Shown one piece after another: positions 1-39,375 of a stretch of DNA of 39,375 bases. The DNA is from a virus, in the UHGV virus genome UHGV-0335613, one strand, 5' to 3'. The position numbers and the translations under genes were made by a program. Numbering within the stretch: position 1 is the first letter of the stretch; each line of letters begins with the position of its first letter. The notes below the pieces were generated by a model. That model saw nothing but the letters and a program-made list of their open reading frames with translations. It was not told the origin of the DNA and did not search any database.

Positions 1-28
1 ATAAGATAAAGCAAAGGAGATACGAAAA

Positions 29-454
29 ATGAAAAAATACAACTTATCAAAAATTATGAAAAGAGCATGGGAACTGGTAAAGAAAACATCCTTCGGAATC
101 TCCGAAGCTTTAAAGAAAGCATGGAAAGAAGCGAAAATGGGAGGAACAAAAATGACAGGAACAGAGAAACAGATCAGTTTTGCAAACGATCTGATCAAAA
201 AAATGAACGAGCAGTTTGATGCTCTGATCGCAGAGTGCAAGGCAAAATATCCGGAAAGCGTGAGCATGTGGGAATCTCGCAAGGAAGAATACAACAGAAT
301 CCTTTCCGAATCTGATGCCGGACTCGTAATTGATCTGCTGAAGTGGAACAATGAAACAGCTTACATGAAATACTACCAGAGACTTATGTTTGATCTTAAA
401 CACGAACGCAATACAATGTGCAGAAGAATTTTAAGTGAAGTTTACGGAAAATAA
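29..454 (+). CDS. Hypothetical helical protein (moron gene A), 141 aa, repeated KRAWELVKK/LKKAWKEAK motifs
   Basis: ORF preceded by RBS aaaggagatacgaaaaATG. It is the first gene of a + strand operon running opposite to the phage late genes. Confidence 0.5.
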   Translation: MKKYNLSKIMKRAWELVKKTSFGISEALKKAWKEAKMGGTKMTGTEKQISFANDLIKKMNEQFDALIAECKAKYPESVSMWESRKEEYNRILSESDAGLVIDLLKWNNETAYMKYYQRLMFDLKHERNTMCRRILSEVYGK

Positions 455-532
455 TTACAAGAAAGACATTGTAGCAAGACGCAAGTGATGTATATGCTGA
501 CCTATCGGCTACGGGGAGAAAGAGGTAGAAAA

Positions 533-826
533 ATGAAAATCAATGGAATCGGAACAATTAAAAAAGAAGAAGCAATGAAGATTTTAACGAGAGAAGGAAG
601 GGAGGCAGTTAAATCTGGGGAAATTACAACTGAAGAGCTTGGACGCATGTATAAGCTGGAAATGGTTAAGAAATTATCTAAAATCGGAAAATACGGTTGT
701 ACGTTTGCCGAAAATTATAATAGAGTGCCGCAAGAAATCGCCGATAAGTTATCACCGGAAGAGATTGCCGAATTAGTAGATAGTTTTTATGATTGCTATA
801 GTGATGGGAGAAAGAGGGGTGAATAG
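533..826 (+). CDS. Hypothetical acidic protein (moron gene B), about 97 aa from the internal ATG
   Basis: ORF 485..826. RBS agaggtagaaaaATG at 533. Its stop lies 1 nt before the start of the downstream HTH gene. Confidence 0.45.
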   Translation: MKINGIGTIKKEEAMKILTREGREAVKSGEITTEELGRMYKLEMVKKLSKIGKYGCTFAENYNRVPQEIADKLSPEEIAELVDSFYDCYSDGRKRGE

Positions 827-827
827 A

Positions 828-1031
828 ATGAGGGAACATTTAAGCAGCGTGCAAAGATTAAGAAAGGCTACAGGGCTAACGCAACAAGAACTTGCCAATA
901 AGACTGGTATTAACATTCGGCAGATACAGAAATACGAGTACGGAGAGTACGATACCGGAAAAATGATGCTCAGGAACGCAATTGCTCTGGCAGATGCGCT
1001 GGAATGCGATGTACGGGAATTGATCAGATAA
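828..1031 (+). CDS. Small XRE-family helix-turn-helix protein (68 aa), Cro/Aca/antitoxin-like
   Basis: HTH motif GLTQQELANKTGINIRQIQKYE. RBS gggagaaagagggGTGaatagaATG. It is the terminal gene of the operon. Confidence 0.6.
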   Translation: MREHLSSVQRLRKATGLTQQELANKTGINIRQIQKYEYGEYDTGKMMLRNAIALADALECDVRELIR

Positions 1032-1221
1032 AAAGAAAAGGATAAGCATTAAGCCTATCCCTATCTTTTAGCTATTTAAAGCTACTTCTAATATTTCAAT
1101 CCGCGAAACTGTGATTTGCTCAGTCTCCGCAATACAGAGCATCATCTGTATTGGACAGTTTTATAATACCACATTTGTACGGGTGTGTAAATACATTAGT
1201 AGTAATTGCGTGGAAATTTCA

Positions 1222-1250
1222 CCCCTCAGAGATTTAATCTCCGAGGGGAT
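1222..1250. terminator. Bidirectional intrinsic terminator between convergent operons
   Basis: Perfect hairpin cccctcagagatttaatctccgagggg followed by attttta. It lies between the + operon end (1031) and the minus amidase end (1256). Confidence 0.6.
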
Positions 1251-1255
1251 TTTTA

Positions 1256-2062
1256 TTAAATAGATGTGGTCTCTTTACTGTAAATTACCGACATGAGCCT
1301 TGCATACCATGGCGCTTTAGGACTCCACTTGTAACACGGAATGTCTTTACCATTGTTGTCCTTGTAAATCTTCTGGATGATTTTTAATTCGTCTGGATGA
1401 CCCAATGTTATTACTTTTTGACCGTCAAAATAATACACTGCACCTTTTCCCTCTACTGTAAATAAACATTTCATCTCTTCTTCTCCTTCCTGTTCGATTC
1501 CTGTATTCTGGTTATTTTTTTGTTCGCTGCATGCAGACGCTCTACTGTCAATCGCCTTTGCAATCAGCTCCGCAATTCCTTTTGTACCTAAATTTCGATA
1601 TCTGGCCACATCACCTGTGCCAGTGCAGAATAATGTCTCCACGATCATGCCAGGCATATTAGATACATTCAGATCATGGTATCCCGAACTGTACTTTACA
1701 CCACGGTTAGCAAATCCTTTATTTGCGAAATTCTGGCAGATATTGCTTGCGATCGTGTTCATTGTCTGGTTAGATGCATCGTATAACCACACCTCTGTGC
1801 CGCCCGCTGACGCCGCTCCTGCCGCATTCATGTGCAAGGTGACATAGATATCGCACCCCGCACTATTCGCCTTATTTGTGCCGTCAGACAGCTCACCAGA
1901 CACATTGGATGCGTTGGAATTACAATCAACCACAGTATGACCGACAGCCTGCAACATTGGTGCAAGCTCATTGTAGATTTTCCGCACTTCTGCCTGCTCA
2001 TCGATCAGACCGATTGCACCTTTACAATTCGGGGAGTGTCCTCCCCTTAAGCCAATTTTCAT
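1256..2062 (-). CDS. Endolysin: N-acetylmuramoyl-L-alanine amidase (Amidase_3/CwlA-like) with a C-terminal putative cell-wall-binding domain
   Basis: N-terminal MKIGLRGGHSP…DIYVTLHMNAAG is typical of Amidase_3. It is the last gene of the lysis cassette. Confidence 0.9.
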   Translation of the reverse strand: MKIGLRGGHSPNCKGAIGLIDEQAEVRKIYNELAPMLQAVGHTVVDCNSNASNVSGELSDGTNKANSAGCDIYVTLHMNAAGAASAGGTEVWLYDASNQTMNTIASNICQNFANKGFANRGVKYSSGYHDLNVSNMPGMIVETLFCTGTGDVARYRNLGTKGIAELIAKAIDSRASACSEQKNNQNTGIEQEGEEEMKCLFTVEGKGAVYYFDGQKVITLGHPDELKIIQKIYKDNNGKDIPCYKWSPKAPWYARLMSVIYSKETTSI

Positions 2063-2148
2063 TCTTTCTCTTCCTCCTGCTCTTCTGTTTCAAATGCTTT
2101 TTCCAGTTCCTCTACGGATGCTCTGCCAAATTCGTTCTGTTCGCTCAT
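2059..2148 (-). CDS. Small acidic ORF (29 aa, MSEQNEFGRASVEELEKAFETEEQEEEKE) between holin and amidase
   Basis: Strong RBS aaggaggtgagaacATG. Its TGA overlaps the amidase ATG (ATGA). It is below the ORF-track size cut-off. Confidence 0.25.
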   Translation of the reverse strand: MSEQNEFGRASVEELEKAFETEEQEEEKE

Positions 2149-2214
2149 GTTCTCACCTCCTTGTGCGACGTCGCACAATAAAAGAGAGCCTGTTTCCAAG
2201 CTCTCTGAAATTAC

Positions 2215-2463
2215 CTACTTATATGTAAGTGCCCTCTCTGAATCTCTTGTTCCAGGTGTTGTTGGGTCTACCACTACACCAAGGATCGCCAGAATCGCAA
2301 AGAGTGCATTGATTACAGTCAATAACTTATCTCCAAGGTCTCCAAGGTCGATGGTAAGACCAAACACTGCCGCAATTGCCTGTATCAACAGTAAGATTGC
2401 CGGGATCAGCGCTACCCAGAAAGCCTTGTTTTTAATTCTTACAATCCAGTTAATCTTCTTCAT
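2215..2463 (-). CDS. Phage holin (two predicted TM helices, 82 aa)
   Basis: Hydrophobic helices WVALIPAILLLIQAIAAVFG and ALFAILAILGVVV with a charged C-terminus. It lies immediately upstream of the endolysin. Confidence 0.8.
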   Translation of the reverse strand: MKKINWIVRIKNKAFWVALIPAILLLIQAIAAVFGLTIDLGDLGDKLLTVINALFAILAILGVVVDPTTPGTRDSERALTYK

Positions 2464-2478
2464 TTTTCATTCTCCTTT

Positions 2479-2760
2479 TTACAAATACATTGCTACTACA
2501 GCCCCGATCACGGCTCCGATCAGTGCTGTCACGACCCCATCCCACCGTTTGGCTGGTGTCTGCTCCAGATGCGTCACTTTTGCGGTTAACTGCACCAGCG
2601 TCTGGTTCATAAAGCCAACCTCTTTGGTCAACCCCACCATTTCCTGTGCTAATTGATGTACCACGCTCACAACGTCCTCTGCTTCTTTCATTCGATGCTT
2701 TAATGAGCCGATTTCTTTTCCGTGCTCTGCAAGTTTCACTTCTACTTCATTTTCTGTCAT
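2479..2760 (-). CDS. xhlA: Hemolysin XhlA-family protein (lysis-associated), C-terminal TM
   Basis: N-terminal coiled region LAEHGKEIGSLKHRMKEAED and C-terminal TM ALIGAVIGAVVAMYL. RBS ggagggaaaacATG. The start is set at the internal Met. Confidence 0.7.
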   Translation of the reverse strand: MTENEVEVKLAEHGKEIGSLKHRMKEAEDVVSVVHQLAQEMVGLTKEVGFMNQTLVQLTAKVTHLEQTPAKRWDGVVTALIGAVIGAVVAMYL

Positions 2761-2836
2761 GTTTTCCCTCCGGTTTTTTAAGTATAAAAATAAGACCATC
2801 ACGGTCTTGCTCTAATCTCCATATTCGCTCCTTTAA

Positions 2837-5800
2837 TCAATCATCTGTAATCCACGTGAACGTTGCGTGACGTTCTGTCCATGCGGCATTCTCCACATAA
2901 ATCTTGATCCCCCCATCTTTTCCTATGCCGTATCTTCCCGTTCCAAATATGTTAGGTCCTGAAACTTCACTATAGGGAGCAAAGAAATCCATAACCGGTC
3001 GATATCCTACTGGAATTTTCACTTCGTTGAATACCCCGTATTCGCCACTTCCCGGAAATTGTGCAATCATTGTGATCTTGCATGTTACCATACATCCTCT
3101 TCTTTTTAGTTCCACACGGATGTTATTAGCGGAGTTTGTGCTTGTATATGGACCTTTCACGGTGCCGGAGTCGTAATTGCGATACGCATATATGCTTATA
3201 CGTGGGGATACAGAATTTCTTGCATATATCATTTCATCCTCAAACTGGATTGTCGTTGCTTTTCTCGTATTTTCATTTGTAAACATGATGTTTTGCAAGT
3301 TCACGCTCATAGTAGCTCGATCTGTTGCCAGAGCCTTACCAGAGAAAGCCAAATACGCATTACTCAATGACGCAACATTTTCCACTGCTCCTTGCACGAT
3401 TTTCTTGCTAATAATCTTTCCGGATGTAACATCGATAAGCATTGTTCCATTCTTATCCTTAATAAGTCCGGCAGTTACAGTTCCAAGATCTGCCGCTATC
3501 GCACTTAAAGTCTGTGCGTTTAAGTTATCAACAGAAATATAATGGATCACCCACCTACTTCCATCCCACCGCTTGATCGGCTGACCGGATGCTGTCTGCC
3601 ATAACTGGCCAACTTTAGGATTTGACGGAGCCGTAGAAGATACAATTATGCCACTTGGTCCTGTTGCTCCTGTAGCACCGGTCGCTCCCTTATCACCATA
3701 TGCTCCGATGATACATGGTGCTGATTGATACGTGCTACCATTTGTATAGGTAACAACTTCATAATTCCACAGATATTTTTTTGACGCCGTTATTGCTTGT
3801 ACAGTTGTAGTCCATCCTGATGTGGACGCCGACACACCGCTTCCGCTTGCCGTTGCAAGATAATAATTCGTGATAGACTTTATTCCGTTTCCAGTTACCC
3901 CTTGTGGTCCCGTTGCACCAGTTGCCCCCTGCGGTCCTTTCGGGCCAGTCGCTCCTTGTGGCCCCTGGGGACCTGTTGCACCTGCATTCCCTTGAGGTCC
4001 TTGTGGACCGGTAGCTCCTGTTGCTCCTTTGTCTCCGTATATCCCGATTATTTTTGGTGTAGTGGTCGCTGTCGTATTATCTGTAAACGTAAATTTTTCA
4101 TAGTTCCACAAGTATTTATTTGTTGCTGTCATCGTCGGAACTGATGTACTCCAACCGCTTGACGCTGTTGTAATTCCTGTTTTTGCGGAAGAAATCAAAT
4201 AATATTCTGTAATAGTTTTTATCCCTCTTCCTGATGTCCCCGCCGGCCCTTGTGGTCCATTATCACCTTGAGGTCCCGTTGCTCCCTGCGCGCCCTGTTT
4301 CGATTTCGAAACCGTAAACCGTCTTGTGATAGAATTTCCGTTGTATGTTACTTTAATGTCAACCCATCCGTTATCCGTAGATAGAGCGGATACCTTGTAA
4401 GTACGTGTACTTAAATCCCATGTACCAGCAATTCCGGAAGATTTTGTTACGGTGTAAGTAGCGACTTTTGAAACGTCCTGTGCGCCGTTGTAAACCTGCA
4501 CTTTTGTAGAGCAATCTATAAAGTTTCCACCGTTTCCGTTTGTGTCTGTTGCTACTGTTTGGGAATCGTTGGACAATGTTACTACTAAAGTTTCTATGTC
4601 CTCAGGAGCGGGAGACCAGTCTGTGGCTTTATTACCCTTTTCAAGTTTGATATTTCGAATTCTCCATTTTTTACCCACTTCATTATTTGATAACATGAAA
4701 TCTATTTTTCCATTTAAAGATGTAGATGGATATTTTAATTTCAATGAATATTTTGCAGGCGTTTTGTTAATTGTTTGATTTTGATCTGGAGTACCAAAAT
4801 CTGTTTCTAACACAGCAGTTTCAGCAACAGTGTCTACCAGATACGCTTCGTAACTCACTATGTATTCAACATTTTTTTCTGGTATAAATTCTTGAACAAA
4901 TCCAGACCATGTCCCACCAATCGTAACTTCACACCATCCATTAACCATCTGGAGAGATTTTGTATTACTACCTTTAATCCAATGGTTAAAAGTATTAAAC
5001 CCTGTGTTTAATAGTAAATTCCTACCGCCAATCTCCAAATTATCCACATCCGTAAGCACAACAACACTCTGCGTATCCAAAGCATTTATAGTCCCGTCTG
5101 CGCTGTAAAGCGTGCAGCGGAGTATTTTCGCAGTTGCAGTCGGTGTATACTCCTTTGCACTTTCGTTCGCAGATGAGGTGTATTTCACGGAGTATGATGT
5201 TCCGTTGGTTGACTCTTCGATTTTAAATCTACCATTATATGGTATCCTTGTCACACTGTCTCCATCTCGATAAAACGACCGGAATGTTATTTTAGATGGT
5301 GTTAAAGCTCCGTCTGCACCTTTTTTAATAGCGGTATCGGACGCTTCCAGGATGTAGCTTCTTGAGTTTGTTCCGTCTTTTCCATTTTCGCCTTTGATCT
5401 TTGTCCATGTATATTTCGTAGCATCTGTACTATCTGCCTGTGTATAATCTGTATACTGCCCGATATAGAGCTTATTTGTACCATCCGTGGTGGAAAATCC
5501 CGTCTTGCCATCTGCGCTGTTTGCATAGGCGATATGTAGATATGGGGTCTTTCCATCAGCTCCCGGCTTTCCGGGTGTTCCAATCGCCCCATCTGCGCCT
5601 TTGATCTTACTCCATGCATATTTTGTCGGGTCTGCGCTGTCATTTTGCGTAAAATCAACATACATTCCGATATATTCCCGATTACTGTCGGATACAGAAA
5701 AATCTTTAGACCCATCTGCGCTGTTTGCATAAGCAATGTGGGTGTACTGTGTTTTTCCGTCCTTCCCATCTTTTCCCGGGATTCCCTGATCCCCTTTTGG

Positions 5801-7342
5801 ACCCTGTATACCTTCCAATCCCGGAGCGCCTTGTGGACCCGGAGGTCCCTGTTCGCCTTGCTCTCCTTTCTCACCTTGCGGACCCTGTTCTCCGTCTTTT
5901 CCATCCTCTCCATCCATTACATCCGTGATCGTAACCTCGTAATACCCTCTACGCACGCCGTTTTCAAACGCCGTAAAAGAGTACACTACTTTTACATCCA
6001 CATCCTCTGCATTAACCGTAACGCTCTTACCAACGTAAAACTCTGTCCCATCTTTACTCCACCGGATTTCCAGATTTCCTGTGACGTCCACGCCGTTATC
6101 GTAAGCGTAAGCGGTCAGAGTAGTGCTACCGATGCCATTTTTAAAAATAATGCCGTTGTTTGTTGAGATAGAGCAAGTATAAACCTTATTTTTATTAATA
6201 AGGTCTTGCATCCTCTGTAATAAGCTGTCCGAAATTTCCGATGTCAGCTCTTTGTAGTTTGTAAATACCGTCTTTGCAGTTTTTGGATTGGTAAGACTCC
6301 TGATCTGTTCTGATACTCTTGCCTGTAGATAAAGGACTGGTGTCCACTCCTGATCCTGCATCCTTACCGTATCCCCGATGTTGGTGTCAAAATATCCGTC
6401 CACCTCGTAAGTCACCACCGGTTCAGATGCTGTTTTAAGATCAGACAGAGCCATGCTATAGAGCTTGTCCTTGCTGTCTGTATCGTACTCTTTACGCATC
6501 AGGATATAAGCATCAGCCTTATTTACGATGTTGGATGGGAACCGGTCCCTTGCCTGCGGTGCGCGGATGATCGCACCGTCTGTAAAGTACTCGATATTGC
6601 CGTTTTCATCGTATTCTTTCTTGTCAAGACCATTGATTGTCAGACCGTCCTTTCCGGTCGGCTGGATGCAGGTGTAAAGCTTCTCGGCATCTGTGGTTTT
6701 TCGAATTCCGGTAATTCCTTTCCCGTACCGCAGTACAATGTCATTCCGGTATTCTCCGACTCCGCTGTCTGTATCGGAGTGTTTCCGATATACATTTAGG
6801 ACAATCTCTTTTAAAGAGTAGTCTCTGTTCAGTACTGTCTCAAATTCGATCTCCGCAGAAAAGACATTAGCCAGGGAGAATAATCTCTTTAATACGGACG
6901 TTGTACCGGTCCATTCGTTGGTAATCCGTTTGTCCGACACCTCATTGAGTCCCAATTTTAGTGTTCTCTCAGCATCAAAAATAGCGAGGTACTCTTCAAA
7001 GCTCATTGCTTTTCCGGCTTTGTATTCGCCGGCATCCTCGTTTATAAGCTCAAATGACAGAGACCATGCCGTAGCGGTAATTATCTTCTCCGTCTGATCG
7101 GTATTTACAATATTTAAGTAGTAAGATTTACCCTTGTGTGTAAAGGCTACCTTGTTTCCGACTGTAACATGTTCTGCGTCTGGATGTTTTGCGTTTACCG
7201 TAAAAGTATAGGTATTCGCTGCTCCCTGTAAGTATTCGTGTAGCTCATCACCCCAGTAGTGCATGGACTTTTTGTGCGCATTATCCATAAACGCTACAGG
7301 CGTGTTATTTGCACTTAAAATCGCAATTCTAATGCTGTCCAT
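2837..7342 (-). CDS. Tail-associated fibre / receptor-binding protein (1501 aa) with prophage-tail N-terminal domain, four collagen-like Gly-X-Y tracts and tandem internal repeats
   Basis: Position after Dit. Collagen tracts [28 protein letters not shown]…, [38 protein letters not shown]…. Duplicated about 50-aa and about 70-aa modules (YIGxY, KYLWNYE). Confidence 0.85.
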
Positions 7343-8826
7343 TACAAGTATACCTCCCTTATTTTTGCTTTAATCTGCGGCGGCGGAGAGGAGAAAGAAG
7401 AGTAGCAGAACTGAACTTCCGTTGTTCCGGGTGGAACTTTCGGATAATTGGATCCATTAATCTCATCTCCTTTTGCCGGCATCCCGTTTACATAGACCTT
7501 TGTACTCTCTCCGTCTATAGACACCACATCTCCGGCGCGATACCGGTTTGGCACATCCTTATACTTATCGACATTGTCTTTCCGGAACCAGATACTTTTT
7601 AAATAGTTGTGCGTAACCAGCTGATTTCCAAGATCTCTACTTCCCCACTGCCCGATCCAGACCTGTATCTTCTCACACACCATGTCTTTAATCTCCGGGA
7701 TAGTAAAGTAATAATACTGACCGTACCAAAAGATCCGTAGCCTGTCACCCTCTTTTAAAAAATCATTATGACCGCCACCCATCTTCAAATTAAATGGGTT
7801 TCCCTCATAAGCTGTCGGCTGGAAATCCAGTGTCTTGATCTTCTTGTTTTGTGGTGCGAACCAGTCCACATGCGCCGTATTGCCAACCGTATCACTCTTG
7901 TTAATAGACATGGCACATATCACCTTGTTATCTCCAGTCAGGAATGCAATAGTCTGCGCTCCTGTCTGTCCCATCAAGCCGGTTTCGAACCAGTGCTGCG
8001 TGTAACAGTAAAAGTTCTTCGCTCCACGTCTGCCCTCACTGTCCACCGGGATAGTAAGGGTTTTCATTCCACCGTTCCAGTATCCGGATGTTGCTTGTCC
8101 ACCTTTTAATGCCATCACATTGTATCCAGCAACATTCTTGACTTCAAGTGTTCCCTGTGTGGTGTTTTCCGGATTCTGATAAGAGGTCCCGTGATCGTCT
8201 TGAAACAAGCCGTAACCGTTAAACAGTTCTTCGGACGCTTCGTAGTTTTCTCCGTCCGCCTCTTCCTCTTTCCCTAGCTGGATCACTCCGTACTGGCTCA
8301 CAAGTCCGATAAATCCGTTTTCATGATTGTGTGTGATCTCATAGTCCACGTCCGCCCATTCGGTGCCGTTGTTTTGGATGGTGATGGTCTGGTACCCGTC
8401 TTTTTGTACTCCGTCAAAGGAGAATTCTGCGGTAGAGTATGCTACTCCGTCCGGAATGAGCCATGTGATTGTGCCAGTGCTGTACATATCATCCTCTCCC
8501 AGCACCGGTTCCCCATCCACGATTGCTTCATAGTAAATGCTTGGTTCGTCGGAAAAAATCAGTCTCTTTGGTTCTTTACTATACAGAATTTCTGACATTT
8601 TTCTGCGGAACTCACTGAGTTCCCTTGCCGTAGAGTTTGAAATACGAAACTCCATTACAATCTGTTTTGTAGAGTACGTGGAATGCGTAAACTCTCCTCC
8701 ATTTACATTTTCAATGCTCCTTGTATTATTTGTGATGGAAGGTGATAAGTTCCGGTCAAGTCTTGTAATCTTAACCGGAATCTCTACGCCTCCATATGTT
8801 GCTTTAAGCAAGCCCAACTCTCTCAC
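7342..8826 (-). CDS. Distal tail protein (Dit, extended evolved type, 494 aa)
   Basis: Position between tape measure and tail fibre. The start overlaps the TMP stop. It is larger than a classical Dit, suggesting carbohydrate-binding insertions. Confidence 0.7.
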   Translation of the reverse strand: MRELGLLKATYGGVEIPVKITRLDRNLSPSITNNTRSIENVNGGEFTHSTYSTKQIVMEFRISNSTARELSEFRRKMSEILYSKEPKRLIFSDEPSIYYEAIVDGEPVLGEDDMYSTGTITWLIPDGVAYSTAEFSFDGVQKDGYQTITIQNNGTEWADVDYEITHNHENGFIGLVSQYGVIQLGKEEEADGENYEASEELFNGYGLFQDDHGTSYQNPENTTQGTLEVKNVAGYNVMALKGGQATSGYWNGGMKTLTIPVDSEGRRGAKNFYCYTQHWFETGLMGQTGAQTIAFLTGDNKVICAMSINKSDTVGNTAHVDWFAPQNKKIKTLDFQPTAYEGNPFNLKMGGGHNDFLKEGDRLRIFWYGQYYYFTIPEIKDMVCEKIQVWIGQWGSRDLGNQLVTHNYLKSIWFRKDNVDKYKDVPNRYRAGDVVSIDGESTKVYVNGMPAKGDEINGSNYPKVPPGTTEVQFCYSSFSSPPPQIKAKIREVYL

Positions 8827-11800
8827 CTCCTAATAGTTTCTCGAAATCATCCATCTTTTTTATCATCGGTCTTGCATATCCAACCGTCTGCTGTGCGACA
8901 ACTCTTCCGTCCAGCGTCGTTGTCAGATTGATATTTAGATTAATATCCTTTTCGCCCATAATCTCCAAGATTGATTCCTTAATATAGCCTTTTAACGATC
9001 TCAGCGGCGTGATTGCTTCTGCTTCTCTTTCCGCAGCACCACCGATTCCTCCAGACGGCATCTGGAATAATGCTGGTTTCGTAAGGATTCCACCATCTTT
9101 AAACCATTTCACGTCCAACATCGGCAGACTCGGTAATAGATCGGAAAAATTGATATCTCCAATACCATCCTCGTACCCAACTCCACGATAAGCAGCCGCA
9201 AGGCTTCCATACGTAGACACTGCGTACCGGATGGATGCAAGCATATTAGATAGTGGATCGTATATATTTTTGTCATATCCAGCCATCGCATAGGCTCTAA
9301 ATGTTGGGTCAATGACCTGCATGAGTCCCTTAGATGGCGTTCCATTAACTGCGTTGATATCCCAGTTGTTGATCGCATTCGGGTTTCCGCCGGATTCAGT
9401 CTGCATCTGGTACAACAATCTCTGTAAATTTGCTTCGGAATACTGCCCCGTCATCTGTAATGCTCTTATTGCAAGCGTTCTCCACTGCTCCACGCCGGCA
9501 CTCGGATTGTAATTAACGTTCGATTGCGTATCAAAAATTCCTTTCACAAATCCGACCACGCTGTCAAACACCGTATTCACTGCCCCTTTCGCAACGGAAA
9601 TCCAAGGTTCGAATGCTCCAGACAAATCCGTAAATTTATCGATTGCAATCTGCACAATTTTACTCGGGTGCGTGATATAGTCCCACACGCTTCCGGTAAA
9701 GTCTTTAACCGTATCCCAGACACCGCCAAAAAACTCACCGATTCCACTTGCAAAATGCGGAAGTTCTTCCAGAAAACTCTTTGTTTGGTTGGCTGGCATG
9801 ATTTTCGTTCCCTTTTCCAGTGGCAGGACTACGTCACGCCCCTCTGGAATAAATGGTTTTCCATGTGGCGGAACGATCATTTCTTTGTATGTAGAGCCTT
9901 TCTGGTCGTTTACGATACCTAGCGTGTCTTTTGGGATGCCACCAGTTCCTCTTGCAAACTTCGGGACTTCCCACAATGCAAATTGCTTGTCCGATCCTAC
10001 TTTATCAAGCACCCAGTTTACACCATTAATTACGCCATTTACTGCTCCACCTATTGGTTTCACAATTGCGTTCGCAATCCCTTTCACGATTCCTCCAAGA
10101 GTATCCTTGAGATTGTTAAATCCGTCTTTAATAAACTTCCAAACAGAAGAAAAAGCGTCCATAGCTTTCTCTTTGATCGAATCCCATATTCCACCGAGCG
10201 TGCCCTTAATGCTGTTCCAGATTCCAGTTGCAGTATCCTTGATTCCATTCCAGATGCCGGAAAAGAAATTCGCAACAGGGGTGAATATAGCACTTGCGGT
10301 GTCTTTTATCCAATTCCATGCGCTTTTTAATGCAAATTTTATTACTTCCCATACTGTATAAATAACAGCTTGAATCGCGTACATAACCGCACCGATCGTT
10401 CCCTCGATAAATTTCAGAGGTCCTTCTATTACGTTATAAATCTGCTCCCAGATATCAGCAAAGAAATCCTTAATGCCGTTCCACACTCCCTGGATTTTTT
10501 CCGATATAGAGTCCCATAATCCAGACATCCAATCTTTAAATGCATTCCATTTTTCGGACAGCCAGTCTGTGATATCTCCCCAGTTTTTTATTACTGCCAC
10601 AACTGCTGCAACCACTGCAATAATTCCGGCAATAATTCCGGCTACTGGTAATAGCACTCCTGTCAAGAATGCCATTGCACCTCCAGCCGCTGCTATTCCA
10701 CCAGCTACAACCGCAAGAATCGGTAGTAAAGCCGAAATCACCATTGCAATCCCACCGATTACGACTATAATAGTCTTGCTTGTTCCAGAAAGACTGCTAA
10801 ACCACTTTGCAACTTTCTGAATGATAGGAACAAGTGCTTCCAGAATTGGGGCTACTGCTTCTGAAATGGCACTCCCAAACTCAGCCATAGCCAACTTTAC
10901 GTTATTTAGCGCAACCGTTTCTTCGTCAATCGGGTCTAAAGTATTGCTGAAAGTCGTTTCCACAGTCCCCTGACTGTCTGAGGCAGCGCCTCCTAGGTCG
11001 TTCAGGTTTAGAACCCCTCTTTGGATGGCATCTACCATCCTCACAGCACCTTTTGTTCCGAATACCTCGGCGGCGGCGTTTAATGCTTCCGTCTGGTCAG
11101 TCGCATTCAAAATTTTATCCTGCGTTTCTGCCAAACCGTCAGTGAGTGATTTCCCGTCTTTTGCATAATTTACCGCTGCCTTTGATAAGCTGCTTAATGC
11201 GGCAGACCCGTCTACTCCTGCCTGCTCAAATGCCCCCAACAGCTTTACTGAGTCCGAGAAACTCAATCCCAATTCTTGTAGCTGTGGTGCTCCTTCAATC
11301 GCTTTCTGAAATAGATCGTCTACAGATACGCCCGTGTCTTGCGCTGTTTTTGCAACATCATCAAGTACGCTGTCTAGATCATCACTCGACATGTGGAATA
11401 CGCTAATCGCCTGTTTTGCGTTTTGCGTTGATGCTACCACATCGGATCCAGTAATTTCCGAAAACTTCAACATTTTTTCAGATGCATGTTGTAATTTTTC
11501 ATCGGTGAACCCGAACTGCGTATTCATCTCCCCAATTACTTTTCCGATGTTTTCAAGGTTGTCTATCGGAAGGCTGGACGCAATGCTTTTATAGACATTA
11601 TCCATTCCTTCAGCAAGCTTCCCTGTAGCACCTGTCGCTGTTATGATTGCATCAGATCCGGCATCTACCTCATTAAATGCTTCTTTTGCGTTGTCACTAA
11701 ACTCTTTTATCTTCTGCCCTGCATCTGCTATGATTTCAGCGGCTTGCATCATGTTTCCTGCAACAATTCCTTTTCCGATACCGTCCAGTGCTTCTCCTGC

Positions 11801-12463
11801 CTCACCTGAATTCTTCTTCATCTCGTTCAGGTCGTTGTTCACTTCATCAATACTCGCCCCGTCATCTACCTTATTCAATGTAGCTTTCATCTTTGACAGG
11901 TCAGTTTCTGCCCCAAACGCTTCTTTTCCTATCTTGTTAAGCGCTACTGTCAGATCGTCACTGTTCGCCGTTCCATTTTTTATGGCATTCGTCAGCCTCG
12001 TTCCGAGGATGTCCTGAAAATCATCTAGGGACTTTCCGGTTGCTTCAAACAGCGTCTGCAACTGCTTCGTGCTTTCTTTTAGGGATTTCTGCTCAGTCTC
12101 CATTCGACTAATCTGCGTGGTGTAAGATTTTAAATCCTGTTCCGTCTTCGCAATTTCCCTCTGAAATTCTCGGTATTCTTCTGCTCCAATGTCACCAGAT
12201 TTGAACTTCTTTTCTACTTCTCCCTGTGCCTGCTTTAAGGCTTCCAGCTTTTCCTTGGTATTTTCGACCTGTTTACTTAATAACTCCTGTTTCTGTGCAA
12301 GCAACTGCGTATTCTTCGGGTCAAATTTTAATAATTTATTTACAGAGCTTAATTCGCTACCAAGACTTTTTGATGTATCTTCCGCGGATTTCAAAGCTTT
12401 GCTGAGTGCCGTTGTATCCGCACCGAATTTAATTGTGATTCCTTTTATTTTGCTATTCGCCAC
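8804..12463 (-). CDS. Tail tape measure protein with C-terminal lytic transglycosylase (SLT) domain
   Basis: 1219 aa, coiled-coil N-terminus, long hydrophobic Gly/Ala-rich middle. SLT motif …QMQTESGGNPNAIN…GLMQVIDPTF…. GTG start with RBS agaggtgagaaaGTG. Confidence 0.9.
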   Translation of the reverse strand: MANSKIKGITIKFGADTTALSKALKSAEDTSKSLGSELSSVNKLLKFDPKNTQLLAQKQELLSKQVENTKEKLEALKQAQGEVEKKFKSGDIGAEEYREFQREIAKTEQDLKSYTTQISRMETEQKSLKESTKQLQTLFEATGKSLDDFQDILGTRLTNAIKNGTANSDDLTVALNKIGKEAFGAETDLSKMKATLNKVDDGASIDEVNNDLNEMKKNSGEAGEALDGIGKGIVAGNMMQAAEIIADAGQKIKEFSDNAKEAFNEVDAGSDAIITATGATGKLAEGMDNVYKSIASSLPIDNLENIGKVIGEMNTQFGFTDEKLQHASEKMLKFSEITGSDVVASTQNAKQAISVFHMSSDDLDSVLDDVAKTAQDTGVSVDDLFQKAIEGAPQLQELGLSFSDSVKLLGAFEQAGVDGSAALSSLSKAAVNYAKDGKSLTDGLAETQDKILNATDQTEALNAAAEVFGTKGAVRMVDAIQRGVLNLNDLGGAASDSQGTVETTFSNTLDPIDEETVALNNVKLAMAEFGSAISEAVAPILEALVPIIQKVAKWFSSLSGTSKTIIVVIGGIAMVISALLPILAVVAGGIAAAGGAMAFLTGVLLPVAGIIAGIIAVVAAVVAVIKNWGDITDWLSEKWNAFKDWMSGLWDSISEKIQGVWNGIKDFFADIWEQIYNVIEGPLKFIEGTIGAVMYAIQAVIYTVWEVIKFALKSAWNWIKDTASAIFTPVANFFSGIWNGIKDTATGIWNSIKGTLGGIWDSIKEKAMDAFSSVWKFIKDGFNNLKDTLGGIVKGIANAIVKPIGGAVNGVINGVNWVLDKVGSDKQFALWEVPKFARGTGGIPKDTLGIVNDQKGSTYKEMIVPPHGKPFIPEGRDVVLPLEKGTKIMPANQTKSFLEELPHFASGIGEFFGGVWDTVKDFTGSVWDYITHPSKIVQIAIDKFTDLSGAFEPWISVAKGAVNTVFDSVVGFVKGIFDTQSNVNYNPSAGVEQWRTLAIRALQMTGQYSEANLQRLLYQMQTESGGNPNAINNWDINAVNGTPSKGLMQVIDPTFRAYAMAGYDKNIYDPLSNMLASIRYAVSTYGSLAAAYRGVGYEDGIGDINFSDLLPSLPMLDVKWFKDGGILTKPALFQMPSGGIGGAAEREAEAITPLRSLKGYIKESILEIMGEKDINLNINLTTTLDGRVVAQQTVGYARPMIKKMDDFEKLLGGERVGLA

Positions 12464-12476
12464 TTTCTCACCTCTT

Positions 12477-12693
12477 TAAAAATTATCAAAATCTTCCTGT
12501 GTTGCTTTTCTCGCAGTAGGATTTTCATCTTTTTTCTGGTTGTCTATATACTCTTGTACATAGTCCAGACAGTCACCGATTGTCATTTCTTCCATGTCTT
12601 CGCTGGTCAGTCCAACCTGTCTGCACACATAAAAAAAGGACTCATTTGTAAACGGTTCTCCGCTGGATGAATCCTGATCATTTATTTTTTTTT
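12477..12693 (-). other. -1 programmed frameshift extension of tail assembly chaperone (GT product), slippery A_AAA_AAA
   Basis: The -1 frame from the A run reads KKINDQDSSSGEPFTNESFFYVCRQVGLTSEDMEEMTIGDCLDYVQEYIDNQKKDENPTARKATQEDFDNF*. It has no own start codon and ends at the TMP RBS. Confidence 0.7.
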
Positions 12694-13056
12694 ACTTGTT
12701 GGCATGGTATCTGTAAGCAGATCCTTTACTTCTCCCATGATTTCATTGAGCGGGAATACTTCGAATCCATCCAGCCACTCCAATGGATCAGGAATCGTCC
12801 TGTCTGCTGTTTTAGCCATTGTCCAGATGATGTCATAAAATACTTCCATGTCCATGTGGTCAAGAGAAGCAAAAGAAATATCCTGTATTCCAAAATTCCT
12901 TTTCGTTCCTTTTCCAAACACTTTCGCTACTTTCATCAGGTCTGCAAAATAATCTCTTCCAAACTGCGCTTTATATCGTTTCGGCAATGCTGCCGTTGAT
13001 TTTAATTTCACTTGTTTTTCGTCAATGTAAATTGTTTTTTCCATAACATCCTCCAC
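12682..13056 (-). CDS. Tail assembly chaperone (G product)
   Basis: Position between major tail and TMP. It ends …TSKKK* in a 9-A run. Confidence 0.75.
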   Translation of the reverse strand: MEDVMEKTIYIDEKQVKLKSTAALPKRYKAQFGRDYFADLMKVAKVFGKGTKRNFGIQDISFASLDHMDMEVFYDIIWTMAKTADRTIPDPLEWLDGFEVFPLNEIMGEVKDLLTDTMPTSKKK

Positions 13057-13086
13057 TTTTTCTATTTGGGCAGATCGCTCCGCCCT

Positions 13087-13167
13087 TTATTTCGCTTTAC
13101 CTACTTTTGCCTTTCCAATCTTCCCCCTGCCTACCAAGGCGAGGTCTTCAGGGGGTGCTATTCCCCC
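13087..13167 (-). other. -1 frame 25-aa C-terminal extension of major tail protein (GIAPPEDLALVGRGKIGKAKVGKAK) with slippery GGGGG and downstream hairpin
   Basis: See findings. The sequence is near-identical to the cassette after the capsid gene, with synonymous and compensatory differences. Confidence 0.6.
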
Positions 13168-13748
13168 GATTTTTCATATACTGTTGTATACCAAGAGTTA
13201 TATGTTGCTTCATCAACTCCTGCTGCTGTGGATGCTTTAACTAAGTTGTCTGTCGGTCTCGGACTTGCCACAAGCGAAAGTTCTGTTGTGTTCGGTTCTC
13301 CACTGTCTTTTGTTGTACTTCCGACAGATGGTCTGTTTACAGAGCAGTAATAAAAGAGGTGTCTAGTTGCCTTGGCATCTCCCTGAAATTCAAACATCAG
13401 TGCGATATTCGCTACCTGTGCGTCAGAGTTTTCGAGAATCACTCCTTTTTCTGTTTTCTCCTCTTTTAACACTTCTGTGCGGAAATCTTCTGGAACTCTC
13501 GCAAGCGTCAGAGTACCTTCGTATCCCTGATTGTTTGCGTTTGTGTAATAATCAATGTCATCAGCTTTAAATCGGATCAGATCACCACTCTTGTCGAATG
13601 TGATGCTTACCGCACCCGGCAATTTCTTCGGTGCACCGTACGTGATTTTTCCACTCTCATCCACTGTAACAACAGCGTAATAACAGTTTCTTAAGCCAAA
13701 TTCCACTTTGTTTTCTTTTGCCTGTACAGCTTTTGTTGCTCCTGCCAT
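13158..13748 (-). CDS. Major tail protein
   Basis: 196 aa with N-terminal MAGATKAVQAKENKVEFGLRNCYYAVVT typical of siphovirus major tail (TP901-1/phi13 type). It lies upstream of the chaperone/TMP. Confidence 0.85.
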   Translation of the reverse strand: MAGATKAVQAKENKVEFGLRNCYYAVVTVDESGKITYGAPKKLPGAVSITFDKSGDLIRFKADDIDYYTNANNQGYEGTLTLARVPEDFRTEVLKEEKTEKGVILENSDAQVANIALMFEFQGDAKATRHLFYYCSVNRPSVGSTTKDSGEPNTTELSLVASPRPTDNLVKASTAAGVDEATYNSWYTTVYEKSGE

Positions 13749-13758
13749 ATGTTACCTC

Positions 13759-14082
13759 CTATATATCAATTTCGTATGCTTTTAGATACATACCTTCAGA
13801 ATCTAAAAAACTCTCGTACGATTCGTACGGGAGTTGATTATCGTTTAATAGTTGCTTTACCCTTTTTTCCAACTCGATATCTTTGTACTCAGTGTACACC
13901 TCAATCGTGACGGCATACCCTTCGTGATATACAATATCGTCTGCATAAAACGCCACATCCTCGTCCGCATAATACACGATGTACGGGAGAGCCGGAACTT
14001 GACCGGGAGCGAAACAGCGGTATGCGATTGGTAGATTCAATTCTTTTAAGATACCTTTTAAATCTGGCAATGTCATTTTCAC
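13759..14082 (-). CDS. Tail terminator / tail completion protein (putative)
   Basis: Position between the HK97 gp10-like gene and the major tail. ATGA overlap with the upstream gene. Confidence 0.45.
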   Translation of the reverse strand: MKMTLPDLKGILKELNLPIAYRCFAPGQVPALPYIVYYADEDVAFYADDIVYHEGYAVTIEVYTEYKDIELEKRVKQLLNDNQLPYESYESFLDSEGMYLKAYEIDI

Positions 14083-14459
14083 AGTCTCCTTTCCAGCTCT
14101 TCAACATATTCCTTTATGGACTCCTGTTCCACTTCTTCAATGTGTGGGTATGCCTGTACTTCACCTATTTTTCTGCCGCCACGCTTCAACTGGTGTCCTT
14201 TTTCCAACAGATGGGTCAGGCGGTATGTTGGGGATCTGTTGTGCACCGTAATTCCACTCCTGTCTGTTGCCCTTGTCCATCCTTTCGCATACCGCCCACC
14301 GTTTTTGCTTTTTGGGCTGTTTGCTTTCAGCTTCTTCACACATTTTTCAGATACATTCATCGCAACTTCCTGTGTTGTTTCCTTAACTTCTTCTGTGTAT
14401 TCTTCCATCTGCCGCATGATTTCTCTTGCCAGCCTGTCAGCACTTATACTCTCGCTCAT
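14079..14459 (-). CDS. HK97 gp10-family head-tail joining protein (putative)
   Basis: Size and position in the connector module. Basic C-terminal half. Confidence 0.5.
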   Translation of the reverse strand: MSESISADRLAREIMRQMEEYTEEVKETTQEVAMNVSEKCVKKLKANSPKSKNGGRYAKGWTRATDRSGITVHNRSPTYRLTHLLEKGHQLKRGGRKIGEVQAYPHIEEVEQESIKEYVEELERRL

Positions 14460-14764
14460 TTTTCAATCCTCTCCGTACAGGTCAGTTCCAACTCTTCCGT
14501 GCTGATTGGATATGTCTTAATCACTTTCAACTTCTTTCCGCGAAATCGGATATACCTCTGCCCTTCATATTCGTAAGGGTGCACGATCAAATTTTCTGAA
14601 ATTTCCATATTGTTCTGTCCTGCAAGGTAGAATTCATTTCGGGGAACTTTTTCTTTACAACACCAGATCTCTTGTTCCGCTTCAATTGGTATTTGCTGAC
14701 AAATCTCATCCTCTCCGTATCCATTGGCAGATATCAATACTACTTTTTCATCCCAAGTCCTCAT
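14456..14764 (-). CDS. Head closure / head-tail adaptor protein (putative)
   Basis: Position and size (102 aa). Overlapping start and stop with its neighbours. Confidence 0.5.
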   Translation of the reverse strand: MRTWDEKVVLISANGYGEDEICQQIPIEAEQEIWCCKEKVPRNEFYLAGQNNMEISENLIVHPYEYEGQRYIRFRGKKLKVIKTYPISTEELELTCTERIEK

Positions 14765-15033
14765 TTTTGCACCGCCTTAATCATCAGATTATTTATCCTA
14801 AACCGGATACTTCTCGGAATCACGCCGTCTTCTGGATGGCTGTACTTCCACGTAGCCCAATCCAGTACGAGCAGGATGTGGTCATATCTCTCTTCCGTGA
14901 TGCGAACGCCGTATACATTTTTGCATTCGTCAAGAATACCATCTATGATCGCATAAAGGACGGAATCCCTACTATCTGTAGAGATTCCAAGTCTTTCTTT
15001 CAATAATTGCAATACAATCACTCTCATAAGCAT
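14761..15033 (-). CDS. Head-tail connector (gp6-like DNA-packaging/connector protein)
   Basis: 90 aa. Position after capsid and decoration genes. Confidence 0.55.
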   Translation of the reverse strand: MLMRVIVLQLLKERLGISTDSRDSVLYAIIDGILDECKNVYGVRITEERYDHILLVLDWATWKYSHPEDGVIPRSIRFRINNLMIKAVQK

Positions 15034-15038
15034 ACTCC

Positions 15039-15392
15039 TTATGAATTCGCCATGATCCCCTGTTTTTTCATCTCCGCAAGAATCGCATTGATTTTATTTT
15101 TTAGGTCAGTTGCTGTTTCTGTTGACAAATCTGCAATCAAAGCCATCTGTTTCACGCCGCCAAGCGTTGTTTTATTCGCCGCTGGAAGAGTGTAGCTTGG
15201 TCCAGCAGGTCCCTGCGCACCCGGATTGCCTTTTTCGCCTTTTGCCCCTGCTGGTCCTGCTGGTCCTGCTGGTCCTGCAGGTCCAACCTGCTCGTTCTTC
15301 ACGCCCTGCTCTAACTTATTCAGTTTCTCCGCTGTAATAACGTCATCATTATTCCATGTAGTTGGTTCGTATGCCATTTTGAATACCTCCAT
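15039..15392 (-). CDS. Small collagen-like protein (117 aa), putative trimeric head decoration/fibre protein
   Basis: (GPA)4-G-X-Y tract VGPAGPAGPAGPAGAKGEKGNPGAQGPAGP. RBS aatggaggtattcaaaATG. It lies immediately after the major capsid gene. Confidence 0.6.
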   Translation of the reverse strand: MEVFKMAYEPTTWNNDDVITAEKLNKLEQGVKNEQVGPAGPAGPAGPAGAKGEKGNPGAQGPAGPSYTLPAANKTTLGGVKQMALIADLSTETATDLKNKINAILAEMKKQGIMANS

Positions 15393-15396
15393 TATA

Positions 15397-15477
15397 CTAT
15401 TTTGCTTTACCTACTTTTGCCTTGCCTACTTTCCCTCTGCCAACTAAGGCTACATCGTCAGAGGGAATTATTCCCCC
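15397..15477 (-). other. -1 frame 25-aa C-terminal extension of major capsid protein (GIIPSDDVALVGRGKVGKAKVGKAK) with slippery GGGGG and downstream hairpin
   Basis: See findings. This is the paralogous cassette to 13087-13167. Confidence 0.6.
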
Positions 15478-16646
15478 GGTGTGTATGTAATGTAGAATCC
15501 AGCGTCTGTATCCGTTTTCTTCACATCGTATCTTACAACTCCGGCAAGCAGTTTGCCGTAAATCTGGTTATCTACCCATTCAACGCTTGTCTGTTTGCGG
15601 TCGAAGAATGTGCAGAATGATTTCGGATCACCGACAAAACCTTTTAATTCGCCAGCTCCTGCGATCATTTCGTCATCCAAAACGATTACCTCTTTACCAA
15701 ACAGCATCTTTCCGCTTGAGGAAGTGATAGAATCCTGCAACAGATATCTTCCATTTTTATCTTTCAGCTTGTCCAGTTCTGCGTAAAGAGAAGAGGAAAT
15801 GATGAATTTTACAGGATATACTTTTTTGATTTCTTTGTTTACCAAATCTTTCAACCCATCCAGCCCTGTAACACTTTTCGCTGTTGCACTCTTTAATACA
15901 GTTGCGATATCTGTATTTCTTGTATTTCTGGACTGGTCATTGATTTCATCCCGGATCAGACCTGTTACATCATAGTCAGCGTCATCAATAGCCTCCTGAG
16001 AAATCGGAATATATCCTCTTCTTGTTGCGATGCTATAGTCGATATTTGAGATTTTTGGTTTGGAAAGCTCTGGGTTCTGTTCCAGTTCTGCAACAGTAGA
16101 CATTTTACTTCCAGATTTCGCAATTACTGGATATTTTCCAGATGAACTGTTTACGCTTACATTCTTCACGTAATTTCCCAGATCCACTACATCTTCCGGC
16201 TTTTTCTGAACAGCCAGCATTTCTACCGGGATCAGGATTCCTGCATCTACTTCTTTAAAGCCCCCTTCTCTCACCTGCCCTTTTGATTTTACAAATGAGT
16301 TAATCGCACTTCTCATTTCTTCAATTTCTTCTTCATTTCTTCTACCCATGTCTTTTTTCTTCTCCCTTCTTTCCGGTGTTTTTTCATACTCCTTCATCTG
16401 CTCGCGAAGTTCAGATAATTTCGTCTCTAATTCACTTTTTCTTTCGTTGTGAGCATCTCTCTCCTGCTCGAACTTCTCGATCTCTCCATCGACAACACCT
16501 CTTTCCGCTTCGGTGTTCGCTTCACTGATCGATGTTTCCAGTTCCTTTTCTCTTGTTTCAAAATCTGCGTCTTTTCCACGCATTTCTTCCAGTTCCTTTT
16601 CTTTGTCTGCGATCTGTTTCGCAAGCATCAACTGTCTTAAAGCCAT
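15468..16646 (-). CDS. Major capsid protein (HK97 fold) with N-terminal coiled-coil delta/scaffold domain
   Basis: 392 aa, N-terminal Glu/Lys-rich coiled coil. Position after the prohead protease. C-terminus …FYITYTPGE. Confidence 0.9.
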   Translation of the reverse strand: MALRQLMLAKQIADKEKELEEMRGKDADFETREKELETSISEANTEAERGVVDGEIEKFEQERDAHNERKSELETKLSELREQMKEYEKTPERREKKKDMGRRNEEEIEEMRSAINSFVKSKGQVREGGFKEVDAGILIPVEMLAVQKKPEDVVDLGNYVKNVSVNSSSGKYPVIAKSGSKMSTVAELEQNPELSKPKISNIDYSIATRRGYIPISQEAIDDADYDVTGLIRDEINDQSRNTRNTDIATVLKSATAKSVTGLDGLKDLVNKEIKKVYPVKFIISSSLYAELDKLKDKNGRYLLQDSITSSSGKMLFGKEVIVLDDEMIAGAGELKGFVGDPKSFCTFFDRKQTSVEWVDNQIYGKLLAGVVRYDVKKTDTDAGFYITYTPGE

Positions 16647-17230
16647 TACTTTTCTCCTTTCAGTCTTTTAATAGCGTTGTTTCTCCACTGCTCCACTTGT
16701 TTCTCTCTGTACTGCTCCACCTGTGCGTGTCTTGCCTGTACTCCGGTGTCTTCGTAGGCTGGGAATGTACATACAGATACCTCATGTAGATCAACTTCTT
16801 GGATTATCCATTTCACAGTCCCGTCATCTCTCCAGTCGGTTTCCTCTCGCAAGATGTTGAACCCGAATGAACATTGATCCACATCTCCACGCTTCACCCT
16901 TTCGTATAGGTTCATAGCGTCTGTGTCGTTTTCATTAATATTGATTTCGCCCCATAGACCTCTTGCGTCTGTTTTTAAGCGCAGGGTTCCTATTTTCGTC
17001 CGACCGAGCACAAGCGTGTCATCGTGGTTAGTCAGAGCTCGGATGTCGTTACTCATGGTGTTCGCAAATGCTTCTGGTGCAATCTCTTCATAAGCTCCCG
17101 GCCACAACTCTGTTTCGGAATTAAAAACAGCGAAGTATCCGGAAATTGTTTTCTTTCCGTCCTCCGCTTCTCGTGTTTCAAACTCCGCTTTCCACGATCT
17201 GGTTAAGTTTTCTTTTTTTCGTTCTTCCAC
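16646..17230 (-). CDS. Prohead protease (HK97 family, S78)
   Basis: 194 aa. Position between portal and capsid. Overlapping stop and start with both neighbours. Confidence 0.85.
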   Translation of the reverse strand: MEERKKENLTRSWKAEFETREAEDGKKTISGYFAVFNSETELWPGAYEEIAPEAFANTMSNDIRALTNHDDTLVLGRTKIGTLRLKTDARGLWGEININENDTDAMNLYERVKRGDVDQCSFGFNILREETDWRDDGTVKWIIQEVDLHEVSVCTFPAYEDTGVQARHAQVEQYREKQVEQWRNNAIKRLKGEK

Positions 17231-18411
17231 TATTCATCACCTCCTCTTAGCTTTTTCTGTTCCCCGATCATCCCCTGTGGAATGAAGTTTTCAAGGATGA
17301 TTAGATCATTCAATCCATCTTTCGGAGAGTCACCAATCAAGTTCAATACATCATTTCCTGTATAAATTCCTCGGATATATAGGTTCATGCCGATTTCTGC
17401 AAGCTCTTTGGTGTCATAAGCCATCAAACTCTTTGAGTTGCATTTAAAGTACCAATGCGGGCTCTGAATCAAACCTTTCGTAAGTGTCTGTTGGAATACG
17501 TCCGCAATCGACTTCACTCGCGTACGGACAAAGTTGTTGTATTCATCCTTGTTAAAACTTCCGACTCCAAGAAAAAAAGGCGGCACATCCAGCAGGGATG
17601 CTACCGTCCTCTTATCAATCTCGACCGATTCATTTATTGCGATATCCTTAAGGGATAGTGGCTTTACCTCGGATACCTCCAGAAATTCCGCAGGTATGAT
17701 CCACGGCTCACCCGGTTTCGATTCTTTCAAATATTTTTCTTTAATTTGCTTTCTTCCGGCTTCGCTTGCAAAATCTTCCGACATTGCATCCACCTTCACA
17801 ATGACGTTTGGCATGTACTGTCCGCTCATAAAAGATTTCTTTGTTGCATTTGCCTGTTTCAAATTCGATGCAATATCCTTCAAAGCAAGCCTGTAGCCCG
17901 TACCCTTCCACGGATACTCCGGATTCGGGTTGATCGCAAAGTGCAGCACTTCGCTCGGATCATATTCCTCACTTCCGTAGATCACCTTGTATCCTGTCTG
18001 CGTTTCTTCAAAACTCGTCATGGACGGATTCAGCGGAATCAACTCATCAATGTATCCATCCCTCATCACCGGAAGGACGACTGCGTTCCCGTCACCCGGC
18101 AAGAGCATTGAGTAAACAATGTTGTAAACCCACGCTTTTCTCGTCATCAGCGAATACGGATTAATGTCAATCTTCCGTGATAGCTCATTCTTAATCCGGA
18201 TGTCTCCATGCGGGCCATTCTCCATCAGGTGAATTGTCATACCGGAAACCAGATCCGCAATTTTCTGACACGCCGCCCGAATTTCCGGGTTCTGCGCCAG
18301 CGTTGTGTACCCGGAAGGCAATAAAAAATCAGAGAACGTAGCTCCCTGATACACAAATACTTTATTCTGTGGTTCTGATCTAATACTCTTCTGCTTCTTT
18401 TTCTTTTCCAT
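17230..18411 (-). CDS. Portal protein (HK97 family)
   Basis: 393 aa. Position after the terminase. Conserved portal-like central region. Confidence 0.9.
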
Positions 18412-18420
18412 TTTAGCCTC

Positions 18421-18612
18421 CTATCCTTCGTCTTCTGCAAAAATCAGTCTCCCGTTTTCAGCTCTTCCAAGGCAAGTACATTTTCTGTCAATAAAATCAT
18501 CCTTATTTTTAGCGTGAGATATATCAGTCGTATGTTTGCAATTTCCACTACATTTCTCGCATCTTTTCCCATCACATAAATAAAGGATTTCGCATTCTGT
18601 TTTCACGCCCAT
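18421..18612 (-). CDS. Small Cys-rich (8 Cys) putative zinc-binding protein between terminase and portal
   Basis: MGVKTECEILYLCDGKRCEKCSGNCKHT…RKCTCLG. RBS gtaggagaaagaATG. Its start overlaps the last codons of TerL. Confidence 0.4.
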   Translation of the reverse strand: MGVKTECEILYLCDGKRCEKCSGNCKHTTDISHAKNKDDFIDRKCTCLGRAENGRLIFAEDEG

Positions 18613-18620
18613 TCTTTCTC

Positions 18621-20405
18621 CTACTCTCTCTTTAACCATTTATTTGCTGCATTTCCAAGTGCCATGTCAGCCAACATCTGGCAACACGAAAATACCCCTG
18701 CATCAAACAAGTCAATTCGTCTTACGCCGCCGTCTCCGTCTACCTTTTCATATTGGATCATGTCATCCACCTTCTCGATTGCCCGTACATTCTGCACGCA
18801 ATATTCAAAGGCATCCGAATGCAGATAGTAAAATTTCTTATTCTTCACTTTCACTTCAATGTGCCGAAATCCCTCAGATTTTACATAAAAATACTGTGGC
18901 TGATCTTGAATTTTAAATCCTGCTTTTTTCATTTTCAGGAAAAATTCACGTCCAAACTTCTTGTCGAATCCGACTATTTTGATTTTGAATCCCATCTTTT
19001 TCATTGAGATAAACCAGTTTACAATGTCATCGGGAAGTACCGTTGCTGTATTACTCATCGTCAGCCATCCATCCTCTTCCCAACCAAACAGTGGTATTCC
19101 ATCCTCGTCACCTTTTTTAATTGCTGCAGCTCTCGGAAAGAAAGCGTGTGTGATGCAGATATCCACATCTCTGTATGTTCCATAAATAGCTCCTGCTGTC
19201 AGATCGTGAAGTTTTGATAAGTCAGCTCCGCCATACCATGTGATCGGCAGTTTTGCCAACTCTTCCAATGACCAGTTATATTCATCGTCAGATGATCTGA
19301 ATTCGTTGATATCAAAATAAGCATTTAAAGCATTCGTAAAGATGTTCAGTGTTTTGTTTAAATACTCTGCTCTCAGCTGCGGCTCATTCATTGCCTGCGC
19401 CGCATCATCCATAAGGTCTTCTATTGTAACAGTAACTCCGATTGATGGCGTGCACATCTGTAATACTTCCGGATCATCCAATGTCGTAATCTCGCCTTTG
19501 CTGTTTAAAACATTGCCCTCTTTGTCCTGATCTGCTTTGCAAATAAAAATAAAATAGGAGTCATACGCCTTTTCTGTATTTGTTCCATCCAAAACTCCAT
19601 GTAACGTATTTAACCTATTTGCTAAAAAACCATCTGGAATATCACCAGCCGTAGAAATACCAATCAAAAGCTTGTTTCTATACGCTTTCATAGCATTTTT
19701 CATCAGTATGTATTTCTTTGCCGCTGCTCTCTTCCAGGAATGCAGCTCGTCCAGAATCAGGCAGTTACAGTTCAGAGAGTCCAATTTATCCTCTTGGTTG
19801 GCAATCGCATACATTTCTGCGGTACCATCTCCGAAATCAATACTAATGGAATGCTCTTGGTTATTGTCTCGGATTCTCAGCTTATCAACATCTCCTCGTA
19901 AAGTCTCAACGTTATCTACCAAAAATCCAAAACTTTCCATTGTCTGCTTTACAGAGTTTGCAACAATGTATGTCTTTGCGCCGGAACATCTATCCAAAAT
20001 ACTCTTTGCATCAGCAAGCGCAGCACTAAAGGATGTTTTCCCCTGTTTTCTCGGTAAAAAAATAAGCGCTTCGTTGAAACGCCTGATGTCTGTTCCTTTT
20101 CGAAAGAATCCAAACAGATTCACACATACAAATTTTTGCCAGTCGGTCAGCAACATGGGAGTGCCCTTGAAGCTGACTCCATTCTTGTCCTCGCCCTGTA
20201 CATGGTGGATAGTCTCCTCAATCAAATCGATCACAAAATCAAATTGATCGCTACGAAAATCCAAATCATCTCTTTCAAGGTCTGTCAGAAATCTCCTGCA
20301 CGCAAGAACTCGATCCTCATTTGCAAGTATCCTTTTATTTGCAATATCCTCCGCATAGCGAACAGCCGTATCGAAATGCGGACTGTTAATATGGGATAAG
20401 TCCAT
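18621..20405 (-). CDS. terL: Terminase large subunit
   Basis: 594 aa, ATPase N-terminus (…FLPRKQGKTSFSAALA…) and nuclease C-terminus. It follows TerS. Confidence 0.9.
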   Translation of the reverse strand: MDLSHINSPHFDTAVRYAEDIANKRILANEDRVLACRRFLTDLERDDLDFRSDQFDFVIDLIEETIHHVQGEDKNGVSFKGTPMLLTDWQKFVCVNLFGFFRKGTDIRRFNEALIFLPRKQGKTSFSAALADAKSILDRCSGAKTYIVANSVKQTMESFGFLVDNVETLRGDVDKLRIRDNNQEHSISIDFGDGTAEMYAIANQEDKLDSLNCNCLILDELHSWKRAAAKKYILMKNAMKAYRNKLLIGISTAGDIPDGFLANRLNTLHGVLDGTNTEKAYDSYFIFICKADQDKEGNVLNSKGEITTLDDPEVLQMCTPSIGVTVTIEDLMDDAAQAMNEPQLRAEYLNKTLNIFTNALNAYFDINEFRSSDDEYNWSLEELAKLPITWYGGADLSKLHDLTAGAIYGTYRDVDICITHAFFPRAAAIKKGDEDGIPLFGWEEDGWLTMSNTATVLPDDIVNWFISMKKMGFKIKIVGFDKKFGREFFLKMKKAGFKIQDQPQYFYVKSEGFRHIEVKVKNKKFYYLHSDAFEYCVQNVRAIEKVDDMIQYEKVDGDGGVRRIDLFDAGVFSCCQMLADMALGNAANKWLKRE

Positions 20406-20768
20406 TTACTTCCCCTGTTGTTTTTCCAGTAATAATGCAAATGCAGATTTCTCTTTTTTCGGCTGTTCAATCTCCGCATTGTACGTTTTTGCATTTAGCA
20501 TCAGTCTGTCAGAATACGTCCCAATATCTTTTCGGAGGTTTTCAAGACTCACGAGAATAGGGCTTTTTTTACCCCCACTTTTCTCCGTGTCCAGAATCAC
20601 TTCATATTCAGACTCTTCAAACTTCTTGCTCAGCACATTGTACTGGTAAATCATATCTGCATAGATCTCAATGACCTGTTTGTACTGCACTTTGTAGGTT
20701 CCGAGCTCTTTCATGTATTTAACTGTTCTGTCAATAATTGTTTGCCTTTGCGGTATGTATCTTGCCAC
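20406..20768 (-). CDS. terS: Terminase small subunit (P27 family)
   Basis: 120 aa immediately upstream of TerL. Family-typical N-terminus. Confidence 0.8.
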   Translation of the reverse strand: MARYIPQRQTIIDRTVKYMKELGTYKVQYKQVIEIYADMIYQYNVLSKKFEESEYEVILDTEKSGGKKSPILVSLENLRKDIGTYSDRLMLNAKTYNAEIEQPKKEKSAFALLLEKQQGK

Positions 20769-20859
20769 CTATTCTCACCTCCCTATCTGCCGGAAAATTT
20801 ATTTTCAGAATCCCGCGCTATTGGAAAGAGTCCTCTCTCCCGATTCTCCTGAGACATTT

Positions 20860-21153
20860 TTAATTCTCAAAAGGGAGGGGGTATACCTGGATCTCTTTGA
20901 CTTCCATTTCCATTCCAACTCTATCTTTAAACCATTCGACCATGCTGTCTGCCTTTTCTTTGCCCAATGTAACTATATTTATTTTCACTGTTTCAAATTT
21001 GAGTCCACCGCTGATACTGTATCTGGTGTATACATCTCCTTCGCAACACTCCATGCACGTCTTGACAATCTCCTCGATTACGTTCATCACTTCGTATCCG
21101 TAGTCACTTACTTTCCCTTTCCATCGGATTGCATACATCTTGATTTCTTCCAT
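20860..21153 (-). CDS. Hypothetical protein
   Basis: ORF between HNH and TerS. Confidence 0.4.
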   Translation of the reverse strand: MEEIKMYAIRWKGKVSDYGYEVMNVIEEIVKTCMECCEGDVYTRYSISGGLKFETVKINIVTLGKEKADSMVEWFKDRVGMEMEVKEIQVYPLPFEN

Positions 21154-21491
21154 GCTTCAAACTCCCTTCTCCTTTTCCTCTGCCAGTACAATCCAGAAGC
21201 CGTAACCTTATCCGTCTTCCTGTCGTGCATCCGGTCATGTTGCGCAGTGGACATGCTGATAAGATTCCAGTCCATAAGCGCAATCTCTGGATACTCTTCC
21301 AGTGGATAGATATGGTGTACTGTCGTTGCTTCTGCATACTTGCCATATCTCTTAGACTCCTGACACTGGTATGCGTCACGCCTTAGTATGTGTTCTCTTT
21401 TCTTTTTCCATTTTCGACTCTCATAAAATTTCATCTTTTCCTCACTAGAAAAGCACCCGGCTTTCGCCAGATGCTCTCTACTATTTTCCAT
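21108..21491 (-). CDS. HNH endonuclease (terminase-associated)
   Basis: C-x2-C…HH…H motifs (CQESKRYG…TVHHIYPLEE…HDRMHD). Typical position upstream of TerS. Confidence 0.8.
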   Translation of the reverse strand: MENSREHLAKAGCFSSEEKMKFYESRKWKKKREHILRRDAYQCQESKRYGKYAEATTVHHIYPLEEYPEIALMDWNLISMSTAQHDRMHDRKTDKVTASGLYWQRKRRREFEAWKKSRCMQSDGKGK

Positions 21492-21702
21492 TATTTACTT
21501 CTTCTATGAATGCTTTCATAAGTTCGCTTATCTTTGAAGCTTGACTGACTCCTGCAGTTTCACATGCTTCTGCAAATTCATCCGCTAACTCTCGCTTTAT
21601 CTTGAAACCCTTTGTCATCCATCCTGCTTTCTTTTGATACTTCTCCGATGCAATCGTTTGAGGTTTTGGACTACCTACCGGCATTTCTTCCACTCCTTCC
21701 AC
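21481..21702 (-). CDS. Ribbon-helix-helix (CopG-like) DNA-binding protein, putative
   Basis: FKIKRELADEFAEACETAGVSQASKISELMKAFIEE fits the beta-strand plus two-helix RHH pattern. Confidence 0.4.
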   Translation of the reverse strand: MEGVEEMPVGSPKPQTIASEKYQKKAGWMTKGFKIKRELADEFAEACETAGVSQASKISELMKAFIEEVNNGK

Positions 21703-21893
21703 AGTCTTGGTACTATGTCTATCAATAAATAAACAGATGCTAAAATAAGAAAAATGGATGAATAGATATTTTTATCAGATGCCACAAAATAAACGATTGC
21801 AAACAATAAAAACAATTCTCCGAATTTAGTTCTTTTCATTTCTTCCAAGATGAGCTATACTTCTATTAAGGATTGGGGCTTTCGCCCCGTCCC

Positions 21894-22007
21894 CTATTTG
21901 AGAGCTTCTATAAGATTGGCAATCCCAGTTAATAGCGCCCCAGTTGCGATTAACGATTCGATTATCAATCTTGGCAAGCTCTCTTTTTTCTTTCGTTTCT
22001 TGCTCAT
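21894..22007 (-). CDS. Small basic/hydrophobic peptide (37 aa, MSKKRKKKESLPRLIIESLIATGALLTGIANLIEALK)
   Basis: Strong RBS taaggaggtgagatacagATG. Consensus promoter upstream. GGGGCgaaaGCCCC hairpin downstream. Below the ORF-track size cut-off. Confidence 0.4.
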   Translation of the reverse strand: MSKKRKKKESLPRLIIESLIATGALLTGIANLIEALK

Positions 22008-22032
22008 CTGTATCTCACCTCCTTACAAGTAT

Positions 22033-22061
22033 ATAATATCATATGGTTAACCATATGTCAA
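22033..22061 (-). promoter_or_regulatory. Consensus sigma70 promoter (TTGACA-N17-TATTAT) with an embedded 18-bp perfect palindrome CATATGGTTAACCATATG as putative operator
   Basis: Read on the minus strand as TTGACAtatggttaaccatatgaTATTAT. The palindrome fills the spacer. Confidence 0.6.
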
Positions 22062-22168
22062 TACTTTTCTCAGAGGTTTTTAAAATTTATAGGACTACTG
22101 CAAAAATACGTAACTTGGCAACTTTACTGGATTCTCTAACACAATGAGGAACTTGCAGTAGCCCACAA

Positions 22169-22242
22169 TCCGGACAACGGGAATCGAACCCGTGACACAC
22201 AGCTTATAAGGCTGCCGCTCTAACCGACTGAGCTATGTCCGA
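22169..22242 (-). tRNA. tRNA with anticodon UAU (Ile, AUA-decoding), 74 nt, no encoded CCA, U1·G72 wobble
   Basis: Cloverleaf: D-arm GCTC-AGTCGGTTA-GAGC, anticodon arm GCAGC-CTTATAA-GCTGT, T-arm ACGGG-TTCGATT-CCCGT, 7-bp acceptor. Confidence 0.6.
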
Positions 22243-22426
22243 TCAGGATGCCTTTTATTGACACCCTTTACCCTATCCGCACTCGGGTACTGACACTAAA
22301 TATAGATCGCTGAATCTATTTTTTGTTTGTTTTTGCAGATCTGCGGATATCTGCGTTTTGTGATATCACTCGTAGCACTTCCACGGCATTCCGGATTTTT
22401 AATATTTACCGTGATATGCTACAAAA

Positions 22427-22469
22427 CCGTGTGCAGGGATCGAACCCGCTTGTCCCAACTGACCACGGC
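22427..22469 (-). other. tRNA-like minihelix / truncated tRNA (acceptor, D-like hairpin and T-arm; no anticodon arm)
   Basis: GCCGTG-GTCAGTTGGGAC-AAG-CGGGTTCGATCCCTG-CACACGG. TTCGATC T-loop. 5-bp acceptor pairing. Confidence 0.35.
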
Positions 22470-22471
22470 AT

Positions 22472-22513
22472 AAAAACACCGCCGGACAAGAAAGGGGGAA
22501 AGTCCGGCGGTGT
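22472..22513 (-). terminator. Strong rho-independent terminator (12-bp GC-rich stem plus U-run) downstream of the ArpU-like gene
   Basis: Minus strand reads ACACCGCCGGAC-tttcccccttt ctt-GTCCGGCGGTGT-TTTTTAT. Confidence 0.75.
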
Positions 22514-22609
22514 TCCGAATGTTTGGAAAGATTTTGAAGTCTTTCTTCTGACTCCATGTTATACTATATATTATTTAAAACGGACAATGTGGACAAAACG
22601 GACAAACTT

Positions 22610-23026
22610 TTATTTTTCTTTCATCCACCTTTGAAATTCTTTTCTCGCGCTTTCTCCTGTGCAATTTCCTTTCATTTTCGCAGCCACTTCATCCCACGTC
22701 AGTCCTTGCATGACCCTGAACCGGATAATCCTCTGCATCCGCACCGGAGCTTTATTGATTACTCGCTCTGCCTTTACTTTAATCAGCTTCGCATTCCTCT
22801 TTCGCTCTTCCAGTAGTTTTTCTTCCTCATCCACATTCACATGACTCTCTGCGCATCCGGAAATATTAAAGCTCTGCGGCTGGTATGGAAACTCCGGATT
22901 ACTGCCTGTCACCTTGTCCTGTACGATCATCTTTCTTCTGTGCCGTCTGATATCTTCTTCTGTCTCTTTTACCAATGCTTTCGCATCCATGTACTCATAG
23001 ATTACGTTCTTGTCCAACTCAATCAC
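22610..23026 (-). CDS. ArpU/RinA-like late-gene transcriptional activator (sigma region-4-like HTH)
   Basis: 138 aa. C-terminal RMQRIIRFRVMQGLTWDEVAAKM HTH. Located upstream of the HNH/terminase late operon. The start is uncertain (GTG/TTG near 23017-23026). Confidence 0.65.
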   Translation of the reverse strand: MIELDKNVIYEYMDAKALVKETEEDIRRHRRKMIVQDKVTGSNPEFPYQPQSFNISGCAESHVNVDEEEKLLEERKRNAKLIKVKAERVINKAPVRMQRIIRFRVMQGLTWDEVAAKMKGNCTGESARKEFQRWMKEK

Positions 23027-23198
23027 CTCCCGGGATCCGCTCTTTTATGTTGTATTTCTCTGCTATGTAGTCCACAGCGTCCTTATTCGCCGTCTCGCTG
23101 CCTTTAAAGTCACAGGCAAAGGCTTTATGCTCCTGTTGCTTTAAAGCTGTCTCACAGGGCTTTTTCGTTGCCATAGTGTATGCTTCTATTTTCTTCAT
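23019..23198 (-). CDS. Small hypothetical protein (59 aa)
   Basis: RBS aaaggagacagcggacatcATG. Its stop overlaps the start of the downstream gene. Below the ORF-track cut-off. Confidence 0.3.
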   Translation of the reverse strand: MKKIEAYTMATKKPCETALKQQEHKAFACDFKGSETANKDAVDYIAEKYNIKERIPGGD

Positions 23199-23234
23199 GA
23201 TGTCCGCTGTCTCCTTTCTGCATCTAGCTTATTA

Positions 23235-23678
23235 TCACCATTCACTCACCCTCACAGGAAGTATGATGCCTATTATTTCTCCGTAGCGTGTAAACACGGC
23301 ATTGTAGTATTCAGAGTTTCCTGGGTGTTTAATAAGATTTGGCGTGCATCCGTCGAACATTTTCAAATATTTATTATCAAACCAAGCGTATCCCCCTGTT
23401 GTCTCGTCTCTTATTGCTCTCAGAATGCTTTTGCCAGTTGTAAGCATTCTGTTTGACAACTTGGCCGCCCTCATTTGGCTCTGAATATTTTCTGTGGAAA
23501 AATGTTTCACCCCATCTTCTGGCAATTTCTTCTGCTTATCTATGTCGAGCAAGAAATCTTCTTTCTTCACAAATACAATATATCTACCTTGCGTAATCAT
23601 CACTTTTCCGTCTATCTCGCCCATCATATACGATCTTGTCTTCACTGCTTCTATCTGCACTTTATCTTCGATTAGCAT
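23235..23678 (-). CDS. Hypothetical phage protein
   Basis: 147-aa ORF in the minus-strand early operon. Confidence 0.5.
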   Translation of the reverse strand: MLIEDKVQIEAVKTRSYMMGEIDGKVMITQGRYIVFVKKEDFLLDIDKQKKLPEDGVKHFSTENIQSQMRAAKLSNRMLTTGKSILRAIRDETTGGYAWFDNKYLKMFDGCTPNLIKHPGNSEYYNAVFTRYGEIIGIILPVRVSEW

Positions 23679-23715
23679 TTTCTCTTCTCCTTCCTGCGTC
23701 TCATGGTTTCCCTGT

Positions 23716-24321
23716 TCATGCCGTCACCTCAATCTCTTCTCCGGTCAGCTCTTCCAACTTCTGTCGCATTTCTTCCACTGTCATTTTCTTTGGTTCTTTG
23801 CGCTCCCAGATGAGTTCAAGGTTGCTTTTAATAAACACATCTTCTATGCGTCTGAGTGATTCCGGAGTAATTCTATAGACTTTAACGATGTCTCCTCCTG
23901 TATAACCTGTACGACCTTCACATTTCAAGTCATCAGTGTAACCGTCTATACGATTGTATCCACATTTCCTCACTACCTCCTCAGCCAATACAAGATACAT
24001 TTCACCATTTCTTTGCTCAACTACCATCCCATCTCTCAAATCTGCCTTGGTAAATTCTTTGTCCATGTAATCACTCCATTCTAAGATTTTATAATTGTAC
24101 TTTTCCGCAAAATCACGAGTCGAATATTCTCCGTTTCCGTAATAACACGTTCCTTCGTTGCGCATATAATTTGTATTTTTCAAATAACTTTTTCCGTTAC
24201 TCCACTTCATCCCATGCTCATGCATTCTCTTGCAAAAATCTTTCGCTTCTTCCTCAGTCTTACAATGCACCGCAATCTTATTGTCTTTATTTTTAAATTC
24301 TTTCCAGTTAAATTTTTTCAT
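23716..24321 (-). CDS. Hypothetical phage protein
   Basis: ORF 23716..24354. RBS agtgaggtagaaaagATG at the internal Met. Confidence 0.5.
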   Translation of the reverse strand: MKKFNWKEFKNKDNKIAVHCKTEEEAKDFCKRMHEHGMKWSNGKSYLKNTNYMRNEGTCYYGNGEYSTRDFAEKYNYKILEWSDYMDKEFTKADLRDGMVVEQRNGEMYLVLAEEVVRKCGYNRIDGYTDDLKCEGRTGYTGGDIVKVYRITPESLRRIEDVFIKSNLELIWERKEPKKMTVEEMRQKLEELTGEEIEVTA

Positions 24322-24326
24322 CTTTT

Positions 24327-24518
24327 CTACCTCACTATCTTTCGCACAATCCAATCTAAAAAAATTACAAGCAACAGTATCGGAAATCCCGCAGCCATCA
24401 GGTAATCCGCACCTTCTAGTTTTACATCCTCTTCCAATCCTGTCTTTAAAGTAATCACGGTTCCCAGTCCCAATATGTAGTAAAGGGTCAGGAATGCGAT
24501 TGTGATTAAAATGTCCAT
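24327..24518 (-). CDS. Small membrane protein (two hydrophobic helices)
   Basis: MDILITIAFLTLYYILGLG…FPILLLVIFLDWIV. Confidence 0.4.
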   Translation of the reverse strand: MDILITIAFLTLYYILGLGTVITLKTGLEEDVKLEGADYLMAAGFPILLLVIFLDWIVRKIVR

Positions 24519-24519
24519 G

Positions 24520-24975
24520 TTATTCCTCCTTGTATGGTTCTGGAAGTGGCTGCCATGCGAATATTACCCCGTCATAAATCCCATGTTCGTCATACCAAAG
24601 ACAGTACTCATCTTCCTTTTTAAATCTCATTCTCTTTACCGGATATTCTTCATCGTCACACGTTACAAGATATACACCTTCTTTCTTAGGCATATTTTGT
24701 TCTGTGTAAGGAATCCACCCATTATCTTTCTTACTGTCTTCATATCCTTTCTGATACCATTTTCTTCGGCTACAATCTCCGCAATTTTGAACTTCATCCA
24801 TGTGAGAACGAATTATATTTCTGCACCATACTAGCTCTTCATATCGACCTTGTATTCTTCCGGCTTCATAACACTCCTCGCCATCCAGAAAACCATCATC
24901 TTCATCTACTGGAATGTTTTCAACCATGTTCACACGTTCTTCAATTTCTTCTAAAATCTCCTCTAGTACGTTCAT
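24520..24975 (-). CDS. Hypothetical protein with DUF551-like C-terminus (…AWQPLPEPYKEE)
   Basis: C-terminal WQPLPEPY motif recalled from phage DUF551 proteins. Acidic N-terminus. Confidence 0.45.
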   Translation of the reverse strand: MNVLEEILEEIEERVNMVENIPVDEDDGFLDGEECYEAGRIQGRYEELVWCRNIIRSHMDEVQNCGDCSRRKWYQKGYEDSKKDNGWIPYTEQNMPKKEGVYLVTCDDEEYPVKRMRFKKEDEYCLWYDEHGIYDGVIFAWQPLPEPYKEE

Positions 24976-25088
24976 TTATTTCGTCTCCTATTTTTCTTAT
25001 CCATAACACAATAACCTTTTTCGCAATAACATTCTGTTGATTTATAGTAGTTTTTATAATATTTGCATTTAATGCACTCTTTTTTCAT
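24972..25088 (-). CDS. Small Cys-rich zinc-ribbon peptide (38 aa)
   Basis: MKKECIKCKYYKNYYKSTECYCEKGYCV…. RBS ggaggcgtagtaATG. TGA/ATG overlap with the downstream gene. Confidence 0.3.
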   Translation of the reverse strand: MKKECIKCKYYKNYYKSTECYCEKGYCVMDKKNRRRNK

Positions 25089-25090
25089 TA

Positions 25091-25306
25091 CTACGCCTCC
25101 AACAACTCTAGTTCCTCGATTTTATCCATTAAATCCATCTCAGGATAATTCTTTTTTGGATATCGTTGATATTTTGCACTTATGCAGCTTTGGGAATTTG
25201 CATACAGTAAGTTATATTCTAATGCAAGCCTTAGCGGAATATCTTTGTGTTTTCCTGTTAATGTAATTTTGCTCTTATCGTCATACTCAATAAATATTTT
25301 CCACAT
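25091..25306 (-). CDS. Hypothetical protein
   Basis: 71-aa ORF. Confidence 0.35.
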   Translation of the reverse strand: MWKIFIEYDDKSKITLTGKHKDIPLRLALEYNLLYANSQSCISAKYQRYPKKNYPEMDLMDKIEELELLEA

Positions 25307-25466
25307 GGTTACTCCTCATCACTTTCAATTCTCTCTAACCTTTCGTATCCATTCCATCCATGTTCTGCTCCACATTGTTTGATACAATAATAATCTTCGC
25401 CGCAACAATGATCACATCTATTGCAATCTGGTTCTTCATCATCTACTGTGTAAATTATTGTTCTCA

Positions 25467-25913
25467 TCACTCCACCTCCAACAGCTCTGGATTATCAAAG
25501 ATATTTCCGATAACTTCCGTTCTATTTGGATTCCGATTATATTTAAAAACATCGTTATTGGTGCATTTTTTATTTCCTCGTCCACATACTGCCCATGATC
25601 CCCTCCATTCGCTCCAAAACACAGCACCTACACGATATTTTATCTCTTCGCCATCTTTTAAAAACGGACTTCCATCATAGTCATAACTATATCTGAGAAT
25701 ATCATTCTCCCAGATCTTCTTATCGTTTTTGTCGGTAAGTCCGGTGTACTGGCATAAAGTACTTGGAGCAATCTCGCATTTTAGTAATATATCTGGTAAT
25801 TCTTTGCTAATTTTGTGTATTTCCACTTTTCCAGAAGGATATGCAACAACATACCCTTCCACCCATTCTCCATTGTCTTTTCTCTTTGCTTTAAAAAGGA
25901 TTTCTCTGCTCAT
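25467..25913 (-). CDS. YopX-family phage protein
   Basis: N-terminal ILFKAKRKDNGEWVEGY and C-terminal VIGNIFDNPELLE hallmarks. RBS ggaggaaaggaagATG. Confidence 0.75.
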   Translation of the reverse strand: MSREILFKAKRKDNGEWVEGYVVAYPSGKVEIHKISKELPDILLKCEIAPSTLCQYTGLTDKNDKKIWENDILRYSYDYDGSPFLKDGEEIKYRVGAVFWSEWRGSWAVCGRGNKKCTNNDVFKYNRNPNRTEVIGNIFDNPELLEVE

Positions 25914-26091
25914 CTTCCTTTCCTCCGTTCTGTCGCATCTGCTCAATGTAAATATCTGTTGCACACCTTACAATTTCTGGTTTCATGCCATCGTAATCAG
26001 TGCCTTTGTAGAAATTCTTGTTACACGATCTTTTAATCATGCACAGGATATCTTCAAATGTTTGTTCTCTCATCTTTTCGCTCCACTTCAT
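25891..26091 (-). CDS. Hypothetical small protein
   Basis: 66-aa ORF. Confidence 0.3.
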   Translation of the reverse strand: MKWSEKMREQTFEDILCMIKRSCNKNFYKGTDYDGMKPEIVRCATDIYIEQMRQNGGKEDEQRNPF

Positions 26092-26242
26092 TGTTGTATT
26101 TCAGGCACTTTCCATCCTTGTACGCTACGCATTTCTCTTTAATACACGGATTCAACACTGGTCTGACAAAATCTCCATTCCCAATAAGCATTGCTTTTAC
26201 CTCTTCTTTTCCCGTTAAATCAGGGCAAAATAAAATCATCAC
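26054..26242 (-). CDS. Hypothetical small protein
   Basis: 62-aa ORF. Confidence 0.25.
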   Translation of the reverse strand: MMILFCPDLTGKEEVKAMLIGNGDFVRPVLNPCIKEKCVAYKDGKCLKYNNEVERKDERTNI

Positions 26243-26302
26243 TCCACCTCCAACAGTTCAAAATATTTTTCCAAATGCTCTTCTGAAATTTGGAATAATA
26301 AT

Positions 26303-26521
26303 TTACTTTTCCATCACTTCCTCAAACAGTTTCCTCGGGAGTATCTTGCCACAATCGATACACTGTTTCCTGCGTCCTGCATAATCTGTAACATCTTCTG
26401 TTCCTCCGATCGGTTCGCCGTCAAAATCAAACAGCAACGCCCTATGTACTCTTTCAATCTGGTAATACCCTCTGTTGGAACCACAAAACGGACATTTCTT
26501 TAATTCTTCCATGTTACTCAC
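26303..26521 (-). CDS. Zinc-ribbon protein (CPFC…CIDC), Ogr/Delta-like architecture
   Basis: Two CxxC pairs about 40 aa apart in a 72-aa protein. Confidence 0.4.
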   Translation of the reverse strand: MSNMEELKKCPFCGSNRGYYQIERVHRALLFDFDGEPIGGTEDVTDYAGRRKQCIDCGKILPRKLFEEVMEK

Positions 26522-26930
26522 TCCAATCTAATCTCTGGCCGCACTTCTCACAATACTTCATTCTTTCTTTGCTTCTTCCAAACATACCAGTTGTACATAA
26601 ATTACTATCACAATTCGGACATAAGTCATACGGTACTCCATCAACTCCAACAAATGGATGGAATACACCTTGGCTGTCTGTCACTCCGTATTTTTTCGGC
26701 TTCTTCGCCGTATCTCGCTCTTTCAGTTCCTGCATCTGCTCCAGCAGCTTTGCGCAATTGTTATATTGGTTCAATATATCGCACACAAACCGCCCCATCT
26801 TGCACTCTGCGCATTTATCTTCCAACTTCTCTCCGTTTAACTGATCTGGATATTTACACAGGTTGTCGCAGATATGCTCCATCATTTCCGTTGTGATCCC
26901 GTCCATCCATGTTTCTTCTGTTTTCGTCAT
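26514..26930 (-). CDS. Cys-rich hypothetical protein
   Basis: 138 aa with multiple CxxC motifs. Confidence 0.45.
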   Translation of the reverse strand: MTKTEETWMDGITTEMMEHICDNLCKYPDQLNGEKLEDKCAECKMGRFVCDILNQYNNCAKLLEQMQELKERDTAKKPKKYGVTDSQGVFHPFVGVDGVPYDLCPNCDSNLCTTGMFGRSKERMKYCEKCGQRLDWSE

Positions 26931-27148
26931 TAGTCATTCCTCCTACACCTCATATCTTTGCAGAAATACAATTCCGTCCCTCTCTTTGTCTTTACATACT
27001 CAAAATCCCCGATAATTTCCCGTCCACAGGAAGAACAGATATGTACTTCATTTTTCTTCGGATTCTCTTTCTTTTTTTCATAACCTACTGTAAATACCTC
27101 CGCATTAATATCCGGTTTGGATTCGACATCGCCCTGTTGAGTCGGCAA
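26930..27148 (-). CDS. Small zinc-ribbon hypothetical protein
   Basis: CSSCG…CKDMRC. Overlaps the upstream ORF, so the start is uncertain. Confidence 0.3.
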   Translation of the reverse strand: MPTQQGDVESKPDINAEVFTVGYEKKKENPKKNEVHICSSCGREIIGDFEYVKTKRGTELYFCKDMRCRRND

Positions 27149-27567
27149 CTGGTCCGTACCCAGCCTTCGTGAAACTCCATGTAATTTGCAATGTTGCCGA
27201 AGATATCCTTAACCGAAGTTTCCTGCTTCTTTGACTCAGGCAGCATATCATTGTCTTTTAAAAAGTTTTTGAACGTTTCAATACTCGCATCTATTCCGCT
27301 CTCTCTGCTTATTGCTGCATAGATGTTCTGGATCGTAAGTCCGTTTTCGATCATGTACTTAATTTCTCCCTTGTACGGTTCGTATTGTTTTCTTTTATTT
27401 TCCATTTTTCTTAACCACATCCTCTTGTTTGCTATTACCCTCTTTTTCACTTCTTTTCCGGTAATATCCTCAAGCACTCTGCAGATATGTTCATCCGAGC
27501 ATCCGAGCTTTACCATCTCTTCGATTTGGAACTGGTACGGATCAAGAAAGTGTGCTTGTCTACTCAT
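27085..27567 (-). CDS. Hypothetical protein with putative HTH
   Basis: 160 aa. IEEMVKLGCSDEHICRVLED is HTH-like. Confidence 0.45.
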   Translation of the reverse strand: MSRQAHFLDPYQFQIEEMVKLGCSDEHICRVLEDITGKEVKKRVIANKRMWLRKMENKRKQYEPYKGEIKYMIENGLTIQNIYAAISRESGIDASIETFKNFLKDNDMLPESKKQETSVKDIFGNIANYMEFHEGWVRTSCRLNRAMSNPNRILMRRYLQ

Positions 27568-27692
27568 TTTCCTCTCACCCTTTTCTTCCTCTTCCGCTTT
27601 GTACTGCCGTACATATATGCTGCCATGTTGCCCGGTTTGAATCCTGCAGACTGTTTTCTTTGGCTGCTAAAGCTGTATTTTCCTCTGTCCAT
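27564..27692 (-). CDS. Small highly basic peptide (42 aa, …GSTKRKRKKRVRGK)
   Basis: RBS aaagggagtaagcATG. TGA overlaps the ATG of the next gene. Below the ORF-track cut-off. Confidence 0.3.
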   Translation of the reverse strand: MDRGKYSFSSQRKQSAGFKPGNMAAYMYGSTKRKRKKRVRGK

Positions 27693-27694
27693 GC

Positions 27695-28273
27695 TTACTC
27701 CCTTTCTAAACTCCACCATGCTTTCGAGTTCTTCCCATATCCGGTTGTCTGTATCTTTATTTTTAATTCGTTTCTCGCTTTCATGATGTCTGACCGTTTG
27801 ATTCCCGCTGCATCTGACTCCATGAGCAGCTTCGCTCCGTCATATCGTCCGCCTGCCATTTTATCTTTTAACCATTCCACCGCCTTGTCATAATCGGTCT
27901 TAGATACCTCGTTGACCTTGTCCTTAATCTTTTCCAGTTGGACAGTGTTGGTGTTCAGCTTGTTCCAGATTTTCTCAAAATTCTCCTGCATGATTCTACG
28001 ATTCTCTAAAATCTCATCTCTGATTACTGTAAGCGCCTGTGCCGCAGTCATCCCCTTCTTCTCCGGTTCTTTTACCAGACTTCCCGGCTCAAGTCCGAGA
28101 AGTAGACACATGGTCCTTTCAAAATCTTCTGTCTGTTCCGGGTTCTTCGCCATATTGCAGACAAAAGACTTGCTTCTCCCAAGTTCCGCCGAGAATTTCT
28201 CTTTCGTCTTGCCCTGCTTTTCTAGTTCCTTGCAGAGCAAAGCGTAATTTATTATCACTTTCTTTGGTTCCAT
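27695..28273 (-). CDS. Hypothetical DNA-binding protein (N-terminal XRE-like HTH)
   Basis: LCKELEKQGKTKEKFSAELGRSKSFVCNM HTH. It precedes the replication genes. Confidence 0.5.
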   Translation of the reverse strand: MEPKKVIINYALLCKELEKQGKTKEKFSAELGRSKSFVCNMAKNPEQTEDFERTMCLLLGLEPGSLVKEPEKKGMTAAQALTVIRDEILENRRIMQENFEKIWNKLNTNTVQLEKIKDKVNEVSKTDYDKAVEWLKDKMAGGRYDGAKLLMESDAAGIKRSDIMKARNELKIKIQTTGYGKNSKAWWSLERE

Positions 28274-28282
28274 AGTTCCTCC

Positions 28283-29152
28283 TTAATTTGAGTTCAACAG
28301 CTGCTCTTCCAGAGAGTCCATGTCGTATCCTCTGCGTTCGAAGTTGTTTAAGTTTCTGCTTACTGGCGGTTTTGCTGGCACTTTTTCCGTCTGCTCTTGG
28401 TTAAGATAAACATCGAAATTACTGCCGAACAGGGTTTTTGGTCTTAGATATATCCTCATATCCTTAATGCCGCGCTGTAATTCCTCTTTTGTCGGCTTTC
28501 TGCCCCACTCATTGTATTTTTTATCAATCACCGTCTTAAAATCATCCAGAGTGTATCCTTCATTGAATCTGGCTTTTATTTCCTTTTGGTTACTCTTAAC
28601 ATCCCATCTTAGTTTCTTGCCTGTCTTTTCATTCAGGTAAGAAATGATCTCTTTGTACGGGACATATATATTATTATCTTTTTCTTTATCTTCTTCTTTA
28701 TCTATATCTGAAACAGCGACGTAAGACGTTCTTTCAGACGACTTGTCAGACGATTTTTCAATCAAAGCTCTCTGTTTGGCTCTTCTTTCCTCTTGGTACA
28801 GCCTGTCACGCTCCTTTTTTCGTTCATAAGCATCCAATGTCTGGTGCTTGTTCCAGTTCGGGATCGTGATTATTCCCTCCACTATCTCAATCATTTTGAA
28901 TTGCTCAAACGCATTCAAAGCCAACTTTACAGTAGATTCATTCATTCTAAAGATTGTAGCCAGCATCTTGTCTGTGTAGGGAATCTTGTCATTCATCAGG
29001 AATACGCCACCGTTATTTTTCTTCCCGGCAAGACATAACAACTTGAACCAGACTGTTATAATTGCATAAGCATCTGGCAAACCCTCTATCAGCAATATCT
29101 TTTCATCATCAAAGATATCCGTTGCTATCTTTATCCACTTCACTTCTGCCAT
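28283..29152 (-). CDS. Phage replisome organizer / replication initiation protein (N-terminal organizer domain plus conserved phage C-terminal domain)
   Basis: N-terminal WIKIATDIFDDEKI… and C-terminal …YLNEKTGKKLRW…GYTLDDFKTVIDKKYNEW…YLRPKTLF. Confidence 0.75.
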   Translation of the reverse strand: MAEVKWIKIATDIFDDEKILLIEGLPDAYAIITVWFKLLCLAGKKNNGGVFLMNDKIPYTDKMLATIFRMNESTVKLALNAFEQFKMIEIVEGIITIPNWNKHQTLDAYERKKERDRLYQEERRAKQRALIEKSSDKSSERTSYVAVSDIDKEEDKEKDNNIYVPYKEIISYLNEKTGKKLRWDVKSNQKEIKARFNEGYTLDDFKTVIDKKYNEWGRKPTKEELQRGIKDMRIYLRPKTLFGSNFDVYLNQEQTEKVPAKPPVSRNLNNFERRGYDMDSLEEQLLNSN

Positions 29153-29562
29153 TACTCATCCTCCGCAATATAGACCACCACGCAAGGCTCATCAGAATAC
29201 ACTTTTTCGATTTCCATACTGGTCACCTGCTTATCATCCGTATATGCGACTCCATTCAGTCCATCCAAAATGATTTTTGCGATATTATCTAAGTCTGGCT
29301 TTTTATTTGGCATTATTTCGCCTTTTAAAGCTTTCTCCTTATTCTTCTTAGACCAGCTCTCTGGAATCGGAAATTTCGCTAAAATTCGGACTCTCAGAGG
29401 GATGTCCGTGTAAAGCACGCCTATACTCTGCTTGTAAATCCTTGCAACTTCCTTTTCGTACTTTTTATTTTCTGGTGGCGTATATGTAATGACTTTAAAT
29501 CCGGCTCTGCGGAATCTCGGTCTTGCTTTTCCAACCGGTTTGCCCGGAATTGTAATTACCAT
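29152..29562 (-). CDS. rusA: RusA-family Holliday junction resolvase
   Basis: GKPVGKARPR…DLDNIAKIILDGLNGVAYTDDKQV motifs. Confidence 0.85.
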   Translation of the reverse strand: MVITIPGKPVGKARPRFRRAGFKVITYTPPENKKYEKEVARIYKQSIGVLYTDIPLRVRILAKFPIPESWSKKNKEKALKGEIMPNKKPDLDNIAKIILDGLNGVAYTDDKQVTSMEIEKVYSDEPCVVVYIAEDE

Positions 29563-29672
29563 TTATTCTCCTTTCTGCTCCCGGAATTACCGGGAGACAA
29601 TGAATCTGGCTTACTTAAGGTATTTGTGACGTACTGTGCAGCCATGAACGGGTTACAATTTATAGCGAAAGG

Positions 29673-30053
29673 TTACCCTTTGCTAACATAGTGAAATTCT
29701 TGTCGGAACTGCTCTTCTGTTCCGTAGTGCTGCAAATAATACTCTTTGCAGCGTTTTCTTAAGTATCGGTCAACTTTTGATGCATTCTCCCCTGCCCTTG
29801 TTCCGTTTGGATGCAGGTCTGGTCTCAATGGAGCGATAAAACCATAATCCTCCGAAAGCTCAATTTCTTTCGATGTGTGGCTGAAAATGTGATGCCTCTC
29901 CACTCCGTAAGCTCCGGTGTACATGCAGTGATCCATATCTTCTGTAAATATGCTCCACAGCTTCTTTGGTCTGCCGGATGCTCTTTGATGACCTTTTTTC
30001 TTTTTCTTGCACTTTGGCTTAGGGAATGCCATGTCACTGTAATCAATGCTCAT
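29673..30053 (-). CDS. Hypothetical protein
   Basis: 126-aa ORF with a basic N-terminus. Confidence 0.45.
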   Translation of the reverse strand: MSIDYSDMAFPKPKCKKKKKGHQRASGRPKKLWSIFTEDMDHCMYTGAYGVERHHIFSHTSKEIELSEDYGFIAPLRPDLHPNGTRAGENASKVDRYLRKRCKEYYLQHYGTEEQFRQEFHYVSKG

Positions 30054-30592
30054 AGTTCAATTCCCCATTTCTGCTTAAGCTCTTCTTTTTCATCTGGGGT
30101 CAAAAGGTCTGCATCTGGTATTCCAACCTCTCTGCAATCTTCCAACACGCCTTTGATGAGTCTGCTCATTTCTTTTGTGTTATACTTGCTTGACCCTTTG
30201 TAGCATTGCAGAGTGTGTAATGTTTCAGTTCTCCCTTTTAGGTCTTTTACTTCCTGTGCTCCACGATCTATCACAATCCGGAACACTGACTGTGCCAGAT
30301 AGATGTCTTTTTCCCGGAGCGGTATGTACTCAAAAGCACCGTGGGATTTTAATTCATTTAGGTACGCTTGCCACCTAGTGATGTCCAACTTTTCCGCTAA
30401 TTTATCGAGTAACACCCACAAATAAGAGTTCGCGTCAAGGCTTCTCTTTGCTCTGTATGGCTTTATTTCAAGCGTTAATTTCTCATAATCTTTCAACTCA
30501 TCATAGGCTTGTCGGAAGTCCTCTTCGGATTTGAATAGGATGGTGTGGCAATCTATCAAACGGCCTTTTAATTTTCCTGTGAATTTCATCAA
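30050..30592 (-). CDS. NinB/Orf-like recombination mediator (putative)
   Basis: KRSLDANSYLWVLLDKLAEKL resembles the NinB core. Recombination-module context. Confidence 0.45.
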   Translation of the reverse strand: MMKFTGKLKGRLIDCHTILFKSEEDFRQAYDELKDYEKLTLEIKPYRAKRSLDANSYLWVLLDKLAEKLDITRWQAYLNELKSHGAFEYIPLREKDIYLAQSVFRIVIDRGAQEVKDLKGRTETLHTLQCYKGSSKYNTKEMSRLIKGVLEDCREVGIPDADLLTPDEKEELKQKWGIEL

Positions 30593-31209
30593 TCATCACC
30601 GTAAGTCCTTTTTATTGTGCTTAACATTGTTGCAGCTTCTGTCTCGGTAAGTGTCTGCTCAGTCCTATTGTTTTCTCTCAACCAGCGTTCAAGATTGATA
30701 CCGTGAGATACGCATAGATTCTTGAGAGTCTTGATTTTCGCTTCAGACGCTCTGTTTTCCCCCGTTTCCGGTATTTGAGCATACATCTTGTTGTATTCCT
30801 CTTTAAGCCACAAATCGAACCCTAAGCCGGTATGTATTGCTACGCACTTCACAAACGCCCTGCACATGCTGTTCCAGACTCTTTGCTGACTCATAGAGTT
30901 GTCTTTTACAGGGTTTGCCCCATTCATCACAGGTGTTTGCATCTCGTACACTTGATCATCTATCACAACACGGATTCTGGTCTCGTAACATCTATTTTCA
31001 ACTCCGTTTTTATCTTTAAACACCGCTTTTGTCATCCTTAGGCTACTTCCTGTTTCTGGGTCTGGAATCGGAGTAAAATAAACATTTTCAGCCCCATTTT
31101 TATGTAATAAATCAATGCACATTGCCCAGTTTAAATAGTCCATACCATCTCTTTTTTCGAGGTATGGTTTTACATCTACTTTCCTCATTTCTTCATAGCT
31201 TTTAAGCAT
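30589..31209 (-). CDS. Sak/DUF1071-like (RAD52-family) single-strand annealing protein (putative)
   Basis: N-terminal PYLEKRDGMDYLNWAMCIDLL. Adjacent to NinB and RusA. Confidence 0.45.
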   Translation of the reverse strand: MLKSYEEMRKVDVKPYLEKRDGMDYLNWAMCIDLLHKNGAENVYFTPIPDPETGSSLRMTKAVFKDKNGVENRCYETRIRVVIDDQVYEMQTPVMNGANPVKDNSMSQQRVWNSMCRAFVKCVAIHTGLGFDLWLKEEYNKMYAQIPETGENRASEAKIKTLKNLCVSHGINLERWLRENNRTEQTLTETEAATMLSTIKRTYGDD

Positions 31210-31387
31210 AGGTTTCCTCGCTTTCTTCCTTTACCCAACTCCCGGAGTAAAACCATTCCACCAGCATTTCTTTAAATTCTTTTTGGTCATCTGGTGTTCC
31301 ATGCAAGCATCTCTCCAGTGCATATTCAAACGCCTGGTCTTCTGTTACTACCGTGTCTTTCTCTGGTCCGATACCTACATACATCAT
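31202..31387 (-). CDS. Hypothetical small protein
   Basis: 61-aa ORF with overlapping start and stop. Confidence 0.35.
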   Translation of the reverse strand: MMYVGIGPEKDTVVTEDQAFEYALERCLHGTPDDQKEFKEMLVEWFYSGSWVKEESEETYA

Positions 31388-31650
31388 TCGTCCTCCGTCT
31401 TGTCCACTGCCATTTCCAGCAATACCCCAACTAAAATAATTGCATCATCTAGTTGCTTATCTGTTGCAATACCGTCAAACAAATCGTAATCTCCATCAGT
31501 AACAAATCCGTTTTCTTGTGCGGTTAAAAATATTCTGCTACCGTAGTTCGAAAATTCAATGTTTACGTACGGATACCCATTCCTACCTTCTCCACGCTCT
31601 TGAATCTCAAGAATTAAGTCTAAAAGTTTATGTATTTTTTCTCTATCCAT
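31384..31650 (-). CDS. Hypothetical protein
   Basis: 88-aa ORF. Confidence 0.45.
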   Translation of the reverse strand: MDREKIHKLLDLILEIQERGEGRNGYPYVNIEFSNYGSRIFLTAQENGFVTDGDYDLFDGIATDKQLDDAIILVGVLLEMAVDKTEDE

Positions 31651-31736
31651 TGCTTATCCTCCTAAAATCTGTTAATATATTCTTGATTTTTTGTTAGAGT
31701 GCCTACGGCTCCCCAGCCTTTTGTAGGCGCTCATTT

Positions 31737-31925
31737 TTAATACCCAAACGCCAGATACCACGCCAGCATCACCAGGATAAACCCTATCATCATCGCACCA
31801 GCTCTGATCCAATAAGGCTTGTCCTTTGGTTCCGGCAGATCTACCGATACGGAGCGGATGTCCCAGCTGTTTAAAGTGTTTGGTTGCTGAGTGGTCTGGC
31901 AGTGGTAGGTTCCTTTAATGGTCAC
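31737..31925 (-). CDS. Small membrane protein
   Basis: C-terminal TM AGAMMIGFILVMLAWYLAFGY. GTG start with RBS aaggaggtggagccGTG. Confidence 0.4.
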   Translation of the reverse strand: MTIKGTYHCQTTQQPNTLNSWDIRSVSVDLPEPKDKPYWIRAGAMMIGFILVMLAWYLAFGY

Positions 31926-32101
31926 GGCTCCACCTCCTTTAATTTCACAGATTTCTTCCCACGCTCTTCCAATCTGACACGGTAGTTTGTAAGATATGAG
32001 ATCGCGCCTTGTTTCTGGGTTTCGGTATCACCGTCTATCCTCTCTGTGGATTCCAGAGTTTGAATAAATCTCTCGATCTGCTTAACTGTCAACCTCTTCA
32101 T
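31922..32101 (-). CDS. Small hypothetical protein (59 aa)
   Basis: ATGA overlap with the upstream gene. Its 3' end carries the RBS for the next gene. Below the cut-off. Confidence 0.3.
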   Translation of the reverse strand: MKRLTVKQIERFIQTLESTERIDGDTETQKQGAISYLTNYRVRLEERGKKSVKLKEVEP

Positions 32102-32331
32102 CAGATCACCCCTGTCTGCAACTTCATTGCCCGCTCCGCGGCTCTCATTTCTTTCTGGATAAATTTCTCCAGTTCAGATGTCCGGTACATTATGGCACTG
32201 TGCTTGTTGGCTGGATTTAATAAAAACGCTACCTGCTGCCCCGGTGTATTCCAGACTCTTCTTAAAAACTCCGGCGGGTATCCCTGTTGGATGAGTTCCT
32301 TTCTACTCATGATTTCCTTTGGATAATTCAT
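32101..32331 (-). CDS. Excisionase-family HTH DNA-binding protein (putative Xis/regulator)
   Basis: MSRKELIQQGYPPEFLRRVWNTPGQQVAFLL…ELEKFIQK matches the HTH_17/excisionase-type pattern. Confidence 0.5.
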   Translation of the reverse strand: MNYPKEIMSRKELIQQGYPPEFLRRVWNTPGQQVAFLLNPANKHSAIMYRTSELEKFIQKEMRAAERAMKLQTGVI

Positions 32332-32332
32332 G

Positions 32333-32728
32333 TTAGTCCTCCAATTCTATAACCAGCGCGTTAATATTGGTTCTTATTGTTTTCACGTGTTTTTCCAAAA
32401 ATTTTGGATCTTCTCCAGAAATACTTCCCGGAACATATATATTTGTTGCTGGCACCGCGCCTTTGTGATATACAACTTTCACGAGTACTTCTTCTCCAAT
32501 TACATTTGCCAAGTCCGCCAACCTCAATCCAGATGGCTTGTCCGCCTTAATAGTTCCAACTTTGATATCGGACGGCTTATCGTCCTTACAAAAAACCCGA
32601 ACATCCATATTTACTGTAAGTTCTGCGATATCATCTCTCTCTTTCTGTTCTAATTTGTATGATTTCACGCAGTTAAGTTTCTTGCCGTCTAAAAATAATC
32701 CATTGTCGATTTTTACGTTGCTAAACAT
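32333..32728 (-). CDS. Hypothetical protein
   Basis: 131-aa ORF. Confidence 0.45.
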   Translation of the reverse strand: MFSNVKIDNGLFLDGKKLNCVKSYKLEQKERDDIAELTVNMDVRVFCKDDKPSDIKVGTIKADKPSGLRLADLANVIGEEVLVKVVYHKGAVPATNIYVPGSISGEDPKFLEKHVKTIRTNINALVIELED

Positions 32729-32742
32729 TGTCTTTTTCCTCC

Positions 32743-33105
32743 TTATTTAAATTCTGACTGAAGTACTTCTATCTTCGGAATCAGTTCTTCCAGAGATCGA
32801 CTTATCTTCTGATCATTTTTCTGCGAATCCATGTAGTAATCATGAATAGTTGAATACTGTCTTGACATATTCACAACTGAAAATGAAGAAAAAATAACAA
32901 AGACAACAAGTGTTACAAGCAGATAGAGGATCTTATGTTTTAGGCTATCTACTTCTGTTTTAAGTTCTTCTACCTCTTTTTTAAACGCATCAAACTCAAT
33001 TTGATCCATTCTCTGCGATTGAGCATTGAACATCTTTCCTATACGCTTTTCCGCTTCTTGAACGGAATCCATTCCCGGTGTTCCCGGACTGCCACTCCAA
33101 CACAT
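32743..33105 (-). CDS. Membrane-anchored coiled-coil protein
   Basis: Coiled coil EVEELKTEVDSLKHK followed by TM ILYLLVTLVVFVIFSSF. Confidence 0.45.
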   Translation of the reverse strand: MCWSGSPGTPGMDSVQEAEKRIGKMFNAQSQRMDQIEFDAFKKEVEELKTEVDSLKHKILYLLVTLVVFVIFSSFSVVNMSRQYSTIHDYYMDSQKNDQKISRSLEELIPKIEVLQSEFK

Positions 33106-33126
33106 TCTCTTTTTCCTCCTTTTCTC

Positions 33127-33891
33127 CTATGCAACTCCGTATTTAATAGCCAACTCTTTTACGATAGCCGTATATCCCTCAATCAGCTTCTTATCATCAG
33201 CGATCACATCCAGATAATTCAATTTGTCTCTTCTGGATTTGCAAACACCCTCATCTGCCATTCTTCTACGTTTGTTTGTGAGCCTCTGCTTCACATTCAC
33301 TCCCATGCGTTTTTCTAACAACTGATAGGATTCCCCTCTTACATCTTGATAAGACTTGCTGTCTCCGCACTCCATACCGATTTTTCTCAAGATTCTTCCG
33401 GTATCTTCTCTCCATGACGTTGTATCGATTGCAACAACCTCACGGATGCTTTCGATCCGTTCTTCCACGTGCTCAAGCTTCTCTGCCTGACGCTTCTGCT
33501 CAATTTCCAAGTTAATCATGACCTGTAACTGCGGTGAGAGTTCTTGTGTGGCAAGAGATGCCGCTTTGTATTTCTTTTCTACCCGAATGAAATATCTGCG
33601 CACTTGCTTTCCTTTTTCGTTCCGCTCAAGCATTGCCATTTCTTTTGCAATATCTAGTTTGATGATATGGTCTTTCTTTGGCGCACCACCGGACACCGTA
33701 GGAATTTCTACGGTGGTAAAATCTGCATCTTCCTCCGCATCAATATCCGTTAAGCGGCGTTTTGACCATTCGCGATAAACGCTTGGTGCTCCCAGAACCT
33801 CATGCAGTTCTGATCCGTATACTACTTTTTCTCCTGTGCTTGCCTCGTATACTGGGACAAGTTCGTTTTCAATTACTTTTAATGCTTTCAT
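33127..33891 (-). CDS. Phage regulatory protein Rha / antirepressor (ORF6N N-domain)
   Basis: MKALKVIENELVPVYEASTGEKVVYGSELHEVLG (ORF6N) and …GGAPKKDHIIKLDIAKEMAMLERNEKGKQVRRYFIRVEKKY (Rha). RBS aaaggagatcaaATG. Confidence 0.7.
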   Translation of the reverse strand: MKALKVIENELVPVYEASTGEKVVYGSELHEVLGAPSVYREWSKRRLTDIDAEEDADFTTVEIPTVSGGAPKKDHIIKLDIAKEMAMLERNEKGKQVRRYFIRVEKKYKAASLATQELSPQLQVMINLEIEQKRQAEKLEHVEERIESIREVVAIDTTSWREDTGRILRKIGMECGDSKSYQDVRGESYQLLEKRMGVNVKQRLTNKRRRMADEGVCKSRRDKLNYLDVIADDKKLIEGYTAIVKELAIKYGVA

Positions 33892-34015
33892 TTGATCTCC
33901 TTTTGTACATTTCATTTAGTTCATTTTCAATTTTCATAAGACGCACTACGTTTACAACTTGCAGTATCGATGTTGCGATAACAATGATGCATCCGATTAA
34001 TTCTAAATCGATCAT
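33869..34015 (-). CDS. Small hydrophobic peptide (48 aa), possible membrane protein
   Basis: MIDLELIGCIIVIATSILQVVNVV…. ATGA overlap with the upstream gene. Overlaps the antirepressor start. Speculative. Confidence 0.2.
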   Translation of the reverse strand: MIDLELIGCIIVIATSILQVVNVVRLMKIENELNEMYKRRSNESIKSN

Positions 34016-34254
34016 AGCGTACTGTTCATCATTCTTTCGTAGAGTGCTTTATCCGCGTGATAGAGTACTCTATTCGCTTCTCTGTAAGTTAATTTTTTCT
34101 TGATGATAATTTCTGCGATTTCACAAACAATGATTTCATTTTCGATAGCGCAATCGCAATAATTATCTTTTATATATGGAATCTCATAGTTAGCTTCTTC
34201 AATTCGCTCTTTCTCTTGATTGCGTCTTTGCAATTCTCTTTCTGCGTTGTTCAT
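34012..34254 (-). CDS. Hypothetical protein
   Basis: 80-aa ORF. Confidence 0.4.
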   Translation of the reverse strand: MNNAERELQRRNQEKERIEEANYEIPYIKDNYCDCAIENEIIVCEIAEIIIKKKLTYREANRVLYHADKALYERMMNSTL

Positions 34255-34322
34255 TATGTTACCTCCTGTTTTCGTTGTTAATCATCCCAAGATTCTAGCG
34301 TTTGCACGATGCCTTTATGTCT

Positions 34323-34574
34323 TCACCGTTTAGATTTAAAGATGACAAACTTTTTTCTTAATGAGGAACAAAGCCCCTCATTCTTCTCTATAGCTTTTTT
34401 AATTTGGTAGACTTCTTCGCTTATTGCATGAAGTAAAGCTGTTTGATATTTAATTTCTTTTGCTATATACGATTCTGGATCTATACTTGCTATATTCCTT
34501 TCATTTTCTTTTGCCTTTTCAGCTTCTTCTCTTTCTCGTTTAGCAAATTCTACTATTGCTTCTTGTATATTCAT
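34323..34574 (-). CDS. Hypothetical protein (MNIQEA family, paralogous N-terminus to 35747..35953)
   Basis: RBS aagaaagaggtaagaaATG. The N-terminal nucleotide sequence is duplicated at 35938-35960. Confidence 0.4.
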   Translation of the reverse strand: MNIQEAIVEFAKREREEAEKAKENERNIASIDPESYIAKEIKYQTALLHAISEEVYQIKKAIEKNEGLCSSLRKKFVIFKSKR

Positions 34575-34681
34575 CTTTCTTACCTCTTTCTTTGAATCTT
34601 TATTGTCATTTGTTTCCATATCTCCTATAATTTACTTACAGGCATCTGCCAATGCCGAGTATTTAGGAAAGGAGATCGACT

Positions 34682-34906
34682 ATGGTACTTAAATCTTTTG
34701 ACGAATTTAAAAAATCGTTAACACAAGAAGATATCGACTATATCAACGGCGTTAATGATGAGGATTATCCAACGCTTGAAACATCTCTTGGAGACCCTAA
34801 TGCTTTTAACGAAATAGCCGGATTTATAGCTGGATTCAGTTTTAAAATGAACGTCCGTCTTCTTGAGTTGTATCACAAATGGCTTTCCGAACAGCTTGAG
34901 AAATAA
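34682..34906 (+). CDS. Hypothetical acidic protein (74 aa) on the counter strand within the early region
   Basis: Strong RBS aggaaaggagatcgactATG. Own promoter TTGTCA-N17-TATAAT. Confidence 0.45.
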   Translation: MVLKSFDEFKKSLTQEDIDYINGVNDEDYPTLETSLGDPNAFNEIAGFIAGFSFKMNVRLLELYHKWLSEQLEK

Positions 34907-35156
34907 TCTTTCCATTAAGCACAATATCGGAACTGAGCTCCTTGCTTTTTTTAATAGCTTGGAGTTCTTTTTCATTAGGACATCCACAATATTGACAATA
35001 TTTGTTTGAACTGTGTATTAAATTTTTGCACCGAGAGCAGCGAATAAAATTTTCGTGTTTTAATAAGTATTCGTTACGTTCTTCTTGTGTCATTGCTACT
35101 TCTCTACTGTCGGTGAGTAGCTGACCATTTTGTTCAAATACTGTTAAATTGTTCAT
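34842..35156 (-). CDS. Zinc-ribbon hypothetical protein
   Basis: RBS aaaggagaacaaaATG. CSRCKN…CQYCGC. Its 3' end overlaps the convergent + ORF by about 65 nt. Confidence 0.4.
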   Translation of the reverse strand: MNNLTVFEQNGQLLTDSREVAMTQEERNEYLLKHENFIRCSRCKNLIHSSNKYCQYCGCPNEKELQAIKKSKELSSDIVLNGKIISQAVRKAICDTTQEDGRSF

Positions 35157-35168
35157 TTTGTTCTCCTT

Positions 35169-35345
35169 TCATCATCCTGCTTTCTTTGTTTCTTTTAAAA
35201 ATGCTGACGCAGCCATTGAAATAATTCCGTCAATCTTTCCTTGTGCTCTTTCTGGAAGTTTGTCCCAGTTCTCTGCAATCCTTTTAAAATCCTCCAATCT
35301 TTTCTCTTCCTGATTTCTTGTGATGTTTTCTAATGTTTCACTCAT
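35169..35345 (-). CDS. Small hypothetical protein (58 aa)
   Basis: RBS aagaaagaggtgagaacATG (same leader motif as the paralogues). Below the cut-off. Confidence 0.3.
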
Positions 35346-35453
35346 GTTCTCACCTCTTTCTTTTTGAATCTTTATTGTTATTTGTTTCTTTATCTCCTAT
35401 AATTTGCTTACAGGCATCTGCCAATGCCAAGTAAACAGGAAAGGAGAATAGAT

Positions 35454-35750
35454 ATGAAGCTTAATAGTCTCAAAAGCGAATTTTTGAAATACATGGTAAA
35501 GTCTTACGCAAAAGATCATAAGCGTATATTTGCATTTGAATCTTTCAAGTCTCTTTATCCAGAACTTGATGACGATTTTATTTCTGATGCTTTGTTTGCA
35601 CTGGATGAAGATGGGTTTGTCCATGTGTATAAAGCTGATGATATTGCTTACGAAACCACTTTACTTCCAAATGCCATCTGTTCTGTTGAAGAAGATACGC
35701 TTTTAAGAAAAGGCTACTCTTTTATCAAAGAGATACGATCATGGCTTTAA
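35454..35750 (+). CDS. Hypothetical protein (99 aa) on the counter strand with a duplicated promoter/leader module
   Basis: RBS aggaaaggagaatagatATG. Promoter TTGTTA-N17-TATAAT. ORF track 35424..35750. Confidence 0.45.
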   Translation: MKLNSLKSEFLKYMVKSYAKDHKRIFAFESFKSLYPELDDDFISDALFALDEDGFVHVYKADDIAYETTLLPNAICSVEEDTLLRKGYSFIKEIRSWL

Positions 35751-35953
35751 TCAACTATTAACCAGTCATCTCTCATCAATTCATCTGCTGATGGTTGCCA
35801 TCCAGATTTTGATGGATTGCTTCCATCAGCATTCATTACAATACAATTCCCGCACCCATTCGTTGGCTTGATTTTCGCTCCACCTTTAAATTCTGGCAAT
35901 GTTATGTATTTGGATTTTTCCATTGATTTCTTTACCGCTTCTTGTATATTCAT
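35747..35953 (-). CDS. First early-operon gene (Cro-position protein, MNIQEA family)
   Basis: Follows the consensus PR promoter. RBS gaggtgagagagATG. Confidence 0.45.
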   Translation of the reverse strand: MNIQEAVKKSMEKSKYITLPEFKGGAKIKPTNGCGNCIVMNADGSNPSKSGWQPSADELMRDDWLIVD

Positions 35954-35974
35954 CTCTCTCACCTCGCTTTCGCT

Positions 35975-36070
35975 TGCTTGTTAAGCACATTATAACCATC
36001 TTTTTTGTGTTTGTCAATCATTTTTTTATTTTATTTTGTGCTTTACAAGCATTTATTTCTGTGATATACT
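35975..36070. promoter_or_regulatory. Lysogeny switch: divergent PR (minus, TTGACA-N17-TATAAT at 35989-36017) and P-repressor (plus, TTTACA-N17-TG-TATACT at 36042-36070) with two TGCTT-N3-AAGCA operators
   Basis: Operators TGCTTGTTAAGCA (35975-35987) and TGCTTTACAAGCA (36039-36051). The latter overlaps the -35 of the repressor promoter. Confidence 0.6.
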
Positions 36071-36096
36071 ATTTTTAACCGAAAGGGGTGATAAAA

Positions 36097-36480
36097 ATGA
36101 ATATTGGCGAAAGAATCCGACATCTTAGAAAGAATGAGTTGAAAATGACTCAAGACGATTTTGCTTCTAAAATAGATATATCTCGTTCTAATATAGGAAA
36201 TATAGAGATCGGAAGAATAGCTGTGACAGAAAGAATTATTTCTTCTATATGTAGAGAATTCTCTGTCAGCGAAGAATGGTTGAGAAACGGAACAGGGGAA
36301 CCGTTTATACAGGTTGCACCTTATGAGAAAGCATATAACCGATTTGGTTATATAATGGAGAACTCTTCTCCATCAAAAAAAGCAGCTCTTTCCGTATTAT
36401 TAGAACTGCTTTACAGTGTTCCTGATGAACAATGGGATATGATCATGGAACAATATAATGAAATTAAAAAGGAAAGCTAA
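36097..36480 (+). CDS. XRE-family HTH repressor (CI-like, no peptidase domain)
   Basis: MNIGERIRHLRKNELKMTQDDFASKIDISRSNIGNIEIG HTH. RBS aaaggggtgataaaaATG. Divergent from the early operon. Confidence 0.75.
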   Translation: MNIGERIRHLRKNELKMTQDDFASKIDISRSNIGNIEIGRIAVTERIISSICREFSVSEEWLRNGTGEPFIQVAPYEKAYNRFGYIMENSSPSKKAALSVLLELLYSVPDEQWDMIMEQYNEIKKES

Positions 36481-36590
36481 ACTGCTTTCCCGAAAATCCC
36501 TCGAACTAATTGATAGAGTCTGGATAACTGCTTATCATCCATTCTCTCAATTAGTTCGTGTAAGATTTTTTTGATTTCTTTTGTGTCCAT
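36477..36590 (-). CDS. Small convergent ORF (37 aa, MDTKEIKKILHELIERMDDKQLSRLYQLVRGIFGKAV)
   Basis: RBS ctaggagggtacatgccATG. Speculative. Confidence 0.2.
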   Translation of the reverse strand: MDTKEIKKILHELIERMDDKQLSRLYQLVRGIFGKAV

Positions 36591-36809
36591 GGCATGTACC
36601 CTCCTAGTGTTCATATTAGAACGCACGTTCGAAATTCCTTGATTTAATATTACTACATTATGTAATTTGATTCAATACTTTTCCGAACAATTGTTCTGTT
36701 GTTTTATTGGGCTTACATGATGTTCTGTTAAGTAAGTAATTGGAATGATATAATCGCTACGGCGTTTATATAGAGTAAAGTGGTGTTAATGTACGAAAAG
36801 GAGGATAAA

Positions 36810-37325
36810 ATGGATCTATTTAAAAAAGAGGAAAAAGGAAAAGAAATATTGAATGGTGGAAAAACAGTAAAGCTCCGATTGAAGTCAAACGGAAAGTATA
36901 CTGTTGAAGTAGACGATATCGCCGTAAAAGTTACGCAACGTGGTTTTATGAATGCAGTAAATAGAGGTTTTTCTGGTACAAAAACTTTTCCTTTCAGCAA
37001 CATTACCGCAATCCAATTCAAAGAGCCAGGATTTACAACCGGATATTTGCAATTTATATTATCTGGAAGTTTAGAGACTAAACGTGGCGTTTCCGGCGCA
37101 GTACGTGATGAAAATTCGATTTTATTTACAAAAAAAGAGTTGGCTTTAATGTCGGAGCTGAAAGAATATGTAGAATGGAAAATTTTAAATAAACATCAGG
37201 CAAATACAGTTAATAGTAACAATTCTGAAGCAGATGAAATTTTGAAATTCAAGTCACTTCTTGATCAGGGAATAATTACAGAAGATGAGTTTGCGATTAA
37301 GAAAAAGCAAATACTTGGCTTATAA
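36810..37325 (+). CDS. SHOCT-domain protein with N-terminal PH-like (DUF4429-type) domain; moron between repressor and integrase
   Basis: C-terminal ILKFKSLLDQGIITEDEFAIKKKQILGL (SHOCT). RBS aaaggaggataaaATG. ORF track 36780..37325. Confidence 0.6.
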   Translation: MDLFKKEEKGKEILNGGKTVKLRLKSNGKYTVEVDDIAVKVTQRGFMNAVNRGFSGTKTFPFSNITAIQFKEPGFTTGYLQFILSGSLETKRGVSGAVRDENSILFTKKELALMSELKEYVEWKILNKHQANTVNSNNSEADEILKFKSLLDQGIITEDEFAIKKKQILGL

Positions 37326-37341
37326 ATAAATGATTTTTTTA

Positions 37342-37371
37342 TTGACACGAGTAGTATGCTCACTATATAAT
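37342..37371 (+). promoter_or_regulatory. Near-consensus sigma70 promoter (TTGACA-N18-TATAAT) upstream of int leader
   Basis: attTTGACAcgagtagtatgctcactaTATAATaac. Confidence 0.55.
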
Positions 37372-37438
37372 AACTTAGCAATGGAAACCTTGAATCACGC
37401 CTATAGGGCATTATTATAAGTTCTAAGTTATTATGCGT

Positions 37439-37466
37439 AGACCTCGTAGCAATACGGGGTCTTTTA
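37439..37466 (+). terminator. Intrinsic terminator/attenuator in the integrase leader
   Basis: GACCTCGtagcaataCGGGGTC followed by TTTTAC. Confidence 0.5.
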
Positions 37467-37668
37467 CGTTATTAACCACCACGTTGATATCAACGGAATG
37501 GTAAAGAAAAACCGCCCCAGTGCTACCAACACTGAGGCGGTCTACATATCCGAAGATATGCGATTAAAATCCATGAATATTGTATCATCTTCGGTAGCAG
37601 CTTGCAAGCGGAACATTTGTTTTGCGCTGGCTGTTATTTTTATACTAAAATTTAAGGAGATGATAAAA

Positions 37669-38787
37669 ATGGGAACTAAATACAAGCGCGGAAAAGACGG
37701 ATATTTCCGCACAAAAGCATGGGATGGAACTTATAATACAGATGGAACGAAACACCGCCAAAATCTACAGACAACAAAGTCCAGTAAAGAGCTGGAGCGG
37801 ATTGTACAGGAATTTAAAGCAAAGGTCGAGAACCGGCAGAACATCCGGAAGACGGACATTACATTCCGGGAATACGCAAAGAAATGGAAGGAAGTATACA
37901 AGCACTCCAAAGAGGGTAATACAAAGGCAATGTACAGCAATATAATAGACAAGCACTTTATCCTACTTGATGGAGTTAAAGTATCCGATATTGGCAGAAT
38001 CCACCTGCAGCTCTTACTAAACAATGCAAACGGAAAGCCAAGGACACAAGAGCAGATCTACATGGCATTTAAACAGGTTTTGGGAAGTGCTATGGCGGAC
38101 AAAATCTATCCGCCGGTACTATACGAGGAAATCTTTGCAAGCATCCAAAAACCTAAATATAAGGCGCCGGATAAACGCCCTCTGACGGAATCTGAGAAGA
38201 AAGCTGTCTTTGCCGCAGAGTACAAATACGACAGGGATCAGGTCTACACATATCTGATCTATGGCTGCGGAATGCGCAGAGAAGAGACACTGGCTCTTAC
38301 GGTGTTTGACTTTAACTTTAAAAACAACACCATTACAGTCAACAAGGCTTTTGAATTTGCAACCGGTAACGGGCAGCCTACTCTAAAAGGTACTAAGAGC
38401 GATAATGGAGACCGTACTCTCCCGATACCAACAAAGATATTGCACATTGTGAAAAACTTTGTAGAATCCGCAAGAGCGCGTGGAAAAACTTATATTTTTA
38501 CCATGCAAGGCGGAGAACCGATGTCTAAGAGCAGCTACGATAAAATGTGGGTGAGAATCCGCAAGGCGTTGCAAGAGCAATCGGAAGAACAGATCACCGG
38601 TCTTACATCACACGTATTCCGGCACAACTACTGCACCAACCTGTGTTACCAGATTCCGAAGATCTCGATCAAGAGGATTGCGCAGCTACTGGGGGATTCT
38701 GAAAAGATGGTAATAGAGGTTTACAATCACATAATCATGGAAAAAGAGGATGCTGATGGGGCAGTCAATGATGCCATGAATTTTTAG
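37669..38787 (+). CDS. int: Tyrosine-type site-specific integrase
   Basis: C-terminal catalytic region …HVFRHNYCTNL…VYNHI. RBS aaggagatgataaaaATG. ORF track 37498..38787. Confidence 0.9.
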   Translation: MGTKYKRGKDGYFRTKAWDGTYNTDGTKHRQNLQTTKSSKELERIVQEFKAKVENRQNIRKTDITFREYAKKWKEVYKHSKEGNTKAMYSNIIDKHFILLDGVKVSDIGRIHLQLLLNNANGKPRTQEQIYMAFKQVLGSAMADKIYPPVLYEEIFASIQKPKYKAPDKRPLTESEKKAVFAAEYKYDRDQVYTYLIYGCGMRREETLALTVFDFNFKNNTITVNKAFEFATGNGQPTLKGTKSDNGDRTLPIPTKILHIVKNFVESARARGKTYIFTMQGGEPMSKSSYDKMWVRIRKALQEQSEEQITGLTSHVFRHNYCTNLCYQIPKISIKRIAQLLGDSEKMVIEVYNHIIMEKEDADGAVNDAMNF

Positions 38788-38800
38788 GACAAACATGGGA

Positions 38801-38870
38801 CAAAAATGAGACATTAGACAGAAATGAGACATTTAGAATCGTTTAAAATCGTTTGAAATCGATTATAGAA
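38801..38870. repeat. attP arm-type direct repeats (AAATGAGACATT x2; AATCGTTTRAAATCG x3)
   Basis: gggacaaaaATGAGACATTagacagaaATGAGACATTtagAATCGTTTaaAATCGTTTgaAATCGatt between int and the core. Confidence 0.5.
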
Positions 38871-38878
38871 TTAAGACA

Positions 38879-38917
38879 TAAAAAGAGCGGAAACCCTTGT
38901 AAATACTGGATTTCCGC
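38879..38917 (-). terminator. Intrinsic terminator supplied downstream of the tRNA-Lys 3' segment
   Basis: Minus strand GCGGAAAtccagtatttacaagggTTTCCGC-TCTTTTTAT. Confidence 0.6.
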
Positions 38918-38930
38918 CACTTTAAAGCAA

Positions 38931-38978
38931 TGAGCGTGCGGGGATTCGAACCCCGGACAACTTGATTAAAAGTCAAAG
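38931..38978 (-). other. attP core: 3' 48 nt of a tRNA-Lys(UUU) gene (anticodon arm through acceptor 3' strand), not a complete tRNA
   Basis: CTTTGACTTTTAATCAAG-TTGTC-CGGGGTTCGAATCCCCG-CACGCTCA. The 5' acceptor and D-arm are absent. Confidence 0.65.
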
Positions 38979-39097
38979 ATTCGAAATGCCACCAACGCCT
39001 GTAAACAAGGGATTTCTTGTTCTTTCTCTTAGTCATTTTTTAGACATTTTAAATTTTATAATATTTTTAGACTTATGTCAATACGATGATACAATAT

Positions 39098-39277
39098 TCA
39101 GGACGGCAGATCCATCCGTCCAACACTCATATATGCCGCCCGTAAAAAGGTGTGCATCATTTCGGTTGTCAGGATCATCCCTTCTGGCAGCCGGAACTTG
39201 AATGTATTACCTGGTATCTCCAAAAACTCTTGGTAAAGCAAAAATGTATCGTAAGATTCGTATATTTGATATTCCAT
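39098..39277 (-). CDS. Hypothetical protein (59 aa from internal Met)
   Basis: RBS aatggaggggatagatATG. Extended -10 TGaTATAAT upstream on the minus strand. Confidence 0.4.
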   Translation of the reverse strand: MEYQIYESYDTFLLYQEFLEIPGNTFKFRLPEGMILTTEMMHTFLRAAYMSVGRMDLPS

Positions 39278-39340
39278 ATCTATCCCCTCCATTTATTCCA
39301 TTATATCATAAAAATATTTTAAAAACTTTTCATTTTCCTA

Positions 39341-39369
39341 TTGACTTTACGCCTTATAAGACGTATAAT
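39341..39369 (+). promoter_or_regulatory. Consensus sigma70 promoter TTGACT-N17-TATAAT facing the window end/start
   Basis: ttgactttacgccttataagacgtataat. The nearest downstream gene is 29..454 if the sequence is circular or contiguous. Confidence 0.6.
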
Positions 39370-39375
39370 AAGGCC

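Follow-up and report, generated by a model that had tools for sequence, protein, structure and literature searches.

A tRNA-Ile(UAU) gene in a conserved slot with exchangeable tRNA cargo in a temperate Mediterraneibacter gnavus siphophage

The window, by which we mean the whole 39,375-nt stretch of DNA analysed here, contains one tRNA gene when scanned end to end with ARAGORN: a tRNA-Ile with anticodon TAT at 22169-22242 on the minus strand. The same interval gives a full-length match to Rfam family RF00005 (model positions 1-71; 69.0 bits against a gathering threshold of 29; E = 3.7e-13), in which every pair is canonical or G·U and none is flagged. Its minimum-free-energy fold is a cloverleaf (-25.5 kcal/mol), with stems of 7, 4, 5 and 5 bp. 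The original prediction of a complete minus-strand cloverleaf with a UAU anticodon is confirmed by all three results, and the tRNA-scanner check that it proposed returned the expected gene at the expected place, with an Rfam score far over threshold.

Read 5' to 3', the 74-nt gene runs UCGGACA-UA-GCUC-AGUCGGUUA-GAGC-G-GCAGC-CUUAUAA-GCUGU-GUGUC-ACGGG-UUCGAUU-CCCGU-UGUCCGG-A. The acceptor stem UCGGACA/UGUCCGG starts with a U1·G72 pair and is followed by discriminator A73; since TTG comes directly after A73, no CCA is encoded. The anticodon loop CUUAUAA, whose sequence had been given correctly beforehand, as had the U1·G72 pair and the missing CCA, provides U34, A35 and U36 together with A37 (the t6A site) and A38. 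The nucleotides of the tertiary interactions are kept throughout: U8 (followed by A9), A14, G18G19 and A21 (supplied by the D-loop, AGUCGGUUA), U33, and, with a T-arm of ACGGG-UUCGAUU-CCCGU and hence the T-loop UUCGAUU, G53, U54U55C56, A58 and C61. Outside the anticodon, A73 and U12-A23 are present, while 4:69 is G-C and 29:41 is A-U. The identity set of E. coli IleRS reportedly comprises A73, U12-A23, C4-G69 and C29-G41, according to Nureki et al. in 1994. Given that the minor IleRS identity elements are species-specific, the 4:69 and 29:41 pairs neither confirm nor exclude isoleucine identity. The gene encodes TAT and is thus not of the lysidine-dependent tRNA-Ile2 type, which has a CAT anticodon. 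We conclude that 22169-22242 (minus strand) is a genuine, well-formed tRNA-Ile(UAU) gene. No other Rfam family scored above threshold in the surrounding 1 kb, where the sub-threshold matches were to the antisense of the tRNA, a terminator-like LhrC match and LOOT.

The gene is embedded in a series of elements on the same strand, listed here in the direction of transcription:

22610..23026, minus strand: gene for a RinA-type/sigma-like late transcriptional activator, directly upstream of the tRNA region

22582..22605, minus strand: three TTGTCC boxes just past the activator stop codon, followed by an A/T-rich -10-like stretch (from sequence and conservation)

22472..22514, minus strand: G+C-rich hairpin ACACCGCCGGAC...GUCCGGCGGUGU followed by a U-run (from sequence; conserved in the alignment)

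22426..22469, minus strand: slot 1, a 44-nt tRNA-like element without anticodon arm (from the alignment)

22243..22358, minus strand: conserved, structured 5' leader, near-identical in carriers of Ile, Asn, Lys and Trp tRNAs

22169..22242, minus strand: the tRNA-Ile gene, in slot 2

22092..22168, minus strand: 3' trailer, UUGUGG and then a long-range stem in which 22153-22164 pairs with 22092-22103

22033..22061, minus strand: near-consensus sigma-70 promoter (TTGACA-17-TGnTATTAT, 11/12), overlapped by the palindrome CATATGGTTAACCATATG

The activator gene belongs to PHROG_36 (transcriptional regulator; E = 2.3e-11) with a weak match to sigma-70 region 4, and its orthologues in GenBank relatives are labelled 'RinA family transcriptional activator'. 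The boxes just past its stop codon are, judging by their sequence, a candidate activator-dependent (late) promoter. Lying between the activator gene and the tRNA slots, the hairpin at 22472..22514 resembles an intrinsic terminator or an attenuator; Rfam offers only a sub-threshold match, to an sRNA that bears a terminator. The element in slot 1 consists of an acceptor-like stem, a small D-like hairpin and a canonical T-arm; it was called neither by ARAGORN nor by Rfam and, as it has no anticodon arm, cannot decode. It is found as a 43-44-nt element in 70 loci including the window, in 16 variants, with compensatory double changes from G-C to A-U in the T-stem, and some sister phages have a tRNA-Ala(CGC) at its position. 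The 5' leader contains CCCGAGTGCGGATAGGGTAAAGG at 22265-22287 and several small hairpins, ends in ...CAUCCUGA, and is presumed to be an RNase P substrate leader. In the trailer, the sequence UUGUGGRCUACUGCAA... is shared with the sister phages, 101 of 107 loci have the partner arm of the long-range stem, and in the window this stem-loop folds at -20.6 kcal/mol. The sigma-70-type promoter lies downstream of the tRNA and ahead of small ORFs and the HNH, TerS and TerL genes (assigned via PHROGs). The tRNA-Ile gene occupies a conserved slot between a RinA-type activator and the operon of HNH, terminase and structural genes.

Temperate siphophages that were isolated on Ruminococcus (Mediterraneibacter) gnavus ATCC 29149 match the region at 86-93% identity. 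In a metagenome contig with an identical integrase, the integrase is followed by the genes of the window start across an intergenic gap of 616 nt, which equals the 588 + 28 nt that lie across the two ends of the window and shows that these ends close into a circular phage genome without host DNA. The window is thus the complete circular genome of a temperate M. gnavus siphophage. From the phage/host junction of a prophage that is 100% identical over 948 nt here, attP maps to approximately 38928, and its core (38931-38977, minus strand) equals the 3' 47 nt of a tRNA-Lys(UUU) gene. Since the tRNA-Ile gene is approximately 16.7 kb from attP, it is phage cargo and not the attachment-site gene, so that the gene is indeed phage-encoded, as had been proposed. 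A host tRNA at a prophage boundary was considered, and the closed circle and the position of attP rule it out.

We surveyed the slot using the leader motif as a probe and obtained 123 loci, with a cargo of Asn(GUU) in 94, Ile(UAU) in 15, Lys(UUU) in 9 and Trp(CCA) in 4; a single locus has none. Compared to seven sister phages, which carry tRNA-Asn(GUU), approximately 80 nt of 5' leader and the 3' trailer are near-identical while the tRNA bodies are only about 65% alike, and homology with the Asn-carrying phages resumes directly after N73. The cargo has changed in different ways. The Lys(UUU) genes derive from the Asn gene by G34U and a handful of other changes, G73 being kept, and the Trp genes are chimeras that retain the Asn 5' acceptor strand and D-arm, whereas the tRNA-Ile is a wholesale replacement. 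An anticodon-remoulded tRNA-Asn as its origin was rejected, given the approximately 65% likeness of the bodies and differences in all stems. One cargo is seen with different downstream flanks and one flank with different cargo. The integrase of phiRgPS_6, a relative with Ile cargo, is 95-97% identical to those of Asn-carrying phages and the integrase of the window is unrelated, showing that cargo does not follow the integration module. The tRNA-Ile is at least 96% conserved over 17 loci whose genomic backgrounds differ; at the locus L190 the T-stem shows a compensatory change from G-C to A-U, and some alleles have stem mismatches (A28xG42 in five loci, C2xA71 in L134). With 15 copies in the same slot, variation that preserves pairing and its presence in phiRgPS_6, the tRNA-Ile(UAU) has the sequence signature of a conserved and selected gene.

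The acceptor end had been singled out as unusual, a view that the relatives do not support. Among the 15 same-slot copies, position 1 is U in 9 and C in 6 while G72 is invariant, and the two forms go with different leaders, U1 always with ...CCUGA and C1 with ...CCUA. U1·G72 is thus one of two common alleles, with pairing kept. We had entertained a private mutation or sequencing error, as five exact-core matches were all C1, and dropped it once a wider pattern had turned up U1 alleles, which differ at G26A. In related Lachnospiraceae phages and prophages, too, tRNA-Ile(UAU) genes mostly have a pyrimidine at position 1, paired to G72. The missing CCA is equally unexceptional, as none is encoded in Pro-GGG, Leu-UAG or the attB tRNA-Lys, the three host tRNA genes available for inspection.

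Genes for UAU tRNAs had also been called rare, which may hold for bacterial chromosomes but not for phages: with a loose pattern, matches were obtained in at least 119 IMG/VR contigs. Companion tRNAs in other UAU-carrying viral contigs are Arg(UCU), Leu(UAA) and Lys(UUU), the usual readers of rare codons ending in A or U. A pattern for the sequence type of the window tRNA matched 9 of 185,579 species-representative genomes, all nine Lachnospiraceae; at least five of these genes were confirmed to adjoin phage head genes and two more look similar. The M. gnavus representative genome is not among the nine, although this sequence-type pattern could miss a divergent chromosomal UAU gene.

For codon usage, the host baseline was taken from 28 non-housekeeping genes (9,351 codons) that flank prophages with an identical endolysin at four integration sites. 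AUA accounts for 6.5 per 1000 codons (9% of Ile codons) in these host flanks and for 15.7 (about 23%) in the whole phage, with 20.4 (29%) in the early and 11.8 (17%) in the late genes. The codon is therefore commoner in the phage than in this small 28-gene host sample (odds ratio 2.4, p = 2e-10), and ranks third of 61 in phage over-representation (2.3x), after CUA (6.7x) and CAA (2.9x). AAC, read by the alternative cargo tRNA-Asn, ranks fourth at 2.05x, and AAA stands at 1.44x. The comparison of late genes with the host, suggested along with the original prediction, gave a 1.8-fold excess of AUA (p = 5e-4), but early genes are higher still, and the genes for the major capsid (15468-16646) and tail tube (13158-13748) proteins have no AUA codons at all. 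AUA is densest, at about 70 per 1000, in a small early gene and in that for the cI-like repressor. The remark that both frameshift extensions have AUA as second codon (GGA AUA) could not be confirmed, as just one GGA-AUA was found in the tail-chaperone region, in frame in the upstream ORF.

Boosted AUA decoding had been offered as a possible purpose of the gene, and the evidence on this is divided: AUA is 2.4-fold more frequent than in the host, but carriage of the tRNA has no link to AUA use. Over 85 loci, AUA frequencies are 15.3 per 1000 in Ile-carriers and 15.7 in Asn-carriers (Mann-Whitney p = 0.98), and over whole genomes they are 15.5 for tRNA-Ile carriers and 13.0-14.8 for tRNA-Asn carriers. 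Which tRNA a phage carries is thus not predicted by its codon use.

Supplementation of AUA decoding is still the most likely role. We put the probability at roughly 0.55 that the gene is a functional phage-encoded, AUA-decoding tRNA-Ile in a conserved slot, supplementing the decoding of AUA by the host. From its position and the conserved leader and trailer, the tRNA would be transcribed on the late-gene strand within a longer structured precursor, from which host RNase P would cut the 5' end and RNase Z the 3' end after A73. CCA would then be added by the host CCA-adding enzyme, following the established Firmicutes pathway for CCA-less tRNA genes; that the host tRNA genes lack CCA as well we count in support of this maturation route. 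Charging by the host IleRS would proceed via A35, U36, A37, A38 and A73, and requires an IleRS of the Arg type. The IleRS of B. subtilis and that of Lactobacillus have an Arg at the wobble-reading site that permits UAU, whereas Trp905 of the E. coli enzyme does not (PMC3575796), and charging is plausible here because a Firmicute IleRS may carry the permissive Arg. By analogy with the B. subtilis tRNA-Ile G34U suppressor, the charged tRNA may be expected to read AUA with little misreading of AUG; in that organism, tRNA-Ile(UAU) with unmodified U34 reads AUA and misreads AUG at about 1e-3 (PMC3919564). As UAU is encoded directly, the essential TilS/lysidine pathway of the host, whose bypass had been suggested, would not be needed, and the net effect would be an added, TilS-independent capacity to decode a codon that the host uses rarely and the phage 2.4-fold more often.

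Several observations bear on this reading. In its favour, the codons of two cargo tRNAs, AUA and AAC, are third and fourth among the phage-enriched codons. Against it, the AUA excess is larger early than late, though the position of the gene suggests late expression; Ile- and Asn-carriers are equal in AUA; and capsid and tail tube have none. Likewise, GCG, read by the slot-1 cargo tRNA-Ala(CGC), is not enriched (0.91x), and CUA and CAA are more enriched than AUA yet have no matching tRNA in the two slots of this phage group.

Phage tRNAs have been documented to evade or replace the targets of anticodon nucleases (PMC10264068), and the cargo of the slot could serve as insurance of this kind, rescuing translation strain by strain when a host tRNA is cleaved or depleted. 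A UAU tRNA-Ile would then be insensitive to agents that recognise or need the lysidine-modified CAU tRNA-Ile2 or TilS. The diversity of cargo at a fixed site (Asn 94, Ile 15, Lys 9 and Trp 4, in related phages of equal codon usage) fits an arms race and is left unexplained by codon supply; the cargo is also shuffled relative to downstream flanks and integrases, and in one case was recoded in place, from Asn GUU to UUU. We nonetheless regard this explanation as doubtful. The cargo also matches codons that the phage over-uses (AUA 2.3x, AAC 2.05x, AAA 1.44x), no phage RNA-repair genes were noticed in the window, and we know of no anticodon nuclease specific for tRNA-Ile. More specifically, the slot might be a swappable tRNA cassette under diversifying selection that counters strain-specific tRNA-targeting defences, which we consider rather unlikely. 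If true, phages of like codon usage would exchange or recode Asn(GUU), Ile(UAU), Trp(CCA) and Lys(UUU), the UAU tRNA-Ile would be a lysidine- and TilS-independent substitute for the single AUA decoder of the host, and the slot-1 element, which has no anticodon arm, would act as a decoy or as a signal for processing.

That the replaced segment is exactly the mature tRNA, set between a conserved structured leader and trailer, raises the alternative that the tRNA is punctuation: its shape would direct RNase P and RNase Z cuts in a leader transcript, separating the activator mRNA from the late mRNA or setting a 5' end, with isotype largely irrelevant. Interchangeable cargo agrees with this, as does the slot-1 element, which in 70 loci keeps an acceptor-like stem and a T-arm with compensatory changes while being unable to decode. 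However, 122 of 123 slot-2 loci have a complete tRNA with an intact anticodon arm, which argues that decoding matters; just four anticodons occur there, three of them matching phage-over-used codons, and the tRNA-Ile is conserved along its whole length, beyond the acceptor and T domains. We think a pure processing role improbable, and it is in any case compatible with decoding as an added function rather than strictly an alternative. There is similarly little chance that the tRNA is a neutral passenger, captured at a recombination-prone junction and persisting with no contribution to fitness. The region is a mosaic junction, the cargo varies freely with codon usage unchanged, and some alleles have the stem mismatches A28xG42 and C2xA71; but the slot is filled in 122 of 123 loci, and the tRNA-Ile, with its 69-bit tRNA score, is at least 96% conserved over 17 loci with changes that preserve pairing. 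A link to integration, either as a host tRNA at a prophage end or as a substitute for a tRNA-Ile destroyed by integration (PMC10865867), has next to no likelihood. The phage is temperate, the attP core overlaps a tRNA gene fragment and related prophages adjoin tRNA genes (PMC10072058), but the tRNA-Ile is far from attP (approximately 16.7 kb) in a closed genome, the attP fragment is from tRNA-Lys(UUU) and not tRNA-Ile, and cargo is independent of integrase type.

As a phage gene for a codon that is rare in the host, the tRNA of the window is nothing out of the ordinary, and it is annotated in a cultured relative, phiRgPS_6. The gene itself can be found in GenBank; what is added, modestly, is a conserved slot whose tRNA cargo is exchangeable, in a phage-host system that can be cultivated. 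With its directly encoded UAU, the gene offers a natural system in which to study how the IleRS and the ribosome of a member of the Clostridia deal with an unmodified UAU anticodon. Moreover, one cultivable strain, ATCC 29149, is host both to phiRgPS_6 and to its Asn-carrying sisters; these phages differ in cargo but not in codon usage, and so form a ready-made near-isogenic panel to set codon supply against counter-defence. Phage tools are under development for M. gnavus, a gut commensal associated with IBD.

The closest known gene is the already annotated tRNA-Ile of phiRgPS_6 (MT980839.1, 36393-36466), identical to the window gene at 73 of 74 nt. It occupies the same slot, flanked by a RinA-type activator and by the terminase side, within a 231-nt region that is 98% identical, but has C1-G72 and the leader ...CCUA where the window has U1·G72 and ...CCUGA, and the integrases are unrelated. 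Buttimer et al. 2023 reported that the phiRgPS phages each have 'one or two tRNA genes', with no further description (PMC10072058). Other phage-borne UAU genes, such as that of Blautia phage Montmirail (ON453898.1), and those of Lachnospiraceae prophages share with the window gene the anticodon arm GCCUUAUAAGC, the variable loop GUGUC and A73; many also have a pyrimidine-1:G72 pair and they are often near head or packaging genes. Unlike the window gene, they have bodies only 76-86% identical to it and other genomic contexts, usually in small clusters with Gln(UUG), Leu(UAA) or Arg(UCU).

Phage T4 encodes an isoleucine tRNA that is held to read AUA. This gene (AF158101.6, 71960-72033), in the phage tRNA cluster, was considered as a UAU precedent and rejected, since its anticodon was found to be CAT (called Met by ARAGORN) versus TAT in the window gene; it thus depends on host TilS and lysidine. 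Bacterial counterparts are tRNA-Ile2 of Mycoplasma mobile, the TAT genes of Lactobacillus casei and plantarum and the G34U version of B. subtilis tRNA-Ile1, which have UAU, A37, A38 and A73 like the window gene. By analogy, lysidine-free reading of AUA may be expected of the window gene as it is of this set (PMC3575796, PMC3919564). These genes are chromosomal and provide the sole or a redundant cellular AUA decoder, whereas the window gene is viral and supplementary, and departs from the E. coli IleRS identity set at pairs 4:69 and 29:41. Finally, mycobacteriophage Fionnbharth, which carries a tRNA-Lys-TTT (PMC10865867), is like the window phage temperate, tRNA-carrying and integrated in a host tRNA gene. 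Its type of tRNA-dependent lysogeny was rejected for the window phage, whose attP fragment belongs to tRNA-Lys and whose cargo, a tRNA-Ile, is independent of the integrase.

The conserved leader is followed by a tRNA slot of variable content (slot 2), occupied in the window by tRNA-Ile(UAU). Across 123 loci, in a comparison that took in L150-L257 as well as sister phages from GenBank, the cargo was most often tRNA-Asn(GUU) (94 loci), followed by Ile(UAU) (15), Lys(UUU) (9) and Trp(CCA) (4), with a single locus carrying none. The leader and the trailer are identical or nearly so whatever tRNA type lies between them, and the downstream flanks and the cargo are shuffled relative to each other. 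At the leader/tRNA boundary, the 2 alleles found at position 1 of tRNA-Ile(UAU), each opposite G72, differ in a further respect: the U1 haplotype, in which a leader ending in ...CCUGA meets U1, has a GATC site across the boundary (window 22240-22246, minus strand), while the C1 haplotype (...CCUA followed by C1) has none. This difference is probably incidental.

The 2 rarer cargo types are both related in sequence to the Asn gene. The 9 loci with Lys(UUU) cargo (L168, L183, L186, L205, L217, L240, L254, L255, and L256) carry a tRNA-Asn gene in which G34 is replaced by U, with a few further changes (D-loop, C25U, and U43C) and with the discriminator G73 retained. The cargo, named Lys here after its anticodon, is an in-place anticodon shift of tRNA-Asn. 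The tRNA-Trp(CCA) cargo (L151, L154, L161, and L243) is a chimera, in which the D-arm and the 5' strand of the acceptor stem come from the Asn gene and the remainder is foreign; the combination gives 2 G·U pairs in this stem. The composition of the chimera suggests DNA recombination inside the conserved D-arm sequence.

In and around the tRNA slots, the window has the following elements:

22582-22605, minus strand: three TTGTCC boxes, then an A/T-rich -10-like stretch, directly 3' of the stop codon of the RinA-type activator gene
22472-22514, minus strand: strong hairpin with a U-run, upstream of the tRNA slots
22399-22557: 52-codon ORF spanning this hairpin
22426-22469, minus strand: 44-nt tRNA-like element that lacks the anticodon arm
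22033-22061, minus strand: near-consensus extended -10 promoter (11/12 matches)
21894-22007, minus strand: 37-codon ORF (MSKKRKKKESLPRL...) with a hydrophobic tail

The 44-nt element, which neither ARAGORN nor Rfam calls, consists of an acceptor-like stem, a GUC/GAC D-like hairpin and a T-arm with a UUCGAUC loop, and it lies at the position (slot 1) that is held by tRNA-Ala(CGC) in sister phages. It is present in 70 loci as 16 variants, among which the T-stem shows double changes from G-C to A-U. Upstream, the TTGTCC boxes and the -10-like stretch form a candidate activator-dependent promoter, and the hairpin with its U-run is a candidate terminator or attenuator; the 52-codon ORF across it is probably non-coding. 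On the other side of the slots, the perfect palindrome CATATGGTTAACCATATG overlaps the extended -10 promoter, downstream of which a strong ribosome-binding site precedes the 37-codon ORF. A family search with this ORF returned no match.

For AUA use and integration, 3 further features are relevant:

36088-36480, plus strand: cI-like HTH repressor gene
34323-34619, minus strand: small early gene
38931-38977, minus strand: attP core, the 3' 47 nt of a tRNA-Lys(UUU) gene

The repressor gene and the small early gene are the densest AUA users, with 69 and 71 per 1000 codons, approximately 10 times the host density; AUA is absent from the genes for capsid, tail tube and activator. The original prediction placed AUA at codon 2 in each of two frameshift extensions, which we could not reproduce: the tail-chaperone region (12476-13056) contains only one GGA-AUA, at window 12891 (minus strand), in frame within the upstream chaperone ORF.

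The attP core extends from the anticodon arm of tRNA-Lys(UUU) to the discriminator and is overlapped by a sub-threshold Rfam match (38933-38998). In L138, L141, L144, and L146, the prophage/host junction lies at window position ~38928, with a host terminator hairpin right past it. From the identity of the attP core and the position of this junction, we infer that the phage integrates into a host tRNA-Lys gene.

Among other Lachnospiraceae contigs, an uncultured Lachnospiraceae MAG (L258) has at 7390-7465 a tRNA-Ile(UAU) in which G1 pairs with U72. A long ORF that resembles secA by eye lies approximately 800 nt upstream of this tRNA, which is possibly a chromosomal UAU tRNA-Ile of a member of the family. 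In a Porcincola sp. MAG (L260, 5702-7953), a cluster of Tyr, Glu, Glu, Leu-UAA, and Ile-UAU tRNA genes is interrupted by a gene for an RtcB-type RNA ligase (PHROG_1075, E 8e-128), so that tRNA genes are paired there with a type of enzyme that has been connected with the repair of tRNAs.
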